Source of the DNA: Clostridia bacterium
Lineage (GTDB): Bacteria; Bacillota; Clostridia; Christensenellales; CAG-138
Direction: 5' to 3'
NCBI GenBank assembly: GCA_017525875.1
Contig: JAFXSG010000004.1
Location: 76,738 to 140,737, forward strand
Length of the DNA stretch: 64,000 nucleotides
The notes under the pieces: generated by a model
What the model saw: only the letters and a program-made list of their open reading frames with translations
Databases searched by the model: none
What the model was told of the DNA's origin: nothing
Program-made: the position numbers and the translations under genes
Shown: positions 1 through 64,000 of the stretch, piece by piece
How the letters are laid out: the number at the start of each line of letters is the position of its first letter
How positions within the stretch are numbered: the stretch's first letter is position 1

Positions 1-783
1 GCGATCGAGCTTGAGAACGTCCGCGGCGAGATCGAGTTCCGCGACGTATGGTTCAGCTACGTTCCCGACGAATGGGTTTTGAAGGGCGTTTCGTTCCGCG
101 TGGAGCCCGGCGAGACCGTAGCCTTCGTCGGCGCGACGGGTTCCGGCAAGACGACGATCCTCTCACTGATCTGCCGCAACTACGAGTTCCAGAAGGGCGA
201 GATCCTGATCGACGGCATAGACATCCGCAGGATCAAGATCGCCTCGCTGCGCAGGCATTTCGGCCAGATGCTTCAGGACGTTTTCCTGTTCTCCGGCACG
301 ATAAGGAGCAATATCCTGCTCGACAAGGACGGCGTTTCGGACGAGGAAGTCATGGCTGCCTGCCGCTACGTGAACGCGGACCACTTCATAAACCGCCTTG
401 AGAACGGGCTCGACGAGGTCGTGCGCGAGCGCGGCAACAACTTCTCCGCCGGCCAGCGCCAGCTGCTCAGCTTCGCAAGGACGATCGTCCACAAGCCCGC
501 CGTCATGATCCTGGATGAGGCCACGGCGAACATCGACACCGAGACCGAGGTGCTGATCCAGGACTCCCTCGAAAGGATGATGAACATCGGCACGATGCTG
601 ATCGTCGCCCACCGCCTCTCCACCATCCAGCATGCGGACAACATCATCGTGCTGTCGAAGGGCGAGATAGTGGAGCAGGGCAGCCACAGGGAGCTGCTTG
701 CGAAGAAGGGCAAATACTACGCGCTCTACACGCTCCAGTTCGAGAAGGAGAAGCTGCTCAAACAGGGCGAAGGCGTGGAATGA
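1..783 (+). CDS. ABC exporter, C-terminal nucleotide-binding domain (5' end cut by window edge)
   Basis: Frame 1 is open from nt 1 (AIELENVRGEIEFRDVWFSY...). Walker A GATGSGKTT, signature FSAGQRQ, Walker B MILDEATANID, H-loop VAHRLST. Stop at 781-783. Confidence 0.9.
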   Translation, partial: AIELENVRGEIEFRDVWFSYVPDEWVLKGVSFRVEPGETVAFVGATGSGKTTILSLICRNYEFQKGEILIDGIDIRRIKIASLRRHFGQMLQDVFLFSGTIRSNILLDKDGVSDEEVMAACRYVNADHFINRLENGLDEVVRERGNNFSAGQRQLLSFARTIVHKPAVMILDEATANIDTETEVLIQDSLERMMNIGTMLIVAHRLSTIQHADNIIVLSKGEIVEQGSHRELLAKKGKYYALYTLQFEKEKLLKQGEGVE

Positions 784-799
784 TAACGGAAGAAAACAC

Positions 800-826
800 G
801 GGGCTCGCACGGCGGGCCCCTTTTTT
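800..826 (+). terminator. Rho-independent terminator candidate after the ABC gene
   Basis: GGGGC (800-804) / GCCCC (816-820) stem followed by TTTTTT (821-826). Confidence 0.55.
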
Positions 827-892
827 GCACAGGCGCCGGCCGAAAACCAACAATATATAGTTATTCGTACTGTGTTTTGGTTCCATGTCACA

Positions 893-921
893 TTGACTTT
901 ACCTTTTGGCGGCGGTATAAT
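893..921 (+). promoter_or_regulatory. Sigma-A type promoter for rny
   Basis: TTGACT (893-898), 17-nt spacer, TATAAT (916-921). About 100-nt leader before the rny start. Confidence 0.7.
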
Positions 922-1022
922 ACAGTGAATGTCTATATGCTGCCGAAGTTGTATCCGGGTTTGCTGTGCCGGTGAGAGCTGACGGAGCGGTGCATTTAAT
1001 ATATAACAGGAGGTATAATTCT

Positions 1023-2579
1023 GTGTCCTTGGATGCTCTACATATTATCCTCCCCGCTGCCGGCATAGTCGTCGGCGCGATAGGCGGGGCCCTCGGAACC
1101 TATTTGGTAGACAGGAAAAGTGCAGAATCAAAGGTCGCTAAGGCGGACGAGATGGTCAAGAAGATGGTCGACGACGCCCAGACGCGAGCCGAGACCCTCA
1201 AGAAAGAAACGATACTTGAAGCAAAGGAAGAAGTTTACCGCATCAAGAGCGAAAACGAGAGGGAAAACAAGGAACGGCGGAACGAGCTTCAGCGCGCGGA
1301 GCGCAGGCTCCAGCAGCGCGAGGAGAGCTTCGACAAAAAGCAGGACGGGCTTGAACAGCGAGAACAGCAGCTCAACAAGCGGATCAAGAACGTCGAGGCG
1401 AAGGAAGCTTCTATCGACAAGCTCTATGAAGAACAGAACAAAGAACTCGAGCGCGTCGCGGGGATGTCCCAGGAGGAGGCAAAGGGCATCATCCTTGCGA
1501 ACGTTGAGAAGGACGCAAGGCATGACGCCGCGCTGATCATCCGCGATATCGAGGCAAAGACCAAGGCGGAGGCCGACAGGCGCGCCGTAAACATCATCTC
1601 CATGGCCATCCAGCGCTGCGCCGCGGACCACGTCGCGGAGGCGACCGTGTCCGTCGTGGCGCTGCCCAACGACGAAATGAAGGGCCGCATCATCGGACGC
1701 GAGGGCAGGAACATCCGCACCCTCGAGACCGCGACCGGCGTCGACCTCATCATCGACGACACGCCCGAGGCGGTCATCCTCTCCGGCTTCGACCCGATGC
1801 GCAGGGAGATCGCGCGCATCGCGCTCGAAAAGCTGATCCTGGACGGCAGGATCCACCCCGCCCGCATCGAGGAAATGGTCGAAAAGGCCCGCAAAGAGGT
1901 CGAGACCCAGATCCGCGAGGCAGGCGAACAGGCCGTTTTCGAGGTCGGCGTGCACGGCCTGCATCACGAGCTCATCAGGCTCCTCGGCAGGCTCCGCTAC
2001 CGCACCAGCTACGGCCAGAACGTGCTCAAGCACTCCATCGAGGTCGCCCATCTTGCGGGGCTCATGGCGACGGAGCTCGGCGTGAACGTCCAGCTCGCAA
2101 AGCGCGCCGGCCTGCTGCACGACATCGGCAAGGCGATCGATCACGAGGTCGAGGGCACGCATAACCAGATCGGCGCCGATCTCGCCAAGAAATACCGCGA
2201 GAACAACCAGGTCGTCCACTGCATCCTCGCCCACCATGGGGATGTGGAACCCGGCACGGTGGAAGCCGTTCTCGTTCAGGCGGCGGACGCCATCTCCGCG
2301 GCTCGCCCCGGCGCAAGGCGCGAAACGCTTGAGAACTACATCAAGCGCCTCGAAAAGCTCGAGGAGATCGCCAATTCCTTCGAGGGCGTCGACAAGAGCT
2401 TCGCCATCCAGGCAGGCCGCGAGGTCCGCATCATGGTCAAGAGCGATACCGTTTCCGACACCGATATCGTCGTTATCGCGAAGGACATCGTCAAGCGCAT
2501 CGAGGCCGAGCTCGAGTACCCCGGCCAGATCAAGGTCAACGTCATCCGCGAGACCCGGGCGACCGAGTTCGCGAAGTAA
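1023..2579 (+). CDS. rny: Ribonuclease Y
   Basis: N-terminal TM helix ([22 protein letters not shown]), long K/E/R-rich coiled coil, KH domain ([15 protein letters not shown]) and HD domain ([13 protein letters not shown]...LLHDIGK). In-frame GTG 1023 lies shortly downstream of AGGAGG. The ATG at 966 in the ORF track has no RBS. Confidence 0.92.
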
Positions 2580-2622
2580 AGAAACAGCGATGAAGCGGCG
2601 TACTTCCACGGAAGTGCGCCGC

Positions 2623-2807
2623 AGCTAAATTCGCCCGAAGGCGAGCTAAATTTGCTGACGCAAGCTAAATTTGCCTGCGGCAAGCTAAATTCGCTGCGGC
2701 GAGCTGAAGGGCGAATTTAATTTAGCTGAAAATCTATGATTTTCAATTTAGCTGACGCAAAGCGTCAATTTAGCTGATAAAAGCTGGCGCGAAGCGGCAA
2801 TTTAGCT
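2623..2807. repeat. AGCTAAATT 'ladder' element, copy 1 (185 bp)
   Basis: AGCTAAATT at 2623, 2644, 2663 and 2683. Centre AGCT-gaag-GGCGAATTTAATTTAGCT at 2702-2727. Reverse 9-mer AATTTAGCT at 2719, 2745, 2767 and 2799. Most inter-motif spacers are short self-complementary hairpins; the last right-arm spacer (gataaaagctggcgcgaagcggc) is not obviously one. Confidence 0.9.
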
Positions 2808-2840
2808 TCTTTAGTCAGAAACGAAAGGGCGGCAAAGCTG

Positions 2841-3212
2841 ATGTCCGACAGTGTTATGCTTGAAAAAGCAAAGGACTTTGCTGTTGAAACAGTAAAGATT
2901 TGTAAATCTATCAAGGAAGCAAAACGAGAATCGGTTTTGACAAATCAGTTGATCCGCTCGGGCACTTCTATAGGAGCAAACATTCACGAATCGAAATACT
3001 CTCACAGCACTGCCGATTTTATAGCAAAAATGCAGATCGCATTAAAGGAATGTTATGAGTCCGAATACTGGCTGGAGCTGCTTAACAGAACCGATTATTT
3101 ATCTGAGGAACAGTACAGATCGCTGCAAGGCTTGTGCGGAGCCATACGCCGGATGTTGATCTCATCGATAAATACGACCAAAGCAAATACAAACGAAAAC
3201 CAGAAAGCATAA
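2841..3212 (+). CDS. Four-helix-bundle protein (23S rRNA intervening-sequence protein / Avd-like family)
   Basis: 123 aa. Resembles TIGR02436/PF05635 by eye (SVLTNQLIRSGTSIGANIHES, DFIAKMQIALKECYESEYWLELL). G+C is visibly far below the neighbours (22 G+C in the first 60 nt, hand count). Confidence 0.8.
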   Translation: MSDSVMLEKAKDFAVETVKICKSIKEAKRESVLTNQLIRSGTSIGANIHESKYSHSTADFIAKMQIALKECYESEYWLELLNRTDYLSEEQYRSLQGLCGAIRRMLISSINTTKANTNENQKA

Positions 3213-3220
3213 GCAAACCC

Positions 3221-3246
3221 GCCCCCGGCTCCCCGGGGGCGTTTTC
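3221..3246 (+). terminator. Hairpin terminator between convergent 4HB gene and feoB
   Basis: GCCCCCGG (3221-3228) / CCGGGGGC (3233-3240) perfect stem, then TTTT (3242-3245). Confidence 0.65.
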
Positions 3247-5142
3247 TTATCCGACCAGCCGTATCGTCCCGTTCAGCGCGGCGAGCAGTATGAATCCGAC
3301 GGCGGTGGGGAGCAGCATCGAGAGCAGCATCCACTTCGTCCCCGCCTCCTTGCGGATCGTGAGGCAGGTCGTCGAGCAGGGCCAATGGAACAGGGAGAAG
3401 AGGATCACCGAGAGCGCAGTCACCCATGTCCAGCCGTTTGCGGAGAGCACGTTCCAAAGCTCCGAATACGAGCCGAGCTCCGCAAGGCTCCTGCCCGAGG
3501 TGTACGCGAGGATGGCGATCGGCAGCACGATCTCGTTCGCGGGGAAGCCGAGGATGAACGCGGCGAGGATCGCGCCGTCCAGCCCGAAGAAGCGTGCGAA
3601 CGGGTCGAGGAAGGCGCAGAACGCGGAGAGCAGCGAGCCGTTCCCGACATGGATATTCGCAGCCGCGTAGATGACCAGCCCCGCAGGCGCCGCGACCGCG
3701 ACCGCGCGGGCGAGCACGTGCAGCGTCCGGTCGAGCACGCTGCGGATGATGAGCTGACCGAGCTTCGGCGGGCGGTAGGGCGGAAGCTCCATAAGAAAAT
3801 CGCTTTTTTCCCCGCGCAGCAGCGTTTTTGAAAGGATGAACGTCACAAGGAGCGTCACGAAGACCGCGAGCAGCACGAACGCCGCGGTGAGCCCCGCGGC
3901 CGCTGCGGCGGACGAGGCGAGGAAGATCGAGCTGAGCGCGATGATCAGCGGGAACCGCCCGTTGCAGGGCACGAAGCTGTTCGTGACTATCGCCGCGAGC
4001 CGCTCCTTTTCGCCGGGGATGATGCGGCAGCCGACCACGCCCGCCGAATTGCACCCGAAGCCCATGCAGACCGTCAGCGCCTGCTTGCCGCAGGAGCCAG
4101 CGCAGCGGAAGCAACGGTCTGTGCAAAAGGCGGCGCGGGGGAGATACCCGAGGTCCTCGAGCAGCGTGAACAGCGGGAAGAATATCGCCATCGGCGGCAG
4201 CATGACGGAGACCACCCACCCCACCGTGCGGAACATCCCGTCGAGCAGCGCGCCTGTCAGCCACGGGGCGACGTTCAGCCGTTCAAACAAGGCGCGGATC
4301 AGGCCCTCGAGCGCGGTAAAGCCCTTTGAAAGCAGCTGAGAGGGATAGTTCGCGCCGATTATCGTGAGGTAGAACACGCCGAGCAGCAGGGCGAGCATCA
4401 GCGGGAGGGCAGTGTATTTGCCCGCGGCGATGCGGTCGATGCGCTCCGTGAGGCTGCTCCTGCAGTGCACGGGCCGCGAGATAACGCCGTCAAGCAGCCG
4501 CGTGCATTCGGCGAGGCAGGCAACGGAGGCCTCGCCGCCGCCTTCGCCGGGCAGGAACGAGCGGTATTCGGCCTTCGGCGCCGCGGTCTCGTCCGCGAGC
4601 GCCGCGTCGAGCGCCGAGAGCAGCGCGTCGAGCCCCCGCCCGCTCCGCGCCGCGCAGGGCACGACGGGCACGCCGAGCCGCGAGGAGAGCAGAGCAAAAT
4701 CTATTCTTAGCCCGCGCTTTTCCGCCTCGTCGGAGAGATTGCAGCAGATCACCGCCCGGGGCGCGAGCGCCAGGATCTGCAGCGCCAGCGCAAGGCTGCG
4801 CTCAAGGCAGCAGCAGTCCACCACCGCGATCACCGCCGCGGCCTGCCCGCAGGCGAGGAAATCCCGCGCGACGGCCTCCTCGCGCGAGGCGGGGTCCAGC
4901 GAATAGCAGCCCGGAAGATCCACAAGCTCGAGCTCCCGCGCGCGGCATCTCCCGCTCGCGAGGGCAACGGTCTTGCCCGTCCAGTTCCCTGTGTGCTGAC
5001 GAAGGCCGGTCAGGGCGTTGAAAACGGTGCTTTTGCCGACGTTCGGATTGCCCGCGAGCGCAACGACGGGCAGGGAACGGCCGCCCGCCGAGCGGTCCGA
5101 AAGCGCCGCGCCGCGCCCGGCGGAAGCAGAGGTCAGTCCCAT
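3247..5142 (-). CDS. feoB: Ferrous iron transporter FeoB
   Basis: Start reassigned to ATG 5142, preceded by GGAGGCGGGCGA. G-domain P-loop GNPNVGKST and a long polytopic membrane domain. Overlaps the feoA stop by 10 nt. The 715-aa track ORF is an N-terminal over-extension. Confidence 0.9.
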   Translation of the reverse strand: MGLTSASAGRGAALSDRSAGGRSLPVVALAGNPNVGKSTVFNALTGLRQHTGNWTGKTVALASGRCRARELELVDLPGCYSLDPASREEAVARDFLACGQAAAVIAVVDCCCLERSLALALQILALAPRAVICCNLSDEAEKRGLRIDFALLSSRLGVPVVPCAARSGRGLDALLSALDAALADETAAPKAEYRSFLPGEGGGEASVACLAECTRLLDGVISRPVHCRSSLTERIDRIAAGKYTALPLMLALLLGVFYLTIIGANYPSQLLSKGFTALEGLIRALFERLNVAPWLTGALLDGMFRTVGWVVSVMLPPMAIFFPLFTLLEDLGYLPRAAFCTDRCFRCAGSCGKQALTVCMGFGCNSAGVVGCRIIPGEKERLAAIVTNSFVPCNGRFPLIIALSSIFLASSAAAAAGLTAAFVLLAVFVTLLVTFILSKTLLRGEKSDFLMELPPYRPPKLGQLIIRSVLDRTLHVLARAVAVAAPAGLVIYAAANIHVGNGSLLSAFCAFLDPFARFFGLDGAILAAFILGFPANEIVLPIAILAYTSGRSLAELGSYSELWNVLSANGWTWVTALSVILFSLFHWPCSTTCLTIRKEAGTKWMLLSMLLPTAVGFILLAALNGTIRLVG

Positions 5143-5387
5143 TCGCCCGCCTCCCGGATGAGGATGCTTTCGGCGTCCTGCCTGCGTATCGCCGTCACCG
5201 TCCCGCGCACGAGATAGGCGCTGGGATCCCCGAGCGGGGAAACGAGCACCTTTTTGACCCTTTCGCCGGGGAAATAGCCGAGCTCCGTCAGCCTGCGGCG
5301 AAGCTCGCCCTCCGCCCTGACCGCCGCGATCGTTCCTTCCGCCCCGAGAGGGAGCCCGCCGAGCGGGAACACGCCCTTTTCCGCCAT
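5133..5387 (-). CDS. feoA: FeoA family iron transport protein
   Basis: 84 aa from ATG 5387 (MAEKGVFPLGGLPLGAEGTIAAV...GDPSAYLVRGTVTAIRRQDAESI), typical small FeoA SH3-like domain, directly upstream of feoB. Confidence 0.85.
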   Translation of the reverse strand: MAEKGVFPLGGLPLGAEGTIAAVRAEGELRRRLTELGYFPGERVKKVLVSPLGDPSAYLVRGTVTAIRRQDAESILIREAGEWD

Positions 5388-5453
5388 ACCGCATACCTGC
5401 CTTTCAACGCCTTTGCTGTCAGGATATGCGGGAACGTGAAAATATGTTTGCAT

Positions 5454-5484
5454 TAAAAAAGCCCGTTCCATTTCAGGAACAGGC
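5454..5484 (-). terminator. Rho-independent terminator after the NCS2 permease gene
   Basis: Minus-strand stem GCCTGTTCC / GGAACGGGC (one mismatch) followed by a U-run (plus-strand A-run 5454-5460). Confidence 0.6.
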
Positions 5485-5503
5485 TTTTGCTGTATCTTAA
5501 AGC

Positions 5504-6925
5504 TTATTTGATGACCTGCTGGGGCTCGTCCTCCGCTCCTTCATCCTTCTTTTTGCGGGAGAGGATGATGTTGGTGATGATGCCGAGGATCAGTGCGCAG
5601 GCGATGGAGGTGATGGTGATCGCCTGACCGTCCTTGAGCGGGAAGCTCAGCGCGAGGCCGCCGACGCCCGCGATAAGGATGACGGACGCGACGAACAGGT
5701 TGCGGTTCTCGTTGAGGTCAACGGGCTGGAGCATCTTGAGGCCGGAGACCGCGATGAAGCCGTACAGCGTCATGCAGACGCCGCCCATGACGCAGGAGGG
5801 GATGGAATCGAGGAACGCCACGAACGGAGCGATGAACGCGAACAGCAGCGCGAGGATCGCCGCGCCGGTGATCGAAATGACGGAAGCGTTGCGGGTGATC
5901 GCCACGCAGCCGATGGACTCGCCGTAGGTGGTGTTGGGGCAGCCGCCGAAGATCGCGCCGACGAAGGAGCCGATGCCGTCGCCGAGGAGCGTGCGGGAGA
6001 GGCCGGGGTCGGTGAGCAGATCCTGCTCGATGATGGAGGAGAGGTTCTTATGGTCCGCAATATGCTCCGCAAACACGACGAACGCGACGGGGATATAGCC
6101 AACGGCGATGGTGCCGATGTAGGCGGGGGTGACAGCGGAGAAGCCCTTCCATGCCTTGAGGAAGGAGAACTCGGGAACGGTGAGGAAGGTCTTGAGCGAA
6201 ACGCCGTCCGCAACGAGGTTTTTGAAGGGGGTGAAGTCGATGATCTTGAGCGCGTCAACGCCGGCCTTGTTGCCGATGAGGGTCAGCACGAGGGCGATCG
6301 CGTAGCCCGCGAGGATGCCGATGATGAACGGGATCAGGCGGAGCTTCTTCTTGCCGTAGGTGGAGCAGAGGATGACCACGAACAGCGTCACGAGCGCACA
6401 GGCAAGAGCGATGAACGGGGAAGCGACGGGCTGGAGCACGCCGTCAACGATGGGGCCGACGTCGCCCTTCATCATGTCGCCAACGGCGTTGCCCGCGAGG
6501 GACAGGCCGATGATGGCAACGGTGGGCCCGATGACTACGGCGGGCATGAGCTTTGAGATCCACTTGACGCCTACGCCCTTGACGATGATAGCGATCACGA
6601 CGTACACGAGGCCCGCGAACGCCGCGCCGATGATGAGGCCGAGGTAGCCGACCGCCATGGAGGCAGCGCTGCCGAAGGCCGCGAACATGGAGCCGAGGAA
6701 CGCGAACGAGGAACCGAGGAACACGGGGCTGCGGAAGCGGGTGAAGAGCTGGTAGACGATGGTGCCGATACCTGCGCCGAAGAGAGCTGCGGAGGCGGTC
6801 ATCCCGTTGCCTACGATCGCGGGAACGGCGATGGTCGCCGCCATGATCGCGAGCAGCTGCTGGAAGGCGAAAACAAGGACGTCCTTGAATTTCGGCTTGT
6901 CTTTAACACCGTAAATGAGTTTCAT
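5504..6925 (-). CDS. Nucleobase:cation symporter-2 (uracil/xanthine permease) family transporter
   Basis: 473 aa, polytopic. N-terminus KFKDVLVFAFQQLLAIMAATIAVPAIVG and the overall pattern look like PyrP/UraA-type permeases. RBS GAAGGAG upstream. Confidence 0.8.
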   Translation of the reverse strand: MKLIYGVKDKPKFKDVLVFAFQQLLAIMAATIAVPAIVGNGMTASAALFGAGIGTIVYQLFTRFRSPVFLGSSFAFLGSMFAAFGSAASMAVGYLGLIIGAAFAGLVYVVIAIIVKGVGVKWISKLMPAVVIGPTVAIIGLSLAGNAVGDMMKGDVGPIVDGVLQPVASPFIALACALVTLFVVILCSTYGKKKLRLIPFIIGILAGYAIALVLTLIGNKAGVDALKIIDFTPFKNLVADGVSLKTFLTVPEFSFLKAWKGFSAVTPAYIGTIAVGYIPVAFVVFAEHIADHKNLSSIIEQDLLTDPGLSRTLLGDGIGSFVGAIFGGCPNTTYGESIGCVAITRNASVISITGAAILALLFAFIAPFVAFLDSIPSCVMGGVCMTLYGFIAVSGLKMLQPVDLNENRNLFVASVILIAGVGGLALSFPLKDGQAITITSIACALILGIITNIILSRKKKDEGAEDEPQQVIK

Positions 6926-6992
6926 GTGGATGCTCCTTCTGTTTATTTGGGGCCGCGCCGCCTGTAGGAACGGTATGGCTCACATCTAAAAA

Positions 6993-7022
6993 ATGATACT
7001 GCAAAACGCCTGCGCTTGTCAA
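6993..7022 (-). promoter_or_regulatory. Sigma-A type promoter for the NCS2 permease
   Basis: Minus strand TTGACA (7022-7017), 18-nt spacer, TATCAT (6998-6993). The -35 overlaps the inverted repeat TTGTCA-N8-TGACAA (7016-7035). Confidence 0.55.
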
Positions 7023-7189
7023 CAAAATGTGACAATATATTGAATAATACACCCAAAACGGGCGGCAGCGGCGGGCAGCGCGGCTTTTTTCGCGCCGCCT
7101 CGGCAAAAAATCCTGTCAAGTCTTTTTTGCGGTACAGATATTTGAACTGTCGCCCCAAAACGCCGGGAAGCACCTGACGGGACGAAATC

Positions 7190-7356
7190 TTATCAACAAA
7201 GTTTTCCACATCATCCACGGCGTTTTGCGTGCTTAAAAAGGGCAACAGGCCGCGTTTTTTGCACCTTATCCACATCGGGCATGTGGATAAGCCGCAAAAA
7301 TGTGGATAACCCGCTCTCGGAAAGGCGTTCGGGAGGGTGTGCAAAAATTTGGACAA
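7190..7356. promoter_or_regulatory. DnaA-box cluster (7 boxes)
   Basis: Three perfect consensus boxes: TTATCCACA 7266-7274, TGTGGATAA 7282-7290 and TGTGGATAA 7301-7309. Near-consensus boxes: TTATCAACA 7190-7198, TTTTCCACA 7202-7210, TCATCCACG 7211-7219 and TTTGGACAA 7348-7356. Confidence 0.75.
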
Positions 7357-7404
7357 GCGGGTCGAATAATATATTTTCGGCCTTTTTGACGGCCCACAAA
7401 GAGT

Positions 7405-7442
7405 AATAAAAAAGCCCCCGGCGGCGCTTGCATAAGGGGCTT
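7405..7442 (-). terminator. Terminator candidate after the DUF2974 gene
   Basis: Minus-strand stem AAGCCCC / GGGGCTT with a 17-nt loop, followed by TTTTTTATT. Confidence 0.5.
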
Positions 7443-7465
7443 CGGAGGTCGAAAAGCGAAAAACG

Positions 7466-8575
7466 TCATTTATCCTGCAGCATGCGGATCATACCGAGCT
7501 TCGCGCTCTTCACGAGCAGCTTGAGTGCGAAAGTCATGTCCTTGCGGGTCTGCTCGTCCATCGTGCGCACGGAGCTCCACAGCTTTTTGAAGCTCGAATA
7601 CTTGTTTTCGTTGAGCTCGCGGATGGTCGCGGCGTCGGTCGTGAGAAGCAGCTGATACACCGCGTCAATGAACTTCTCGCGGCGCTGGCGGTTCATGCTG
7701 TTCATCCATGCCTTGAGCGTGTAGTCGATGAAGCGGCTGGATGAGGTGACGGATTCGAGGCGGATGAACCCGTCCCGCGTGAGCTCCCACGAGGTCGGAT
7801 CGTGCTGCATGACGTTCTTGTTCGTGCTGCGCACGACCGTGTATTTTTCCTCGTGCTCGAGCAGCATGCCCACGACCGAGCTTTGCGGAACGAGCGTGTT
7901 CACGTGCGCGCAGATGCGCTGATAGCCGGGGGAGAGCACGACCGTGTCCGTGAAGCCCGGCCCGTCGTAGTTGTAGACGAGGCCGATGCGGTCCTGGATC
8001 GCCTTATCGCAGTACGAAGCGGCGTAGACCGCCAAATTGCCGCCCTTGGAATGCCCTGCGACTGTCAGGCGGTAATCCGGCTCGAGCTGCGAGATGATCT
8101 CCGCCGCGCCGGCAAGGTAGCGCACCGCCTGCTCCTGCGCCGGGACGGGAGTGGTGAAGCTCATGTTCAGGTTTTCCTTCCAGCCGACGAGCGTGCTGTC
8201 CGTCCCGCGGTAGGAGCAGCAAAACGACTTTTCGTCGATGCGGAAGCTGACGGCGGCGAACTGGGTCTCGCTCTCCTTGTCGAACACGTTCACGTAGTCG
8301 AACGCCAGAACGGCGGCATACCGCTCGCAGCCACGGAGCGCGGTCAGCAGGTCGAACGCGTTTTTCGTCAGCCTGACGCTGCCCTTTTCGTGCTGCCCGA
8401 GGAGTGCGTCGCAGATCGCCGGGATCGGGACCGGGCTGCTCCCGCCCTGAAGGGCCAGGCCGTCGAGAGGGAGATACGCGAGCCGCGCGAGGACCATTCC
8501 GTCGATCTCGTTGAAAGGGGAATGCGTGAAGGGGATATCCCCGCGCCACGCCAGATAATCATAAACGTTTGCCAT
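7466..8575 (-). CDS. DUF2974 / Mbeg1-like alpha/beta-hydrolase (lipase-like)
   Basis: Start at MANVYDYLAWRGDIPF. Nucleophile elbow GHSKGGNLAVYAA. Family assigned by resemblance only. Confidence 0.65.
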   Translation of the reverse strand: MANVYDYLAWRGDIPFTHSPFNEIDGMVLARLAYLPLDGLALQGGSSPVPIPAICDALLGQHEKGSVRLTKNAFDLLTALRGCERYAAVLAFDYVNVFDKESETQFAAVSFRIDEKSFCCSYRGTDSTLVGWKENLNMSFTTPVPAQEQAVRYLAGAAEIISQLEPDYRLTVAGHSKGGNLAVYAASYCDKAIQDRIGLVYNYDGPGFTDTVVLSPGYQRICAHVNTLVPQSSVVGMLLEHEEKYTVVRSTNKNVMQHDPTSWELTRDGFIRLESVTSSSRFIDYTLKAWMNSMNRQRREKFIDAVYQLLLTTDAATIRELNENKYSSFKKLWSSVRTMDEQTRKDMTFALKLLVKSAKLGMIRMLQDK

Positions 8576-8835
8576 TCTGCCCTCCGCCCGCATGCGGGCA
8601 ATTTAAGGATCCCTGCTATTATACCACGCTTTTTGCGGATTTGACAGGCAAAACGTGCATGACCGCTCCCGTTTCCCAACGGGAAACCGTATTAAGCCTC
8701 CGCGGACCTTTTGATTTTTCGCCGCGGCAGGGGGAAAGCACCCCGAAAAAAGCGCTGTGTCCAAGTTTTCCTCCGCGGAATACTGTAAAGGTATGGACGG
8801 GGCTTCCCTTCATTTTGCCCCGCAAGGAGGTTGCC

Positions 8836-9696
8836 ATGGAGGAATTTGCAGGCTATCCCGGGGCGGTCGGCCCCGATATAAAGGAGGATGAGACGGTGCG
8901 GGCAGTCGCGGAGCTGCGCGGCGCAAGCCTCATATACCACGAAAAGCGGGGCGAGACGGCGGCTGTGGAGAACGTTTCGCTCGCGGTCGGCAAGGGGGAG
9001 TTCGTTTCGCTCGTCGGCCCGTCGGGCTGCGGCAAGACGAGCATACTTTCGATGCTTGCGGGCCTTGCGGAGCCAAGCCGCGGCGAGGCGCTGGTGCTCG
9101 GCGCGAGGCCGGATCCGCGGACGAACGCGACGGGTTATATGCTGCAGCGCGATCATCTGCTGGACTGGAGAACGATCGAGGACAATATCATGCTCGGGCT
9201 CGAGGTCAAGGGAAGGCTGAACGACGAGACCCGCGCCTACGCGCTCGAGCTGCTCGATATGTGCGGGCTGACCGATTTCCGCCGGCATTACCCGCGCCAG
9301 CTCTCGGGCGGCATGCGGCAGAAGACGGCGCTCGTGCGGACGCTCGCGTTTTCGCCGGAGCTCTTGCTGCTCGACGAGCCGTTTTCCGCGCTCGATTATC
9401 AGACGCGCTTACTGCTCGCAAACGAGGTGCACGGCATCATCAAGCGGGGCGGCTACACCGCCGTGCTCGTCACGCACGATATCTCGGAGGCGATCGCGAT
9501 GAGCGACCGCATCCTCGTATTCACCCCGCGCCCGGCAAGGCTCAGGCGGGAGATCAGGGTCGGGCAGGAGCTCCTGCGGGACGCGGAGGGGAGGCTCCTC
9601 ACGCCTTTTGAGCGCAGGAACCGCGCGGGCTTCAACGAATACTTCGACCTTGTCTGGAGCGAACTCGAAGGGGGCGTCGGCGATGGCGTCGAATAA
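8836..9696 (+). CDS. ABC transporter ATP-binding protein (NitT/TauT, SsuB/TauB-like)
   Basis: ATG 8836 after AAGGAGG. Walker A GPSGCGKTS, signature LSGGMRQK, Walker B LLLLDEPFSALD. The track ORF from 8569 is an over-extension. Confidence 0.88.
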   Translation: MEEFAGYPGAVGPDIKEDETVRAVAELRGASLIYHEKRGETAAVENVSLAVGKGEFVSLVGPSGCGKTSILSMLAGLAEPSRGEALVLGARPDPRTNATGYMLQRDHLLDWRTIEDNIMLGLEVKGRLNDETRAYALELLDMCGLTDFRRHYPRQLSGGMRQKTALVRTLAFSPELLLLDEPFSALDYQTRLLLANEVHGIIKRGGYTAVLVTHDISEAIAMSDRILVFTPRPARLRREIRVGQELLRDAEGRLLTPFERRNRAGFNEYFDLVWSELEGGVGDGVE

Positions 9697-10516
9697 GGAA
9701 CGGAGGACGGCCGGCACGGCGTCAAAGGAGCATATCGCCTATCTCAGGGCCCTGAAGAAGCATAACCGGTTCATTATCGCGATGCAGCTTTCGATCCTGA
9801 TCGCGTTCATCCTGCTCTGGGAAGGGGCGGCAAGGCTCGGGCTCGTCAACACCTTCATCTTTTCATGCCCGTCAAGGATGGCGGCGACGGTCCTGCGGCT
9901 GAACGCGGAGGGAAAGCTCTTCTATCACATCGGAGTGACGATGCTCGAGACAGTGCTCGGCTTCACGATAGGCACGGCCGCCGGGACGCTGATCGCGGCG
10001 CTCCTCTGGTGGAGCAGGACGCTTTCGAGGATCCTCGACCCCTATATGGTGGTGCTGAACGCGCTGCCGAAGATCGCGCTCGGGCCGATCCTGATCGTCT
10101 GGGTAGGCTCCGGCATGAAGGCGATCGTGGTGATGGCGCTGCTCGTTTCCACGATCGTGACTGTCATGACCGTGCTCACGGGCTTCAACGAGATCACCGG
10201 CGAAAAACAGCTGCTGATGAAGACGCTCGGCGCGACGAAGCTGCAGTCGTTTACAAAGGTAGTGCTGCCCGCGTCCGTGCCGACGGTCATCTCAGCGCTC
10301 AAGCTCTCCGTGGGCATGAGCTGGGTCGGCGTCATCGTGGGCGAATACCTCGTTTCGAAGGCGGGGCTCGGGTATCTTATCGTGTACGGCGGGCAGGTGT
10401 TCAAACTCGATCTCGTGATGGCGTCCGTCGCGGTGCTTCTTTTGCTTGCGGCGCTGATGTATTACGCGGTCGCGGCGGCGGAAAAGCGGCTGCTCGCAAA
10501 GCGCGGAGAGGGCTGA
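9683..10516 (+). CDS. ABC transporter permease (NitT/TauT family)
   Basis: ATG 9683 (preceded by GAAGGGGG) overlaps the ATPase stop. Polytopic membrane protein. No substrate-binding protein gene is adjacent. Confidence 0.8.
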   Translation: MASNKERRTAGTASKEHIAYLRALKKHNRFIIAMQLSILIAFILLWEGAARLGLVNTFIFSCPSRMAATVLRLNAEGKLFYHIGVTMLETVLGFTIGTAAGTLIAALLWWSRTLSRILDPYMVVLNALPKIALGPILIVWVGSGMKAIVVMALLVSTIVTVMTVLTGFNEITGEKQLLMKTLGATKLQSFTKVVLPASVPTVISALKLSVGMSWVGVIVGEYLVSKAGLGYLIVYGGQVFKLDLVMASVAVLLLLAALMYYAVAAAEKRLLAKRGEG

Positions 10517-10593
10517 ACGGCTCGGTTGTTTACAAAAGGAGCGGAATATGGTATCATATCTTAATAAACCCAACAAAAAAACGGAGGAAAACC

Positions 10594-11523
10594 ATGATCG
10601 CTCCGGAAGCAGTATTGAACGAAGTAAAAAAAGCGATCGTCGGCAAGGACGAAGTTATCGCGATGGCGCTGATCGCTATCATAGCGCGCGGGCATATCCT
10701 GCTCGAGGATATCCCGGGCGTGGGAAAAACGACGATGGCGGTCGCGTTCAGCAAAGCGCTCGGCCTCGATTACAAGCGCGTCCAGTTCACGCCGGACGTT
10801 CTGCCGTCGGACATCGTGGGCTTTTCGCTGCTCGACAAGGCGACCGGCGAAATGATCTACAAGCCCGGCGCCATCCTTTGCAACCTCTTCCTTGCGGACG
10901 AGCTGAACCGCGCCACGAGCCGCACCCAGTCCGCGCTGCTGGAGGCAATGGAGGAGGGCCGCGTGACCGTCGACGGCATAACGCACCCGGTGCCCGATCC
11001 GTTCATCGTCATCGCCACGCAGAACCCGGCCGGGTCGAGCGGCACGCAGCTGCTGCCCGAATCGCAGATGGACCGCTTTATGGTCAGGCTGTCCCTCGGC
11101 TATCCGACCCCGGAGGCGGAGCTCGATCTGCTTGAGCGCAAGCAGAAGGGCAGCATGATGGACGCCGTGAACTGCATTGCGGACAGGGGCGAGCTTGCGG
11201 CGATCCGCGCGCAGGCGGACAGCGTTTTTGTGGATAAGAAGATCTTCGATTACGCCGTCAAGCTTTCGATCGCGTCCCGCGGCAACAGATCGGTGCTGCA
11301 CGGGGCCAGCCCCCGCGCGACCATCGCCGTGATATCCATGGCAAAGGCCGCCGCGTGGATGAACGGGCGGGACTACGTCATCCCCGCCGACGTCAAATAC
11401 ATCTACCCCGCGACGATCACCCACAGGCTTTTGCTCACCCCCGAGGCAAAAGCGGCCGGCAAAACAGCGGAAGGCCTGCTCACCGAGATCCTCTCCGCCG
11501 TGACCGCGCCGGCAATCAGGTGA
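10594..11523 (+). CDS. MoxR-family AAA+ ATPase
   Basis: ATG 10594 after ACGGAGGAAAACC. Walker A GVGKTT, Walker B LFLADELNR, and QSALLEAMEEGRVTVDG. The 552-aa track ORF is an over-extension. Confidence 0.9.
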   Translation: MIAPEAVLNEVKKAIVGKDEVIAMALIAIIARGHILLEDIPGVGKTTMAVAFSKALGLDYKRVQFTPDVLPSDIVGFSLLDKATGEMIYKPGAILCNLFLADELNRATSRTQSALLEAMEEGRVTVDGITHPVPDPFIVIATQNPAGSSGTQLLPESQMDRFMVRLSLGYPTPEAELDLLERKQKGSMMDAVNCIADRGELAAIRAQADSVFVDKKIFDYAVKLSIASRGNRSVLHGASPRATIAVISMAKAAAWMNGRDYVIPADVKYIYPATITHRLLLTPEAKAAGKTAEGLLTEILSAVTAPAIR

Positions 11524-12476
11524 TGAAGGCGCGGAGGATAACCTATCTGGCGCTGCTCGCAGTGGCAGCCTTGCTTCACTTTGCCTATGGGCAGTATGTA
11601 ACCAATTACATGCTGCTCTTTTTGCTGCTCACGCCGGTGCTTTCCGTGCTGCTCAGCCTGCCCGCGGCGCTCACCGCCAGGGCGGAGCTCACCGGAGGAG
11701 GGGACGTTTGCCGCGGAAGGCCGAGCCACGTCCGCCTCACGGTCATGAGCCGCGGGATCCTTCCCCCGGAGGCGTGGAGCATAAAGCTCAAGGCACACAA
11801 CCTCTTTACGGGCAGCGATACGAACCCGCAAAAGGTCAGCCTCGGCAGCGAATGGGACGCCGAGCGGGAGTTCACCGTGGACACCTTCGATATCGGCTGC
11901 GTCCGCTGGCAGATCGCGCACGCGTGGATCTTCGATTACCTCGGCCTTATCCCGATCCCCGTTAAAAAGGGCGGAGCCGTGAGCGTGACCGTGTTCCCGG
12001 ACAAAGTCAAGCCCCTTGTTGAGCCCGATCTCGTCGGGCGGTCCGCCCGCGCGCTGAGGCCGAAGCCCCAGGGCTTTTCGGAGGAGCACGAGCTGAGGAC
12101 CTATAAAGAGGGCGATCCGCTGAACCTTATCCACTGGAAGCTCTCCAGCAAATACGACGAATACATCGTGCGCGAACCGCAGGAGGTCGTCCGGCGGGAT
12201 ATCGCGCTCGTCATCTCCCCGCCCGCGCAGTACCGCGCCCACAGGAGCGTTCTCGAACAGCTCTGCTGGCTGGACGACGTGCTGCGGTCGAGCGACATCT
12301 CCTACATGCTCTATTACGGCGTGACGGTCGTGAGGATCCGCTCCGACAACGATTTTGAAGACTTTATGCGCGGCGTGCTCTCCGCTCCGATGCGCGTTGA
12401 AAACGCGCGCACTCCGGACACGGGCAGCGACGCGCTGATCTACCGCATCATGCCCGAAAGGGGGTCGGGGATATGA
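11523..12476 (+). CDS. DUF58 domain protein (MoxR partner)
   Basis: TGATG overlap with the MoxR stop. Two N-terminal TM helices. Conserved LRTYKEGDPLNLIHWKLSSKYDEYIVREPQ motif. Confidence 0.85.
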   Translation: MKARRITYLALLAVAALLHFAYGQYVTNYMLLFLLLTPVLSVLLSLPAALTARAELTGGGDVCRGRPSHVRLTVMSRGILPPEAWSIKLKAHNLFTGSDTNPQKVSLGSEWDAEREFTVDTFDIGCVRWQIAHAWIFDYLGLIPIPVKKGGAVSVTVFPDKVKPLVEPDLVGRSARALRPKPQGFSEEHELRTYKEGDPLNLIHWKLSSKYDEYIVREPQEVVRRDIALVISPPAQYRAHRSVLEQLCWLDDVLRSSDISYMLYYGVTVVRIRSDNDFEDFMRGVLSAPMRVENARTPDTGSDALIYRIMPERGSGI

Positions 12477-14731
12477 GCCGCATAAAGAAAAAGAAGCCCT
12501 GGCTCCGCATATTTTCCGAGACGCTGCTGATATCGTTCGGCGTGCTTGCCTGCGTCCTCGCGATCCCCACCTCGTTCGACGTGGCGTTCGACCTTCCTTC
12601 GGTCATCGCGGGAACGTTGATATGCGCGTTCATCGTCGCCCTGTTTCTCAATAAAGCAAAGAAAAGATGGTGGATCCCGTGCATCGTCTTTGCCGGGCTG
12701 ACAGCGCTGTTCTTCTTCGTCGGCAAGGAATCGATCACGAACGGCGCAAAGCTCGTCTGGTTCTATTCCACCAAGCTGCTGTCGCTGACGTTCTCGTTCC
12801 TGCCCACGCCCGCGGACCCGGGGGAGATCGCCTTCCCGGTATACTGCGTTACCGAATTCCTGATCTTTGAAGCGACGATCCTGGCACTGCTGATAGGCGT
12901 GCTGCTGATCGGATGCGGTTCGCCCGTCCCGGCGATCATCGTTCCTATACCGGCATTCGTGGTGAGCTTCATCTACACGGACTGCCCGCCGGCGGTCTTT
13001 GCGGTCGCTTTTCTCGTGATCTATTGGGCGGGCCTGCTCTTCGGCCGGGAGCTTTTGAAGAACAAAACCGAGGAAAAACGGGCCGGCAGGAGCAGACTGC
13101 TGTTCGTGCTGGCGCTTGCCGGTCTCGCGGCGCTCGTGACGGTGATCTCGCCCCAAAGCCGGTACAAACCTATCCCGTTTTCCGAAAGGCGGGCTTTCCT
13201 CGACACGTTCGGTTCCCTCGGCGACACGCTGCTTTCAAGGGGAACGAACAATCCCGTGGAATACAACCTGACGGGGGAGGGCGAGCGCAGCGAGGACGAG
13301 AGCGAAGCCTTTTCGGTGAACTGCTCCGAACCCGGCGTCTACCTGCTCCGCACCCATTCCTACGGCCGATACAGCGATAACATTTGGCACACCGCTCAGG
13401 ATTATACCGGCCGATGGAACTCCATGGAGGCGCTCGGCCGCACGCAGACGGGCGAGCGAGCGTCGCTGTGCATCCGCTACGCGTATATGAGCGAGCGCGT
13501 CACGCCGTACGCCTTCGTGCCGAGCGACGAGGTCACCGTTGGCGAGAGCTTCGTGCGCGCAAACGGCCGCACGGCATACGTCTGGACCATCCTTACGGGC
13601 GTCACCGATACGCCCGCCGCCCGAAACGGCGATGAGGACCAGTATTACCGTTTCGCCATATCGCACTACACCATGCCCGACGGCTCGCTGAAGCAGAGGC
13701 TGCTCTCCGTCCTTGAGGATTTGTATAAGGAGAAGATCTATAAGGAATCGATCGCCGAATGGGACTGGATGTGGTTCTCATCGAGCAGCGTGCCGCAGTC
13801 CGGTCTGCAGACCTTCAACTACATCACCCAAAGCGCTTACGACTACTTGCTCGCAAACGCAAAGAACGATCCGTACGGGACCGCGCTGCGCATTGCGGAG
13901 CTTGTGAAGGAGACCGGCACCTATTCGCTGAACCCCGGCGCGTATCCCCGCGAGGTCGATTTCGTAAAGCACTTCCTGCTTGAGAGCAAACAGGGCTACT
14001 GCGTCCATTTCGCAAGCGCGACGACCGCTCTGCTTCAGGCGATGGGCGTCCCGGCGCGCTACGTCATCGGCTACCGTGCCGACATACCGGAGGCGGATAC
14101 CTGGGTCGCGGTGCCCAGGCAGAACGCGCACGCATGGACGGAGGTCTACGTCAGGGGAGTGGGCTGGCTGCCCGTTGAGAGCAGCGCCGGCTTCCCGGAG
14201 AACGATCAGTTCCGGCATACACCGGTGGAAGCGACCCCTGCCCCGAGCGTAACGCCCGCACCCGAATACACGCTGCCGCCGTTCATAGACCGCCCGGAGA
14301 GGCCTACGGCAGCCCCCACCGAGGAGCCGACGGCGAGGCCGACGAGGGACCCGAACATCGTTCCGAGGCCCGGAAAGGACCGGGCGGCGGATCTGACGAT
14401 CATATGGCTGAGCCTGGCGCTCGCAGGGGCCGCGGGCCTGTGGCTGGCGGTAGGCGCGATCGTACGCAGGGCCAGAAAACGCCGGTTCGAAAGGGAGGAC
14501 GCGAGGGGAGCCGTGCTCGACATGCTTGAATATCTCGATTCGCTCAAGATATACGGCGCGGTCGGGCCGGACGATCCCGAAGCCCTCGCGAACGAAGCCG
14601 CGTTCTCGAACCACCCGATGACAGAGGAGCAGAAGCAGCTTCTCGAGCTCGTCCGGAAGAACAGCGCCGAACTGCTGCGTACTAGGCCCCTCAAGCGCTT
14701 CTTCCTCAAACGGATCGCGCTCAGGCTGTGA
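12473..14731 (+). CDS. Transglutaminase-domain membrane protein (TgpA-like)
   Basis: ATGA overlap with DUF58. Multiple N-terminal TM helices. Transglutaminase core QGYCVHFASA...NAHAWTEVYV. Pro/Thr-rich linker and a late TM helix. Confidence 0.85.
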   Translation: MSRIKKKKPWLRIFSETLLISFGVLACVLAIPTSFDVAFDLPSVIAGTLICAFIVALFLNKAKKRWWIPCIVFAGLTALFFFVGKESITNGAKLVWFYSTKLLSLTFSFLPTPADPGEIAFPVYCVTEFLIFEATILALLIGVLLIGCGSPVPAIIVPIPAFVVSFIYTDCPPAVFAVAFLVIYWAGLLFGRELLKNKTEEKRAGRSRLLFVLALAGLAALVTVISPQSRYKPIPFSERRAFLDTFGSLGDTLLSRGTNNPVEYNLTGEGERSEDESEAFSVNCSEPGVYLLRTHSYGRYSDNIWHTAQDYTGRWNSMEALGRTQTGERASLCIRYAYMSERVTPYAFVPSDEVTVGESFVRANGRTAYVWTILTGVTDTPAARNGDEDQYYRFAISHYTMPDGSLKQRLLSVLEDLYKEKIYKESIAEWDWMWFSSSSVPQSGLQTFNYITQSAYDYLLANAKNDPYGTALRIAELVKETGTYSLNPGAYPREVDFVKHFLLESKQGYCVHFASATTALLQAMGVPARYVIGYRADIPEADTWVAVPRQNAHAWTEVYVRGVGWLPVESSAGFPENDQFRHTPVEATPAPSVTPAPEYTLPPFIDRPERPTAAPTEEPTARPTRDPNIVPRPGKDRAADLTIIWLSLALAGAAGLWLAVGAIVRRARKRRFEREDARGAVLDMLEYLDSLKIYGAVGPDDPEALANEAAFSNHPMTEEQKQLLELVRKNSAELLRTRPLKRFFLKRIALRL

Positions 14732-14747
14732 TAAATACAAAACGAAT

Positions 14748-14780
14748 AAAGCCCGTTCCCGGTGAAGGGAGCGGGCTTTC
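14748..14780. terminator. Bidirectional hairpin between convergent genes
   Basis: GCCCGTTCCC (14751-14760) / GGGAGCGGGC (14767-14776), flanked by A-rich and T-rich runs. Confidence 0.5.
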
Positions 14781-14837
14781 GCATATTCCGTTAATGCCGG
14801 GCGGTCAAGCGGGGCCCGGGCCGAACGGGCGCGGGGA

Positions 14838-15467
14838 TCATTCCTCGGTCTCGACGTATTCGTTCTTGTCGAACATGCGGCAGATAACGTCCACGATGAG
14901 GCGGATGTCGGTGTTCGTGGTGTTGACGAGCAGGTCGTAATTGAGCTTGTCGCCCCAGGTCCTGCCGGTGTAGAATTCGTAATACTTGGCGCGGTTTTTC
15001 TCCACCTTCTGGATCTGGCGGCGGAGCTGCTTGTCGGTCAGGTTCTCCTCTTCGGGCCCCTTGAGGCGGCAGCGCTCGATCTTGGACTGCATATCGGCGA
15101 AAACGAAAAGTCGGAGCAGCTTTTTCTGGCGGAGGATATAGTCCGCGCAGCAGCCGACGATGACGCAGGGGGATTTTTCGCTCAGCTCGTTGATGATCTG
15201 CGCCTGCTCCTGGTAGATGTTCTGGCTCTGCTCCATCAGCGGATGCTGGACGGGATAGAAGCTGTGGCCGATGGTGATCGGCATCAGCGTCACCGGGCGA
15301 TGCTCCACGATCTGCTGCACGTATTCCTCCGAGAGGGAAGTGCGCTTGGAGATCTCCGCGATGATCTCATCGTCATAGTACGCAAAGCCGAGCTTTTCGG
15401 CAAGTCTTCTGCCCAGTTCGCGGCCGCCGCTGCCGAACTGCCTTGCGATCGTGATCACATTATACAT
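14838..15467 (-). CDS. Cytidylate-kinase-like family protein
   Basis: 209 aa. N-terminal P-loop-like ITIARQFGSGGRELGRRLAEKLGFAYYD, typical of the Cmk-like AAA family. Confidence 0.7.
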   Translation of the reverse strand: MYNVITIARQFGSGGRELGRRLAEKLGFAYYDDEIIAEISKRTSLSEEYVQQIVEHRPVTLMPITIGHSFYPVQHPLMEQSQNIYQEQAQIINELSEKSPCVIVGCCADYILRQKKLLRLFVFADMQSKIERCRLKGPEEENLTDKQLRRQIQKVEKNRAKYYEFYTGRTWGDKLNYDLLVNTTNTDIRLIVDVICRMFDKNEYVETEE

Positions 15468-15651
15468 AGATCCACCTCCACGGAAAATTAAGAAATCGGT
15501 CGGGCACCGTTAGTTTTTACAGATATACTATATTATACCACGCAAAGCCCGCGTTGGCAACGGTCAATTTGCACAGCGGCGGGGGCTGCTGCGGGAGCCC
15601 CTGCGCGCGATTTGCGCGGTCTGAGCAAACGCGGCAAAAATGCCCGATTTC

Positions 15652-15681
15652 TTGACAGGATGCGCCTGCTGCGGTTATAAT
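15652..15681 (+). promoter_or_regulatory. Sigma-A type promoter for the lipoprotein gene
   Basis: TTGACA (15652-15657), 18-nt spacer, TATAAT (15676-15681). Confidence 0.65.
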
Positions 15682-15730
15682 GAGACCGGTACCGGCGCAG
15701 CCGGGCATTTCAACCGGAGGTAAAACAAAA

Positions 15731-16426
15731 ATGAAAAAAACCAGCATCATCCGCCTTGCCGCGCTCGTTATCGCGGTGCTGACGGCGATCGCCCTTTTCG
15801 CGGGCTGCACCAAGAAGGTCACCGACGCCGAGCGCATCATCGGCAGGTGGGAGACCGAGTTCGATGCTTCAAAGGCAGCGCAGGAAGCGCTTGAGACCGA
15901 AGGCGAGACCTATAAAGACGTCACTTTTTCCGATCTCATGATCAAGCTGCAGATCGAGTTCAGGGAGGATGGCACCTATTCCTCCGCGATCGATCAGGAC
16001 AGCGCGAAGGCCGCGATCGATAAGCTCGGCGAGCAGATGGTCCCCATGATCCGCCAGATCTTCACCGCGCAGATAGCGGAAGCGCTCGAGGTCGATCCGG
16101 AGACCCTCACCGACGACGACGTCCTGCCCTACCTCGCCATGTTTGGCATCACCTCGTATGAGGACTTCGCAAAGATGCTCACGGACGAAATGAAGCCCGA
16201 GGAAATCGTTGAGGACGCGAACATGAGCGGCAAGTATATGCTCAAGGACGGCAAGCTCTATATGAGCACTGCTGCCGATGAGGAAGCCACCGAGGAAAGC
16301 GACGCGAACGCCTATGAGTTCACCGAGGACGGCAAGCTCAAGCTCGACGCCGCGGAGGGCGTCGACGTTCCGGAGGGCATGGAGGACCTGCTCCCGCTGA
16401 CCTTCACCAAGCTCGTTGAAGAATAA
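15731..16426 (+). CDS. Acidic lipoprotein, function unknown
   Basis: Start at MKKTSIIRLAALVIAVLTAIALFAGC (signal peptide plus lipobox LFAGC). D/E-rich mature part. Confidence 0.75.
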   Translation: MKKTSIIRLAALVIAVLTAIALFAGCTKKVTDAERIIGRWETEFDASKAAQEALETEGETYKDVTFSDLMIKLQIEFREDGTYSSAIDQDSAKAAIDKLGEQMVPMIRQIFTAQIAEALEVDPETLTDDDVLPYLAMFGITSYEDFAKMLTDEMKPEEIVEDANMSGKYMLKDGKLYMSTAADEEATEESDANAYEFTEDGKLKLDAAEGVDVPEGMEDLLPLTFTKLVEE

Positions 16427-16442
16427 ATCGCCAAGGCGCCGC

Positions 16443-16475
16443 ACGCCGCCCGCACTCAAGCGGACGGCGTTTTTC
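16443..16475 (+). terminator. Rho-independent terminator after the lipoprotein gene
   Basis: ACGCCGCCCGC / GCGGACGGCGT stem (one mismatch), then TTTTT. Confidence 0.65.
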
Positions 16476-16588
16476 GTATCCGGACGCGAAAAACGTAGCG
16501 TTGTTTCGAAAAGTCAATCATTTCAAGCATAATTTGAACGGATAATGACAAAAAAACGCACATAAAAGCCGAAAAGTTCAAATAGGAT

Positions 16589-16617
16589 TTGCATTTTTTG
16601 AAAATGTGTGTTACAAT
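16589..16617 (+). promoter_or_regulatory. Near-consensus extended -10 promoter
   Basis: TTGCAT (16589-16594), 17-nt spacer, TGtTACAAT (16609-16617). Confidence 0.7.
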
Positions 16618-16934
16618 AGGAAATTGGAAGGCTGTTTCCATTTGCGTCGGGAAGGTGAAACCGGCTCGAAAGGACGCTTTCCGCGGCGGAACGCTGCCGC
16701 CCGGGAATAGCCCGGGCGAGGTTTCCGAAGGCCCGGTGAAACCTTCGGGACACGCAAATACCGCGTTCCGCAGCCTGTATGCCGCAGGCAACTCAAACGG
16801 AACAGCATCCGCGCCCCGGCGCCGGCCGCTACAGCCGGCAGGGCGGGGGAACGGATGCGCGAGGCAAGCCCGATACCGGGCAGCCGCCTCGGGGAGCATG
16901 CTCCCGGGTTCCGCAGAAACCGAAAGGAGGCAGT
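16618..16934 (+). promoter_or_regulatory. Long GC-rich structured 5' leader; candidate riboswitch (c-di-AMP/ydaO class suspected, unverified)
   Basis: About 315 nt between the promoter and the RBS, with many nested stems (GCGTC..GACGC, CCCGGG..CCCGGG, CATCCG..CGGATG, GGGAGCATGCTCCC). GGTGAAACC occurs twice. CCCGATACCGGGCAGCCGCCTCGGGGAGC (16869-16897) resembles my memory of the ydaO 3' consensus. Confidence 0.3.
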
Positions 16935-18794
16935 ATGAAAGAACTGTTCAAAAAGACGGCAGCCAACTCCGGCCGAACGGAGAATGGCAGCCCGTCCGGC
17001 CCCGAACAAAACGGGACCGAAAACGAAACGAGCTCTTCAAAAAAACTGAAAGAAAGCTCAACACCCGCTTCATACGGGCATGAGAACTTTATCAAAAAGT
17101 TCTTCCGAGGCATGGTCAAATACAGATTTGCGATCTCATGCGCGGCCGTAGTGCTGCTGACCGCCATCGTCATCAGTGCGATGTTCGGCGGAAGAAACTC
17201 CGCGATAGTTTCGAACGACCCGGACAACACCCAGATCATTGCCGAAAACAACACCCCCGAGCCGGAAGCTACGGAGCCGGCAGAGGAGACCGTTCCTCCG
17301 ACAGCCCCGGCTACCGTTCCGCCGGCAGACCCGAACGAGACCATCCCACCGATCGTGACCCAGGAGCCCTACGAGCCGGTCGAGACCCCCGTCCCGTATC
17401 ACACTCCCCTCATTTTTGAGGTCAGGGACGACACCATAGCAAAGTACGGCTTCCACGACAAGATCATCCCCTCCGTTCAGGAGAGGCTGATGGTCCTCTG
17501 CTACATGGACCAGGATGAGCCGACGGATTATTTCGGCAGGGTCACCAAAGGCGCTCTCGAGGCGTTCCAGCGCAGGAGCGATCTGCCGGTCACGGGAGAG
17601 CTGGACAGGACGACCTATTACAAGCTCTTCGACGTCAACGCGAAGGTCTATCTCTGCAGCGTCGGCGACGAGGGAACGGACGTTCAGGCCATCGAGGAAA
17701 GGCTCTACGAGCTCGGCTATCTCGACGAGGCGAACGAGGTCTTCGATGAAGCTACGCGCGACGCCGTGGTCGACTTCCAGCAGCGCAACGATCTGGATGC
17801 GGACGGCAAGGTCGGCAGGAACACGAAAGAAGCGCTCTATAACCCCGAGTGCGTCGCAAAAGCGTGGGCCTTCGGCGACACCGGCGAAAAGGTGCTCACC
17901 TATCAGAACAGGCTCAGGGAGCTCGGCTACCTGACCACGGAGCCCGACGGCGTTTACGGCAAGGACACGCAGATGGCGGTCCGCCGCTTCCAGATGCAGA
18001 ATCAGCTGATCGAGGACGGCTATCTCGGCCCCTCCACGATCGAAAAGCTGATGAGCGACGATGCGGTCGGCAACGCGCTTTCGATCTCCATGCAGGGTTC
18101 GGACGTGCTCAACGTTCAGATCCGCCTGCATGAGCTTAATTATATGAAGGCTTCGGACGTCAACGGCTATTTCACCTCCCTCACCGAGAAGGCGGTCAAG
18201 CTGTTCCAGAAGAACAACAACCTCCAGCAGGACGGCAAGGTCGGCAGGAACACGATGCGCGTTTTGATGAGCGACGATGCGATCAAGGCGGCGGCTCCCG
18301 TCACCAACACGCCTCCGAGCAGCGGCGGCGGAAATATCGGCGGCGGCAACTCCGGCGGCGGCAACAACGGCGGCGGCGGAGGCGGCGGCAATAACGGCGG
18401 CGGCAACTCCGGCGGCAGCGATGTGCAGAGCAAGATCAACAACTTCATCTCCGTCGCGAGGAGCAAGCTCGGCTGCAAGTACGTCCGCGGCGGCAAGGGC
18501 CCGAACGTGTTCGACTGCTCCGGCTTCGTGTACTGGGTGCTGAACCATTCCGGCGTTTCCCAGGGCTATATGACCAGCTACATGTGGCGCAGCTGCACGA
18601 GGTACCAGCGCAACAACAGCATCTACAACGTCAAGAAGGGCGACGTCATCGTTTACTACGGCCACGTTGCGATCTGCAGCGGCACCTGGACGATGATCGA
18701 TGCTTCCTCCAGCAAGGGCAAGGTCGTTGAGAGGAGCTTCAACGGCAACTACTGGTACAGGAACTTCATCTGCTCCTTCAGGATATTCAGATAA
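16935..18794 (+). CDS. Cell-wall hydrolase: multiple peptidoglycan-binding (PG_binding_1-like) repeats plus a C-terminal NlpC/P60 domain
   Basis: ATG 16935 after AAAGGAGG. TM anchor. Five repeats of the type G.VTKGALEAFQRRSDLPVTGELDRTTY. G/N linker. NlpC/P60 catalytic region GGKGPNVFDCSGFVYWV...GDVIVYYGHVAI. Confidence 0.85.
   Translation: MKELFKKTAANSGRTENGSPSGPEQNGTENETSSSKKLKESSTPASYGHENFIKKFFRGMVKYRFAISCAAVVLLTAIVISAMFGGRNSAIVSNDPDNTQIIAENNTPEPEATEPAEETVPPTAPATVPPADPNETIPPIVTQEPYEPVETPVPYHTPLIFEVRDDTIAKYGFHDKIIPSVQERLMVLCYMDQDEPTDYFGRVTKGALEAFQRRSDLPVTGELDRTTYYKLFDVNAKVYLCSVGDEGTDVQAIEERLYELGYLDEANEVFDEATRDAVVDFQQRNDLDADGKVGRNTKEALYNPECVAKAWAFGDTGEKVLTYQNRLRELGYLTTEPDGVYGKDTQMAVRRFQMQNQLIEDGYLGPSTIEKLMSDDAVGNALSISMQGSDVLNVQIRLHELNYMKASDVNGYFTSLTEKAVKLFQKNNNLQQDGKVGRNTMRVLMSDDAIKAAAPVTNTPPSSGGGNIGGGNSGGGNNGGGGGGGNNGGGNSGGSDVQSKINNFISVARSKLGCKYVRGGKGPNVFDCSGFVYWVLNHSGVSQGYMTSYMWRSCTRYQRNNSIYNVKKGDVIVYYGHVAICSGTWTMIDASSSKGKVVERSFNGNYWYRNFICSFRIFR
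18321..18418 (+). repeat. GGC/AAC-rich simple codon repeat (Gly/Asn linker)
   Basis: Encodes SSGGGNIGGGNSGGGNNGGGGGGGNNGGGNSGGS. Reiterated ggcggcggcaac units. Confidence 0.8.
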
Positions 18795-18807
18795 ACGAAC
18801 ATAACTT

Positions 18808-18834
18808 AAAGGAACGGCCGAAGGCCGTTCCTTT
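18808..18834. terminator. Perfect bidirectional hairpin between convergent genes
   Basis: AAAGGAACGGCC-gaa-GGCCGTTCCTTT. Confidence 0.7.
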
Positions 18835-18873
18835 AATATGCCGGTTTTTCAAATAACGTATGCGCGGCGTGCG

Positions 18874-19638
18874 TTATCTTTTTTTATAGAGCACCAGCTC
18901 CGGGTCTTCACCGCCCGCCGCATAGGTGCAGACGAGGATGAAATCCATATTGGCGGCCACGCCGAAGCATCTCCCGCCGCCGAACTCACTTTCGAGCTGC
19001 GTGCCGAGGTAGGTCACGCCGTCGTCCAGAAATCTCACCTTCATGCCGCCGGGGAGACGGTATTCGAGGTTCACGAATTTGCCAACGAGCGCGTTCAGCT
19101 TTTCGACCTTCGGCATGCCCTCGACGCCCAGCGCGTTTATCTCATTGATCAGCTTTTGCTTGAACGCCTCGAACTGCCCGCCGTCTGCAAGCTCCTCATA
19201 CCGCTTCCAGTAATCCAGCTTCGGGAGCATATTTCTCATGTATTCGCGAGCCTGCTCCTCGGTAAAGCCCTCCCCTGTCATGTGGGGGATGCACACGTCG
19301 ATAAGGTCGTCCATGTCGCTGTAGGTATAGGTGCCGTCCGCGTAGCACCATTTGCAGTAATCCTCGTTCAGCGAGCCGTCCGCGTTGCGGCCGATGATCT
19401 CGTCCTCGAGCGGCATGCCGCAGCACTGGCAGATCAGCCTGCGCGGCGCGCCGAGCAGCGTGTTGATCGAAACGCCGAACAGGTTTGACAGCAGCTTGAG
19501 CGTTTCGGTATTCGGCACGGTATCGCCGTTTTCCCAGCGGGAGACGGCCTGGCGGGTCACGAAGAGCTTTTCGGCGAGCTCGTCCTGCGAGAGCCCCCGT
19601 TTCGTGCGGAGTTCAAACAGTACGTCTTTGGTTTCCAT
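18874..19638 (-). CDS. XRE-family HTH regulator fused to a zinc-ribbon domain
   Basis: Start METKDV after AGGAGGGATCATC. HTH LSQDELAEKLFVTRQAVSRWENG. CxxC...CxxC (CQCCGMPL...YCKWCY). Confidence 0.75.
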   Translation of the reverse strand: METKDVLFELRTKRGLSQDELAEKLFVTRQAVSRWENGDTVPNTETLKLLSNLFGVSINTLLGAPRRLICQCCGMPLEDEIIGRNADGSLNEDYCKWCYADGTYTYSDMDDLIDVCIPHMTGEGFTEEQAREYMRNMLPKLDYWKRYEELADGGQFEAFKQKLINEINALGVEGMPKVEKLNALVGKFVNLEYRLPGGMKVRFLDDGVTYLGTQLESEFGGGRCFGVAANMDFILVCTYAAGGEDPELVLYKKR

Positions 19639-19926
19639 GATGATCCCTCCTATCTCGGTCACTGGGGCATATTATAGCACGGCGTCCGCCGGATTTCACG
19701 CAACTTGCGGTTGCTCCCCGGGCGCCGTAAATCGAGGCAATAACAACGGGCCCGCGTTCGGCGCATCCGCATAAGGATAAACAGCCTTAAAAGGCATCTT
19801 TTCGCGTCCGGCTTCGTTAAAAATGCTCGGAAGACGCTCCGAGTATTCCTGCGCTTTTTGCCTCGCCGGCCTCAAAAATCTGCTCTTTTGAGACGCCGCG
19901 CGGTTTTCATCCGCCAAGAAAACGAC

Positions 19927-19959
19927 AGATCCCGGGAATACGAAATATTCCCGGGATCT
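19927..19959 (-). terminator. Palindromic terminator after glgA
   Basis: AGATCCCGGGAATA-cgaa-ATATTCCCGGGATCT. U-rich tract after the stem on the minus strand. Confidence 0.65.
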
Positions 19960-20037
19960 TTGCTTTTTGTATTCGGACAGCGGCTGAAAACCTGTATCTC
20001 CTTATGCGGATACGCCGCTGCGGGCCCGTGCTTTTCG

Positions 20038-21477
20038 TTATTTCCCTGTTATCCTCGAATACAGCGCGAGGTACTTTTTCGCGCTCTCGCCCCAGCCGAG
20101 GTCGGTGTCCATCGCGCGGCGGACCATGCGGTCCCACGTGTCGCGGTTCCAGCGGTAGAGGTCGATCGCCTCGCGGCAGGCATTGTAGAGCTCCGTAGCG
20201 GAATAGTTGCGGAAGGAGAAGCCGTTGCCCTCGTCCGTGAACTTGTTGTAGGGCATGACGGAGTCCGCGAGACCGCCCGTCTCACGCACAACGGGCAGGC
20301 AGCCGTAGCGCAGCGAGAACATCTGCGACAGGCCGCAGGGCTCGAACGCGGAGGGCATCAGGAACAGGTCCGCACCGGCGTAGATGCGGCGGGCGAGGCC
20401 GTCGTTCATCTCGCAGCGGAACGACACGCGGCCGCGGCCGTAATCGGAATGGGAAAGGTCGTTGAAGTGCTGCTCGAGCCACTTGTCGCCCATGCCGAGG
20501 ATCACGATCTGCGCGCCGAGATCGAGAAGACCCGGGATCACGGCGTTCACAAGGTCGAGGCCCTTCTGGTTGGTGAGGCGGGATATGACCGCGCAGACGG
20601 GCGCGTCGGGATTCTGCTCGAGTTCAAGCTCCTTCTGCATCGCGGCCTTGCATTTCGCTTTGCCGCGCATGGAGTTTTTGGAGAAGCGGGCGGGCAGCGC
20701 CTTATCCGTCCAGGGGTTGTAGCTCTTGCGGTCGATGCCGTTCAGGATGCCGGTGATGCCGTCCCCGCGGGAGGCGAGCAGCCCGTCCAGCGTTTCGCCG
20801 TAGGCGGGGGTCGTGATCTCGCGCGCGTAGGTGGGGCTGACGGTCGAGACCGCGTCGGCGTAGACGATGCCGGCCTTCATCGCGTTGGCGAAGCAATAGT
20901 ATTCGATCTTGCCGAGCGCGTACTGCCCGAGGGAGAGCAGGTCGTTCACGAGCAGAGGGCTCATGAGGCCCTGATAGCGCAGGTTGTGGATGGTGAAAAC
21001 GGTCTTCACGCTGCGGAAGGCGGGATTCTGACGGTACTGCTCGTTCAGGAGCATCGCCACGAGACCGCTCTGCCAGTCGTTGAGATGGATAACGTCCGGC
21101 ACCATGTCGAGCCGCAGCATCGTTTCGAGCACGGCGCGGCAGAACCAGCAGAAGCGCTCCGCCTCAAAGTCGCCGTCGGTATAGACGTAGTCCTGCTTGA
21201 AATAGTATTCGTTGTCGAGGAAATAATAGTTCACACCGTCAACGGTGAGCCGGTCCACGCCCACGAACTGACTGCGCCAGCCCATGGTGACGTGGAAATC
21301 GGAAACGTGCTCCATGCTGTAACGGTATTTCTCGGGGATGCGGCTGTACTTCGGGATCATGACGGAGACCTCCGCGCCGAGCTCTTTTTCCGCGGCGGGC
21401 AGCGCGCCGACAACGTCGGCAAGGCCGCCTGTTTTGATGAAGGGGACACATTCGCTTGCAACGAGGGTGATTTTCAT
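20038..21477 (-). CDS. glgA: Glycogen synthase
   Basis: Start MKITLVASECVPFIKTGGLADVVGALP after AAAGGAGAG. GT5 pattern throughout. No glgB/glgC nearby. Confidence 0.9.
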   Translation of the reverse strand: MKITLVASECVPFIKTGGLADVVGALPAAEKELGAEVSVMIPKYSRIPEKYRYSMEHVSDFHVTMGWRSQFVGVDRLTVDGVNYYFLDNEYYFKQDYVYTDGDFEAERFCWFCRAVLETMLRLDMVPDVIHLNDWQSGLVAMLLNEQYRQNPAFRSVKTVFTIHNLRYQGLMSPLLVNDLLSLGQYALGKIEYYCFANAMKAGIVYADAVSTVSPTYAREITTPAYGETLDGLLASRGDGITGILNGIDRKSYNPWTDKALPARFSKNSMRGKAKCKAAMQKELELEQNPDAPVCAVISRLTNQKGLDLVNAVIPGLLDLGAQIVILGMGDKWLEQHFNDLSHSDYGRGRVSFRCEMNDGLARRIYAGADLFLMPSAFEPCGLSQMFSLRYGCLPVVRETGGLADSVMPYNKFTDEGNGFSFRNYSATELYNACREAIDLYRWNRDTWDRMVRRAMDTDLGWGESAKKYLALYSRITGK

Positions 21478-21503
21478 TTGGGCTCTCCTTTCGGCAGTGG
21501 TTG

Positions 21504-22955
21504 TCAGCGGTAAGCGGAACGCTTGCGCCAAGTGGACGGCGCAAACAGCAGCAGTATGGGCCAGACCTCGAGGCGGCCGATGAGCATGTCGAGCGTCAGG
21601 ACGATCTTGGTCAGGTCGGAAAAATCCGCGTAGTTTTCAACGGGGCCGACCGCGCCGAAGCCGGGGCCGACGTTGAATATGCAGGCGAACACGGCGGAAA
21701 CGGTGGTCTCGACGCCGCGGCCGTCGATCGAAACGATCAGGATCGAAACAACGATCAGCGCGATCACGACCGAGAAATACGAAAGCACGGAGCGAACGAC
21801 GCCGTCCTGAACGGGCTTGCCGTCGAGCCTGAGGGTGTGGACGTATTTCGGGTGAGCAAGGCGGCGCATCTCGTTCCAGCCGTTCTTGACGAGGATGATG
21901 AAGCGGGAGATCTTGATGCCGCCTCCGGTGGAGCCGGCGCAGCCGCCCAGCAGCATCATGAGCAGCAGGACGCATTTTGAGAGCGTGGGCCAGGCGTTGA
22001 AATCGGCGGAGGCAAAGCCCGTGGTGCTGATGATGGACGCGGTATTGAACGCGGCGTGGTGGAACGCCTCGGAAAAGCTCCCGAAGGAGGAGCGGGCGTT
22101 CAGCGTGATGATGAGGGTCGCGGTGAGATAGATGCCGAGGAACCAGTGCAGCTCCTCGTTTTTGAGCGCGACGCCCACCTTGCGGAGCAGAATGTAGAAA
22201 TAGAGGTTGAAGTTGATCGCGAAGATCAGCATGAACACGGTCGCCACGGTCTGCAGATACGGGCTTTGGCCGATCATGCCGGCGTCAAGCACCATGAAGC
22301 CGCCGGTGCCCGCGGTGGACATGGCGGTGGTGAACGCCTCATAGAAGCTCATGCCGCCGAACAGCAGCATTATCGCCTCGGTCAGCATCAGCATAAAGTA
22401 GATCGCGTAGAGGATGATGGCGGTGTTCTTCGCCTTTGCGACCAGCTTGCCCACGCTCGGGCCGGGGACCTCCGCGCGCATGATGTGCATGGAGCGCTCC
22501 TTGGAAAGCGGAAGCACCGCCATGACGAACACGAGCACGCCCATGCCGCCGATGAAGATTATGAAGCAGCGCCAGAAGCCGATGCCGTGGGGGATGCCGG
22601 AGATATCGAGGCAGACCGTCGCGCCGGTCGTGGTGAAGCCCGACGCCGTTTCGAAAACCGCGTCGATATAGCTCGTGAAAATGCCGCCGAACAGGAAGGG
22701 CAGCGCGCCGAGCAGACTCATCAGCACCCACGCGAGGGCGACGATCACGAAGCCCTCCTTGGCGAAGATGGCGGTATTCCTGGGCTTGATCAGCAGCAGG
22801 AGCCCGCCTATGCCCGCCGTTATGAGCGCGGAGAGCAGGAGCGCGGCAAGGTCGCTCGCGCCGCTCGCGGCGGAGATAATGATCGGCGGGAACATCAGCA
22901 TCGCCGCGATGAGCAGTATCTTGCCCATTATGTTGAAGACCATTCTGTAATTCAA
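21504..22955 (-). CDS. trkH: TrkH/KtrB-family K+ uptake membrane subunit
   Basis: 483 aa, polytopic, repeated pore-loop-like TGF/TGG segments (TTTGATV, STAGTGGF, ISTTGFA, GSTGGGIK). Confidence 0.85.
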   Translation of the reverse strand: MNYRMVFNIMGKILLIAAMLMFPPIIISAASGASDLAALLLSALITAGIGGLLLLIKPRNTAIFAKEGFVIVALAWVLMSLLGALPFLFGGIFTSYIDAVFETASGFTTTGATVCLDISGIPHGIGFWRCFIIFIGGMGVLVFVMAVLPLSKERSMHIMRAEVPGPSVGKLVAKAKNTAIILYAIYFMLMLTEAIMLLFGGMSFYEAFTTAMSTAGTGGFMVLDAGMIGQSPYLQTVATVFMLIFAINFNLYFYILLRKVGVALKNEELHWFLGIYLTATLIITLNARSSFGSFSEAFHHAAFNTASIISTTGFASADFNAWPTLSKCVLLLMMLLGGCAGSTGGGIKISRFIILVKNGWNEMRRLAHPKYVHTLRLDGKPVQDGVVRSVLSYFSVVIALIVVSILIVSIDGRGVETTVSAVFACIFNVGPGFGAVGPVENYADFSDLTKIVLTLDMLIGRLEVWPILLLFAPSTWRKRSAYR

Positions 22956-22992
22956 AACCGGATCCTCATTCTGCCTCCGGAGAGGCGCGCGA

Positions 22993-24372
22993 TCAGCTCA
23001 GCGGGCTCGTCAGTATCTCCGAAAGGTCGTTGAACATCTTGTGTTTCGTAACGATTATCACCCTGTCGCCCGCATGGATGGAATCGCTTCCGGAGGGGAC
23101 TATCGTTTTGCCGTGGCGCACGATGCAGGCGATCAGCAGATCGTTGTGCAGATGACGGTTCAGATCCTTGAGCGGGACGCCGTACATCGGGTGCGAACCC
23201 TTCGCGCTGAACTCGAGCGCCTCGATGCGCCCGCCGAGCAGCTCGTGAACGGTCTCCACGTTGCTGCCCTCCGGGCTGCCGGACATCGCGCGGACGAAGG
23301 TCAGGATCTTGTTCGCGGTCAGCTGCTTAGGGGAGATTATCGCGTCGAGCGACGAGTCGGGCAGAACGCCCAGCAGGTTCTCGTTGTTGACCTTGACGAT
23401 GACGCTGTGCGCCTGCTTCCATTTGGCGAACAGGCCGCTGATGATGTTGTTTTCGTCGATGCCGGTGAGCGCGACGAACGCGTCGACGTTCTCGATACCC
23501 TCCTCGATGAGCAGCTCGTGGTCGGTGCTGTCGCCCTGGATGACGAGCGCCTGGGGCAGATCCTCGCTCAGCTGCTTGGCACGGACGGGATTGTTTTCGA
23601 TGACCTTCACCTGGATGCCCACCTTTTCAAGCGAGCGGGAAAGGTAATAGGCGATGCGGCTGCCGCCGCAGATCATGACCGTGCGCACCTTGCGCTGCTT
23701 CCCGGGGTACGCCATGCGCAGAAAGCGTGACATATCCTCCGGCGAAGCGGAGACGTGCAGCTTGTCGCCGGCCTGAAGCACGAAATCGCCCTTGGGGATG
23801 TATACGCTCTCGCCGCGCTGAACGGCGCACACGAGGATCTTGATCTGGAACTTTTTGTAGATATCCACGAGCGGCAGATCCACGAGCGGGTTGCCGGGAT
23901 TCAGCCTCAGCTCGACCAGCTCCACCCTGCCGCGGGCAAAGAATTCAACGTTGAGCGCGCTCGGGATGCGCAGCAGCCTCGCGATATCGTCCGAAGCGGC
24001 CTGGTCCGGATTGATGGACATGGAAAGCCCGAGCTCGTCCTTGAGAAAATCGAGCTGCGCCGCGTACTCCGGATCGCGGATCCTCGCGATGGTGCGCTTG
24101 GCGCCGAGCTTGTGCGCGATCAGGCAGCAGATCATGTTGACCTCGTCGTGCGCGGTGACGGCGATAAGAAGATCCGCCTGCGCAACGCCTGCCTCGCGCT
24201 GGACCCGGTAGTCCGCGCCGTTGCCCTCCATACATATCGCGTCCATTTCGTTCGCGCTGCGTTCAAGCACCGCCGCGTCGCTGTCGATGAGAACGACGTC
24301 GTGCTCTTCCGCGGTCAGCTTGACGCCTATGGTCTTGCCGACTTTGCCCGCGCCTACGATGACGATCTTCAT
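22993..24372 (-). CDS. trkA: TrkA K+ uptake NAD-binding subunit (tandem RCK)
   Basis: Two Rossmann motifs (MKIVIVGAGKVGKT and VMICGGSRIAYYL). 459 aa. Confidence 0.88.
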   Translation of the reverse strand: MKIVIVGAGKVGKTIGVKLTAEEHDVVLIDSDAAVLERSANEMDAICMEGNGADYRVQREAGVAQADLLIAVTAHDEVNMICCLIAHKLGAKRTIARIRDPEYAAQLDFLKDELGLSMSINPDQAASDDIARLLRIPSALNVEFFARGRVELVELRLNPGNPLVDLPLVDIYKKFQIKILVCAVQRGESVYIPKGDFVLQAGDKLHVSASPEDMSRFLRMAYPGKQRKVRTVMICGGSRIAYYLSRSLEKVGIQVKVIENNPVRAKQLSEDLPQALVIQGDSTDHELLIEEGIENVDAFVALTGIDENNIISGLFAKWKQAHSVIVKVNNENLLGVLPDSSLDAIISPKQLTANKILTFVRAMSGSPEGSNVETVHELLGGRIEALEFSAKGSHPMYGVPLKDLNRHLHNDLLIACIVRHGKTIVPSGSDSIHAGDRVIIVTKHKMFNDLSEILTSPLS

Positions 24373-24390
24373 AAAAGCTCAGCCTCCGGA

Positions 24391-27300
24391 TCAGTTGAAT
24401 TTATAGTTGGTGAACACGCCGCCGTGGGAGGCGAACAGCGCGTCGGCCTCCAGCTCCAGCTCTTCGTACTGCGAGGAGCTTATCCTCATGACGTAGAGCA
24501 GGTTCTGCTTGGCGAACGCCGGGCGCTCGATCAGGTTGGTCCGCAGCTTCTGCACCTCGCTCTGCCAGTGGGAATAGCTCTGGGGGTGCTGCCACCTTGC
24601 GATCTGGCGGTTCATCTCCGGCGTGATGGTCGAGACCATGGAATCGAGCAGCGGGAGCAGGCGGTCGTTATTGAGGTAATATTTGGTGACGTAGATGTAG
24701 CGGACGAGGAAATCGTGCGTCCACTTTTCGTTGGAGCGCAGACCGCACTGGATGTCGAAATAGGTCAGCGAGCCGTTGGCGCTCGGCGTGCCGGAAACGT
24801 CGAAATAGCAGTGCAGCACGTCGCCCTGGGAGCTTGTGAGCGCAAAGTCGGAATCGTAGAAGATCGCGCGCCAGCGGATCTTGTAATCGTTCGTGCGCCA
24901 ATACTTCTGGTTGAAAAGGTCCGCGTCGGGGAAATACTGCCGGCCGATAAGATAGTCGGCGAAAGACTCCGGGTCCACCCACTGGGTGAACTGCCTGTAG
25001 CGTTCGTCCGTCATCGGGATCACGGTGCCGTTCTGCACGGCGTAGCCGCGGACGCGGAGGAAATCGGCGTTGGTGCCCTTGAGCTCGCCGTTGTTGCGCT
25101 GGATCATGTTGACCGTGTCGGGGTCGATGCCGTAATGCGCTTCGAGGTAATCCTCGTTCATATTCTCCTTGAGGTCGTATAGGCCCCAGTATTGGCCGTT
25201 GATATAGACCGCAACGAATTTCGCGGCGGAAGCGTCGACGTCCATATCGAGCACGGCGGTGCTGGTGAAGCTGTCGCGGATGCGGGCGTTCGCCCAGTCC
25301 TGCCCGGCGTTGCGCAGCACGAGCCCGCCGAAGGTTGTGATGTAGTCGCTGCCGAAGAAGGGATAGGTGAGCTTGCTCCTGCCGTAGCCGGCGCGGAAGT
25401 AAAGGCCGAGGGATTTCTGCGCGTAGGCGCGGGTCGAAGCGCCGGAAACGCGCACGCCGGCGGGGGACTCGACGCCGAGCGTCCCGTCGGTCTCAAAATA
25501 CTGAAGCATGCACTCCCTCTCCACGACGGGCACGAAGGGCCGCGACACGGCGTACATCTCCGCAAAATCGCCGGGCGCCATCGCGAGCGTCACGACCGGG
25601 ATCGTGTGAGGCTGTTCAAAAAGATAGGTCGCGGAGGTCACGTCGCTGTCCACCCTGCCGGGGACGCAGGTGATCGCGCGGAGCACGGTGTTCCCGGAAA
25701 CGGAGAGCGGGCCTTCGTAGACCGGGCTCTCGGCGGTCGGCTTGGAGCCGTCGAGCGTGTAGTGGATCGTCCCGTCCGCGCTGCGCGTAGTGAGCTCGAC
25801 AGAAAACGGTGAGGTGTGGTAGAGCGCCGCCTCGGAGAACACGGGCGCCGCCGCGTACGCAAGCAGGCATGTGTCCGAATTCCTCGCTCCCTTCGTGGGG
25901 GCGGTGAAGAAAACGCGCTCGCCGTTTTGGGTGCCGTTCTCTCTGCCGCTCGTAACGCCGTTCCTGAGAGAACCGGTCTCAAAGCAATCCACGAGCTGCC
26001 GCTCCGCGTCGGTCAGGTAGACGGTTTCACCGGCGGGGGAGAGATTGAAAGGGGCGGGGGCCGCCCAGCTGTCGAGGATGCTTGCGGAACAGTTTACCGC
26101 GGTATAGCCGTTTGCCGGGATCGAGACCGAGGAGAGCTCGTATTTTTCAAGGTCGGTCACGCTGTCCGAAAGGTGCCAGCCCGCGAGGGAGACCGTTTCG
26201 GCGGTGGGGTTATAGAGCTCCACCCAGTCCATCTGGTGGCTGCGCGGCGCGGTGACGGAGCAGGCCTCGCTGATATAAACAGAAGAGGGGTTGAACCCGC
26301 CAACCCCCATATAATCGGTAAATCCTGCCGAAGAGTTCCTCTCGCCCGGCGTGGGCCGCGCATAGTAGAGGAGGCTCCCGTCCTCGCCCCTGCCGATGGA
26401 CACGTTGTCGCTCAGCCCCTCGGGAACGGTGATGACGTCCTGACGCAATCCGTTGAAGTTCGTGAAGAACAGCCCTGCGTCGGTGGAGGAGAGCTTGAAC
26501 GAGGCATGCAGCTCGCCGTCCCTGCGGTCCTTGCCGGAGAGGAAGACGAGCAGGTACTCGCCGCTTCCGAGCGTGATATCGGGAAGCGCCCATTTTGCGG
26601 GGTTCAAAGAATCGTCGGAGAGATAGCAGCCGGAGAGCGATACCGCGGATGAACCGCTGTTATAAAGCTCCACCCAGTCGCTGCGGTCGCCGTCTTCGTC
26701 GGTGATATTGTACTTATTGCTCGGGAGCACCTCGCTGATGCGCACCGGGTCGGAACCGTCCATCGGGGAAACGGTCAGATCGGTGAAGACGTCGGCGGAG
26801 TTCTCGGCGCCCTTGGTCGGGAATGCGGTGTAGGCGCAGCCCGTGCCGAAGCGCACTGCGGCGATGCCGTCGGGCATGGCGTTATCGAAAACGAGCCTGT
26901 CCGCCATACTGCCCCCGCGGGCGAACAGATAGACGCCGTTTTCGGAGGAGTTGAGCTTGAAGCTTGCGATAAAGCGCGCGAAGTCGACGGTTTCCGGCGC
27001 GGGCGCGGGGGTAGCTTCGCCGCCGATGGAGATGTCGACGGAGCCGGTCTCGCCGGAGCCCGCGGTATCCACGCCGCCGGTCAGCTCGACCACGGCGTAC
27101 TCGCCGGGCTGAAGCTTATAGGAGGGGAACTGCCACTTGTCCGCCTTTTCGGGATTGTCGGAAAGGCAATACCCCGCAAGATCGATCTCCTTGCGGGAGT
27201 TGTTGACAAGCTCCGCAAAGCCTCTGTCCCCGCGCATGACCTCGTTGATGATGAGGCCTTCGGGGGAGTCGGGCGGCAGAGTTACCTGCGCGCCGGGCGA

Positions 27301-27468
27301 AGAGGTCTCGCCGGGGTTCACGGGCCCGGGCTTTATGTTCTTCCCGGATTTATCAATGATAATAAGCACGAGCGCGAGCGCGGCGATCACGAGGATCACC
27401 AACAGCGCGATCAGCAGCTTGCGGCTGCTCACCCGGCTGCGATTATGCTCCGTACGGTTTTCGGACAT
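24391..27468 (-). CDS. Membrane-anchored CotH-kinase-family protein with lamin-tail-domain repeats
   Basis: Start reassigned to ATG 27468 (AAAGGAG upstream). TM anchor. Three LTD-like repeats (INEVM.., ISEVLPSN..DWVELYN, ISEACSV..DWVELYNPT). IHYTLDGSKPT segment. CotH core SLGLYFRAGYG..LVLRNAGQDW..VAVYINGQYWGLYDLKE. Confidence 0.75.
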   Translation of the reverse strand: MSENRTEHNRSRVSSRKLLIALLVILVIAALALVLIIIDKSGKNIKPGPVNPGETSSPGAQVTLPPDSPEGLIINEVMRGDRGFAELVNNSRKEIDLAGYCLSDNPEKADKWQFPSYKLQPGEYAVVELTGGVDTAGSGETGSVDISIGGEATPAPAPETVDFARFIASFKLNSSENGVYLFARGGSMADRLVFDNAMPDGIAAVRFGTGCAYTAFPTKGAENSADVFTDLTVSPMDGSDPVRISEVLPSNKYNITDEDGDRSDWVELYNSGSSAVSLSGCYLSDDSLNPAKWALPDITLGSGEYLLVFLSGKDRRDGELHASFKLSSTDAGLFFTNFNGLRQDVITVPEGLSDNVSIGRGEDGSLLYYARPTPGERNSSAGFTDYMGVGGFNPSSVYISEACSVTAPRSHQMDWVELYNPTAETVSLAGWHLSDSVTDLEKYELSSVSIPANGYTAVNCSASILDSWAAPAPFNLSPAGETVYLTDAERQLVDCFETGSLRNGVTSGRENGTQNGERVFFTAPTKGARNSDTCLLAYAAAPVFSEAALYHTSPFSVELTTRSADGTIHYTLDGSKPTAESPVYEGPLSVSGNTVLRAITCVPGRVDSDVTSATYLFEQPHTIPVVTLAMAPGDFAEMYAVSRPFVPVVERECMLQYFETDGTLGVESPAGVRVSGASTRAYAQKSLGLYFRAGYGRSKLTYPFFGSDYITTFGGLVLRNAGQDWANARIRDSFTSTAVLDMDVDASAAKFVAVYINGQYWGLYDLKENMNEDYLEAHYGIDPDTVNMIQRNNGELKGTNADFLRVRGYAVQNGTVIPMTDERYRQFTQWVDPESFADYLIGRQYFPDADLFNQKYWRTNDYKIRWRAIFYDSDFALTSSQGDVLHCYFDVSGTPSANGSLTYFDIQCGLRSNEKWTHDFLVRYIYVTKYYLNNDRLLPLLDSMVSTITPEMNRQIARWQHPQSYSHWQSEVQKLRTNLIERPAFAKQNLLYVMRISSSQYEELELEADALFASHGGVFTNYKFN

Positions 27469-27718
27469 GCGTTTTTTCTCCTTTGTTTCCGCGGGCAGGG
27501 CGCTGGGCCTCCGTCCGACGGGCATACTGAATAAGCGAGACCACATGATCTCGACTTTATTATACATCCGATTATTAAAAAATAAAAGAGCTTTGCAGGC
27601 AAAACGGGCCGCTGCCGCGCAATATACCGCAATTTTCGCGGAAATGGGGCGGACATTATGCCGATGGATGGGGCATAATAGTTGATAAAACGAGAAAACT
27701 ATGCTCAAGAGGTGCGCA

Positions 27719-28429
27719 ATGGCTCTTAAAAGAAAACTGCCCGGCCGGACGGCGGGCGCGGTCATCACGAACCTGCTCCTTGCGGCGATCGCCGCGGGGC
27801 TGTTTCTTGCGCTGAACAGCCCGGGAGCGCAGACGCTCGCCGCCTCGTCCCCTGCGGGCCCGGGAACGGTCTACCGCGGGAGGGACGAAAGACGGGTATC
27901 GCTCGTCTGCGTCGTTTCATGGAACGCTTCCGCGTGCGAAAGCATCCTCGGCACGCTTTCCCGACAGGGCGGCAGCATGACCTTTGCCGTCGGCGCGGAG
28001 TTCGCTGCCGGAAATCCCGAGCTGCTGCGGAAAATGCGGGAGACGGGGCAGGATATCGCGCTCTGCTGCGAAGGGGACGCGAAAAACGATCTCGGCGCCG
28101 CGGCGGAGGAGCTTCGGCGCACGCTGCAACTCGTATCAGGCGCCTGCGGAGCCGCGCCGCGCGCGTTCGTCTGCGGGAAGGACACGGATGCCGCCGCCTG
28201 CCGCGCGGCAAGAGCGCTCGGCCTCACGGTCGTGGCCGGTTCGTGCGATCTCGTCTGCGTGCGGGGCACGGCCGCGGAGATCGCGGCAAGGGCGAAGACC
28301 GTGCGCGGAGGGGACGTCGCCGTCTGCGCGCCGACGGCCGCGTTCGCGGAAGCGCTTCCCCGCATTTTGGAATATTATTCCGGCATGGGCTTGACGGCGG
28401 CCTCTCTAAGCGGTACAATATACGATTGA
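27719..28429 (+). CDS. Membrane-anchored hypothetical protein (weak polysaccharide-deacetylase-like resemblance, catalytic motifs not seen)
   Basis: ATG 27719 follows AAGAGGTG. TM helix VITNLLLAAIAAGLFLAL. Ala/Gly-rich. Confidence 0.45.
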   Translation: MALKRKLPGRTAGAVITNLLLAAIAAGLFLALNSPGAQTLAASSPAGPGTVYRGRDERRVSLVCVVSWNASACESILGTLSRQGGSMTFAVGAEFAAGNPELLRKMRETGQDIALCCEGDAKNDLGAAAEELRRTLQLVSGACGAAPRAFVCGKDTDAAACRAARALGLTVVAGSCDLVCVRGTAAEIAARAKTVRGGDVAVCAPTAAFAEALPRILEYYSGMGLTAASLSGTIYD

Positions 28430-28458
28430 GATGATAGGCATTATCGGAGAGAGCTGAA

Positions 28459-29763
28459 ATGGACATGATTTTTCGCGAAACACTGAAAAACGGGCTCAGG
28501 ATCGTCGGCGAGCGTATGGAGAACTACCGCTCCGTGTCGATCGGCTGCTGGGTAAAGGCCGGCTCGGTCTATGAAAACTTCGGCCTCGGCGGCGCGGGCA
28601 GCGAGAGCGGCGTGTCCCATTTCATAGAACACATGCTCTTCAAGGGCACCAATAAACGCAGCGCGGCCGAGATCGCGGAGGAGATCGACGCGATCGGCGG
28701 CAATCTCAACGCCTTCACGAGCAAGGAATGCACCTGCTTCTACGTCAAGGTCATCGATGAAAACCTCGACGCGGCCGTTGAGCTGCTTTCGGATCTGGTT
28801 TGCAATTCCCGCCTTGCGGAGGACGATATCGAGCGCGAAAAGGGCGTCGTGACCGAGGAGATCCTGATGAACGAGGACTCGCCGGAGGACCTCGTCCACG
28901 AATCGCTTTGCTCGCTCTACTACGGCAAAAACGCGTACGCATGGCCGGTGCTCGGCACGGCGGAGAGCGTTTCGGCGCTCACGCGGGATATGCTCACCGG
29001 CTACATGGCAAGGCGCTATCGCCCGGAGAACATGGTCATCTCCGCCGCCGGCAATTTCGATCCCGAAGCGCTCGTGCGGGCGGTAACGAAAGCGTTTGGC
29101 TTTGAAAGCAATGGACCCGCGCGGGAAGAAGCGCTCCCGCAGCCCGCGCCCGGCGAGGCGGGGGAGAGGTTCCGCCTGATCAACAAGGATATCGAGCAGG
29201 TGCATATCGCGCTCGCGTTCCCCGGATTCAGAAGCGAGGACCCCGGCCAGTACCCGCTCCACATGCTGAACAACGCCGTCGGCGGCTGCATGAGCTCGAG
29301 GCTCTTCCAGAACATCCGCGAAAAGAACGGCATGGCGTACTCGGTCTATTCCGCGCCGACCTTCTTCATGACGAGCGGCTACTTTACGCTGTACGCCGGA
29401 ACGGGCGAAAAACAGGCGGAGCAGGTGCTTTCCCTGATGCTAAGGGAATACGAGGCGGTGCGCGACGGCGGCATCACCGAAGAGGAGATCGAAAGGAGCA
29501 AACGCCAGATGAGGACGGGGTTCCTGCTCGGCAGGGAGAACACCTCCGCCCATTCCTCCGCGCTCGGCAGGAGCGAGCTCTTCGGCACGAAGTACCTCAC
29601 GGATGAAGAGGTGCTTCAAAAGATCGAGGGCGTCACCAAGGAAAGCGTGGACGCGATCCTGCCCGTCGTATGCGATCTTTCGAAAATGCGCGCGAGCCTC
29701 GTCGGCAAGGTCGGGCGCTCCGGCAAAAAGCTCACCGCGCTGCTCGAAAACGCGGGCAGGTGA
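28459..29763 (+). CDS. M16 (pitrilysin/insulinase) family zinc peptidase
   Basis: HxxEH motif in GVSHFIEHMLFKGT. 434 aa with a two-domain M16 layout. Confidence 0.88.
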   Translation: MDMIFRETLKNGLRIVGERMENYRSVSIGCWVKAGSVYENFGLGGAGSESGVSHFIEHMLFKGTNKRSAAEIAEEIDAIGGNLNAFTSKECTCFYVKVIDENLDAAVELLSDLVCNSRLAEDDIEREKGVVTEEILMNEDSPEDLVHESLCSLYYGKNAYAWPVLGTAESVSALTRDMLTGYMARRYRPENMVISAAGNFDPEALVRAVTKAFGFESNGPAREEALPQPAPGEAGERFRLINKDIEQVHIALAFPGFRSEDPGQYPLHMLNNAVGGCMSSRLFQNIREKNGMAYSVYSAPTFFMTSGYFTLYAGTGEKQAEQVLSLMLREYEAVRDGGITEEEIERSKRQMRTGFLLGRENTSAHSSALGRSELFGTKYLTDEEVLQKIEGVTKESVDAILPVVCDLSKMRASLVGKVGRSGKKLTALLENAGR

Positions 29764-29805
29764 CGGGACGGCGGCAGCCGTACATTATTGATAAAGGAAA
29801 GAACT

Positions 29806-30171
29806 ATGGACAAGCTTGATAAGATATTCGAAATGCAGAAGCTGCTCAACGACGACATCATCACGAGGCGGCGCCTTGAGTTCAGCAAGGAGGAATGGAT
29901 GCAGAAGGAAGTCCTCGCGATGCTTTCGGAGCTCTCCGAAGTGCTGGACGAGGTGAACTTCAAGTGGTGGAAGAACCCGAAGCCCGTCGACGACGACGCT
30001 CTGAGGGGCGAGATCGTGGACATACTGCATTTCTTCGTGAGCATGTGCCTCGTTTCCGGCATGGATGCGGACGAGCTGTTCGAAAGGTACAAGCTCAAGA
30101 ACAAGGAGAATTTCGACAGGCAGTACGGCCGCAGCGAGAAAAAGGGCTACGAAGTGCCGGATGAGGACTGA
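29806..30171 (+). CDS. Dimeric dUTPase-like all-alpha NTP pyrophosphatase
   Basis: ATG 29806 after AAAGGAAAG. LDKIFEMQKLLND...EVLDEVNFKWWKNPK...EIVDILHFFVSMC resembles the dUTPase_2/MazG-like family. Confidence 0.65.
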   Translation: MDKLDKIFEMQKLLNDDIITRRRLEFSKEEWMQKEVLAMLSELSEVLDEVNFKWWKNPKPVDDDALRGEIVDILHFFVSMCLVSGMDADELFERYKLKNKENFDRQYGRSEKKGYEVPDED

Positions 30172-30185
30172 CGGAGGTTAGCCGG

Positions 30186-31409
30186 ATGGAAGTTATCAAG
30201 TTCAGAAGAAAACGCAGGCGGCTCAAAAAGGGCGCGCTCGCGATAATCCTCGGTTTCCTCGCCGCAGCCGTCCTCACGATACTGCTGATAATGTATTTCG
30301 GCGGCTCGGAGGGCACGGTGCAGACCGGCGCCATCACCGCCGCCCATAACTACGACGCGGTGGTCATCCGCAAGGAAAAGATCGTCTCCTCCGATGAATT
30401 CAGCATCGCCGATTATTTTGCGGACGAGGGCCAGCGCGTTGAGCCCGGCGACGCGGTCATGAACGTTTACAAAATGGGCTACAGCAGCGAGATAACGCTC
30501 TCGCTGCGGCGCACGCAGCAGGAGATCTACGAGGCGCAGCTCGAGGTGCTCGGCGAAGCGAGGGACGTGGAGCTGAGGAGCTTTGACGACGGCATCGATT
30601 CCGCCAAAGCCCGCCTTTCAAACGCGGTGCTGACCGGGGACACCGCGAGCGTGCTGAGGATCCAGAACGAGCTGACGGATCTTCTCAGCGCACGCAGCGA
30701 ATACCTGCGCGGCTATATCCAGGAGACCGAAACGCTGCGCAGCCTTTATAAAAAGGAAAGCGACTGGCAGCGCGCCGTCGAGGATTCGCGCACGGAGCTC
30801 ACGGCTCCGACCGCGGGCGTAGTGAGCTATTATTTCGACGATTTCTCCGTCGCGCTCAATGCAGACAAGCTCTCGACCGTCACGAGCGACCTCATCACCA
30901 GCGCGCTGAAACGCGGCAAATCCGCCAAGCTGACAGGAGCGGCAAGGCAGAACGCCTACCGCATCGTGGACACCGGCGAATGGTACTGCGTGTTTTTGAC
31001 CGAGATCTCCGATCCTCTGCGCGTTGCGGAGGGGCAGAGCTATCCGGTCGAGATCGCCGGCTACGGCGATTATGAAGGCGTTGCGGTGAACAGCTTTGTG
31101 AGCGGCAAAAAGGTCGTCAACGTTATCAAGGTCGAAGGCGACGTGGGCGAGCTCATCAGCGCGCGCGTCATCAAGGCAAGGGTCACCTTCGCCGCGACCG
31201 ATCTGAAGGTCGACCGCCGCGCGATCCAGTTCGAGAACGGCGACCCGTTCATCGAGGTCGTGACGGAGGAAGGCCGCGTGGGCGTGTACGTCAACGTGCT
31301 CTCTGACGACGGCGATCACGTGATCGTCAACGCGAAGAATACCGATAACGCGCCCCTTCACGAGGGAACGAAGTATTGGATCCCGAAGCGCAGGATCTCA
31401 AGATCCTGA
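30186..31409 (+). CDS. HlyD/membrane-fusion-like protein
   Basis: Basic N-terminus plus TM helix, coiled-coil middle, beta-rich C-terminus. Family assigned by resemblance only. Confidence 0.5.
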   Translation: MEVIKFRRKRRRLKKGALAIILGFLAAAVLTILLIMYFGGSEGTVQTGAITAAHNYDAVVIRKEKIVSSDEFSIADYFADEGQRVEPGDAVMNVYKMGYSSEITLSLRRTQQEIYEAQLEVLGEARDVELRSFDDGIDSAKARLSNAVLTGDTASVLRIQNELTDLLSARSEYLRGYIQETETLRSLYKKESDWQRAVEDSRTELTAPTAGVVSYYFDDFSVALNADKLSTVTSDLITSALKRGKSAKLTGAARQNAYRIVDTGEWYCVFLTEISDPLRVAEGQSYPVEIAGYGDYEGVAVNSFVSGKKVVNVIKVEGDVGELISARVIKARVTFAATDLKVDRRAIQFENGDPFIEVVTEEGRVGVYVNVLSDDGDHVIVNAKNTDNAPLHEGTKYWIPKRRISRS

Positions 31410-31430
31410 CGGGATCGGACGGGAGGCAGC

Positions 31431-32141
31431 ATGGATCCAAGAGTACAGATCGAAAACCTGCTCCGTATCCGCGAAAAGATAGCGGAGACGGAGTATAAAT
31501 ACGGAAGGAAGAGCGGCAGCGTCCGCCTTATCGGCGTCACGAAGTTCAAGTCCGTTGACGAGATCCGTCCCGCGATAGAGGCGGGTCTTGCGGACGTGGG
31601 CGAGAACCGCGCGCAGGAGTTCACGGACAAGCTCGATTTCTTCACTTCCAAAGGGCTTACAAAGCATTTTATCGGCGGATTGCAGACGAATAAGGCAAAA
31701 TACCTCGTCGGCAGGGCGGACCTTATCCAGTCCGTGGACAGGCAGGAGCTTGCCGCCGAAATAAACAGGCTCGCCGTCAAAAAAGGCGTGGTCCAGCCGG
31801 TGCTGATCGAGGTCAACATCGGCAGAGAGGAGCAGAAATCCGGCATCGCGCCCGAGCTGCTTCCGGAATTCCTTAAGATAGTTTCCGACATGCCCGGGAT
31901 CCTTGTGAACGGGCTGATGTGCGTTCCTCCGGCGGGCAGCGAGGACGAGGCAAGGCCGTATTTCGCAAGGATGAGAGAGCTTTTCGGCGAAATGAAGGAG
32001 CTTGAGCTCCCGAACGTTTCGATGCGCGAGCTCTCAATGGGCATGAGCGGGGATTATAAAGCCGCGATAGCGGAGGGTGCGACGATGGTGCGGATCGGTT
32101 CCGCGATCTTCGGCCCGCGCAGCGCGGTCAAACCGGGCTGA
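31431..32141 (+). CDS. yggS: YggS-family pyridoxal-phosphate homeostasis protein
   Basis: RLIGVTKFKSVDEIRPAIEAGLADVGENRAQEF and C-terminal LSMGMSGDYKAAIAEGATMVRIGSAIFG. Confidence 0.9.
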   Translation: MDPRVQIENLLRIREKIAETEYKYGRKSGSVRLIGVTKFKSVDEIRPAIEAGLADVGENRAQEFTDKLDFFTSKGLTKHFIGGLQTNKAKYLVGRADLIQSVDRQELAAEINRLAVKKGVVQPVLIEVNIGREEQKSGIAPELLPEFLKIVSDMPGILVNGLMCVPPAGSEDEARPYFARMRELFGEMKELELPNVSMRELSMGMSGDYKAAIAEGATMVRIGSAIFGPRSAVKPG

Positions 32142-32210
32142 CGCCCGTGCGGAGTTGTCACCGCAGTTTTTCTCCAAGCGCCAACGATCACAACTTAGGA
32201 GGAAAGAAAA

Positions 32211-32657
32211 ATGGCAAAAGGACTTAAAAAGCTTTGGGATGCTCTGCTGGAGCCCAGCGACTATCCCGAGCAGGAGGAACTTGAGTACAACGAAGAAGCG
32301 GCGAACTCCTACAAGGAGCCCGAGCCGGAGCCCGAGCCGCGCAGGCAGAGCGTTTCAAGGCGCAGCCAGAGCGCGGGCATCGTGAACCTGCCCGGCGCCG
32401 CCACCAACAAGATGATCGTCTACCGCCCCGTCAGCTACGAGGACACGCAGAATATCATCGACAACCTCAAGAACCGCAAACCCGTCATCGTCAACATGGA
32501 GCAGATCGAGGTCGAGACCGCGCAGCGCATCCTGGACTTTATGTCCGGCGCATGCTACGCGGTGGACGGCAGGGTCTACAAAGTGTCTTCGAGGATATTC
32601 ATTGTTGCGCCCGCGAACATTGATATCATCGGCAGCTCGGACGGTTTCCGTGAATGA
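32211..32657 (+). CDS. sepF: Cell division protein SepF
   Basis: C-terminal SepF domain MIVYRPVSYEDTQNIIDNLKNRKPVIVNMEQIE...AQRILDFMSGACYAVDG. AGGAGGAAAG RBS. Confidence 0.9.
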   Translation: MAKGLKKLWDALLEPSDYPEQEELEYNEEAANSYKEPEPEPEPRRQSVSRRSQSAGIVNLPGAATNKMIVYRPVSYEDTQNIIDNLKNRKPVIVNMEQIEVETAQRILDFMSGACYAVDGRVYKVSSRIFIVAPANIDIIGSSDGFRE

Positions 32658-32748
32658 GCGGCATAATACTTGACTGAAACGGGTGCCGAACAGCCGGCGG
32701 CGGGGGCAACGCTCCGCCGCCCGGCATCGCCGAAAGCAGGAACAGGCT

Positions 32749-33066
32749 ATGAAAAGGATCGAGATCATAAACAAAGAATTCCCGCACGCCTTCTGGGGCT
32801 ACGACGTGACGGAGGTCGACCTCTTCCTCGATGAGATCATCAGGGAGTTCGACCGCCTGCACAACGAACTGGATATCGCGGCTTTCAACGCCGAAGCCGC
32901 GCGGGAACGCGAGGAGAAGCTCAAAGCGAAGATCGCGGAGCTTACCGCCGCGCTGCGCGGGGGTGACGACGCGGAAGAAGAGCCCGCCGGGGCGGCGGAG
33001 GGACCGGAGCAGCCGGAGGATCCGCTCGGCGCCTACCTCGACGAGGACTCCGGCGGGGAGCAGTGA
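32749..33066 (+). CDS. DivIVA-domain protein (short)
   Basis: INKEFPHAFWGYDVTEVDLFLDEIIREFDRL matches the DivIVA N-terminal domain, followed by a coiled coil. Start chosen at MKRIEI. Confidence 0.75.
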   Translation: MKRIEIINKEFPHAFWGYDVTEVDLFLDEIIREFDRLHNELDIAAFNAEAAREREEKLKAKIAELTAALRGGDDAEEEPAGAAEGPEQPEDPLGAYLDEDSGGEQ

Positions 33067-33182
33067 ACGCAGGCGTTCGCGGCCGATATCATAACCCGAT
33101 ATTATAATATGAAGAAACCGGCTGAGACCGGCTTGCGGGAACGGTCCTGAAACTGTTCCCGTTTGAATAGACCGAGGAAAAT

Positions 33183-33905
33183 ATGGACGGAGATATGGAA
33201 AACAAACAGAGGCCCGAAAGCGGCGATGCGGCTGCGGAACGGATAGAGGCCCTCGCCGCAGAAGCCGTTTCGGCTGTCAGCGCGAAGGCGCGGGATTTCA
33301 GGCGCAGGCTCGAAAAGCTTCGTGCGGAGTACGGCTGCCGGACCGCGCAGGAAAAGGCGGAGCCCGAGGTCAAACCGGTCGAGACCGTCGAATACGCGCA
33401 GCCGGAGCTCGTCCGCGCGGCGGAGGCGGCCGTGCTGTCCGGCAGGCAGAAGCCCGCCCGCGGCGCAGCGCCCGCTCAAAAGCATGCCCCGCGCAGCGCG
33501 GAGGGCGGCAGCGCGCGTAGGGAGAGCAAGCTCGACCAGATACGCCAGCTTTCGGACGAGTGCGTGCAGGAGCTGCCGCCGGAGTTCCTCAAGAAGCTGA
33601 ACGGCGGCGTTTCGCTCACGGACAGGGTGAAGCAGCACCCGCAGTCCGAGCCCTCGCGCCCGCTTCTGATCCTCGGCGAGTACAGGACCGATCCGAACCT
33701 CGGCAGGAGCATAATGCTCTACGGGGGTTCGATCATCAGAGCATACGGGCGTCTCCCCGAGGCGGCGCTCAAAGCCGAGCTTCGCAGGATCATAAGGCAT
33801 GAGTTCACCCATCATATCGAGTCCCTGAGCGGCACGCGGGACCTTGAGATCTATGACGAGATCCGTCTCGAAGAATACCGGGAGGGCGGCGGAGATAAAA
33901 AATAA
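33183..33905 (+). CDS. Metallopeptidase-family protein (Zincin_1-like, HEFTHH) with a disordered N-terminal half
   Basis: C-terminal RRIIRHEFTHHIESLSG zinc-binding-type motif. The N-terminal ~150 aa are low complexity (A/E/R-rich). Confidence 0.55.
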   Translation: MDGDMENKQRPESGDAAAERIEALAAEAVSAVSAKARDFRRRLEKLRAEYGCRTAQEKAEPEVKPVETVEYAQPELVRAAEAAVLSGRQKPARGAAPAQKHAPRSAEGGSARRESKLDQIRQLSDECVQELPPEFLKKLNGGVSLTDRVKQHPQSEPSRPLLILGEYRTDPNLGRSIMLYGGSIIRAYGRLPEAALKAELRRIIRHEFTHHIESLSGTRDLEIYDEIRLEEYREGGGDKK

Positions 33906-33981
33906 CGCCGGCATTTTGGCTTTTTTTGGCATTTTTGGACACAAATATTATATTATCTCTTCCATTTTACGAAAAAAACTG

Positions 33982-34010
33982 TTGCAATCGCGGATATTTA
34001 CTGATATAAT
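33982..34010 (+). promoter_or_regulatory. Sigma-A type promoter for the scaffoldin-like gene
   Basis: TTGCAA (33982-33987), 17-nt spacer, TATAAT (34005-34010), in an AT-rich stretch. Confidence 0.7.
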
Positions 34011-34120
34011 AATTTAAGCTGGGTAGGTTTCCCCGATCCCGGTCTGCAAACGGAGCTACAGCTGCCGCCCCGTTCGAGCGTGCGGCTTTAGACTTAAAAG
34101 TTTTTTGGAAGGAGAAAAAC

Positions 34121-37100
34121 ATGAAAAGATTCTTTGCAACACTGCTTGCGGCTTTGATGGTCATCTCACTGGTATCCATCCCCGTTGCAGCAGAGGGCGA
34201 AGTCGTTTTCACCGCTGATACCGTTACCGGCGTTCTGCCCGGCGACGACGTATCGGTCCCCGTCTATATCGAGGGTGAAAACTTTGAGGCACATACTCTC
34301 AACATGTACGTGGAGTATGATACCGCTGCCCTTACACTGAACTCCATTACCAAGGGCGATATCGTTTCCGATGCAACTATGTGCATCCCGGATGTTTCGT
34401 CCGAACCCGGCAAAGCCAAGTTCGGTTTCCTCTACGTTACGGACGGTTTCACCCAGAGCGGTACCCTGTTCACCATGAACTTCACCGTCAATGCCGAAGC
34501 GACCGAGGACGTCCCGCTTCACGTTGTCGTGGTTGAGTTCGTGAACCTTCCCGTTAACGGTACGGCTACTCCGATCCCCTTCGTCACCGAGGACGGTCTT
34601 GTCGATCTGGACGTTGAGCCGGTCGAGACCGAAGCTCCCGCGACCGAAGAGCCCGTCGAGCATACTCTGGACGAAGCTCTGAACGTCTCCGGCGGCGAGC
34701 TCCACTTCGTGTCCGAAGGCACCTATCCCTGGATCGTTGTTGAGGAAGGCGACCGTCTGTTCGCGCAGAGCGGCAACGGCGGCGTCAGCAGCTCCTCCTC
34801 CACCCTGACCTTGACCGTCGTGTGCGAAGAGGGCGACACCCTTACCTTCGAGTACAAGGCATTCGGCGAAGGCACCAACTCCTATTGGGATCACTGCGAC
34901 TTCTACGTCGACAACACCCGCGTCCTCTACTACGGCGCTCTCCAGAATGACTGGACCGAGTTCACCACCGATCCTCTCACCGCAGGCGAGCACACCTTCA
35001 CCTGGTCCTACACCAAGGACAGCTCCGTCAACCCGAACGGCGACTATTTCGCAGTCGATAACGTTGAGCTGACCGAGGGCGAGCCGGTTGTCACCGAAGA
35101 ACCCGTCGTCACCGAAGAACCCGTCGTCACCGAAGAGCCCACCACTCCTCCCGAGACCGAAGCTCCCGTTTCCGGTCTGATCGCAGGTTACTACTTCGAG
35201 ACCGAGGAAGAAGCCAACGAGTGGACCTTCGAAGATCAGGACGGCGACGGCTACACCTGGCGCTGGCTCTGCTACAACGTGAACTACAGCTATGAGTCCG
35301 CTTACGAAGGCTACGGCCTCCTCTCCTCCGACTCCTACAACAGTGCATGGGGCGGCGCGCTGAATCCCGATAACTGGGCGATCAGCCCCGAAGTCACGCT
35401 TCCTGCTGACACCGCTTCCGTGACCATGTATCTCAGCGCTCAGGATGCAAGCTGGTCCGACGAGATCTTCCAGGTCTACGCACGCAGCACCACCCGCGGC
35501 GAGTGGGTCGCTCTTGCTGACGAGGACTTCACCGCGACCGGTGAGTACCTCCAGTATTCGTTCGATCTTGCGGACTTCCTCGACGACACCGTCCAGATCG
35601 CTGTCCGCCACTACAACTGCACCGACATGTTCCGCCTCAACCTTGACCAGGTCGAGTTCTGGGGCGAGGGCGGCGAGCCTGTTGTGACCGAAGAACCCGT
35701 TGTCACCGAAGAGCCCACCACTCCTCCCGAGACCGAAGCTCCCGTTTCCGGCCTGATCGCAGGTTACTACTTCGAGACCGAGGAAGAAGTCAACGAATGG
35801 ACCTTCACCGGCACCAATGAAACCAACTGGGTATGGTCCGTCAACAACCCCGGCGGTTATGACTACACCGAGTTCGCACATGAAGGCGAAAGATTCATTA
35901 TGTCCTACTCTTTCGTCGACTATGTTGGCGCCTACCAGGCCAACAACTGGGCGGTCTCCCCCGCAGTCACCCTGCCCAACGGCACTGCGTCCGTCACCTT
36001 CTACGCAAGCAATGCCAACTCGTCCTACCCCGAGGCATTCTCCCTCTACGTCGGCACCAGCCCCGACACCGCCTCTATGGATCTGATCGAGGCGAACATC
36101 GCTCCCTCCACCGGCTATGAAGATCCCTGGACTTACTACGAGTTCGATCTTTCCGACTATGCCGGCCAGACCATCTATCTTGCGTTCTACGATGAGTGCT
36201 ACGATATGTATGAGATCTGGATCGACCAGGTCGAGTTCTGGGGCGAGGGCGGCGAGCCTGTTGTGACCGAAGAACCCGTTGTCACCGAAGAACCCATCGT
36301 GACGGAAGTTCCCGGTGAAGAAGAGTTCATCGCAGGTTACTACTTCGAGACTCGCGACGAGGTCAACGAGTGGACCTTTGTTGACGCCAACAACGACGGC
36401 TTCAACTGGATGTGGAACATTGATTACACCTACGAAGACCTCTCCGGCGTTGCCTACGAAGGCGAGGGCTTCATCACCTCCGAGTCCTACTCCAACGATC
36501 CCGACTACAGCGTACAGCCCAAGTATGGCGCGATCGATGCCGACAACTACGCTGTATCCCCCGCTGTGACCCTCCCGGACGGCACCGCGCGCATGACCTT
36601 CTATGCCACCACCTTCGGCAACTACGGTTATGAGCATCTCGCCGTTTACGCAGGCCTCACTCCCGATCCCGCAGACATGACCGTCGTCATGCCGGAGACC
36701 GAGATCTTCGCTACCACCACCGATTCTGTCAACTATGCGCAGTATGAGGTAGACCTCTCCGCGTTCGCCGGTGAGACCGTATACGTTGCGATCCGCCACT
36801 TCAACAGCTACGACTACTTCCTCGTCGGCGTTGACCAGGTCGAGTTCTGGGGCACCGGCGCTCAGCCTGTCGAGACTGAGACTCCCGTTGAGACCCCGAC
36901 TCCCATCGAAGGCGTAGCATTCACCGTTGAGTCCCCCGAGCAGGTACAGCGCGGCGAGACCTTCGACGTCACCGTTTCCCTTGAAGGCGAGTATGAAGCA
37001 CATACCCTCAACTTCATGCTCAACTACAATGCAGACGCATTCGAGCTCGTCAGCACCGCTGCCGGCAACGTCCTTGATCAGGTTAACGAGATCGGCGGCT

Positions 37101-38593
37101 TCCAGCTGATCGACGACAGCACCATTGTCGGCTCCATCCGCCTCGGCGTCATCATGCCCAATGAGGCGTTCACCGCGAACGGCCTGCTGTTCACCGCAAC
37201 CTTCCGCGCGAAGGACGATGCGGCACCCGGCTTCTATGACTTCGTTCCCGAAGTGACCGAGTTCCGCAACTTCCCCGTTGACGGTCAGCCCACCGACATC
37301 GAGTACACCGCTGTTCTCGACACCACCGAGATCGTCGCTCCCATCGAGACCGAAACTCCCATCGAGGGCGTGACCTTCATGGTCATGTCTCCCGACCAGG
37401 TAATGCAGGGCGAAGAGTTCACCGTTGAAGTAGCTGTTCACGGCGACTATGAAGCACACGGCCTGAACTACGCTCTCGCGTATGACGACAGCGTATTCGA
37501 GATCGTCGGCGTCGATACCGACACCGCGGTCCTCAACCAGGTCACCGACCTCGGCGGCGCATACGTCGTCGACTACGAGACCATCCCCGGTTCTCTCCGC
37601 CTCGGCTACATGATGCCCACTGACGGCGTTACCGCTCAGGGCCAGATGCTCGAGATCACCTTCCGCGCTAAGGAAGACGCGGCTCCCGGCCTGTATGACT
37701 TCACTCAGACCGTTGAGTCCTTCCGTTACTTCCCGCTCGACGCTGAGGAAGGCGTTGAGATCCCCTACACCTGCGAGGATGACACCACCGAGATCGTTGA
37801 GAACAACGAGGCAGTCTTCACCGTTGAGTCCCCCGATGAGGTCCAGCGCGGTGAGGAGTTCCAGGTGACCGTTTCCATCAGCGGCAACTACCCCGAAGCA
37901 CACGGCCTGACCTTCGCTCTCAACTATGACGACAGCGTATTCGAGTTCGTCTCCGCAGAGAACGGCGACAAGCTCAACGAGTGCGTTGCGCTCGGCGGCG
38001 TTGTAGCTATCGACGGCGAGACCATCGTCGGCTCCGTCCGTCTCGGCGTTGCGATGCCCACCGACGGCTTCACCGGCGACGGCGTCCTGTTCACCGCGAC
38101 CTTCCGCGCGAAGGACGATGCGGCTGCCGGCCTCTATGAGTTCGCTCCCGAAGTCATGGCGTTCCGCACCTTCCCGGTAGACGCTGAGGAAGGCGAGGAC
38201 ATCCCGTACACCGAGATCGAGGACTACACCGAGATCGTTGACGAGATCGTCACCCCCGAGCCCACCGACGAGCCCACCGTTCCTCCGACCGAGGAGCCCA
38301 CCGTTCCTCCGACCGATGAGCCCACCGTTCCTCCGACCGAGGAGCCCACCGTTCCTCCGACCGAGGAGCCCACCGTTCCTCCGACCGAGGAGCCCACTGA
38401 GGAGCCCACCGAGGAGCCCACTGAGGAGCCCACCGAGGAGCCCACTGAGGAGCCCACCGAGGAGCCCACTGAGGAGCCCACTGAGGAGCCCATCCCGACC
38501 CCGCCGACCGGCACCATCGCACTTGTTGGCGTTGGCATCGCCGCGATCGTCGCAGGCGCAGGCATCGTCCTCTTCAGGAAGAAGGAAGACTGA
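34121..38593 (+). CDS. Cell-surface scaffoldin-like protein: 4 cohesin domains, 3 cleaved-adhesin/choice-of-anchor-J-like modules, 1 unassigned module, P/T/E linker, C-terminal anchor
   Basis: Signal peptide aa 1-24. Cohesins about aa 27-165, 929-1072, 1080-1226 and 1229-1373 (V.F.V.S...V..GE.F.V.V....EAH.L.....YD...FE). Adhesin-like modules aa 352-515, 543-708 and 735-911 (AGYYFE..W.F.D.DGDG..W; NPDNWAISPEVTLP). TPPTG plus a hydrophobic helix plus RKKED at the C-terminus. Confidence 0.8.
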   Translation: MKRFFATLLAALMVISLVSIPVAAEGEVVFTADTVTGVLPGDDVSVPVYIEGENFEAHTLNMYVEYDTAALTLNSITKGDIVSDATMCIPDVSSEPGKAKFGFLYVTDGFTQSGTLFTMNFTVNAEATEDVPLHVVVVEFVNLPVNGTATPIPFVTEDGLVDLDVEPVETEAPATEEPVEHTLDEALNVSGGELHFVSEGTYPWIVVEEGDRLFAQSGNGGVSSSSSTLTLTVVCEEGDTLTFEYKAFGEGTNSYWDHCDFYVDNTRVLYYGALQNDWTEFTTDPLTAGEHTFTWSYTKDSSVNPNGDYFAVDNVELTEGEPVVTEEPVVTEEPVVTEEPTTPPETEAPVSGLIAGYYFETEEEANEWTFEDQDGDGYTWRWLCYNVNYSYESAYEGYGLLSSDSYNSAWGGALNPDNWAISPEVTLPADTASVTMYLSAQDASWSDEIFQVYARSTTRGEWVALADEDFTATGEYLQYSFDLADFLDDTVQIAVRHYNCTDMFRLNLDQVEFWGEGGEPVVTEEPVVTEEPTTPPETEAPVSGLIAGYYFETEEEVNEWTFTGTNETNWVWSVNNPGGYDYTEFAHEGERFIMSYSFVDYVGAYQANNWAVSPAVTLPNGTASVTFYASNANSSYPEAFSLYVGTSPDTASMDLIEANIAPSTGYEDPWTYYEFDLSDYAGQTIYLAFYDECYDMYEIWIDQVEFWGEGGEPVVTEEPVVTEEPIVTEVPGEEEFIAGYYFETRDEVNEWTFVDANNDGFNWMWNIDYTYEDLSGVAYEGEGFITSESYSNDPDYSVQPKYGAIDADNYAVSPAVTLPDGTARMTFYATTFGNYGYEHLAVYAGLTPDPADMTVVMPETEIFATTTDSVNYAQYEVDLSAFAGETVYVAIRHFNSYDYFLVGVDQVEFWGTGAQPVETETPVETPTPIEGVAFTVESPEQVQRGETFDVTVSLEGEYEAHTLNFMLNYNADAFELVSTAAGNVLDQVNEIGGFQLIDDSTIVGSIRLGVIMPNEAFTANGLLFTATFRAKDDAAPGFYDFVPEVTEFRNFPVDGQPTDIEYTAVLDTTEIVAPIETETPIEGVTFMVMSPDQVMQGEEFTVEVAVHGDYEAHGLNYALAYDDSVFEIVGVDTDTAVLNQVTDLGGAYVVDYETIPGSLRLGYMMPTDGVTAQGQMLEITFRAKEDAAPGLYDFTQTVESFRYFPLDAEEGVEIPYTCEDDTTEIVENNEAVFTVESPDEVQRGEEFQVTVSISGNYPEAHGLTFALNYDDSVFEFVSAENGDKLNECVALGGVVAIDGETIVGSVRLGVAMPTDGFTGDGVLFTATFRAKDDAAAGLYEFAPEVMAFRTFPVDAEEGEDIPYTEIEDYTEIVDEIVTPEPTDEPTVPPTEEPTVPPTDEPTVPPTEEPTVPPTEEPTVPPTEEPTEEPTEEPTEEPTEEPTEEPTEEPTEEPTEEPIPTPPTGTIALVGVGIAAIVAGAGIVLFRKKED
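35129..35230 (+). repeat. Intragenic 102-bp direct repeat, copy A
   Basis: Differs at 3 positions from 35705-35806 by manual alignment (linker plus the start of the adhesin-like module). Confidence 0.85.
35705..35806 (+). repeat. Intragenic 102-bp direct repeat, copy B
   Basis: Near-identical to 35129-35230. A more diverged third copy starts near 36250. Confidence 0.85.
38258..38492 (+). repeat. Tandem repeats in the linker: 24-bp unit x5, then 12-bp unit about x8-9
   Basis: gagcccaccgttcctccgaccgag units (PTEEPTVP) followed by gagcccac[ct]gag units (EEPT). Confidence 0.9.
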
Positions 38594-38625
38594 TAACAGC
38601 CATACGGAGCATTAGCTCCTGAGAA

Positions 38626-38660
38626 GAACCCCGACCGGGCGACCGGCCGGGGTTCTTTAT
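38626..38660 (+). terminator. Rho-independent terminator after the scaffoldin gene
   Basis: GAACCCCG (38626-38633) / CGGGGTTC (38648-38655), then TTTATTT. Confidence 0.7.
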
Positions 38661-38694
38661 TTCGGCAAAAACGGAGTTCGATAATAAAAAAGTG

Positions 38695-38723
38695 TTGCGG
38701 GCGTCGACAGTTTGTGATATAAT
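38695..38723 (+). promoter_or_regulatory. Extended -10 promoter for the dockerin-protein gene
   Basis: TTGCGG (38695-38700), 17-nt spacer, TGaTATAAT (38715-38723). Confidence 0.6.
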
Positions 38724-38841
38724 CACTGTTTGACGGGCCAACGCGCGGCGGCCGATTTTTTCAAACGATCCTTCTGCGCGGCATCCCGAAAGCCTGCGGT
38801 ACCCCCGCTGCCAAATTCACAGAACAACGAAAGGGAACCCA

Positions 38842-39924
38842 ATGAAAAAGATCTTTGCATTCCTCCTCGCAGCAGCGCTGCTCCTCTGCACCGGCCTCGT
38901 CGTTGCCGAAACCATCTCCGGCACGGCGCCCGTCACCAAGGATCCGGTGAAGCTCGAGGGCTACTCCATCGGCGACAGGACCGGCGACACGGTAGGTAAA
39001 TGGATCGCCTTTACGGACGATAACCCCTCCGAGGTCGAGACGCTGACCGCCAACCTCACCACCTATGCCGCGGCGTGCGTCGGAGACTATCTCTACGGCT
39101 ATTGCTACGGCTACAACGCCGCCGGCGAGCTGATCACCGATTTCTACTATGTGGATATGAGGACCCACGTCACTATGTATCCCGGCGCCAATTCCGGCAG
39201 CGAATTTGTCTTCGGCATGGCCTATAACAGGCTCGATGAGACCATGTACGCGCTCGTCGACGAGGATCATCCCTACGTTGCGACGGTCGACCTCGAGACC
39301 GCCGAGCTGACCCGCGTCGTCGATATCGACCTCGGCAGTTATCTCGGCCTGATGACCTTTGCGATCGACGGTGAAGGCAACTTCCTCGCGCTCGCCATGT
39401 CCGCCCTCAGCTCCCGCCTGCTGAAGATCGATATGCAGACCGGAGCCCTGACCGAGGTCGGCAACACCGGCATCCCCTGCTACTACGCGCAGTCCATGAC
39501 CTATGATTACGATACCGACAGGATCTACTGGGCACAGTGCGAGAGCCCCACTTCAAGCGGACTGTATTGGCTCGATCCGCGCACCGCGGAGGCGACCTCC
39601 TGCGGCCAGATCGGTCCGGACGGTATTGAAGTAACGGCGCTGTACGTTGCGCCGGAGCTTGGGGATGAGCCCGATCCCTCCCCGGAACCCACCGAGACCC
39701 CTATCGAGACCGAGACTCCGATCGAATACATGCTGGGCGACGTCGACGCGGACGGCGAAGTCACCATCTCTGACGCGATCCTTGCGATGCGCAGCTCCAT
39801 CGGCACTATCGAGCTCGATGAAGCCCAGATCCTCGCTGGCGACGTCAACCTTGACGGTGCCGTCGACGTTACGGACGCGCTGCTCATCATGCGCTACGCC
39901 ATGGACCTGATCCAGAGCTTCTGA
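38842..39924 (+). CDS. Secreted dockerin-containing protein with a beta-propeller-like N-terminal domain
   Basis: Signal peptide. C-terminal type-I-like dockerin with two Ca-loop segments, GDVDADGEVTISDAILAMR and GDVNLDGAVDVTDALLIMR (nt about 39730-39915). P/E/T linker. N-terminal domain unassigned. Confidence 0.8.
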   Translation: MKKIFAFLLAAALLLCTGLVVAETISGTAPVTKDPVKLEGYSIGDRTGDTVGKWIAFTDDNPSEVETLTANLTTYAAACVGDYLYGYCYGYNAAGELITDFYYVDMRTHVTMYPGANSGSEFVFGMAYNRLDETMYALVDEDHPYVATVDLETAELTRVVDIDLGSYLGLMTFAIDGEGNFLALAMSALSSRLLKIDMQTGALTEVGNTGIPCYYAQSMTYDYDTDRIYWAQCESPTSSGLYWLDPRTAEATSCGQIGPDGIEVTALYVAPELGDEPDPSPEPTETPIETETPIEYMLGDVDADGEVTISDAILAMRSSIGTIELDEAQILAGDVNLDGAVDVTDALLIMRYAMDLIQSF

Positions 39925-39937
39925 TCGAATGAATAAG

Positions 39938-39964
39938 AAAAGCCTGCCGTCGGCAGGCTTTTTG
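39938..39964 (+). terminator. Terminator after the dockerin-protein gene
   Basis: AGCCTGCCG-t-CGGCAGGCT, then TTTT. Confidence 0.7.
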
Positions 39965-39973
39965 CTTTGCATG

Positions 39974-39996
39974 AAAAAGGGGAGTTTGGGCTCCCC
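39974..39996 (-). terminator. Terminator after recA
   Basis: Minus-strand GGGGAG-cccaaa-CTCCCC, then TTTTT. Confidence 0.65.
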
Positions 39997-40009
39997 TTTG
40001 CTGTTGTTA

Positions 40010-41050
40010 TCAATCCTCGTCCGGGATCGAATCCTCATCATCGCTCACAGGCGCGGAAGGATCGTGCGAATCGTCGATGATGGCGCGCAGCTTGGTCTCT
40101 ATCTCCTGCGCGACCTCGGGGTTGTCCTTGAGGAATGCGCGGGCATTCTCACGGCCCTGACCGATGCGGATATCGCCGCAGGAGAACCAGGCGCCGGTCT
40201 TGTTGATGAGCTTCTTCTCAACGCCCATGTCGAGGATGGAGCCCTCTTTGGAGATGCCCTCGCCGTAGATGACGTCGAACTCCGCGGTGCGGAACGGCGG
40301 TGCGACCTTGTTCTTGACGACCTTTACGCGGGTGCGGTTGCCGACGGCCGAATTGCCCTGCTTGAGCGTGTCGACGCGGCGAACGTCCAGACGGACGGAG
40401 GAGAAAAACTTGAGCGCCTTGCCGCCGGTCGTGGTCTCGGGGTTGCCGAACATGACGCCGACTTTTTCGCGCAGCTGGTTGATGAAGATGACGCAGGTGT
40501 TCGTTTTGCCGATGACGCCGGCGAGCTTGCGCAGCGCCTGGCTCATGAGCCTTGCCTGGAGGCCGACGTGGGAATCGCCCATGTCGCCCTCGAGCTCCGC
40601 CTTCGGAACGAGCGCGGCGACGGAGTCCACAACGATGACGTCGATAGCACCGCTGCGAACGAGCGCGTCTGCAATGTCGAGCGCCTGCTCGCCGTCGTCG
40701 GGCTGGGCGATGAACAGCTTGTCCATGCAGATGCCGAGCTTTTCGGCGTAGACCGGGTCGAGCGCGTGCTCCGCGTCGATAAAGACGCACATGCCGCCGC
40801 TCTTTTGCGCTTCCGCGATTATGTGCAGCGCGAGCGTGGTCTTACCGGAGGATTCCGGGCCGTAGATCTCGATGATGCGGCCGCGAGGCACGCCGCCCAC
40901 GCCGAGCGCGGCGTCCAGCTCGATGCAGCCGGTGGAGATGACGTCGATCTTGATCTTCGAGGCGGCGTCGCCCATCAGCATGATCGCGCCTTTGCCGTAT
41001 TGCTTCTCGATCTGGCTGAGTGCGATTTCGAGTGCTTTTTCCTTAGACAT
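40010..41050 (-). CDS. recA: Recombinase RecA
   Basis: [20 protein letters not shown]-loop [12 protein letters not shown], full-length 346 aa. Confidence 0.97.
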
Positions 41051-41076
41051 AAAAACCTCCGTTAAAAGGATTCGTA

Positions 41077-41637
41077 CTATTTGATTATACCATATTGCTG
41101 CGCGCTTTGCACCAGTTTTTTAAGCATGATCACGGCTTGCCTGTTCGTTTTTTTGCGCACCTCGGTCCTGTTTCCGGAGAAAACGCAGCGGCGGACGCAC
41201 GCACCGCCCGCATAGGCGGCGGCGACGAACACGAGCCCGCGCTCGTGCCGGGGATCCATCGGGTAGGGGACGCCGTTTTCATCCTCGAACGGCCCTGCGA
41301 GCCCCGTCACGGCAACGGCGTAATCGGCGCCGCTCCGATGGAGAGCGCCCTGCGCCATCGCCATAGCCACCTCGGAGGAAACGGCTGTGTGCTTTGAAAT
41401 GAGCATATAGGGAACGCCCAGCCGCATGATCTTCGCCTCGTTTGAATAGGTCACGAACCCGTCCGAAAACCAGTCGGAGCTGCCGGGGATATCCACGAAT
41501 GACGAACAGATCATCCCGCCTGTCAGGCTCTCGGCGGCGGTCACAAACTGACCTTGGCTCGTGAGCATACGGGCAAGCTCCGTATTCGTTCTGCGGATCT
41601 CCTCTTCGATCGCGGCAATGCTTTCGTTCTTATCCAT
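41077..41637 (-). CDS. CinA C-terminal-domain protein / nicotinamide-nucleotide amidohydrolase PncC-like
   Basis: [36 protein letters not shown] motif. Position between pgsA and recA. Confidence 0.8.
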
Positions 41638-41640
41638 GTT

Positions 41641-42234
41641 TTATTTATTATTGAACAGCTCGCGGGATGCGTAGGTGTAGTCGATGCCGGACCAGATCGT
41701 GAGGGCGACGGCGGCGCAGATCAGGATGAAATCGACCGGGACGCCGATCGCGCGGAAGAGCTGCCCGCAGCCGAGCGTGATCAGGATGGCAAAGAACTGA
41801 AGCGTGGTCTTGGCCTTGCCGATGGGCTTTGCGGCGATCACAATGCCCTTAGAAGAGGCGAGCTGGCGGATGCCGCTGATGAAGAGCTCACGCGCGATGA
41901 TGATGATCGTGAATACGGGCAGAAGGAAGTTGCCCGTGCTCATGACCTCGAACCTGCAGAGCATGATGAGCGCTGCGGAGGTCAAAAGCTTATCCGCGGT
42001 GGGGTCCATCAGCTTGCCGAAATCCGTAACGAGACCGCGCTTTCTCGCGATGTTGCCGTCAAGCGTGTCCGTAACGTACGCGGCGAGGAAAACGACGGCC
42101 GCGATGACGTACTTGAGCTGGATATCGACTCCGTTCACGGCGCCGAGCGTCCATGCCCCGGGCAGATAGAAGCAGACGATGAACAGCGGGATCATAATGA
42201 TGCGAAGCATCGTGAGTTTGTTGGGAAGGTTCAT
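41641..42234 (-). CDS. pgsA: CDP-diacylglycerol--glycerol-3-phosphate 3-phosphatidyltransferase
   Basis: CDP-alcohol phosphatidyltransferase motif DTLDGNIARKRGLVTDFGKLMDPTADK. N-terminal NLPNKLTMLRI. Confidence 0.9.
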   Translation of the reverse strand: MNLPNKLTMLRIIMIPLFIVCFYLPGAWTLGAVNGVDIQLKYVIAAVVFLAAYVTDTLDGNIARKRGLVTDFGKLMDPTADKLLTSAALIMLCRFEVMSTGNFLLPVFTIIIIARELFISGIRQLASSKGIVIAAKPIGKAKTTLQFFAILITLGCGQLFRAIGVPVDFILICAAVALTIWSGIDYTYASRELFNNK

Positions 42235-42246
42235 ATTTTCCTCCGA

Positions 42247-43611
42247 TCATTCATGTTGATTCTCGATGACTGCGTCGAGATCGTACTGATGCGCCTTGGT
42301 GATCCTCGCGCGGACATAATCGCCGGGCAGGATAAGCCTCTTCGGGCGTGACCCGCTTTCGGGAGTGAGGCGGACGACGCCATCCACGTCCGCGGCTTCG
42401 GCATACGAACGGCCGACCGCCGTAAAGCCCGCCGGGCCTTCGCTCACGCTCTCAACGAGCACCGTGGTCTCCGTGCCGACGCGCCTGCGGTTCAGCTCAA
42501 GGCTGATCCTCTGCTGCTGCCGCATGACCGCGTCGAGCCTGCGCTCGGCGACCTCTTCGGGCACCTGGTCCGGCATCTCCGCGGCGGGCGTGCCGTCCTC
42601 AGGAGAGTAGACGAACGCGCCGATGCGGTCGAAGGGATGCTCCCTGAGGAACTCCATCAGTTCCCGGAAATCCTCCTCGGTCTCGCCGGGGAAGCCGAGC
42701 ATGACCGTGGTGCGCAGGATGAAATCCGGCGCGTTTTTGCGGATATAGCTGCAGATCCTGCGTATATGCTCGGCACTGCCGTGGCGGTTCATCGCGCGGA
42801 GCATGCGCTCCGAGATATGCTGGATGGGGATGTCGATATAGTTCACGATCTTGGGATCGTCGCGCATGGCGTCCACAAGCTCCTCGGTGATCGTGTTCGG
42901 GTAGGCGTAGAGCACGCGGATCCAGCGGAGACCGTCGATCTTTGAAAGCTCCGCAAGCAGTTCACGGAGCATCGGCCTGCCGTAAAGGTCCGTGCCGTAG
43001 GCGGAGGTGTCCTGAGCGATGACGGTCAGCTCCGTCACGCCGGACGCGGCGAGCGCCCGGGCTTCTTCCACGAGCTTTTCCATCGGGACGCTGACCCTGC
43101 CGCCGCGGATGAGGGGGATCGCGCAGTAGGTGCAGCGGTTGTCGCAGCCGTCCGCGATCCTCAGATATGCCCGGTAGGGCGGGGTGGAGATTAGGCGGGT
43201 GCAGTCTCCGCAGCGGATCGCGCCGCGCGCGGGGGAGGACGCTCCGTCCATGCCCACTCGGGCGGCAAGCTCACGCGCAAAAGCGGGGTAATCCTTCACG
43301 CCCCAGAACATATCCACCTCAGGCAGCTCCTCGCGCAGCTCCTTTGGATAGCGCTGGCTGAGACAGCCCGTGACGGCAAGCAGCCTGCAGCTGCCCGCGG
43401 CCTTGAAGCGGGCCATTTCGAGAATGGTGTCGATCGAGTCCTGCTTTGCGCTCGTGATGAAGCCGCAGGTGTTCACGATGATGATCTCCGCCTCCGCGGG
43501 ATCGGAGACGGCGGTGAAGCCGAGGCCTGAGAGCTCGCCAAGCATGATCTCGGTATCGACCGTGTTTTTGCTGCAGCCCAGGGAGACTGCGCCGACTTTT
43601 ACAGAATTCAT
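42247..43611 (-). CDS. rimO: Ribosomal protein S12 methylthiotransferase RimO
   Basis: UPF0004 N-domain (LGCSKNTVDTE), radical-SAM CDNRCTYCAIP, C-terminal TRAM-like domain. Confidence 0.88.
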   Translation of the reverse strand: MNSVKVGAVSLGCSKNTVDTEIMLGELSGLGFTAVSDPAEAEIIIVNTCGFITSAKQDSIDTILEMARFKAAGSCRLLAVTGCLSQRYPKELREELPEVDMFWGVKDYPAFARELAARVGMDGASSPARGAIRCGDCTRLISTPPYRAYLRIADGCDNRCTYCAIPLIRGGRVSVPMEKLVEEARALAASGVTELTVIAQDTSAYGTDLYGRPMLRELLAELSKIDGLRWIRVLYAYPNTITEELVDAMRDDPKIVNYIDIPIQHISERMLRAMNRHGSAEHIRRICSYIRKNAPDFILRTTVMLGFPGETEEDFRELMEFLREHPFDRIGAFVYSPEDGTPAAEMPDQVPEEVAERRLDAVMRQQQRISLELNRRRVGTETTVLVESVSEGPAGFTAVGRSYAEAADVDGVVRLTPESGSRPKRLILPGDYVRARITKAHQYDLDAVIENQHE

Positions 43612-43629
43612 ACGGTTATCCTTTACAGG

Positions 43630-46566
43630 TCACTGATCGCCGTCCGTCGGCATATCGCCGCCGAAGAGCTGATTGAAATCGGCCGCGGTGATCAGCACGT
43701 TGCGCGGCTTCGCGCCGTCGCCCTTGGTGATATAGCCCCTCTGCTCCATGCAGTCGATCAGGTTGCCCGCACGGGAGTAGCCGATGCGCAGGCGGCGCTG
43801 CAGCATGGAGATGGAGGCCTGCTTGTTTTCGATAACGAGGCGCAGCGCGTCGGGAAGCATATCGTCGTCCTCCTTGTTCGCGGCCGGACTTCCCGCCTGG
43901 CCGCCGGTGGAGATCTCCGTGATATCCATTTTGAAAACAGGCTTCTGCGAGGTGGTGGTCGCAAAAAACTCCGCGACCGCTTCGACCTCCTCATCGCTCA
44001 CGAAAGCGCCCTGCGCGCGGGTGGGCTTGCTCGCGCCGTTCGGGTGGAACAGCATATCGCCTCTGCCGAGCAGCTTTTCGGCGCCGGTCGTGTCCAGAAT
44101 GACGCGGGAGTCCGTGCCGTTCGAGACCGCGAACGCGATGCGGGAGGGAATGTTCGCCTTGATAAGGCCGGTGATGACGTCCACCGACGGGCGCTGTGTG
44201 GCGACGATCAGGTGGATGCCGCAGGCACGGCCGAGCTGCGCGATGCGGCAGATGGAGTCTTCAACGTCCTTCGCGGCAACGAGCATGAGGTCGGCAAGCT
44301 CGTCGATGATGATCATCAGGCGGGGCCAGCGCTCGTTCTCGTCCTTCTGAACGGCGTTAAAGCGGTCGATATCCCTTGCGTGGAACTCAGCCATCTTTTT
44401 ATATCGGGCGTCCATCTCGTTGACGGCCCAGCGCAGCGCGCTCGCCGCCTTCTTGGGCTCCGTCACGACGGGGCAGAACAGATGGGGCAGCGTTTGGAAG
44501 ATCGAAAGCTCGACCACCTTCGGGTCGATCAGGATCATGCGGACGTCCTTCGGGGAGGACTTATAGACGGCGCTCAGAATGATGCCGTTGATGCAGACGG
44601 ATTTACCGGAACCGGTCTGGCCCGCAACGAGCATGTGGGGCATTTTGCTGAGGTCTCCGAGCACGACCTTGCCGGCGATATCCTTGCCGAGGGCGAAGGT
44701 CAGCGGGGACCTCGCGTTCTGGAACTCGCTCGATTCAAACAGCTCGCGCAGGTAAACCGTAATGGTGCTGGAATTCGGGATCTCGATGCCGATCGCGGAT
44801 TTGCCGGGGATCGGCGCCTCGATGCGCACCCTCGGCGCGGCGAGCGCAAGAGCGATATCGTTGCTGAGCGAGGTGATCTTGCTCACGCGGATGCCCTGTG
44901 CGGGCTGGAGCTCGAAGCGCGTGATGACGGGGCCGACGCTGATATTGACGATCTTCGCCGAGATGTTGAAGCTCCTGAGCGATTCGATGAGCAGCCGCGC
45001 CTTCTCCTCCGGCGGTTCGGACGCGACGGACGTGGTCGGGTCGGGCAGCTTCAGCAGGTCGAGAGGCGGACGCTGGTATTCGATGACGACCGGATTCTCG
45101 GTGATGGCGTCGCCGTCTCCGGTCTCCGTGCTTTCGTTCTCGGGCTTCTTGGGCTTCTCTTTCCCGGCCTCTTCGCCTGTGCCGTCGTCATAAGTGACGG
45201 GGATGGTCTCGGTCATAACGGGCTCCGCAGTCTCGTCCCCTGCGGGGATGGGATCGGCGTGCTCGGGATCGTCATAGCGGGAGATCACAACGCCGTCGAG
45301 GATATCATTATCGGGCACGTCAGCGGGGATGGCGTTTGCAGGATCGACGGAGGGGGAGTCGAGCAGCTCTCCGTCCGCGGGCTTCCTGATGGGGATGCGG
45401 TGGCGGGGCTTCGCGGGAACGGATACCCAGTCGCCGTAGTTGCCGCTTTCAACGTTGAAGCTGTCCTTGAGCTCGCCGCTGTTTTTATCGCGCCTGCGTG
45501 CGGAGGATCTTCCGGTCTCGAGCGGGCCGGAAACGGGGAGAAAGTCGAGCTCGCCCTCGTGCTTGTTCTTACTGCCGCCAAACCTTACGCGGTGGCGGCC
45601 GGCGCTGCGGTCTGCGGAGGGTTCGGCTTCGGTCCTGCCTGCGGGGCGCTTCGTGCCGGCAGACCTGCCGTAGTCGTAGTCGGTGTCGCCGGCGGTCAGC
45701 GGGTCTCCGGAGTGGGGGATGAATTCCTCGTCCTCCTGCTCGTCGGGAACAGGCTCGTTCCTGCGCGTTTTCTTGCCGTCGTCAGTAAGCTGCTCGTTAT
45801 AGGGCTTGCGTTTTTCGCGGCGCGCGGCGGCGTCGTTCACGTATGCGGTGTGCAGCTCGCGGGCGTAGTTGCCGATCGAAAAATGGGTCAGCAGCAGCGC
45901 GGCGATGATGATGACGCCGATCAGGGCGACGATCGAACCGACCTTGCCGAGCAACAGAACAAAGAGATAGGCCACAAGTCCGCCGAAGAAGCCGCCGCCG
46001 CGGTGCGCCTTGCCGTAAGTGATCGCGTCGGAGACCGCATCGCCGAATTTAGCGCCCACAAGAGCGCTGCCGCGGGTGATGACGTGGATAAGGCCGAGCA
46101 CGGCAAACAGTATCACAATAATGCTGATCACGGTGCCCGGGCGCAGCTCGCCGTCAGGAACGGCGATGAGCATGACGCCGAGCCCGATGAGGATAACGGG
46201 GACGGCATAGGTCATGATGCCGAACAGGCCGAACAGCAGCGGCGCCGCGGCGGAAAGCAAACCGCTCGAGCCGAAATAGCAGAATATGCCGAGCAAAATG
46301 CCGAGGATCACGAGCACCACGCCGAAGATCTCGCGCCCGGTGTCGATCCTGTCGCGCGGGGCGGCGGAGCGGGAACGGCCGCGGCTTGAGGACGGGGACC
46401 GCCCGCCGGAGGAAGCGGATCTGCCGCCGGAGGACGCGGACCTGCTGCCGTAAGCGCGCGCGGTCGAAACGGCCGTTTTCTTTTTGCCGCCGCCGGAGCT
46501 TCCTACCGATCGGGAGCCGCCTCTGCCGGCCGGTTTTTTATTTGAAGTTGTTTTCGTGTTTGCCAT
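43630..46566 (-). CDS. ftsK: DNA translocase FtsK/SpoIIIE
   Basis: Start ATG 46566 (GAAAGGTG upstream). N-terminal TM helices, long disordered linker, Walker A VAGQTGSGKSV, C-terminal gamma winged helix (ASISMLQRRLRIGYSRAGNLID). Confidence 0.92.
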   Translation of the reverse strand: MANTKTTSNKKPAGRGGSRSVGSSGGGKKKTAVSTARAYGSRSASSGGRSASSGGRSPSSSRGRSRSAAPRDRIDTGREIFGVVLVILGILLGIFCYFGSSGLLSAAAPLLFGLFGIMTYAVPVILIGLGVMLIAVPDGELRPGTVISIIVILFAVLGLIHVITRGSALVGAKFGDAVSDAITYGKAHRGGGFFGGLVAYLFVLLLGKVGSIVALIGVIIIAALLLTHFSIGNYARELHTAYVNDAAARREKRKPYNEQLTDDGKKTRRNEPVPDEQEDEEFIPHSGDPLTAGDTDYDYGRSAGTKRPAGRTEAEPSADRSAGRHRVRFGGSKNKHEGELDFLPVSGPLETGRSSARRRDKNSGELKDSFNVESGNYGDWVSVPAKPRHRIPIRKPADGELLDSPSVDPANAIPADVPDNDILDGVVISRYDDPEHADPIPAGDETAEPVMTETIPVTYDDGTGEEAGKEKPKKPENESTETGDGDAITENPVVIEYQRPPLDLLKLPDPTTSVASEPPEEKARLLIESLRSFNISAKIVNISVGPVITRFELQPAQGIRVSKITSLSNDIALALAAPRVRIEAPIPGKSAIGIEIPNSSTITVYLRELFESSEFQNARSPLTFALGKDIAGKVVLGDLSKMPHMLVAGQTGSGKSVCINGIILSAVYKSSPKDVRMILIDPKVVELSIFQTLPHLFCPVVTEPKKAASALRWAVNEMDARYKKMAEFHARDIDRFNAVQKDENERWPRLMIIIDELADLMLVAAKDVEDSICRIAQLGRACGIHLIVATQRPSVDVITGLIKANIPSRIAFAVSNGTDSRVILDTTGAEKLLGRGDMLFHPNGASKPTRAQGAFVSDEEVEAVAEFFATTTSQKPVFKMDITEISTGGQAGSPAANKEDDDMLPDALRLVIENKQASISMLQRRLRIGYSRAGNLIDCMEQRGYITKGDGAKPRNVLITAADFNQLFGGDMPTDGDQ

Positions 46567-46731
46567 TGTTTCACACCTTTCAGGGAATAACGAATTATGA
46601 AACATGCACGGCCAAGCCTTATGGAGCGCGGCAAGAGCGGTGCAAACTTACATATACTACCATTTTGTATTATACAGCAAACTGCAGAAAATTGGAAGTG
46701 CTTATAGATCGCGGAAAATTATCGGGGTACG

Positions 46732-46757
46732 AAAAAGCGCACCGGGCGGCGGTGCGC
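46732..46757 (-). terminator. Terminator after the zinc-ribbon membrane protein gene
   Basis: Minus-strand GCGCACCG-ccgcc-CGGTGCGC, then TTTTT. Confidence 0.7.
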
Positions 46758-46777
46758 TCTCGGAAGATCGGGACGGA

Positions 46778-47245
46778 TCAGAACAAATGCTCGATCTGGT
46801 ACTGGAGCCGTTCCAAAAAGCCGGTGCTCCTGCCGAGGGCAAGCATTACCAGGAGGAAGGTGATGAACACGGCCGCGGCGATCAGCAGCGCGCAGAAGAA
46901 GCTGCGGGCATAGTTGCGGCGGTTGATATTGGTCTTTTTGAAGCTGAAGACGATGAGGAAGACAAAGCCGACGATCGGCACGGCGAAGAGCAGGTTGAGC
47001 CCGAAATACGCCCAGGGGCTGAGCGGCTTGTACTGGTCGGGAAGATCGGCTGCCGCCACGGGCGCGGTCCGCGAGGGAGCGGTGTAGGGCTGAGGCACGG
47101 GCTGGGGCACGGGCTGAGGAGCGGGCTGAGGAGCGGGCTGGCTGACAGGCGCAGCTTTTGCAGGATCTTCAACGGCGCAGCCGCAGTTCGGGCAGACCAG
47201 GTAATGGTCTTCGAGTTTGAAGCCGCATTTGGTGCAGAATTTCAT
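46778..47245 (-). CDS. Zinc-ribbon membrane protein with a P-Q-rich spacer
   Basis: MKFCTKCGFKL..CPNCG zinc ribbon, PAPQPAPQPVPQPVPQP spacer, two TM helices. Confidence 0.7.
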   Translation of the reverse strand: MKFCTKCGFKLEDHYLVCPNCGCAVEDPAKAAPVSQPAPQPAPQPVPQPVPQPYTAPSRTAPVAAADLPDQYKPLSPWAYFGLNLLFAVPIVGFVFLIVFSFKKTNINRRNYARSFFCALLIAAAVFITFLLVMLALGRSTGFLERLQYQIEHLF

Positions 47246-47478
47246 GGTTTTGATCCTTTCCTGATATTATTTGCCGGTCCGGCGCCTGCAAGATCGACGC
47301 GCTGCCGGCGGCAGCGGCAAATTCATGAAGTCCGAAATGATATTCTCAGGCTTTCCTCCGTGTTTGCAGGGCTGCCGATAACAAATCAAGTATATTATAC
47401 GATAAGCGGGGCGCACTGTCAACAACCCGCGCCGAAAACGCAGGAGACAGGACACTTTTTCAAATGCGGCCCGAACTA

Positions 47479-47508
47479 TTGACGGGGGGAGTTTTTCCAT
47501 GGTAAGAT
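47479..47508 (+). promoter_or_regulatory. Promoter candidate for the S8 protease gene
   Basis: TTGACG (47479-47484), 18-nt spacer, TAAGAT (47503-47508). Confidence 0.45.
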
Positions 47509-47557
47509 TACTCCCGTAATACTCCGCTCCGCCGGACGAACAACAGGAGGACTTCCC

Positions 47558-50167
47558 ATGAAACTCAGAAAGTTTGCGGCACTTATCGTCGTGCTCGCAT
47601 TCTGCATCGTAATGATCCCCGCCGTCACTGCCGAAAAGGCGGAGACGGCCGAAAGCAGCGAAGCGCGCATCGCGGAACTGCTCGACTTTGCTTCCCGCCT
47701 GAAGAAAATGGAGAAGGCGTATGCCCCGAAGATCGACAACAAAGCGGAGGCCATGAACGATCCCTACGCAAATGCGAGAATCATCGTCAAGTATGCGGGC
47801 GAGCTCGATTATTCCGGCTCCTGCGCGCACGTGAGCGGCTATAACGACCGGCACGTCATCCAGTACCGCACTCCCGAAGAGGCGAAGGCCGCAGCGGAGA
47901 AGTACGCGAAGCTCGACGGCGTTGAGTATGCCGCGCCGGATCAGATCATGGAGATCGCCCAGACCCCGCACAACAATACCTTCCTCTCCTGGGGCTTCGG
48001 CGCGAACTACGTGGACGCGTTCAACTATAACGAATGGCTGCTCGAGCAGGTCGATCTTTCCGCTCTGCCCGAGATCGTCGTCGGCGTCTGCGATACCGGC
48101 GTGGACAGCGACCATGAGTTCCTCGTCGGCCGTCTTGCTTCCGGCGGCTACGATTTCGTGAACAACGACAATGACCCCGAGGACGAGCACTACCACGGCA
48201 CGCATGTTTCCGGCACCGTCATCGACGGCACGCTGCCGAACGTGAAGGTCATGGGCATCCGCGTGCTCGATGCGGACGGCTACGGCGACACGATCGACAT
48301 CGTGAACGGCATGGAATACGCCAACCTGCACGGCTGCAAGGTCTGCAACCTGAGCCTGCGCGGCCCGAGGGACGACAGCAGCTATCAGATGTATTCGGAG
48401 GTCATCAACACGGGCTCCGATAACGGCACCGTGTACTGCATCGCTTCCGGCAACGACGGCGGCAGCTCCGAGGAATGGGTCCCCGGCAGCATCGCGCGTT
48501 CCTTCACCGTTGCCGCGCATGACGACTACAACTCAATGGCTTATTTCTCCAACGTCGGCCCGAGCGTGGATATCACGGCGCCCGGCGTGAATATCCGCAG
48601 CGCGGCCAAGGGCGGCGGCTACCGCAACCTGGACGGCACCAGCATGGCCACCCCCCACGTCGCGGCGGCGTGCGCTATGCTTCTCAGTTTCTCGCCCGAG
48701 CTTGCTCCGGATGACGTCGTCACAACGATCAAGGGCGCAGCGGTGGACGTCGGCCTCACGGGCGGCGGCGCAGGCGTTCTGAACGTTACCGACCTGCTCA
48801 AATACGACAATATCCTGAACGGCGAGGGGAGCAGGATCCACTTCACCTCCGGCGGGAACTATCCCTGGGCGACCGACGAAACGAGCGCGTTCAGCACCAA
48901 CAGCGGCGTGAACAGCTCCGTTTCCACGATCACGAGCCGCGTTTTCCTCGGCGCGTATCAGGAGATTAGCTTTGAATACAAGGTCTCCTCCGAGCAGGAT
49001 CACGACGCGCTCAGCTTCAAGGCGAACGGCCAGGAGCTGATGACTGCGAGCGGCGAGACCGGCTGGCAGACATACACCGGCGTGATCCCGATGAGCGGCA
49101 CCGTGCAGCTCGCTTGGGAGTACTCGAAGAACGCTTCGGGCAGCGCGGGGCAGGATAAAGCATGGATCCGCAACGTCATTATGACCAAAACGCTCAGCTC
49201 CGTCGCGAACGACGACGGCTCCGAACTGCTTTTCGCGAGCGAGGGCAGCTATCCCTGGGTCATCGACGGCGACGCGATCAAGAGCGGCAATGCGGGCGTG
49301 AACAATTCCTCTTCGGAGGTCTCGACCACCATGCACATGCCGGAAGGGCTTTCCTTCGCGTTCCAGTACAAGGCTGAGTGCGGCACGGGCGATAAGTTCG
49401 AGTTCCTCGTCAACGGAACGACCGAGCTGACCGTCTCTGCTTCCGCCGGGTGGACCTCGTTTGAATACCTCGCTCCGTCCACCGGCGATTACACCTTCAC
49501 CTTCCGCTACGTCAAGAACGGCTCGGGCAGCACCGGCGCGGACGCCGCGTGGATCAGGAAAGCAAAGACGATCGCGAGCATCAGCTACGTGCTGAACGTT
49601 GAAAACGGCAGGCTCTCGTTCGACAACAACGGGCTCTATCCCTGGAACGTGGAGAACAGCTACGCGGTGAGCGGCAACCAGAACGTCGCTTCGAGCAGCT
49701 CGTCCATCTGCCTCATCGTGAATATGCACACGGGCGACGCGCTCACTTTCCGCTATAAGGTCAGCAGCGAGAACAATTACGACTGGTATAACTTCTACGC
49801 GAACGGCCAGCAGATGTTCCATTACTCGGGCAACGTAAACTGGAGCACCTATACCTATACGGCGCAGCAAGACGGCAGCTATACCTTCGAATGGCGCTAC
49901 GAAAAGGACTACAGCGTCAACGGCGGCAGCGACTGCGCGTATCTTGACGACGTGGAGCTGATCACCTCCGAGCCTTCCTTCATTCCGGGAGACTGCGACG
50001 GCGACGGTTCGGTCACCGTTTCGGACGCGCTGCTTGCGATGCGCTACGCAATGGGTCTGATCGGCGCGGACGAGCTCGATATCGACGCTGCGAATATTGA
50101 CGGCAGCGGCACGGTGGATATCTCCGACGCGCTGACCATCCTGCGTATGGCGATGGGCACGGTGTGA
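47558..50167 (+). CDS. Secreted S8 (subtilisin-family) serine protease with three unassigned ~120-aa modules and a C-terminal dockerin
   Basis: Signal peptide. I9-like propeptide. Catalytic D (VGVCDTGVD), H (HGTHVSGT) and S (GTSMATPHVAA). Modules at nt 48821-49186, 49214-49567 and 49589-49963. Dockerin GDCDGDGSVTVSDALLAMR / ANIDGSGTVDISDALTILR (nt 49982-50161). Confidence 0.88.
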   Translation: MKLRKFAALIVVLAFCIVMIPAVTAEKAETAESSEARIAELLDFASRLKKMEKAYAPKIDNKAEAMNDPYANARIIVKYAGELDYSGSCAHVSGYNDRHVIQYRTPEEAKAAAEKYAKLDGVEYAAPDQIMEIAQTPHNNTFLSWGFGANYVDAFNYNEWLLEQVDLSALPEIVVGVCDTGVDSDHEFLVGRLASGGYDFVNNDNDPEDEHYHGTHVSGTVIDGTLPNVKVMGIRVLDADGYGDTIDIVNGMEYANLHGCKVCNLSLRGPRDDSSYQMYSEVINTGSDNGTVYCIASGNDGGSSEEWVPGSIARSFTVAAHDDYNSMAYFSNVGPSVDITAPGVNIRSAAKGGGYRNLDGTSMATPHVAAACAMLLSFSPELAPDDVVTTIKGAAVDVGLTGGGAGVLNVTDLLKYDNILNGEGSRIHFTSGGNYPWATDETSAFSTNSGVNSSVSTITSRVFLGAYQEISFEYKVSSEQDHDALSFKANGQELMTASGETGWQTYTGVIPMSGTVQLAWEYSKNASGSAGQDKAWIRNVIMTKTLSSVANDDGSELLFASEGSYPWVIDGDAIKSGNAGVNNSSSEVSTTMHMPEGLSFAFQYKAECGTGDKFEFLVNGTTELTVSASAGWTSFEYLAPSTGDYTFTFRYVKNGSGSTGADAAWIRKAKTIASISYVLNVENGRLSFDNNGLYPWNVENSYAVSGNQNVASSSSSICLIVNMHTGDALTFRYKVSSENNYDWYNFYANGQQMFHYSGNVNWSTYTYTAQQDGSYTFEWRYEKDYSVNGGSDCAYLDDVELITSEPSFIPGDCDGDGSVTVSDALLAMRYAMGLIGADELDIDAANIDGSGTVDISDALTILRMAMGTV

Positions 50168-50193
50168 CGCGATATAAACAAAAACGATCCGCG

Positions 50194-50225
50194 CGGGGCA
50201 GCCGGAAGGCTGCCCCGTTCGTTAT
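50194..50225 (+). terminator. Hairpin after the protease gene
   Basis: CGGGGCAGCC-ggaa-GGCTGCCCCG. Only a weak T-tract follows. Confidence 0.5.
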
Positions 50226-50277
50226 ATTCGGGGAAAAGGGAAAAGCAGGGGAAGCTTCGGGAGCTTACAAATTCCGA

Positions 50278-50305
50278 TTGACTTATAGCCCAAAATGCTT
50301 ATAAT
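50278..50305 (+). promoter_or_regulatory. Promoter candidate for the DUF2232-rplI-dnaB operon
   Basis: TTGACT (50278-50283), 16-nt spacer, TATAAT (50300-50305). Confidence 0.55.
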
Positions 50306-50354
50306 TATAAATGTGGAAATGGCACCTGTGTGCCTTTCTGCCGGTGTTTAAACG

Positions 50355-51494
50355 ATGAAGACAGAATTTTCTTTCAAAAAATTTATATGGGCTCTGCTCA
50401 TAGGCCTGGGCGGCGCGCTCGCGGCAAACTTCAATCTGCCCTTACTGATCCCCGCTGCGGCGGCGATCGGCTTCATGGGCGCGTGCTGGGGCGTGAGCTA
50501 TGCGCTCGTTGCGCTCGCGTTCACGGCGGGCGGCGCGGCGCTTGAGTTCAGCACGGACCTCATCTCCCTTATCTCGGCCGAGGCGGCGATCGTGCTCCCG
50601 TCCGTTATGCTGATCGTCGGGCTCAGGAAAAAGCTGCCCTACCGCCTCATAACGGCGGCCATCGCGGTGATCGTGCTGGCGGCGCTCTACTGCGGGCTCA
50701 GCCTGCCAGGGATCATCGCCGGCGGCGAACCGTTCGACTGGGCGTTAGAACTGCTCGACGCGTATAGGGCGATCGGCGAACAGTACGGTTACGTGCCGAC
50801 GGGCCTCGTGGAGCTTCGCGATATGCTTCCCGTGGTCTATTACGGCGTGCTGATAATCATCGCGGAGGGCGCGGCGTTCATTATGGTGCTGCTTTCCAAG
50901 CTGTTCTGCGGCAAAAAGAATGAGGCCGTACGACCGATGGCGAGATTCATCGAGTGGCATCTGCCCTCAAGCCTCAGGATCGGCCTGCCGGTGCTCGCGG
51001 CCGGCATCCTCATCATGTACGTCGCCCGCTTCGGCGGAGCGCCCACGATGCTTGCGACCGTCGGCTATATGCTGCTGCCGCTGCTTGTCGCGGGAGGCCT
51101 CGCCACACTGATCTACGTCGTAACGCGGCGGCCGGGAAGCGGCTTCTACGTGGTGCTTGCGGTGCTGATCTCGGTGCTTATGCCGCTCTTTGCGGCCGCG
51201 ATAGGCGTGGTCGACCTCTACGCGGGCGTCAGGCGCAGGTTCATGAGGACCGATAAGCTGATCCGCGAGGCGTTCGAAAGAGCGGAGAAGACCAAATCCA
51301 ACACCGTGACCGTCGATTTCGGCGACGGGCGCGGGCCGCAGGTGATCGCGGTGCGCAAAAAGGTGAGCGAAGACGCGTTTTTCGACGGGCGGAACGAGAA
51401 ACCCAAGACCGGGACGCCTGAAGAAAAGAAAACCGATAAACCAGGGGAGACCCCCGATAAAAGCGAAGAAAACGACGGAGGTGAAGACCAATGA
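50355..51494 (+). CDS. DUF2232 (YybS-like) polytopic membrane protein with a charged C-terminal tail
   Basis: Multiple TM helices. Lies directly upstream of rplI-dnaB, as yybS does in Bacillus. Stop overlaps the rplI start (ATGA). No clear RBS at 50355, so the start is uncertain. Confidence 0.55.
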   Translation: MKTEFSFKKFIWALLIGLGGALAANFNLPLLIPAAAAIGFMGACWGVSYALVALAFTAGGAALEFSTDLISLISAEAAIVLPSVMLIVGLRKKLPYRLITAAIAVIVLAALYCGLSLPGIIAGGEPFDWALELLDAYRAIGEQYGYVPTGLVELRDMLPVVYYGVLIIIAEGAAFIMVLLSKLFCGKKNEAVRPMARFIEWHLPSSLRIGLPVLAAGILIMYVARFGGAPTMLATVGYMLLPLLVAGGLATLIYVVTRRPGSGFYVVLAVLISVLMPLFAAAIGVVDLYAGVRRRFMRTDKLIREAFERAEKTKSNTVTVDFGDGRGPQVIAVRKKVSEDAFFDGRNEKPKTGTPEEKKTDKPGETPDKSEENDGGEDQ

Positions 51495-51943
51495 AGGTAA
51501 TGCTTAAAAAGGACGTACACGGCAGCGGCAAAGAGGGCGACATCGTCACCGTCAGCGACGGCTACGCCAACAACTACCTGATCCCCAAGGGCCTTGCCGT
51601 CCCCGCGGACGCGGGCACGATCAACGCCGCGAACATCAAAAAGCAGGCGGCGAAGCACCGCGTCGAGGTGCAGCGCAAGAACGCGAAGGCGCTTGCCGCG
51701 GACATGAGCAAGCTGTCCGTCAAAGTCTATACCAAGTGCGGCGAAAACGGCCGCCTGTTCGGCGCGATCACCGGCAAGGAGATCTCCGCCGCGCTCAAGG
51801 AGCAGTTCGATATCGACTGCGACAAGAAAAAGATCCGCATCGACGAGCCCATCAAGGCGATCGGCGTCTACACGGTCAGCGCGCATCTTTTCGAGCAGAC
51901 CGATTCAAGCTTCAAGGTGGAAGTGCTGCCCCTCGAGCAGTAA
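51491..51943 (+). CDS. rplI: 50S ribosomal protein L9
   Basis: MKVMLKKDVHGSGKEGDIVTVSDGYANNYLIPKGLAV. 150 aa. GGAGGTG RBS. Confidence 0.95.
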   Translation: MKVMLKKDVHGSGKEGDIVTVSDGYANNYLIPKGLAVPADAGTINAANIKKQAAKHRVEVQRKNAKALAADMSKLSVKVYTKCGENGRLFGAITGKEISAALKEQFDIDCDKKKIRIDEPIKAIGVYTVSAHLFEQTDSSFKVEVLPLEQ

Positions 51944-51981
51944 GGCTTTGATCCCCGCTGCCCGGAAGGAGGGCAGAACCT

Positions 51982-53325
51982 ATGGAAGAAAACACAAACC
52001 TGATCCCTCACAGCAACGACGCGGAAAAATCCGTGCTCGGCAGCGTCCTCATCTCCCACGCGGCGGCGGAGTATGCGCTCGAAGCGCTGCGTGCGGACGA
52101 TTTCTTTTCCGTCGCGCACAGGGATATCTTCACGGCTATGGAAGCCCTGTATAACTCGGGCAAGACCATAGACGTCGTCACCCTCACCGACATGCTCGAC
52201 AGGCAGGGCAAGCTGGACGCCGTGGGCGGGCCGGCCTATATCGGCGAGCTCGGCATCTACACGCCCGTACCATCGAATATCGAGCACTACGTCAAGATCG
52301 TCGAGAACCATTCCGTCCGCAGGAAGCTGATCAACGTGGGCTCGAACATCGCGAAGGAAGCGACCGAGAGCGCGAGGGATTCGGAGGCGATCATCGATGA
52401 GGCGGAGCGCCGGATCTACAACATCGCCATGCGCAAGACCGCGGACTCGATGGAGCGCATAGGTTCGATCTATTCGAGGGTCTATAATCAGATCGGCGAA
52501 CTGATCCAGCTCAAAGGCAAGCGCACCGGCATCCCGACCGGCCTTGCGGAGCTGGACGAGCTTACCTCAGGCCTGCAGCGCAGCGATCTCGTGGTCGTCG
52601 CGGGCCGACCGTCCGCCGGTAAATCCGCGTTCGCGTTCGGCATCGCCGCGCACGCCGCGATCCGCGAAAAGGCGAACGTGGCCATATTCAGCCTTGAAAT
52701 GAGCAAGGAACAGATCGTCATGCGTATCATGTCCGGCGAGGCCGGCATCAATATGCAGAAGATCCGCACGGGCGAGCTTGAGGCGGAGGAGATCCTCCGC
52801 ATCGCGGACAGGTTCAACACCGTCGGCGAAGCAAGCATCATGATCGACGACACGCCGGGCATGAGCGTTGCGGATATCCGCACGAAGAGCCGCAGGATGA
52901 AGGCGGCGCACGGGCTCGATATCATCGTGATCGACTATCTGCAGCTCATACAGGGCGGCGGCCAGAGCAGCGATTCGAGGGTCCAGGTCGTTGCGGACAT
53001 GACGCGCGCGCTCAAGCTGCTCGCAAGGGAGCTGAACGTGACGGTCATCCTGCTTTCCCAGCTCTCGCGTGAGCCGGACAAGCGCAAGGACCACACGCCG
53101 CTCATGAGCGACCTTCGCGAGTCGGGCTCCATCGAGCAGGACGCGGACGTCATCATGATGCTCTACCGCCCCGCATCGTATCCGGAAACGCAGGAGGCGG
53201 CGGACGGCGACAACACCTCCTATATCAACGTCGCCAAGCACAGGAACGGCGCCACGGCGAATATCCGCGTGATGTGGGTGCCGGAGGTCGCAAAATACAC
53301 GAACTACGCTTCCGATCCGGAGTAA
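51982..53325 (+). CDS. dnaB: Replicative DNA helicase (DnaB family)
   Basis: IPHSNDAEKSVLGSVL N-domain, Walker A GRPSAGKSAF, IVIDYLQLI, SQLSR, SGSIEQDADV. Confidence 0.95.
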   Translation: MEENTNLIPHSNDAEKSVLGSVLISHAAAEYALEALRADDFFSVAHRDIFTAMEALYNSGKTIDVVTLTDMLDRQGKLDAVGGPAYIGELGIYTPVPSNIEHYVKIVENHSVRRKLINVGSNIAKEATESARDSEAIIDEAERRIYNIAMRKTADSMERIGSIYSRVYNQIGELIQLKGKRTGIPTGLAELDELTSGLQRSDLVVVAGRPSAGKSAFAFGIAAHAAIREKANVAIFSLEMSKEQIVMRIMSGEAGINMQKIRTGELEAEEILRIADRFNTVGEASIMIDDTPGMSVADIRTKSRRMKAAHGLDIIVIDYLQLIQGGGQSSDSRVQVVADMTRALKLLARELNVTVILLSQLSREPDKRKDHTPLMSDLRESGSIEQDADVIMMLYRPASYPETQEAADGDNTSYINVAKHRNGATANIRVMWVPEVAKYTNYASDPE

Positions 53326-53332
53326 AGAGTAA

Positions 53333-53517
53333 AGCTAAATTCGCCGTGAACGGCGAGCTAAATTATTCTTCGCATAGCTAAATTTGCTTCGCAAGCTAAA
53401 TTCGGCTCCGCCGAGCTATAAGAGGCGAATTTAATTTAGCTGAAAACCGCAGGTTTTCAATTTAGCTGAAGCTGCAAGGCTTCAATTTAGCTGCAAGCGT
53501 CAGCGAGCAATTTAGCT
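53333..53517. repeat. AGCTAAATT 'ladder' element, copy 2 (185 bp)
   Basis: AGCTAAATT at 53333, 53356, 53376 and 53394. Centre AGCT-ataaga-GGCGAATTTAATTTAGCT at 53414-53441. AATTTAGCT at 53433, 53459, 53484 and 53509. Begins 8 nt after the dnaB stop. Confidence 0.9.
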
Positions 53518-53536
53518 GAAATATAACGAAAATAAA

Positions 53537-53571
53537 GGACAGACCGAAGCTTCGGTCTGTTCTTTCGTTTT
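53537..53571 (+). terminator. Rho-independent terminator downstream of dnaB and the ladder element
   Basis: GGACAGACCG-aagctt-CGGTCTGTTC stem, then TTTCGTTTT. Confidence 0.7.
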
Positions 53572-53666
53572 GAATAGTGCGCGCTTGCACTTTTCGCAAA
53601 CGTGCGGTTAAAGCTTCCTTAATGAAGGCCGGCTGACGCGGGATTTTTATTGCCATAAATTGCGCT

Positions 53667-55445
53667 TTATTTTGCAAACTGCGTTTCGTACAGCTCGCGG
53701 TAGAAGCCACCTTTTTTCATAAGCTCGTCGTGATTTCCCTTTTCGATAATATGTCCGTCGCGCATCACGAGGATGACGTCAGCGTCGCGGATGGTTGAGA
53801 GGCGGTGGGCGACGATGAAGCTCGTTCTGCCCTTCATGAGGCGGGCGAACGCGTCCTGCACGATGAGCTCGGTGCGCGTATCTATGGAGGAGGTCGCTTC
53901 GTCGAGTATCAGCGCGGGCGGGAGCGCGAGCATTACCCTCGCGATGCACAGAAGCTGCCTCTGCCCCTGGGAGAGCGTTCCGCCGGATTCGCCGAGGACG
54001 GTATCGTAACCCTGCGGCAGCCTTGAGATGAACGCGTGCGCGTGCACGGCCTTCGCCGCGGCGATAACCTCTTCGTCCGTCGCGTCCGGCCTGCCCATCG
54101 CGATATTTTCGCGCACGGTGCCCGCGCGCAGCCAGGTCTCCTGCAGCACCATGCCGAAGCGGGAACGCAGCGCGGCGCGGGTCATGGCGCGGGTGTTCAC
54201 GCCGCCCAGCCGGATCTCACCGCCGTCCGTATCGTAGAAACGCATGATGAGATTGATGAGCGTGGTCTTGCCGCAGCCCGTCGGGCCGACGATCGCGACG
54301 CGCTGGCCGTTTTTGACGGAGAGCGAGAAATCACGGATCAGCTCGCGCTCCGGCGTGTAGGAGAAATCCACGTTTTTGAACTCCACCGAGCCGTCGCCCG
54401 CTTCGGGTTCGAGCGCGGGATCCGGGTCGGGGACCTGCTCAGGCGCCTCGATCAGCTCGAACAGCCTCTCTGCGCAGGCGAGCGCGCCCTGCAGCTCGGC
54501 CACGACGCCGGAGATCTCGTTGAAGGGCTTGGTGTATTGGTTCGCGTAGCTGAGGAAGGCGGAAAGCCCGCCGACGGTCAGCCCGCCTCCGATAACGCTT
54601 AGCGCGCCGAGCACCGCAACGCCCGCGTAGATCAGCGAATTGACGAAGCGCGTGGTGGGGTTCGTGAGAGATGAAAGGAAGGTCGCGCGGACGGAATGGC
54701 GGCGCAGGCGCTCGTTGACCGCGCCGAAGCGTTTTTTTGCCGTCGGCTCATAGCCGAAGGCGCGGATGAGCTTTTGCTCCGTGATGTATTCATCCGCAAG
54801 CGAGGTCGCCTCGCCCCGCACGACGGCCTGGTCGAGAAAGCTCTTGTAGGTGCGCTTTGCGATAAAGCTTGCCATAAGCAGCGAGAGCGGCGAGAGCAGC
54901 ACCACCGCGGCGGCGATCAGCGGGTCGATGCTCAGCATAAAGGCGAGTGTGCCGACGATGGTCATGACGCCGGTGAAAAGCTGGGAAAAGCCGAGCAGCA
55001 AGCCGTCCGCAAGCTGATCCGCGTCCGCGATCAGGCGACTGACCGTCTCCCCGACGGGGCGGGGGTCGAGCGCGGAGAGCGGCATGCGCTGGATATGCGA
55101 GAAGGCCTCATTGCGCAGGCTGCGCACCACGCCGTAGGTGATGCGGTTGTTCACGAGCCCCATCAGGTAGTTCGCGGCGGCGGCAAGCGCTGCGCAGGCC
55201 CCGACGCCGATGAGGATCGGGCGGAGCGACGGGAAATCGACGCGGCCTGCCTCCTTTATGCAGTCGATGCCGCGCCCGACGAGCACGGGGATCAGCAGCG
55301 TCAACGCGACCGACACGACGGAGAGCAGCAGGGACGCGATCGCGGCGGCGCGGTGCGCGCGCAGGCGCACGATCAGCTTTTTGATGACGGCGCGGCTGTT
55401 TTTTGCCCTAACAGCGGGCTTTTTTGCGGGCAAGCTCTTTTTCAT
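53667..55445 (-). CDS. Heterodimeric ABC exporter subunit (permease + canonical NBD)
   Basis: 6-TM domain. Walker A GPTGCGKTT, signature LSQGQRQ, Walker B LILDEATSSID with the catalytic Glu present. Confidence 0.88.
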   Translation of the reverse strand: MKKSLPAKKPAVRAKNSRAVIKKLIVRLRAHRAAAIASLLLSVVSVALTLLIPVLVGRGIDCIKEAGRVDFPSLRPILIGVGACAALAAAANYLMGLVNNRITYGVVRSLRNEAFSHIQRMPLSALDPRPVGETVSRLIADADQLADGLLLGFSQLFTGVMTIVGTLAFMLSIDPLIAAAVVLLSPLSLLMASFIAKRTYKSFLDQAVVRGEATSLADEYITEQKLIRAFGYEPTAKKRFGAVNERLRRHSVRATFLSSLTNPTTRFVNSLIYAGVAVLGALSVIGGGLTVGGLSAFLSYANQYTKPFNEISGVVAELQGALACAERLFELIEAPEQVPDPDPALEPEAGDGSVEFKNVDFSYTPERELIRDFSLSVKNGQRVAIVGPTGCGKTTLINLIMRFYDTDGGEIRLGGVNTRAMTRAALRSRFGMVLQETWLRAGTVRENIAMGRPDATDEEVIAAAKAVHAHAFISRLPQGYDTVLGESGGTLSQGQRQLLCIARVMLALPPALILDEATSSIDTRTELIVQDAFARLMKGRTSFIVAHRLSTIRDADVILVMRDGHIIEKGNHDELMKKGGFYRELYETQFAK

Positions 55446-57181
55446 GACGCCGCCCCCTCTCCGTCATCACCGCGGAACTGGGTGCGGTAGATCTCCCGGT
55501 AGACGGCGCAGTTTTTGATGAGCTCCCCGTGCCTGCCGATGCCGACGGGGCGGCCCTCGTCGAGCACGATGATGAGGTCGGCGTTTCGTATCGAAGCGGC
55601 GCGCTGCGAAACGATGAACGTAGTCGGCGCGCTTTCACGGGAGGCGAGCGCGGCGCGCAGCTTTGCCTCGGTCGCGTAGTCGAGGGCGGAGGTGCTGTCG
55701 TCAAGTATCAGCACCTCGCAGGGCTTCATGAGCGCCCGGGCGATCGCGAGCCTCTGCTTCTGCCCGCCGGAGAAATTGCCGCCGGCGCGCAGGACGGGCT
55801 CGTCGAGCCCCTTTTCGCGGGATTGGACGAAATCGAGCGCCTGCGCGGTTTCGAGCGCGCAGAGCATCTCCTCTTCGCCAGCGCCGGGCCTGCCCATTTC
55901 GAGGTTTTCGCGGATCGTGCCGGAGAGCAGTACGGCCTTTTGCGGAACGACCGAAACGCGGCTCCTGAGGGCGGCGGGGTCGAACTCCGCTATATCGATC
56001 CCGTCGAAGTGGACGCTTCCTACGGTCGCGCGATAGAAGCCGGCGATGAGGTTCACGAGCGTGGTCTTGCCGGAGCCCGTGCCGCCGATCACGCCTATCA
56101 CACTGCCTGGCCGGGCTGTGAAGCTGACGCCGGCAACGGAGGGAGCGCCGGCGTTTTCGTATGAAAAACTGACGTCCGCAAATTCGATCAGCCCGCGGGG
56201 AGCGGCTTCATCGGGGATACTGCTGCCGTCCGTTTCGCCGTTTTCAAGGCGGAGCACGGCGGAAACGCGCGCGCCGCAGGCGGCGGCCTTCGCGATGGTG
56301 ATAACGAGGTTCGCCATCTTCACAAGCTCCACGAGGATCTGCGAAAGCAGATTGTAGAGCGCAACGACCTGGCCCTGCGTGAGCGTGCCCGCGTCGACGC
56401 GCAGCGCGCCGGTATGGATGAGCACGATGACCGCGATATTGACGGCAACGAGCGTTGCGGGATTGAGCGCGGCGGATATCCTGCCGACCGCGAGCTGGAG
56501 CTTTTCAAGCCTGCGGGTCCTTCCTTCGAACTCCTTGATCTCCGTCTCCTCCTGCAAAAACGCGCGCAGCACCCGAACGCCGGTCAGGTTCTCGCGCGCC
56601 GATGATGTAACGCCGTCAAGCGCCTTTTGAACGCCGCGGTGCCGGGGGATGGCGGTGAGCAGGATGCCGAAGACGATCACGAGCAGGACCGCGATGACGC
56701 CGGCGAAGATGAGAGCGCATTTCGCGTCGATCGTGAAGGCGACGATCATCGCGCCGAACACCACGAAGGGCGATCTGAGAAGAAGCCGCAGCGTGAGGTT
56801 TATGCCGGTCTGGAGCGTGTTCACGTCGCTCGTCATGCGCGTCACGAGCGTTGAAACGCCTATGGAATCGAGCCTTCCGTAGCTGAGGCTCTGGATCTTG
56901 TCGAGGAGCGAAGCGCGGATATCGGCGCAGACGCCGATCGCGGACCGTGCGGAAAAATACTGCGCCGTGATCGCGAGCGCGAGGCCGACGACCGCGAACG
57001 CCGCGAGAATGCCGCCGCGGCTCAATATGAAAGCCTTATCGCCCTCCGGGATGCCCCTGTCGATGATGGAGGCGATCACGAGCGGGACGAGCAGCTCGAG
57101 CGTCGCTTCCATGAATTTGAACAGCGGCGCGAGCACCGTTTCGGGCACGTATTTGCGGAAATAGCGAAGGATGGTCTTCAT
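55442..57181 (-). CDS. Heterodimeric ABC exporter subunit (permease + degenerate NBD)
   Basis: Walker A GGTGSGKTT, signature FSGGQKQ, Walker B LILDDSTSALD (Asp replaces the catalytic Glu, as in BmrCD/LmrCD/TM287-288-type pairs). 4-nt overlap with the downstream partner. Confidence 0.88.
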   Translation of the reverse strand: MKTILRYFRKYVPETVLAPLFKFMEATLELLVPLVIASIIDRGIPEGDKAFILSRGGILAAFAVVGLALAITAQYFSARSAIGVCADIRASLLDKIQSLSYGRLDSIGVSTLVTRMTSDVNTLQTGINLTLRLLLRSPFVVFGAMIVAFTIDAKCALIFAGVIAVLLVIVFGILLTAIPRHRGVQKALDGVTSSARENLTGVRVLRAFLQEETEIKEFEGRTRRLEKLQLAVGRISAALNPATLVAVNIAVIVLIHTGALRVDAGTLTQGQVVALYNLLSQILVELVKMANLVITIAKAAACGARVSAVLRLENGETDGSSIPDEAAPRGLIEFADVSFSYENAGAPSVAGVSFTARPGSVIGVIGGTGSGKTTLVNLIAGFYRATVGSVHFDGIDIAEFDPAALRSRVSVVPQKAVLLSGTIRENLEMGRPGAGEEEMLCALETAQALDFVQSREKGLDEPVLRAGGNFSGGQKQRLAIARALMKPCEVLILDDSTSALDYATEAKLRAALASRESAPTTFIVSQRAASIRNADLIIVLDEGRPVGIGRHGELIKNCAVYREIYRTQFRGDDGEGAAS

Positions 57182-57214
57182 TTTGCCCTTCCCTTTATAA
57201 CTTACTGCACGTCA

Positions 57215-57243
57215 ATTATATCATCCGGCGGGAGCTATTTCAA
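57215..57243 (-). promoter_or_regulatory. Promoter for the ABC exporter pair
   Basis: Minus strand TTGAAA (57243-57238), 17-nt spacer, TATAAT (57220-57215). Confidence 0.65.
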
Positions 57244-57270
57244 CCAAACGGCGCGGGAGCGTTTTCACGG

Positions 57271-57298
57271 TTGATTTTTCGGCTGAAACAACTATAAT
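57271..57298 (+). promoter_or_regulatory. Promoter for the MBL/beta-CASP gene
   Basis: TTGATT (57271-57276), 16-nt spacer, TATAAT (57293-57298). Confidence 0.65.
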
Positions 57299-57312
57299 AG
57301 AGGGGGGAAAGG

Positions 57313-58950
57313 ATGGCTTTTCAAATGAAGATAACTTTTATCGGCGCTGCCCATGAGGTCACTGGCAGCCTGACCCTTATAGAGATCGGCGGCTCAAAGC
57401 TGCTCGTGGACTGCGGCATGGAGCAGGGCAGGGATATCTTTGTGAACCAGACCCTGCCGGTGGACGCGGCGTCCATCGACGCGGTGCTGCTGACCCATGC
57501 GCATATCGACCATTCGGGCAACCTGCCCCTGCTCGATAAGTGCGGTTTCCGCGGCACGGTCTACGCCACTACCGCCACCTGCGGCCTTGCGGATATCATG
57601 CTGCGCGACTGCGCCCAGATCCAGGAGAGCGATGCGGAGTGGAAAAACCGCAAGCGCAAGCGCTCCGACAGCCCGGAGGTCGTTCCCGTCTACACCATGA
57701 AGGACGCGGAAAACCTGCTGCGCCGCCTGCGCCCCGTGGACCCGGGCAAAACGATCAGGATCCTTGAAGGCGTGGAGGTCCGCTTCACGGATATCGGGCA
57801 CCTGCTCGGCTCCGCCGCGATCGAAGTATTCCTCACCGAGGGGAACGAAAGCCGCAAGTTCGTTTTCAGCGGCGACGTGGGCAATATCAATAAGCCGATA
57901 GTGCCGGATCCGACGAAGATCCGGGATGCGGACTACGTCATGATCGAATCCACCTACGGCACCCGCCTGCACGAGGAGGAGAAGACGGACCACGTGGGCA
58001 TGCTCGCGCAGGTCATCGAGAAAACGCTCGACCGCGGAGGCAACGTTGTGATCCCGAGCTTCGCCGTCGGCAGGACGCAGGAGATCCTCTACATGATCCG
58101 TTTGGCGAAGCTGACGGGGAAGTTCAAGCGGGACCGCCGCTTCCGCGTGGTCGTGGACAGCCCGCTCGCCGAGGAGGCGACGAGCATCTTTTTGCAGTCC
58201 GACACGGTCTTTTTCGATGAAGAGACGGCGGATCTCATTACGCGCGGGATCAACCCGCTGTACTTCGACGGGCTCGAGCCGAGCGTTTCGGCGGAGGAGT
58301 CCAAAGCCCTGAACGATGACCCGGAGCCGAAGGTCATCATCTCCGCGAGCGGCATGTGCGAGGCGGGGCGCATCCGCCACCACCTCAAGCACAATCTCTG
58401 GAGGCCCGAATGCACGATCCTCTTCTGCGGGTACCAGACGAACGGCACGCTCGGCCGCGCGATCCTCGATGGGGCGGAAAAGATAAAGCTCTTCGGCGAA
58501 ACGATCGCCGTCCGCGCCGAGGTCAGGTTCCTCCCGGGCTCGAGCTCCCACGCGGATAAGGCCGGCCTTATCGACTGGCTCAGCGGGTTTGAACAGAAGC
58601 CCCTGCGCGTTTTCGTGAACCATGGGGACGACGAGGTCTGCACGGAGTTTGCGAGGATCCTTTCGGAGGAATGCGGATTTAACGCCTTCGCGCCGTACAG
58701 CGGGACGGAGTTCGATCCCGTTAAAAACGAGTTCATACGCATCACGGAGGGCGTTCCCGTGAAGGAGGAAAAGCCCGAGAAGCCGCGTGAAAGCGAAGGC
58801 GCGAGGCGCGCGAAGCAGCTTTCCAGGGAGCTTGCGGAGGCAGCGGCGCAGCTTAGAAAGGCGATCGAAGCGGCGGAGAACGCCTCCAATTCCGATAAAC
58901 AAAAGCTTATAAAGGAGCTTAAAGCGCTGATGAAGACAATCGGCGCGTGA
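57313..58950 (+). CDS. MBL-fold / beta-CASP RNA-metabolising hydrolase
   Basis: LLTHAHIDHSGNLPLL (HxHxDH), beta-CASP middle region, late SSHAD motif, C-terminal K/E-rich helix. Confidence 0.75.
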   Translation: MAFQMKITFIGAAHEVTGSLTLIEIGGSKLLVDCGMEQGRDIFVNQTLPVDAASIDAVLLTHAHIDHSGNLPLLDKCGFRGTVYATTATCGLADIMLRDCAQIQESDAEWKNRKRKRSDSPEVVPVYTMKDAENLLRRLRPVDPGKTIRILEGVEVRFTDIGHLLGSAAIEVFLTEGNESRKFVFSGDVGNINKPIVPDPTKIRDADYVMIESTYGTRLHEEEKTDHVGMLAQVIEKTLDRGGNVVIPSFAVGRTQEILYMIRLAKLTGKFKRDRRFRVVVDSPLAEEATSIFLQSDTVFFDEETADLITRGINPLYFDGLEPSVSAEESKALNDDPEPKVIISASGMCEAGRIRHHLKHNLWRPECTILFCGYQTNGTLGRAILDGAEKIKLFGETIAVRAEVRFLPGSSSHADKAGLIDWLSGFEQKPLRVFVNHGDDEVCTEFARILSEECGFNAFAPYSGTEFDPVKNEFIRITEGVPVKEEKPEKPRESEGARRAKQLSRELAEAAAQLRKAIEAAENASNSDKQKLIKELKALMKTIGA

Positions 58951-58980
58951 CGTTAGGCCTTTCGGCGGAGGAACGATGGA

Positions 58981-59343
58981 ATGAGAAAGTATGCGTATCT
59001 GAAGGAACCGTTCAGGCACGGCGGCGAGCTCGTTTTCAAGATCATGCTCTATGAGACCGACGGCGGCTGCTATCTCTACGAGTACGGCAGCCCGGACGCG
59101 TTTCAGTGTTCTGCCGACCTGTTCTACGTTCAGACTGAGGACGTTTACGCCGACTGGGGCGGTCTCATAGACGAAAGGGGTTGGATCGATATAGGCGACC
59201 CGCTGCCCGGCTGCCAGCATGACGCGTTCATACCCCTTCGGGTTAAGGGCCGGGAGGCCGGAAGACCCGAGTGGGGAAAGTATGAAACGCTCAAAGACGG
59301 GGTCTGGGTGGAATTCGATCCGGAAAGCGATACGCAGGAATAA
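58981..59343 (+). CDS. Hypothetical protein (120 aa)
   Basis: ORF with GGAGGAACG upstream and coding-like composition. No family recognised. Confidence 0.5.
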   Translation: MRKYAYLKEPFRHGGELVFKIMLYETDGGCYLYEYGSPDAFQCSADLFYVQTEDVYADWGGLIDERGWIDIGDPLPGCQHDAFIPLRVKGREAGRPEWGKYETLKDGVWVEFDPESDTQE

Positions 59344-59461
59344 CGAATTAAAAGAAAAGAGCTTTGCCGCATTGCAAAGCTGCAAAAAACGAACCCGCTC
59401 AGACGTCTTTCTATTACGGAGAGCGTCACGGCGGGCCATTCTTTTGGAAAAATGGAACAAA

Positions 59462-59641
59462 AGCTAAATTGCTCGCTTCCGTTCGCAGTTAAATTGAAGC
59501 CTCACGGCTTCAGCTAAATTGAAAACCTGCGGCTTTCAGCTAAATTAAATTCGCCTGTAAGCTCGGCGGAGCCGAATTCAGCTTGCGAAGCAAATTTAGC
59601 CGGGCGCAGCCCGATTTAGCTCGCCTAAGGCGAATTCAGCT
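59462..59641. repeat. AGCTAAATT 'ladder' element, copy 3 (180 bp, inverted relative to copies 1-2, slightly degenerate)
   Basis: AGCTAAATT 59462, AGtTAAATT 59487, AGCTAAATT 59512. Centre AGCTAAATTAAATTCGCC-tgta-AGCT at 59538-59563. AATTcAGCT 59575, AATTTAGCc 59593, gATTTAGCT 59613, AATTcAGCT 59633. Spacers cggcggagccg and tgcgaagca are the exact reverse complements of two copy-2 spacers (cggctccgccg, tgcttcgca). Confidence 0.9.
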
Positions 59642-59646
59642 TAAAC

Positions 59647-60120
59647 TCAATCCCACCATTTGAGCATTATCAGAAATTCGCCCGTGTCGTCCACGGGCTT
59701 TTTTTCGCCCGTCGGGTAAAAGCCGTGGCGGGAGTAAAAGGCGATGGCGCGCTCGTTCTTTTCAAGCGCCCAGAGCCTGTCCGCGCCGCGTTCGAGCACG
59801 GCGAAGCGGAGGAGCGCGGAGCCTAAGCCTCCGCCCTGGAACACGGGCTCGACGAAGAGCTTTTCGATCTCGCTGCCGTTTACCCGGATAAAGCCCTTGA
59901 CCACTCCGTCGTCGAAGACGAAGGTGCCCGCGATAAGCTCCGGCTTTTCGCCGTATTCGCCGATAAGCACCGGCACGGTGAGCTCCGAAAAGAAGTATTC
60001 GTCCGTTCTGAAAACGGGATAGAAGTTCAGCCGGTAATTGAAAAGCTCGATCTCGGCGAGCCTTGCGGCGTCTTCCGGCCGCGCAGGGCGGATATTCGTG
60101 TTTTTTACAGTATCGTTCAT
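59647..60120 (-). CDS. GNAT-family N-acetyltransferase
   Basis: 157 aa. Acetyl-CoA motif VFQGGGLGSALLRFA. Starts 4 nt after the mfd stop. Confidence 0.85.
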   Translation of the reverse strand: MNDTVKNTNIRPARPEDAARLAEIELFNYRLNFYPVFRTDEYFFSELTVPVLIGEYGEKPELIAGTFVFDDGVVKGFIRVNGSEIEKLFVEPVFQGGGLGSALLRFAVLERGADRLWALEKNERAIAFYSRHGFYPTGEKKPVDDTGEFLIMLKWWD

Positions 60121-60124
60121 ATTA

Positions 60125-63100
60125 TCACGCAGTCTGTTCGATGCAGCCGAGCAGCGTGTTCACGGCGTCCATAGCGGCGCGGAACATCGCTTCGCTCTCG
60201 GCATGCTTCCTCGTGATCACGAGGCAGATCTTTTCGCCGCCCTGGAGCTGTGCGCCCTCGATGCGGGGAATGACGGTATAGAGCTTCGCCCCGTCGAGCG
60301 GCGCCTGCTCGCTGAAGGTGAACCGCGCTTCGCCCGCTTTGACGACGAAGCTCAGGATGCCGAGCCCGGAAGCGCGGGCTTTGCAGAGCGAGATATCGAG
60401 CAGGTTCTGAACGCATTTCGGGATGTCGCCGTAGCGGTCGATGAGCTCGTCCTGCACGTCGCGCATGGAGTCGATATCGGTGATCGAGGCGATGCGCTTG
60501 TACATCTCCATCCTGCCGGTCTCGCGGGCGATGTATTTCTTCGGGATGTTCGCGTCGATCGGGACCTCCATCACCGTGTCGAACACGGGCTTCACTTCCT
60601 CGCCCTTCGCCTCGCGAACGGCGGCGTCGATCAGCTTGCAGTAGAGCTCGTAGCCCACCTGGGCCATGTGCCCGTGCTGCTCCGCGCCGAGGATATCGCC
60701 CGCGCCGCGGATCTCAAGATCGCGCATGGCAACGCGGAAGCCCGCGCCGAACTGTGTGAACTCGCGTATCGCGGAAAGCCGTTTGTCCGCGATCTCGGAA
60801 AGCACCTTGTTCGGGCGGAAGGTGAGGTAGGCGTAGCCAAGCCTCTGCCCGCGGCCAACGCGCCCGCGCAGCTGATAGAGCTGCGCAAGACCCATGCAGT
60901 CCGCGTCGACGACGATCATCGTGTTGACGTTCGATATGTCGAGCCCGCTCTCGATGATCGTGGAGCAGACGAGCACGTCCGACTTCGCCTCGAGAAAATC
61001 GAGCATCGCGTTTTCAAGCTGGCGCTCCGGCATCTGCCCGTGGGCATAGCTGATCCTCGCCTCCGGAACAAGCGCGGAGAGCTCCTGAACGAACCGCTCC
61101 ATCATCTGCACGCGGTTGTAGACCACGTAGACCTGCCCGCCGCGGCCGATCTCCTTGAGTATCGCCTCGCGCACGAGCTGATCGGAATACTCCATCACGT
61201 AGGTCTGCACCGGGTAGCGCGCCTCGGGCGGGGTCTCGATCACGCTCATGTCGCGGATGCCGCTCATGCTCATGTGGAGCGTCCGCGGGATCGGCGTTGC
61301 GGAAAGGGTCAGCACGTCCACGTTCCGCTTCATGTCCTTGATCTGTTCCTTGTGGTTCACGCCGAAGCGCTGCTCCTCGTCGATGATGAGCAGGCCGAGA
61401 TCGCGGAACTTCACGTCCTTGGCGAGCAGCGCGTGTGTGCCGATGAGCACGTCCACCGTGCCGCGTGCGACCTTCTCCTTGACCTCCTTCTGCTCCTTTG
61501 CGCTGCGGAAGCGGGAGAGCAGCTCGACCTTTATCGGGAAGCCCGCGTAGCGGGAGGACAGGGTGTTGTAGTGCTGCTGGGCGAGGATCGTCGTGGGCAC
61601 GAGGAAAGCGCACTGCTTGCCGTCCATCGCGCATTTGAACGCGGCCCGCAGCGCGACCTCGGTTTTGCCGTAGCCCACGTCGCCGCAGAGCAGGCGGTCC
61701 ATGATGCGGTCCGACTCCATATCGGCCTTGATCTCCTCGATGGAGCGGAGCTGGTCCGGCGTTTCGCGATACGGAAAGCTGAGCTCGAGCCGCTGCTGCC
61801 AATCCGTGTCGGGTGAGAAGCGGAAGCCCTTGCGCCGCGTGCGCTCGCCGTACAGCCGCACGAGGTCGAACGCGAGCGTGCGGACGCTCGCGCGGGTCTT
61901 CGCGACGGTCTTCTGCCATTCGCCGGAGCCGAGGCGGGAGAGCTTTTGCTTTTCAACGTCGCCGCCGATGTATTTCTGAACGCGGTCGAGCTGGTCCGTG
62001 GGGATGAACAGCTTGTCGCCCGCCTGATAGGTGAGCTCGATATAGTCCCGCGTTTTGCCGTCCACGACCAGCGTATTGACGCCGGTGAAGCGGCCGATGC
62101 CGTGCGCCTCGTGAACGACGAGGTCGCCGACCTCGAGATCGTAGAGCGACAGGCTGCTTTGACTGCGTTTCTTCGCCTTGCCCGCCGGGCGGAAACCCGC
62201 GCCGAACAGCTCGTATTCGGAGATAACGACGAGGTGCATCGCGGGGTATTCAAAGCCGTGGGGAAGGGAACTCCCCACGATCAGTATCTCGCGCGGAAGG
62301 ATCTCACGCGTCAGCTCAGCAGTGACCGCGGCTTCGATGCCGAGGTCATAGAGCATATCCTGCAGGCGCTTTGCATGCTCGCCGGCAAAGAGCAGCACAG
62401 TGCAGCCCTTCTGCTTCCACAGCGCGACGTCGTCCCGAAGGGCGGTGTCGCCCGGGATATAGCGCGGTACGGGGCGGGACTCGAACTTCACGAGCTCCTT
62501 CGTGCGGATGGCGGGGAAGCTCCTCGTAAGCGCGAACAGCATCGCCGTGCGCGGACGGTCGAGCTGCGCGAAGGCGGCGGACGCGGGCGAAAGGAGCCTT
62601 GCCTGCAGCTCGTGGCCTTCGCCGCTCTTCAATACGTCCCCAAGCCCGTCCATGAACTGCGAAAACGCGAAGCGGGCGCTCTCGTCCACGCGGGCGGGCT
62701 CGTCGATGAGCACAAGGGTGTCCTCGGGGATATAGTCGAGCAGCGTGATATCCTCACGGCAGAAAACGGGCAGCAGCGCGAGCGCGTTCGCGGGGGTGCC
62801 GCCGTCGCGCAGGACCTCCGTTTCAAGCTGGTAGCGGGGCTTGTTACGCAGGGCGGCGATGCCTTTTTTGCGCATCTCGGCGTCCAGCGGGAGCTCCGTT
62901 GCGGGCGGGATGACCGCAAGCGAAACGTTCTCGGTGGAGCGCTGCGAGATCGGGTCGAACTCGCGCATCGTATCCACCTCGTCGCCGAAAAACTCGATAC
63001 GGACAGGGTTGTCGGCGGTGACGGGGAATACGTCGATATAGCCGCCGCGCCGCGTGAACTGCCCGCGGCCTTCGCATACGTCCTCGCGGGTGTAGCCTGC

Positions 63101-63586
63101 GTCGGCGATTTTTTGCACGAGGGAATCGGGCGAGACCTCCATGCCGACGCGCACTGTGTGCGTGAAGTTCAATATGCTTTCGGGCGGGGCGAGCCGCTGC
63201 ATTATTGCCTCGATCGGCGCGACGATGAGCGCCCTTTCACCGGAGAGCAGCGCAAGCATCACGCGAAGGCGGCGGATGCCGAGCTCCTGGGACTGGACGT
63301 AGCTGTGCGCGTTCAGCGGCGTTTCGCGGATGGGGAAGAGCATCGCGTTCCCGTGGTAGCAGGAAAGCTCCTCGTGCACGCGCTGCGCCGCCTGCGCCGA
63401 GGGCACGATGACGAGCGTCGCGCCGGAATGGGAGGCCGCAAGCGCCGCGGTTACGTTCGTGCGGTGCGCTTCTCCGAGGCCGAATACGCCGACGGGGCCC
63501 TTGCCGGCCTCGAGCGTTTCCTCGAGCCTCCTGTATTCAGGTGAAGTTTTCAGCGCCGCGTAGAGCGGCTCAAAGCCTTTCAGCAT
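60125..63586 (-). CDS. mfd: Transcription-repair coupling factor Mfd
   Basis: 1153 aa. UvrB-homology N-region, CarD/RID-like region (GDLVVHEAHGIGRF), SF2 helicase motifs LLCGDVGYGKTEVA and LIIDEEQRFG, TRG motif region. Confidence 0.95.
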   Translation of the reverse strand: MLKGFEPLYAALKTSPEYRRLEETLEAGKGPVGVFGLGEAHRTNVTAALAASHSGATLVIVPSAQAAQRVHEELSCYHGNAMLFPIRETPLNAHSYVQSQELGIRRLRVMLALLSGERALIVAPIEAIMQRLAPPESILNFTHTVRVGMEVSPDSLVQKIADAGYTREDVCEGRGQFTRRGGYIDVFPVTADNPVRIEFFGDEVDTMREFDPISQRSTENVSLAVIPPATELPLDAEMRKKGIAALRNKPRYQLETEVLRDGGTPANALALLPVFCREDITLLDYIPEDTLVLIDEPARVDESARFAFSQFMDGLGDVLKSGEGHELQARLLSPASAAFAQLDRPRTAMLFALTRSFPAIRTKELVKFESRPVPRYIPGDTALRDDVALWKQKGCTVLLFAGEHAKRLQDMLYDLGIEAAVTAELTREILPREILIVGSSLPHGFEYPAMHLVVISEYELFGAGFRPAGKAKKRSQSSLSLYDLEVGDLVVHEAHGIGRFTGVNTLVVDGKTRDYIELTYQAGDKLFIPTDQLDRVQKYIGGDVEKQKLSRLGSGEWQKTVAKTRASVRTLAFDLVRLYGERTRRKGFRFSPDTDWQQRLELSFPYRETPDQLRSIEEIKADMESDRIMDRLLCGDVGYGKTEVALRAAFKCAMDGKQCAFLVPTTILAQQHYNTLSSRYAGFPIKVELLSRFRSAKEQKEVKEKVARGTVDVLIGTHALLAKDVKFRDLGLLIIDEEQRFGVNHKEQIKDMKRNVDVLTLSATPIPRTLHMSMSGIRDMSVIETPPEARYPVQTYVMEYSDQLVREAILKEIGRGGQVYVVYNRVQMMERFVQELSALVPEARISYAHGQMPERQLENAMLDFLEAKSDVLVCSTIIESGLDISNVNTMIVVDADCMGLAQLYQLRGRVGRGQRLGYAYLTFRPNKVLSEIADKRLSAIREFTQFGAGFRVAMRDLEIRGAGDILGAEQHGHMAQVGYELYCKLIDAAVREAKGEEVKPVFDTVMEVPIDANIPKKYIARETGRMEMYKRIASITDIDSMRDVQDELIDRYGDIPKCVQNLLDISLCKARASGLGILSFVVKAGEARFTFSEQAPLDGAKLYTVIPRIEGAQLQGGEKICLVITRKHAESEAMFRAAMDAVNTLLGCIEQTA

Positions 63587-63598
63587 GGTCTCTCCCGC

Positions 63599-64000
63599 TC
63601 ATCCTTTGGTGAGCTCAACGGTGAACAGCGCGGACGGCCCGTCCGCACAAAAGACGAAATAATCCTCCTCGTCGGTCTCGGCAAAACGGGCGACTCCGTC
63701 ACGGAGGCCGTACACGAGCGCGAATTCGTTGGGCTCGAGCCTTAGCATACACCGGTCGCCGTCCGCGAGAAAGCGCATGTCGCCGCTCGCTTTGGCTTTT
63801 CGGAGCATCAGGTTGAGGTCCCTCGCGCGGCCGACGCAGTGCGTTGGCGCGCCGCCGTCGAAGCGGTGGACGGTCTTCCCGGGCTCGATGACCGTGATCT
63901 CTCCGCTGCTGCCGTGGGTCAGGTCCATCGCGCCTTCGATCGAGCCGATGATGCGGTCGTAATCGGGCAGGGAGGTGAAATCGGATTCATCGAGCTCCAC
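63599..64000 (-). CDS. Hypothetical protein, 5'-truncated by the window edge
   Basis: Open frame running into the window end. The first codon shown as M in the track is GTG at the boundary. No family recognised, and it does not look like Pth. Confidence 0.45.
   Translation of the reverse strand: MELDESDFTSLPDYDRIIGSIEGAMDLTHGSSGEITVIEPGKTVHRFDGGAPTHCVGRARDLNLMLRKAKASGDMRFLADGDRCMLRLEPNEFALVYGLRDGVARFAETDEEDYFVFCADGPSALFTVELTKG

Follow-up and report, generated by a model that had tools for sequence, protein, structure and literature searches.

What kind of element recurs three times in the 64,000 nucleotides of Clostridia DNA analysed here (the window), as about 185 bases in which one short word is read four times forward and four times in reverse, and with what does it work? 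The word AGCTAAATT is found 19 times exactly in the window as against 0.22 occurrences expected, a number that 0 of 100 shuffles reach, and these exact matches are confined to three clusters. In the plan, which we call a ladder, the word is read four times forward, a conserved centre follows, and four words then run in reverse; small hairpins lie between the words. The word coordinates, the centre (AGCT-N4-GGCGAATTTAATTTAGCT, 2702-2727) and the 4+4 plan that an earlier note on this DNA had given for copy 1 all hold (Table 1); that reading missed the hairpin abutting the first word (hairpin 0) and the neighbouring four-helix-bundle gene, and it did not remark on the tRNA flanks or on the mirror-image polarity of the loops. 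Other words that recur periodically in the window form exact tandem or periodic repeats of short period, and hairpin spacers are absent from them.

Table 1. Coordinates of the three ladders and of the features around them, as positions in the window.
Feature	Position	Strand	Description
Hairpin 0	2595-2622	+	12-bp GC-rich stem gcggcgtacttc / gaagtgcgccgc, one T.G; abuts first word
Exact words, copy 1, forward	2623, 2644, 2663, 2683	+	AGCTAAATT
Exact words, copy 1, reverse	2719, 2745, 2767, 2799	-	AGCTAAATT
Left arm	2623-2691	+	4 forward words, three hairpin spacers of 10-12 nt, loops mostly T..C
Centre	2692-2718	+	fourth hairpin cgctgcggcg, truncated word AGCT, 4-nt loop, GGCG+AATTT
Right arm	2719-2807	+	4 reverse words AATTTAGCT, three longer hairpin spacers (13-23 nt)
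Gut-1-like match, copy 1	2622-2695	+	25.5 bits
Four-helix-bundle gene	2841-3212	+	123 aa, PF05635/TIGR02436; starts 33 nt past copy 1
Terminator	3220-3241		GC-rich, bidirectional; separates four-helix-bundle gene from convergent feoB
Copy 2, solo ladder	53333-53517	+	4+4, 8/8 words exact, no four-helix-bundle gene
Gut-1-like match, copy 2	53332-53407	+	30.5 bits
Intrinsic terminator after copy 2	53534-53565	+	14-pair stem, T-rich tail
Terminator-like hairpins past copy 3	59350-59436	-	59394-59435 with T-run 59384-59389; 59360-59381 with tail CTTTTCTTTT
Copy 3, solo ladder	59462-59641	-	inverted, decayed; 3 exact words and 5 with one mismatch
Gut-1-like match, copy 3	59570-59642	-	32 bits

Hairpin 0 starts 15 nt past the stop codon of rny (2577-2579), and homology to other loci of the subfamily begins at 2594, which makes this hairpin part of the element in the subfamily. 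In most copies the first word is preceded by a long perfect hairpin, of which there are three types: GCGGTGTACTTC..GAAGTACACCGC, a terminator-like GAAAAAAG-stem-CTTTTTTC, and an extended -10 box plus hairpin. Within the centre, GGCG+AATTT, which the first reverse word directly follows, is the complement of a stretch that spans the end of word 1 and the beginning of spacer 1; this complementarity scores 3.42 of 4 as against 2.86 in shuffled sequences (maximum 3.08 in 2000 shuffles). The right-arm loops are G..A family-wide and the right-arm stems often carry G.A mismatches; that of copy 1 includes GCGAAGC at 2787-2793.

Copies 2 and 3 had been described as sharing the plan of copy 1, and both do carry the eight words, copy 3 at up to one mismatch each; copy 3, however, is decayed and is the reverse complement of copies 1 and 2, as both the alignment and its Gut-1-like match on the minus strand reveal, and its three exact words lie within 59462-59546. 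At copy 2, which begins 7 nt past the dnaB stop codon, the order is stop codon, ladder, terminator. Because copy 3 is inverted, its start is the end on the side of the minus-strand GNAT gene (59647-60120), 5 nt past the stop of that gene; thus the proposed placement of the ladders downstream of stop codons is right for rny and dnaB, whereas copy 3 belongs to GNAT and not to ORF 58981-59343. The flank downstream of copy 3 folds at -24 kcal/mol. Since the window copies lie between the stop codon of a co-oriented gene and a terminator, the suggestion that they are transcribed as 3' UTRs is plausible.

Does the element belong to a known family? An Rfam search of the whole window found no family at threshold, rRNA included. 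The earlier note recognised no Rfam family in the element, but it does resemble Gut-1 (RF01706) at 25-32 bits, below the gathering score of 50, and the window copies match the model over its whole length (positions 1-77). Sister ladders score 50.8-72 bits, above threshold, and those with the word GTGAAAT, which lie in the context tRNA, ladder, four-helix-bundle gene, score 52-72 bits. Published Gut-1 is a 77-nt RNA with three hairpins, classed as an sRNA by Rfam and by Weinberg et al. 2010 and said only to occur in human-gut sequences (PMC2864571). It shares with the ladder the tandem short GC-rich hairpins, the invariant A-rich linker between them, the covarying stems closed by the ends of successive linkers and the origin in gut metagenomes; the linker itself is AGCUAAAUU in the window ladders and GUGAAAU in Gut-1. 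One further locus (L209) has Gut-1 matches on both strands. The ladder family is a sister of Gut-1, and Gut-1 corresponds to one arm of the 4+4 palindrome built on the word GTGAAAT. A family that entered Rfam in 2010, and for which nothing beyond 'human gut only' had been given as organism, context or function, thus proves to be half of a palindrome, linked to a protein gene and to tRNA flanks.

The ladders are widespread. About 90 further copies turned up in Clostridia and Oscillospiraceae genomes assembled from gut metagenomes, and at least 120 ladder loci are present in species-representative genomes, mostly of Clostridia, Oscillospiraceae and Ruminococcus from ruminant and human gut. The centre motif AATTTAATTTAGCT, at up to one mismatch, is found in 90 elements, 44 of which have exactly four plus four words. 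The eight words of a ladder stay identical while its spacers diverge, and the spacing between words ranges from 16 to 32 bp. With one covariance model for each word class, hundreds of intergenic regions in Clostridia of the rumen and gut would be annotated.

The variation of the spacers indicates what is being conserved. In 44 independent full copies (exactly 4+4), the local hairpins are 93.9% paired as against 60.4% after shuffling, and double-sided changes occur in 18/18 pairs; the covariation score is 0.814 versus 0.208 for shuffled alignments, with 0 of 500 shuffles reaching it and slid controls at 0.135 or less. The stems pair within an element and not across elements (for example, 81% versus 10%, and 95% versus 20%). 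Even two ladders of the same assembled genome (L055 and L073) differ through compensatory changes. Such differences between copies indicate long-term selection on each copy, and the proposal that the spacers stay self-complementary through compensatory change is borne out.

The two folds offered earlier fare less well. The covarying closing pair joins the last base of one word to the first base of the next (U-A 36, G-C 6, C-G 2; a second closing-pair count gives U-A 28 and G-C 15), in place of the suggested closure on AGCT with an AAATT bulge. As for 9-bp helices between the arms, RNAalifold does predict this ladder fold, but every inter-arm pair is invariant, so that covariation lends the arm-to-arm fold no support; single-base variants of the word are uncompensated, with 15 wobble-preserving versus 6 disrupting changes in the forward arm and 1 versus 10 in the reverse arm. 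Kissing loops between the arms were likewise rejected: the loops are reverse-complementary as classes, but their complementarity within an element is no greater than chance.

Which strand folds is told less uniformly. Either strand folds more stably than its shuffled versions (z -3.4 and -3.75); for the right arm the + strand is the more stable in 40 of 48 copies, and the mismatches of this arm are strongly biased (A.G 51 versus C.T 3; G.T 11 versus A.C 1). The tests of strand stability disagree between classes, the right arm of the AGCT class favouring the + strand and each arm of the GTGAAG class the strand on which its word reads forward, and a stricter wobble count is too sparse. The loops of the AGCT family are mirrored, with T..C in 109 cases versus G..A in 1 in the left arm and G..A in 59 versus T..C in 1 in the right, a polarity also seen in the other word classes. 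It is the dyad symmetry of a DNA inverted repeat, and is not predicted by one continuous folded RNA.

Copy 1, followed by a co-oriented TIGR02436 gene, has a neighbour that copies 2 and 3 lack. Its 123-aa product matches Pfam PF05635 (23S_rRNA_IVP; 3.2e-28) and TIGR02436 (109 bits), is Avd-like, and has as its closest solved structure PDB 2rld (1.3e-30), which was deposited with five chains; no PDB relatives beyond 2rld and 2gsc were found by sequence profile. The PF05635/TIGR02436 'four helix bundle protein', with at least 8000 matches, is among the commonest uncharacterised small proteins. In at least 9 other genomes, where neither rny nor feoB is at the locus and the neighbours differ, a ladder is directly followed by a co-oriented homologue with 75-81% identity. 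Starting from the protein, in 80 metagenome loci encoding relatives at 52-83% identity, most loci with enough upstream sequence carry an inverted word array upstream of the gene. The class of the word follows the clade of the protein: proteins of one class share a mean identity of 75-82%, as against 43-61% for those of different classes, with the exception of the small GTGAAAT class (59% within) and of near-identical words between classes. One contig (L117) carries two complete modules, AGCTAAATT with IVP-1 and GCGATATA with IVP-2, the latter protein being 51% identical to that of the window. The 4+4 plan is kept in every word class, including one without hairpins in which the words are 7-8 bp apart. 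This correspondence of word and protein could be the mere joint inheritance of linked DNA. The gene adjoins only about 10% of the AGCTAAATT ladders in the sample, most of which are solo. Words follow the gene in only 4 of 55 loci, and a transposon with the gene between two ladders was rejected on that count.

The surroundings of the modules are also distinctive. A co-oriented tRNA or tmRNA ends 144-376 nt upstream in 40/55 protein loci, and in none is it in the opposite orientation; among the AGCTAAATT ladders elsewhere, 14/80 lie just 3' of a co-oriented tRNA or tmRNA terminator. There is no tRNA in the window, where copy 1 follows rny instead. The ladder comes after the terminator in tRNA-linked copies, and of the genes upstream of a ladder, 42 are co-oriented with it and 16 are not. 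Between ladder and gene, the non-AGCT classes have a good promoter (TTGCTA-17-TATAGT with TG) or extended -10 boxes, and with a promoter after it and a terminator directly before it the ladder need not be on the mRNA of the gene. No terminator separates ladder and gene. Inside the ladder, all three window copies show a promoter-like TTGAAA-16-TAAATT (9/12 matches), directed from the right arm towards the centre; this spacing occurs only in the subfamily of the window copies and is therefore not a general feature.

Taken by itself, this setting recalls a generic RNA 3'-end element that needs no dedicated protein and that would protect transcripts from exonucleases, block read-through from highly expressed genes (tRNA operons, rny or dnaB) or be processed by RNase III or RNase Y, like the stem of the 23S intervening sequence. 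The sense orientation of 3/3 window copies between stop codon and terminator, the co-orientation of upstream genes and, without exception, of flanking tRNA or tmRNA, the folding of both strands and the long imperfect duplex that the hairpin-less class would form are in keeping with such a role. We consider it quite improbable, since it leaves the identity of the eight words, the clade-specific word and the conserved 4+4 number unexplained, and since the tRNA-linked ladders sit past the terminator. A stand-alone small RNA gene, as Rfam types Gut-1, has still less to commend it and strikes us as very improbable: in one subfamily an extended -10 box (TGGTAGAAT or TGGTATAAT) does lie just 5' of hairpin 0, in agreement with the sRNA classification of Gut-1 by Rfam and Weinberg 2010, but in most copies it is a terminator rather than a promoter that lies immediately upstream, a terminator between ladder and gene is missing, and the window copies are inside host 3' UTRs.

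The presence of the same word in both orientations, the constancy of 4+4, the correspondence of word and protein clade and, in the RTGAAG and GTGAAAT classes, the location of the array just upstream of a promoter-like site would be expected of a double-stranded DNA operator array, whose words would be the sites of a sequence-specific factor, possibly the four-helix-bundle protein itself, acting upstream of a promoter in autoregulation. We regard this as improbable. Duplex binding needs neither hairpin covariation nor strand-polar loops; at a spacing of 16-32 bp the words are not in helical phase, and at 7-8 bp, as in the hairpin-less class, they are too close for separate duplex sites; and the solo ladders in 3' UTRs have no gene to regulate. 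PF05635 proteins are not known to bind DNA sequence-specifically.

The reading that we prefer, tentatively and with not quite even confidence, is that the ladder, an array that folds as a single strand, and the protein encoded next to it are cognate partners, and that the dispersed solo ladders derive from it. The module comprises a strong hairpin or terminator, the 4+4 word palindrome with its small hairpins and a four-helix-bundle gene of about 115 aa; widespread in gut Clostridia, it usually resides directly behind a tRNA or tmRNA terminator. On this reading, copy 1 is such a module relocated behind rny, and copies 2 and 3 are gene-less solo ladders placed in sense orientation between host stop codon and terminator. 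We infer that the protein binds the array and that the element acts as a folded single strand, most likely RNA rather than single-stranded DNA. The hairpins would be structural spacers kept by selection, and the word, identical at all eight positions and different between protein clades, the specificity determinant; since it is invariant within and variable between clades, the array would most likely be a multivalent nucleic-acid ligand of the adjacent protein, which, given the five chains of 2rld, is probably pentameric. Solo ladders of the matching word class could serve as further sites for the same protein, and candidate outcomes of binding are autoregulation, ribonucleoprotein assembly, processing of transcript ends and spread of the element. 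Several features sit awkwardly with this proposal: the mirrored loops, the disagreement of the strand tests between classes, the invariance of the inter-arm pairs, the promoter between ladder and gene in the non-AGCT classes and the small share of AGCTAAATT ladders that adjoin the gene; in addition, recognition of a word in both orientations is more natural for a duplex than for single-stranded RNA. Two orphan annotations, Gut-1 and PF05635/TIGR02436, are thereby joined into one hypothesis, testable by word-swap binding assays.

How, then, do the ladders spread? They could be selfish DNA repeats, REPIN- or MITE-like, with the arms as equivalent inverted ends, each an array of recognition words and of hairpins that fold in single-stranded DNA, which an unlinked enzyme copies or moves; the gene would be a neighbour or cargo that shares their landing place after terminator hairpins, and something else would read the words. 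Ladders are dispersed and multicopy, with 3 in the 64 kb of the window and several per assembled genome; solo copies are the majority, and most abut a strong hairpin or terminator. The copy 2 ladder recurs in the same species and on a contig whose DnaB is 98% identical, but species whose DnaB is 80-81% identical have no ladder behind dnaB. Units have expanded or been duplicated in tandem at five loci (L019, L020, L052, L041 and L065), and one assembly contig (L216) breaks inside a ladder; indeed, ladders break metagenome assemblies and go unannotated. Read outward, the loops are G(N)NA in strict dyad symmetry, and some spacers are GCGAAGC or GCGTAGC, a type that Hirao et al. reportedly found to form exceptionally stable DNA mini-hairpins. 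Against these observations stand several others: no transposase or recombinase is linked to the element among the genes near copy 1, neither a target-site duplication nor any flanking direct repeat of 4 bp or more is visible by inspection of the three window copies, ladders of one genome share only 75-85% of their sequence and differ by compensatory changes, the word changes with the clade of the neighbouring protein, and the gene does not lie between two ladders. We give this explanation an appreciable but minor chance.

The dnaB locus itself yielded no clean empty site among the relatives from which ends and target duplication could be defined, the intergenic DNA of the species with 80-81% DnaB identity being unalignable and a contig with 95% DnaB identity being rearranged. 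The outermost words of a ladder form a 9-bp inverted repeat. Recent mobility of the four-helix-bundle gene was considered and found unsupported: the identical window protein is on 19 contigs, and all retrieved contexts were uniform (rny, gene, feoB).

Several known systems resemble the cognate pair that we propose, and each differs from it: (i) REP/BIME and REPIN-RAYT repeats are, like the ladders, extragenic, multicopy and hairpin-forming, and lie mostly at the 3' ends of genes. In REPIN-RAYT systems each repeat family has one cognate single-copy gene beside a repeat, and solo copies are commoner than linked ones. However, the gene linked to the ladder encodes a four-helix-bundle protein and not a RAYT (an IS200/IS605-like Y1 transposase), the ladder is on one side of its gene whereas the REPIN-RAYT gene is flanked by repeats, ladders lack the GTAG-type 5' tetranucleotide of REPs, and ladders keep their linkers constant and vary in their stems, opposite to REPs. 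(ii) At the ends of Tn7 and Mu, one short site is repeated several times, in the same direction along an arm and in opposite directions on the two arms. Ladders share this arrangement, and that of derived MITEs, with almost nothing between the arms, but have no transposase and no visible target-site duplication, carry the gene outside the arms and have covarying spacers. (iii) Type III toxin-antitoxin loci (ToxIN-like) also place a short-repeat array just upstream of a small protein gene, with the repeat specific to the protein family. There the gene encodes a ToxN/AbiQ-type endoribonuclease and the array before it is made of direct repeats that are identical and in tandem, whereas the units of a ladder are non-identical, the array flips, solo arrays are dispersed and the protein is of PF05635, not a ToxN/AbiQ-fold RNase. 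(iv) In diversity-generating retroelements (DGRs), Avd works together with a structured nucleic acid, and the targets contain a GC-rich hairpin whose loop is of the GAAA type. Avd and the window protein belong to the same Avd-like four-helix-bundle family (PMC10053308); nevertheless, spacer variation in the ladder is compensatory whereas that of DGRs is adenine-directed, and no reverse transcriptase is among the genes called within 3 kb of the window gene, which are those for RNase Y, FeoB, FeoA and a permease. (v) An S23p/PF05635 ORF rides in 23S rRNA intervening sequences of Coxiella and Leptospira, which are small, attached to a stable RNA, bounded by a strong complementary stem and regarded as selfish (PMC4990558). 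A PF05635-family ORF is what they have in common with the copy 1 module, which lies outside rRNA (rny, ladder, gene, feoB) and not in helix 25 or 45 of the 23S, and whose structured part is an array upstream of the ORF instead of a stem enclosing it.

The judgement that the element is no REP/BIME, CRISPR or iteron set therefore stands, on anatomy, linked gene and variable stems. A CRISPR was dismissed because the word has 9 bp, its orientation flips, the spacers are hairpins and no cas gene is among those called within 3 kb of copy 1; iterons and coding repeats are excluded by the anatomy of the ladder. Extending our preferred reading along the REPIN-RAYT comparison, one may speculate that an Avd-like pentamer reads arrays of word and hairpin, that orthogonal pairs of word and protein coexist in a genome, each maintaining its solo ladders in the 3' ends of transcripts and behind tRNA genes, and that such a system, REPIN-RAYT-like with a non-transposase protein, might spread through a reverse transcriptase in trans or act on the ends of stable RNAs; as a whole, we think this unlikely. 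If it were true, it would be a kind of cognate pair not recognised before and would provide the first function for the very large non-DGR branch of PF05635/TIGR02436 and for Gut-1.

Relatives of the protein, with no plasmid match, are also encoded in two unannotated faecal 'Bacteriophage sp.' records, and canonical ladders are present on two IMG/VR contigs.

The earlier note's description of three copies in the window is borne out: the word AGCTAAATT has 19 exact occurrences in the 64 kb, against 0.22 expected and a number reached by no shuffle, and all 19 are confined to three clusters, each a ladder of four forward words, a centre and four reverse words (4+4) with hairpin spacers between the words. 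No further word arrays of this kind are present elsewhere in the window. Copy 3 is the reverse complement of copies 1 and 2 (alignment A1 of the copies, mean column identity 81%), and its spacers are similar to those of copy 2. As to the extent of the element, the 4+4 array stands, but the note had overlooked a hairpin abutting the first word of copy 1 (hairpin 0), which is where homology to the other loci of this copy's subfamily begins. All three window copies also carry a promoter-like site (TTGAAA-16-TAAATT, 9 of 12 consensus matches), pointing from reverse word 2 to the centre and antisense to the upstream host gene; the spacing that it needs is present only in the subfamily of the window copies. 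Repeats of other kinds are a tandem array with an exact 24-bp period (38270-38470, about 8 or more units, two sub-variants) and short words (ACCGAAG; GGCGGCAA) recurring at 15-27-bp spacing (35090-35156, 35687-35732 and 18342-18400), the latter without hairpin spacers and unrelated to the ladder.

Positions of the ladders, the linked gene and associated elements; unprefixed coordinates refer to the window, L-numbers to loci or contigs from other genomes or metagenomes
Feature	Position	Description
Ladder, copy 1	2623-2807	4 forward words, centre AGCT-N4-6-GGCGAATTT, 4 reverse words
Ladder, copy 2	53333-53517	4 forward words, centre AGCT-N4-6-GGCGAATTT, 4 reverse words
Ladder, copy 3	59462-59641	same 4+4 plan as copies 1 and 2 once one mismatch is allowed
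Hairpin 0 of copy 1	2595-2622	12-bp stem, end flush with first word
Four-helix-bundle ORF	2841-3212	start 33 nt past copy 1; PF05635 '23S rRNA intervening sequence protein', TIGR02436
Promoter-like TTGAAA-16-TAAATT	2746-2719 (-), 53460-53433 (-), 59519-59546 (+)	consensus match
GAAAGAAAATAACCCACTATGACACTTTC...GAAAGATGTCAGAGTGGGTTTGTTTCTTCTTT hairpin	L026, L043, L082, L087, L094, L114, L120	3' of solo ladders
GAAAGAAAATAACCCACTATGACACTTTC...GAAAGATGTCAGAGTGGGTTTGTTTCTTCTTT hairpin	L134 ~972; L142 ~551	~470 nt past gene (L134); just past gene (L142)
Module 1 of L117		extended -10 box, hairpin 0, AGCTAAATT ladder, ribosome-binding site, gene
Module 2 of L117		TATAAT, hairpin 0, GCGATATA ladder, paralogue 51% identical to window protein
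Other-class ladders	L117 6050-6232 (minus); L050 2717-2885; L029; L129 6278-6477; L066 1824-1995; L040 2962-3027
TTGGCATCTAAATT-N-TATAAT	L033, L044, L050, L053, L060, L061, L064, L066, L089, L098, L102, L128
TTGGCATCTAAATT-N-TATAAT	L117 ~6290-6255 (minus)	5' of module 2

The ladder hairpins are under selection. In alignment A4 (44 full copies), five local helices can be aligned cleanly; pairing in them is 93.9% versus 60.4% after shuffling, two-sided changes occur in 18 of 18 pairs, and the covariation score is 0.814 versus 0.208 for shuffles (0 of 500 attain the observed score) and at most 0.135 in a control with partners slid by 1-3 columns; the compensatory change that the note had seen in the self-complementary spacers is thus confirmed. 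Stems pair within elements in 81%, 63%, 95%, 59% and 61% of cases, slot by slot, and between elements at the same slots in 10%, 11%, 20%, 17% and 22%. Covariation also links the final base of a word to the opening base of its successor (U-A 36, G-C 6, C-G 2; second pair U-A 28, G-C 15), which indicates that the word ends belong to each hairpin, as in the Gut-1 model discussed below. Two loci of one assembled genome (L055 and L073) share their architecture and differ by compensatory substitutions, so structure has been kept in each copy after duplication. Pairing of arm to arm is a possible fold: the RNAalifold prediction is a nested ladder with word-to-word pairing between the arms and hairpins as side branches, and single copies are more stable on either strand than their shuffles (z -3.40 and -3.75). 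The inter-arm pairs are all invariant, and for single-base word variants no compensation was found in the opposite arm; a long-range signal is given by the 3-4 bases before the centre AATTT, which complement the start of spacer 1 (3.42 of 4 versus 2.86 for shuffles, the highest of 2000 shuffles reaching 3.08).

The note had recognised no Rfam family in the element, and at curated thresholds none is found in the 64-kb window; in a relaxed search, however, the left arm of every window copy has Gut-1 (RF01706) as its best match, over the full model and at 25.5, 30.5 and 32 bits (threshold 50; copy 3 on the minus strand). Gut-1 comprises three hairpins with GUGAAAU between them, whereas the linker in the window ladders is AGCUAAAUU. 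Ladders with GTGAAAT words at other loci lie above the Gut-1 threshold (72, 64.3, 53.7, 52.2, 52.1 and 51.8 bits), as does the right arm of L209 on the opposite strand (50.8 bits). By these matches the ladder is a sister of the known, uncharacterised Gut-1 motif, which itself represents one arm of a palindrome. The original description of Gut-1 and its supplement list human-gut sequences only and no sequenced organism (Weinberg et al. 2010, PMC2864571). A weak match to Pseudomonadales-1 at 8806-8919 (28.5 bits, threshold 68) is probably due to chance.

A scan that took a single genome per species and required three exact words, 8-26 nt apart, a selection favouring well-preserved copies, returned at least 120 ladder loci, the sequences being mostly metagenome assemblies. 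Among the matches listed, the carriers are nearly all Clostridia, Oscillospiraceae, Ruminococcus or Acutalibacteraceae, their genomes having been assembled from gut metagenomes of ruminants and humans. The window itself belongs to a metagenome-assembled 'Clostridia bacterium' genome, as a 100% match of DnaB shows. Allowing no more than one mismatch, 90 elements from 82 sequences have the centre AATTTAATTTAGCT; 44 of the 90 are exactly 4+4, and most others are truncated at a contig end or contain decayed words. Spacers measure 9-12 nt in the left arm and 11-17 nt in the right, which defines the orientation of the element. Some arrays are enlarged by unit duplication (4+7 in L019, 8+ in L020, 13 in a row in L052), and L041 and L065 hold tandem elements. 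A metagenome contig of the same species (L216) ends at 3982, inside the right arm of copy 2, as expected of an assembly-breaking repeat.

Copy 1 is followed by a gene for a four-helix-bundle protein, whose closest solved relative is 2rld (five chains deposited) and whose family, PF05635/TIGR02436, is similar to the DGR accessory protein Avd (PMC10053308). At the DNA level the window is homologous to eight loci over a stretch that begins at the first word (2622/2623) and reaches almost to the end of this ORF. By tblastn, co-oriented homologues of 75-81% identity lie directly 3' of ladders in L122, L057, L041, L036, L103, L117, L062 and L086, with a 57%-identical homologue 3' of the ladder in L064 and partial matches in L068 and L097. 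None of these tblastn-positive loci has rny, feoB or other window genes beside the ladder; ladder and gene, sharing no window neighbours, therefore travel as a unit of ~590 bp. The gene stands beside only about 1 in 10 AGCTAAATT ladders, and copies 2 and 3 are without it. A conserved, long terminator-like hairpin (GAAAGAAAATAACCCACTATGACACTTTC...GAAAGATGTCAGAGTGGGTTTGTTTCTTCTTT), without an Rfam match, lies 40-60 nt 3' of solo ladders and also downstream of four-helix-bundle genes in different genomes; its presence behind both suggests that solo ladders may be remnants of modules after gene loss.

The protein side was covered by 80 metagenome loci encoding relatives of 52-83% identity, selected via two conserved peptides of the window protein's clade. 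Nearly all loci having at least 230 nt upstream show an inverted word array just upstream of the gene, and the word varies by protein clade: AGCTAAAT, GTGAAG(T), ATGAAG(C), GTGAAAT and GCGATAT, together with a hairpin-free class in which words of 6-7 nt (TTCACT or TTACTT, then AGTGAA or AGTAA) recur every 7-8 nt. The 4+4 plan recurs in all word classes. Proteins linked to the same word class are on average 75-82% identical (59% in the GTGAAAT class, which has three members); across classes the mean is 43-61%, except where the words are near-identical (GTGAAG vs ATGAAG, 76%; TTACTT vs TTCACT, 77%). One contig (L117) carries two complete modules 0.9 kb apart, and two or three ladder classes stand side by side in L066, L129 and L050. 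Other-class ladders of the same plan, with words GCGATATA and AGTTATATT, often lie beside a AGCTAAATT ladder on the same contig. Many solo ladders have, 3' of the right arm, a conserved segment TTGGCATCTAAATT-N-TATAAT with the near-word ATCTAAATT, followed in some loci by another hairpin 0 and another ladder. In hairpin-free loci (L156, L161, L169, L171, L177, L184 and L196), ~150-250 nt 5' of the protein gene, a tRNA terminator is followed by a tight TTCACT/ACTTATT array, a second copy of the terminator 3' half (extended by TGG/TGGT in L156/L161 and L177) and an AGTGAA/AGTAAT array; the 3' end of the tRNA and the A-run are possible pairing partners of this second copy, and the word order relative to the gene is opposite to that of the hairpin classes.

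All eight words of a ladder stay identical while the spacers diverge freely; the word changes from one clade of the adjacent protein to another, and a single genome can hold orthogonal pairs. Pairing between the arms would by itself need pairwise complementarity only, not eight identical words. The simplest account would be one reader that changes its specificity together with the module, the proposed reader being the four-helix-bundle protein, the only constant candidate. On the strength of these identical and clade-specific words we rank first, as a tentative choice, that the ladder folds as a single strand and would serve the adjacent protein as its cognate multivalent ligand; the same word-protein correspondence could arise merely because linked DNA is inherited jointly. 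A selfish repeat of the REPIN/MITE kind, moved by an unlinked enzyme, would agree with the dyad symmetry, with a location behind hairpins, with the existence of solo copies and with the expansion of units, but it has to contend with the lack of a linked transposase and of a target duplication visible at the three window copies and with divergence accompanied by compensation, and we consider it unlikely.

Whether the ladder would act as a + sense RNA or as DNA is a point on which the evidence conflicts. Promoters and terminators being assigned by consensus matches only, we count for a + RNA (i) the right-arm stem mismatches on that strand (G.A 51 vs C.T 3; G.T 11 vs A.C 1), (ii) the greater stability of the right arm on + in 40 of 48 copies (p = 1.6e-7) and (iii) an extended -10 box 5' of hairpin 0 in one subfamily; against a single + RNA we count (iv) a good promoter between ladder and gene, with a terminator before the ladder, in other classes and (v) the GTGAAG class, in which each arm is more stable on the strand reading its word forward. 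Also against a single + RNA, hairpin loops are mirrored in the AGCT family, to which the window ladders belong (left arm T..C 109 vs G..A 1; right arm G..A 59 vs T..C 1), and the pattern is repeated in the RTGAAG class (21 to 0 left, 17 to 4 right) and the GTGAAAT class (4 to 0 left, 3 to 0 right), all loops being G(N)NA when read outward from the centre. Such mirrored polarity is what an inverted repeat in DNA shows through its dyad symmetry; an RNA ladder folded back on itself, with its pseudo-symmetry, should have same-sense loops on both arms. Kissing between loops does not account for the polarity. Some right-arm spacers are literally GCGAAGC or GCGTAGC, which are unusually stable DNA mini-hairpins. 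That the ladder is an array of operators read as duplex DNA we regard as improbable.

As for genomic address, a co-oriented tRNA or tmRNA ends 144-376 nt upstream in 40 of the 55 protein loci with enough upstream sequence (14 tRNA types and tmRNA, 0 in opposite orientation), and one lies within 120 nt upstream of 14 of 80 AGCTAAATT ladders (again 0 opposite). In tRNA-linked loci a symmetric terminator (GAAAAAAG-stem-CTTTTTTC) begins right after the tRNA CCA and abuts the first word gaplessly. The window, which holds no tRNA, tmRNA or rRNA genes, has its module behind rny instead, a context that is constant within the species. The solo copies start 7 nt past the dnaB stop (copy 2) and 5 nt past a minus-strand GNAT stop (copy 3), each followed by a same-strand terminator; across loci, the upstream gene is co-oriented in 42 cases and opposite in 16, by a crude count on stop-to-stop ORFs. 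To a generic structure of transcript 3' ends we would give a somewhat lower probability than to operators, and a stand-alone sRNA seems the least probable reading of all. No alignable empty site for the dnaB ladder was obtained in related sequences; where DnaB identity is 80-81%, dnaB is followed in those species by a terminator alone, so the ladder was gained or lost between species. Canonical AGCTAAATT ladders also occur on two IMG/VR contigs catalogued as viral, L007 (10181-10312, with tRNA genes ~250 nt past the ladder) and L012 (145-327, directly 3' of a tRNA-Ser in the same orientation). Relatives of the protein, at 52-61% identity, are encoded in two faecal records that are named 'Bacteriophage sp.' and have no annotation (MT835815.1 and MT835590.1).

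Follow-up and report, generated by a model that had tools for sequence, protein, structure and literature searches.

The C-terminal domain of VesC from Vibrio cholerae has been described as a concave sandwich resembling CBM and MAM domains, and binding of carbohydrates or glycosylated substrates has been suggested for it (PMC7771236). The jelly-roll domain of the subtilase Tk-SP binds two Ca2+ ions and is required for the hyperstability of the enzyme (PMC3599501). ELAPOR1 assembles through head-to-head homophilic contacts (PMC12337314). Among cohesin-dockerin systems, 16 of the modules found in the dockerin proteins of Ruminococcus flavefaciens FD-1 are peptidases and 155 are domains of unknown function (PMC2930009). 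Searching the literature on bacterial GOLD-like or dockerin-associated modules and on Christensenellales cohesin-dockerin systems revealed no description of the domain reported here.

Analysis of the window, a stretch of 64,000 nucleotides, revealed a gene encoding a dockerin-tagged S8 serine protease of 869 amino acids (47558..50167; this and all features given with coordinates below are on the forward strand). An identical protein is encoded on 15 metagenome contigs. The protein consists of a signal peptide, a propeptide, the S8 catalytic domain, three tandem modules of approximately 120 amino acids and a two-repeat dockerin. The signal peptide (aa 1 to 25, MKLRKFAALIVVLAFCIVMIPAVTA; 47558..47632) was read from the sequence and has a putative cleavage site at its end. 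It is followed by an N-terminal propeptide region, which presumably extends over 47633..48070 and contains a weak Fervidolysin_NPro-like Pfam match (aa 100 to 128, E = 0.047); the orthologue P0127 clears the cutoff of this family (22 bits versus 21). The catalytic domain (aa 172 to 398; 48071..48751) belongs to the Peptidase S8 family of subtilases (PF00082; E = 7e-41, 140.8 bits versus a cutoff of 21.8). Its triad is intact, with D179 in CDTG, H213 in HGTHV and S362 in GTSMA, and the oxyanion residue is N299 in SGNDG. The three module copies are located at aa 422 to 543 (48821..49186; HMM iE = 2e-42), aa 553 to 670 (49214..49567; iE = 1e-37) and aa 678 to 802 (49589..49963; iE = 2e-47), with linkers of 9 and 7 aa before copies 2 and 3, respectively. 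The dockerin (49982..50161; Dockerin_1 at aa 810 to 861) is of type I (PF00404; 25.2 bits versus a cutoff of 22.9) and comprises two calcium-binding repeats, DCDGDGSVTVSD and NIDGSGTVDISD, whose loops begin at aa 811 and 846, approximately 35 aa apart. The first-pass annotation had described an S8 protease with a C-terminal dockerin and three tandem modules in between. Both Pfam models score above their cutoffs, the triad is intact and the HMM detects all three copies near the positions proposed, which confirms this layout.

A fourth copy of the module is found in a scaffoldin of 1490 amino acids (34121..38593), which was recognized by four stretches matching Pfam Cohesin, three matching Cleaved_Adhesin and the NCBIfam model choice_anch_J. 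The scaffoldin starts with one cohesin, followed by the module (aa 182 to 318; 34664..35074), three Cleaved_Adhesin/choice-of-anchor J domains, three further cohesins, a PT-rich linker and a C-terminal hydrophobic anchor, with a borderline NCBIfam match to an LPXTG anchor. Long acidic linkers rich in Pro, Thr and Glu flank the module on both sides, leaving it as an isolated bead. The arrangement of cohesin and module is kept in 20 or more related loci, and related scaffoldins combine cohesin, module and Cleaved_Adhesin domains in differing order. Profile-profile comparison of the module with the three Cleaved_Adhesin domains of the scaffoldin gave an hhalign probability of 0.3%, which rejects the module as a diverged Cleaved_Adhesin, and the choice_anch_J model did not match the module. 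A second dockerin-bearing protein of 360 amino acids (38842..39924; Dockerin_1 E = 8e-9, two dockerin repeats) is, judged from its sequence, a probable further cargo of the same scaffoldin. Pfam and the repeat search count four cohesin stretches for the scaffoldin and, within 12 kb, two proteins with dockerins; none of the docked proteins in the window was recognized as a glycoside hydrolase. An operon uniting the scaffoldin and the protease was rejected because the genes between them (encoding RecA, CinA, a CDP-alcohol phosphatidyltransferase, a MiaB-like enzyme and FtsK) are housekeeping genes.

The module had been proposed to be common to the scaffoldin and the protease. The four segments align end to end with 21 invariant columns, and their pairwise BLASTP identities are 31 to 39%, with E values from 6.5e-07 (copy 1 versus the scaffoldin copy) to 2e-26 (copy 1 versus copy 3). 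For a non-circular test, an HMM was built from the three protease copies only and run on the complete set of 829 six-frame pieces from the window. The scaffoldin copy was matched over its full length with E = 2.4e-25 (82.8 bits), and the next best match had E = 0.53. The window therefore contains exactly four copies. The HMM places them at 48824 to 49183, 49214 to 49567, 49598 to 49960 and 34688 to 35071, within a few codons of the coordinates given above. The proposed signature, YPW ... F.YK ... W ... Y.K..S...D.A.[IL], agrees with the consensus of the family, built from 799 instances of the domain, whose most conserved positions are W, S-G, F, S-S-E, D, W, W-x-Y-x-K-D, G-x-D and W-x-D. These results show that the two genes share a homologous domain. 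A chance or low-complexity resemblance has practically no probability and is refuted by the BLASTP comparisons, the non-circular HMM search, the high-confidence fold model described below (pLDDT 92.5) and the thousands of homologues.

To assign the module to a family, the four copies, 26 close homologues, 10 multi-copy proteins and 45 diverse members were scanned with Pfam and NCBIfam. No family scored above threshold for the module in any of these sets; the matches to GOLD, Big_3_5, PKD_5 and similar models were all below threshold. For GOLD/EMP24_GP25L (PF01105; cutoff 25.9 bits), copy 3 reaches 18.8 to 20.6 bits, and the orthologues P0132 (34.9) and P0145 (26.6) clear the cutoff. None of the CAZy-type CBM models in Pfam (CBM4, 6, 35, 61 and others) passed, and no lectin family was recognized by sequence; the nearest CBM to the 45-member profile was the CBM35 of Xyn30D (E = 0.0096). 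The MAM model (PF00629) gave no Pfam match, and the family has no conserved cysteine pattern. PPC (PF04151) and P-domain (PF01483) models matched neither the protease nor the module copies. PDB searches with 4-member and 18-member profiles yielded nothing significant; only the 45-member profile reached relatives, namely, VesC residues 380 to 483 (E = 0.0015, aligned over profile positions 12 to 126) and ELAPOR1 (E = 0.0018). The matched ELAPOR1 segments correspond to Pfam GBD_ELAPOR1 and GBD_ELAPOR1-like_3rd. Many orthologues bear faint precomputed PF23031 matches; at the gathering threshold of 27 bits, neither PF23031 nor PF23032 was found in the four window copies or the 45 diverse members, and the local Pfam scan listed neither for the module even at E <= 10. 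We read the module as related to PF23031/PF23032 and outside that family as now defined.

The AlphaFold2 model of module copy 3 (pLDDT 92.5, pTM 0.87) is a nine-strand jelly-roll. A Foldseek search of the PDB ranked VesC (6BQM) first, with E = 2.4e-5, a TMq of 0.71 and an rmsd of 2.1 Å over 109 columns at 22% identity. It was followed by ELAPOR1 (TMq 0.65 to 0.66), MAM domains of LAST-MAM, neuropilin-1 and meprin beta (TMq 0.54 to 0.62, a likeness of fold only), GOLD domains (p24, TMq 0.44 to 0.47) and CBM4, CBM35 and CBM61. Fold and profile thus agree in placing the module among VesC-type C-terminal beta-sandwiches, for which the sequence by itself is borderline. According to the model, the module belongs to the galactose-binding-domain-like/MAM/CBM-like fold class; its bacterial family is very large and uncurated. 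The first-pass annotation could not place it in a named family, which was half right: no curated Pfam or NCBIfam model covers it, but with 16,352 clusters at 50% identity and a relative in VesC it is not an orphan.

Proteins of this family carry up to 29 module copies and include giant multi-copy surface proteins and proteins with T9SS, Listeria-Bacteroides-repeat and dockerin tags. Look-up of the clusters returned only the names "S8 family serine peptidase" and "hypothetical protein," and a second, word-indexed search for homologues of the 45-member profile yielded five short fragments without names. In a domain tree, each protease copy falls together with the copy at the matching position in orthologues from other species. 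The protease copies are 31 to 37% identical to each other and 48 to 61% identical to positional orthologues in at least four species, with copy 1 clustering with the copy 1 of orthologues at 61%. The three copies are old by sequence comparison, and each is under its own constraint, as this difference in identity shows. The tree assigns the scaffoldin copy to another subfamily, that of P0004 to P0008; it is 60% identical to P0004 versus 31 to 39% to the protease copies; the domain tree rejects recent copying between scaffoldin and protease. Three members of this subfamily, P0006 to P0008, consist of signal peptide, module and dockerin alone. Among homologues of the protease with 44 to 52% identity, the number of modules is 0, 2, 3 or 5, or a Cleaved_Adhesin domain takes their place; in some, the dockerin immediately adjoins the catalytic domain, near aa 420. 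The module is autonomous, as indicated by the module-only dockerin proteins and by the isolated scaffoldin copy, and comparison of the sequences indicates an accessory that is exchangeable in related proteins, where it has been lost or swapped. In this lineage it recurs in scaffoldins beside cohesins and Cleaved_Adhesin domains and also in dockerin proteins; it is a regular part of the lineage's cohesin-dockerin accessory-domain toolkit.

The first-pass annotation had also taken the shared module as support for a single functional system, possibly through a common ligand-binding domain. In a broader sense, the recurrence of the module in the cohesin-dockerin proteins of the lineage speaks for this view. 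Since the scaffoldin copy lies in another subfamily and the protease copies group with their positional orthologues, however, sharing of the module is weak evidence for a specific link between scaffold and protease. Judged from the sequences, the functional link between the two genes is the predicted cohesin-dockerin pair, not the shared module. A ligand-binding role is plausible from the modelled fold.

The reading that jointly explains these data, to which we assign a probability of about 0.5, is that the module is a jelly-roll family member serving as a targeting or ligand-binding accessory of a surface cohesin-dockerin complex. The protease would be exported and its propeptide then removed. 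Its dockerin would bind one of the four cohesins of the scaffoldin, which is anchored in the membrane or wall. On the protease, the three diverged modules would most likely form a targeting or ligand-recognition arm with multivalent avidity, probably for glycans or glycoproteins, and the single scaffoldin module would play the same role alongside the three Cleaved_Adhesin domains. The modules could thereby hold the complex and its protease on a substrate or surface and would also keep the catalytic domain at a distance from the scaffold. We infer the putative ligand binding, the nature of the ligand and the docking of this dockerin on these cohesins; the conserved E/D/K-D-x-S/D positions suggest a Ca2+ site. 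Against this reading, all of the most conserved positions of the family could belong to the core or to a metal site instead of a binding site, and neither a CAZy CBM nor a lectin family was recognized in the sequence. A narrower and quite unlikely version regards the module as the recognition element of a non-cellulolytic protease-bearing complex, with copies that bind distinct glycoprotein epitopes or each other. If this version is true, the complex would be a surface machine directing glycoproteins to proteolysis in gut Christensenellales-like bacteria, the epitopes would be of host or dietary origin and the family of 16,000 clusters would be a new lectin-like or adhesin-like class whose ligand is defined.

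A tentative alternative, which we consider possible and rather doubtful, is a Ca2+-stabilized structural jelly-roll without an external ligand that acts as a rigidifier, a protection against proteolysis and a spacer or stalk on which the catalytic domain stands out from the scaffoldin. The AlphaFold2 model of protease residues 130 to 545, comprising the S8 domain and module 1 (pLDDT 91.5, pTM 0.88), superposes with subtilisins at an rmsd of 2.1 to 3 Å in Foldseek, and its best matches are Tk-SP chains, which cover both domains over 417 to 437 columns (E = 1e-27 to 1e-25) and provide a precedent for a Ca2+-binding, stability-giving jelly-roll (PMC3599501). The two-domain pTM suggests a fixed contact in which copy 1 packs on the catalytic domain, so that a stabilizing role suits this copy no less than a binding role. 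The short linkers between the protease copies (7 to 9 aa) and the almost invariant acidic and polar positions, which are typical of a metal site, also agree with a structural function, and arrays of 10 to 29 copies with short linkers (a median gap of 28 aa), as found in some family proteins, resemble structural stalks and count against a binding role. However, the superposition with Tk-SP has an rmsd of 13 Å, meaning that the domain order is alike but the geometry is not. A mere spacer would be purposeless in the proteins consisting of signal peptide, module and dockerin, and the isolated scaffoldin copy has nothing to stiffen between its flexible linkers. The close S8 homologues whose dockerin directly follows the catalytic domain show that the module is not needed for folding, and an adhesin domain occupies the same slot in related proteases.

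These module-less homologues (44 to 52% identity) also reject copy 1 as an obligate P-domain-like partner required for folding or activity in the manner of kexin and furin, with copies 2 and 3 as later duplications. The P domain of proprotein convertases is a jelly-roll too, copy 1 directly follows the catalytic domain and the two-domain pTM is high, but no P_proprotein match was found in Pfam and the 50 best Foldseek matches to the two-domain model include neither kexin nor furin; we regard this reading as very improbable. Slightly better, yet still decidedly improbable, is a protein-protein domain mediating homotypic or module-to-module contacts between protease and scaffoldin or between complexes, as a second layer beyond cohesin-dockerin binding. 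It would be in line with the fold neighbours, among which are ELAPOR1 and the MAM domains of neuropilin-1 and meprin beta, with the homophilic assembly of ELAPOR1 (PMC12337314) and with the presence of the module on both partners here and in related scaffoldins and dockerin proteins. It does not agree with the separate subfamilies of the scaffoldin and protease copies or with the many members outside cohesin-dockerin systems (T9SS tails, Listeria-Bacteroides repeats), and the ELAPOR1 contact relies on N-terminal histidines and copper that are not conserved in the module family.

The shared module is a sound but fairly ordinary finding, which does not overturn current understanding. It exposes an annotation gap, since over 16,000 clusters at 50% identity are recognized by no curated Pfam or NCBIfam model. 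If these sequences were used to seed a model, and VesC 6BQM to provide its structural reference, thousands of regions now called "hypothetical" would receive a label and sporadic mislabelling as GOLD would be prevented. If the module is a lectin, the triple array could serve as a handle toward the natural substrate of the protease.

Comparison with the described systems reveals VesC as the closest structure and the best full-domain PDB profile match (6BQM, C-terminal "CBM," residues 381 to 511). As in the protease studied here, the domain is a C-terminal appendage of a serine protease that is secreted, and VesC and the module have a common F-x-Y-K-x-S-S-x3-D-x-L-x-x-Y-V core motif. VesC differs in its trypsin fold (S1), in coming from a Gram-negative bacterium and in having a GlyGly-CTERM anchor and a single copy, which follows an Ig-like domain; it lacks the K-D-x-S...D motif of the module family, the sequence relation is borderline and its domain has no Pfam family match either. 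ELAPOR1 resembles the module in fold, and the profile matches both of its sandwich domains, but it is a eukaryotic membrane protein whose known function is copper-dependent homophilic tethering (PMC12337314). The jelly-rolls of MAM and CBM4/6/35/61 share the concave beta-sandwich and often occur on extracellular proteases (meprin, LAST-MAM astacin), whereas they show no sequence membership, TMq values of 0.36 to 0.62 and no transferable carbohydrate-binding residues. Tk-SP has an S8 catalytic domain followed by an accessory, Ca2+-binding jelly-roll; it differs in interdomain geometry and in being archaeal and hyperthermophilic, with a single jelly-roll, no dockerin and an established role in stability rather than targeting. 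At the level of the complex, the cellulosome-type system of R. flavefaciens FD-1 likewise combines dockerin-bearing peptidases with modules of unknown function. In contrast to such systems, the scaffoldin studied here has adhesin-type Cleaved_Adhesin/choice-of-anchor J domains without a CBM3-type cellulose anchor, and its host is a CAG:138-like Clostridia bacterium of the rumen or gut, not a known cellulolytic species. The locus, which is kept in relatives of Clostridium sp. CAG:138 from the rumen and the human gut and combines adhesin-type scaffold domains with a subtilisin cargo that appears active from its sequence, adds to the evidence for uses of cohesin-dockerin systems beyond cellulose degradation.

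The open reading frame at 47558-50167 (+) encodes an exported protease of 869 aa, with a Peptidase_S8 domain at aa 172-398 (Pfam, E=7e-41) and a Dockerin_1 domain at aa 810-861 that lies narrowly over the Pfam cutoff and contains two Ca-loop repeats. The S8 triad is intact, and the catalytic residues Asp179, His213, and Ser362 as well as the oxyanion Asn299 are all located within canonical motifs. The first-pass annotation had described this protein accurately as an S8 domain, three copies of a ~120-aa module (48821-49186, 49214-49567, and 49589-49963; copies 1 to 3), and a dockerin, and had reported the same module in the scaffoldin (34121-38593, +; 1490 aa) at 34664-35074. The four segments could be aligned over their full length, 21 columns being invariant, and BLASTP revealed pairwise identities of 31-39% (E=6.5e-07 to 2e-26). 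As a non-circular test, an HMM built from the three protease copies only was run against the complete six-frame translation of the window (829 pieces). It recovered the scaffoldin copy with 82.8 bits (E=2.4e-25), while the runner-up piece had an E value of 0.53; therefore, exactly four module copies are present in the window, at these coordinates. The shared module is thus confirmed, and the feature is real.

An AlphaFold2 model of copy 3, generated from a 26-sequence alignment, comprised nine strands (pLDDT 92.5, pTM 0.87). Comparison of this model with the PDB by Foldseek, a check suggested in the first-pass annotation, revealed as the top match VesC, a secreted protease of V. cholerae (6BQM; TMq 0.71, rmsd 2.1 Å, 109 columns, 22% identity), followed by ELAPOR1 (TMq 0.65-0.66), the MAM domains of the LAST-MAM astacin, neuropilin-1, and meprin beta (0.54-0.62), GOLD domains (0.44-0.51), and CBM4, CBM35, and CBM61 (0.36-0.50). 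Independently of the model, kinship with VesC and ELAPOR1 is supported by a profile built from the sequences of 45 diverse members: it matched VesC residues 380-483 across the entire domain (E=0.0015) and, in ELAPOR1, both of the sandwich domains (E=0.0018). The matched ELAPOR1 segments were confirmed as Pfam PF23032 and PF23031 ("ELAPOR1-like galactose-binding domain"), and many protease orthologues carry a precomputed, faint PF23031 match. Profile comparison revealed no kinship with the Cleaved_Adhesin domains of the scaffoldin. The four homologous jelly-roll modules can therefore be classified by structure: they add a new member to a fold class that is already known, and the structure of one relative has been solved.

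The statement that the module cannot be placed in a named family holds at curated thresholds: no Pfam-A or NCBIfam family gave a passing match among the four window copies, 26 close homologues, ten multi-copy proteins, or 45 diverse family members. The only recurring subthreshold match was GOLD/EMP24 on copy 3 (18.8-20.6 bits; cutoff, 25.9). A few orthologues exceed this gathering score (P0132, 34.9 bits; P0145, 26.6 bits), so automatic pipelines may assign a "GOLD domain" to some of these bacterial proteases. However, the module has abundant relatives. When 1.84 billion cluster representatives were searched exhaustively by HMMER with a profile of 18 members, 16,352 proteins matched at E<=1e-3, 1,439 of them at E<=1e-30. 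Many of these proteins are very large, with as many as 29-30 stretches matched; the best 150 have a median length of ~1,700 aa and 5-6 copies, which are separated by a median of 28 aa. Among the domains that accompany the module are dockerin, the T9SS sorting tail, Listeria-Bacteroides repeats, and Big_7. The gap for this module is one of family curation.

The identical protease was found on 15 metagenome contigs, presumably from a ruminant gastrointestinal catalogue, as suggested by some record names (XIEF21-1_...METAG). Among GTDB-representative genomes, orthologues with 46-66% identity occur in "Clostridium sp. CAG:138", several Clostridia/Bacillota MAGs, and one Christensenellaceae MAG. 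The S8 domain, three modules, and dockerin are retained in all four full-length orthologues (49-66% identity); at the Christensenellaceae locus, no more than a C-terminal part is seen, including a single module. One of the Clostridia MAGs, from goat caecum (L007, 3774-12601), carries three such complete paralogues head to tail, suggesting that the docked protease has expanded specifically in that lineage. A neighbour-joining tree of 60 modules placed copies 1, 2, and 3 each with the same-position copy from other species, the nearest positional neighbours being 54-61% identical, compared to 31-37% between copies within one protein. This clustering indicates that the triplication is old and that each position has been maintained separately. 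S8 homologues whose catalytic domains are 44-52% identical, all of the same S8 clade (P0287-P0303, P0297-P0300, P0261, and P0079), show four arrangements: the catalytic domain is followed immediately by the dockerin (~480 aa), by two modules, by five modules, or by a Cleaved_Adhesin domain in the module slot; the module is therefore an exchangeable accessory. Both accessory types are also present in the window scaffoldin.

The scaffoldin, near the protease, has four cohesin stretches. It is directly followed by a second dockerin gene (38842-39924, +), whose 360-aa product has a signal peptide, weak DUF6923/DUF4394 (beta-propeller-like) matches, and a clear two-repeat dockerin; its orthologue in the related locus L012 likewise adjoins recA. 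Genes for RecA, CinA, a CDP-alcohol phosphatidyltransferase, a MiaB-like radical-SAM enzyme, FtsK, and a small zinc-ribbon membrane protein follow on the minus strand. The last of these (46778-47245, -; 155 aa), called as a gene in metagenome contigs, starts with a zinc-ribbon (CxxC...CxxC), continues with a linker of (PQPA/PQPV) repeats, and has transmembrane segments at its C terminus; it gave no Pfam match. Downstream of the protease are genes for a membrane protein, L9, and DnaB. The protease adjoins ftsK in all relatives examined (window 43630-50167; L005, L006, L008, L009, L010, and L012), while orientation and the remaining neighbourhood vary; in L010, a cohesin-dockerin gene lies beyond recA. 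This adjacency is conserved synteny within a core region, and an operon of protease and scaffoldin was rejected.

The scaffoldin copy fell into a clade apart from the protease copies, together with P0004 (60% identity) and small proteins consisting of a signal peptide, module, and dockerin (P0005-P0008). Scanning metagenomes with the scaffoldin N terminus revealed 31 loci, many from human gut, in which the cohesin-module pair is kept (44-59% identity). The related scaffoldins are built from cohesins, Cleaved_Adhesin domains, and one or two modules, arranged in varying order. Among the rumen and human-gut loci L014-L038, the order (Coh, cohesin; MOD, module; CA, Cleaved_Adhesin) is Coh-MOD-CA-MOD-Coh-Coh-Coh in L014 and Coh-MOD-...-CA-CA-Coh-MOD-...-Coh in L016, L019, and L025; L017 and L024 carry two tandem scaffoldin genes. 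In human-gut scaffoldins, ~1.8 kb between MOD and CA is matched by none of the query domains. The window scaffoldin ends (38410-38593) in a long (EEPT)n/PT linker, IPTPPTGT, a hydrophobic helix, and RKKED, scoring 15.8 bits against NCBIfam LPXTG_anchor (cutoff, 15.9); the end could represent either a sortase signal whose PPTG motif is non-canonical or simply a membrane anchor.

The proposed role of the shared module in uniting scaffold and protease as a single system finds only partial support, because that job would fall to cohesin-dockerin pairing; the module is a recurrent component of the cohesin-dockerin proteins of this lineage. The protease dockerin would bind the scaffoldin cohesins, and the modules would serve as a targeting or ligand-binding arm. 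We give this ligand-targeting function a probability of about 0.5. By analogy, it is suggested by a fold class dominated by binding modules and by VesC, where the domain likewise sits on a secreted protease; the module-only dockerin proteins and the interchange with an adhesin domain also argue for it.

A purely structural, Ca2+-stabilised spacer is the main rival, which we consider less likely; three points favour it. The S8 domain and module 1 were modelled confidently as a unit (pLDDT 91.5, pTM 0.88), and the best PDB matches were chains of Tk-SP, whose alignment spans both domains but has an rmsd of 13 Å. The Tk-SP jelly-roll binds two Ca2+ ions and confers stability (PMC3599501), and the nearly invariant E/D/K-D-x-S/G-x-D/D positions of the module resemble a metal site. 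Targeting and structural roles are compatible. We consider homotypic interaction of the modules and an obligate P-domain role unlikely; a function as folding partner of the catalytic domain is rejected in view of the S8 homologues with another or no accessory domain.

In Ruminococcus flavefaciens, peptidases that bear dockerins have already been documented, as have many unknown modules linked to dockerins (PMC2930009). The third domain of VesC (381-511) was described as a concave beta-sandwich most similar to CBMs and to the MAM domains of meprin and RPTP-mu, and the authors suggested binding of carbohydrate or glycosylated substrates (PMC7771236). In VesC, Tk-SP, meprin, and LAST-MAM, jelly-roll domains follow secreted proteases.
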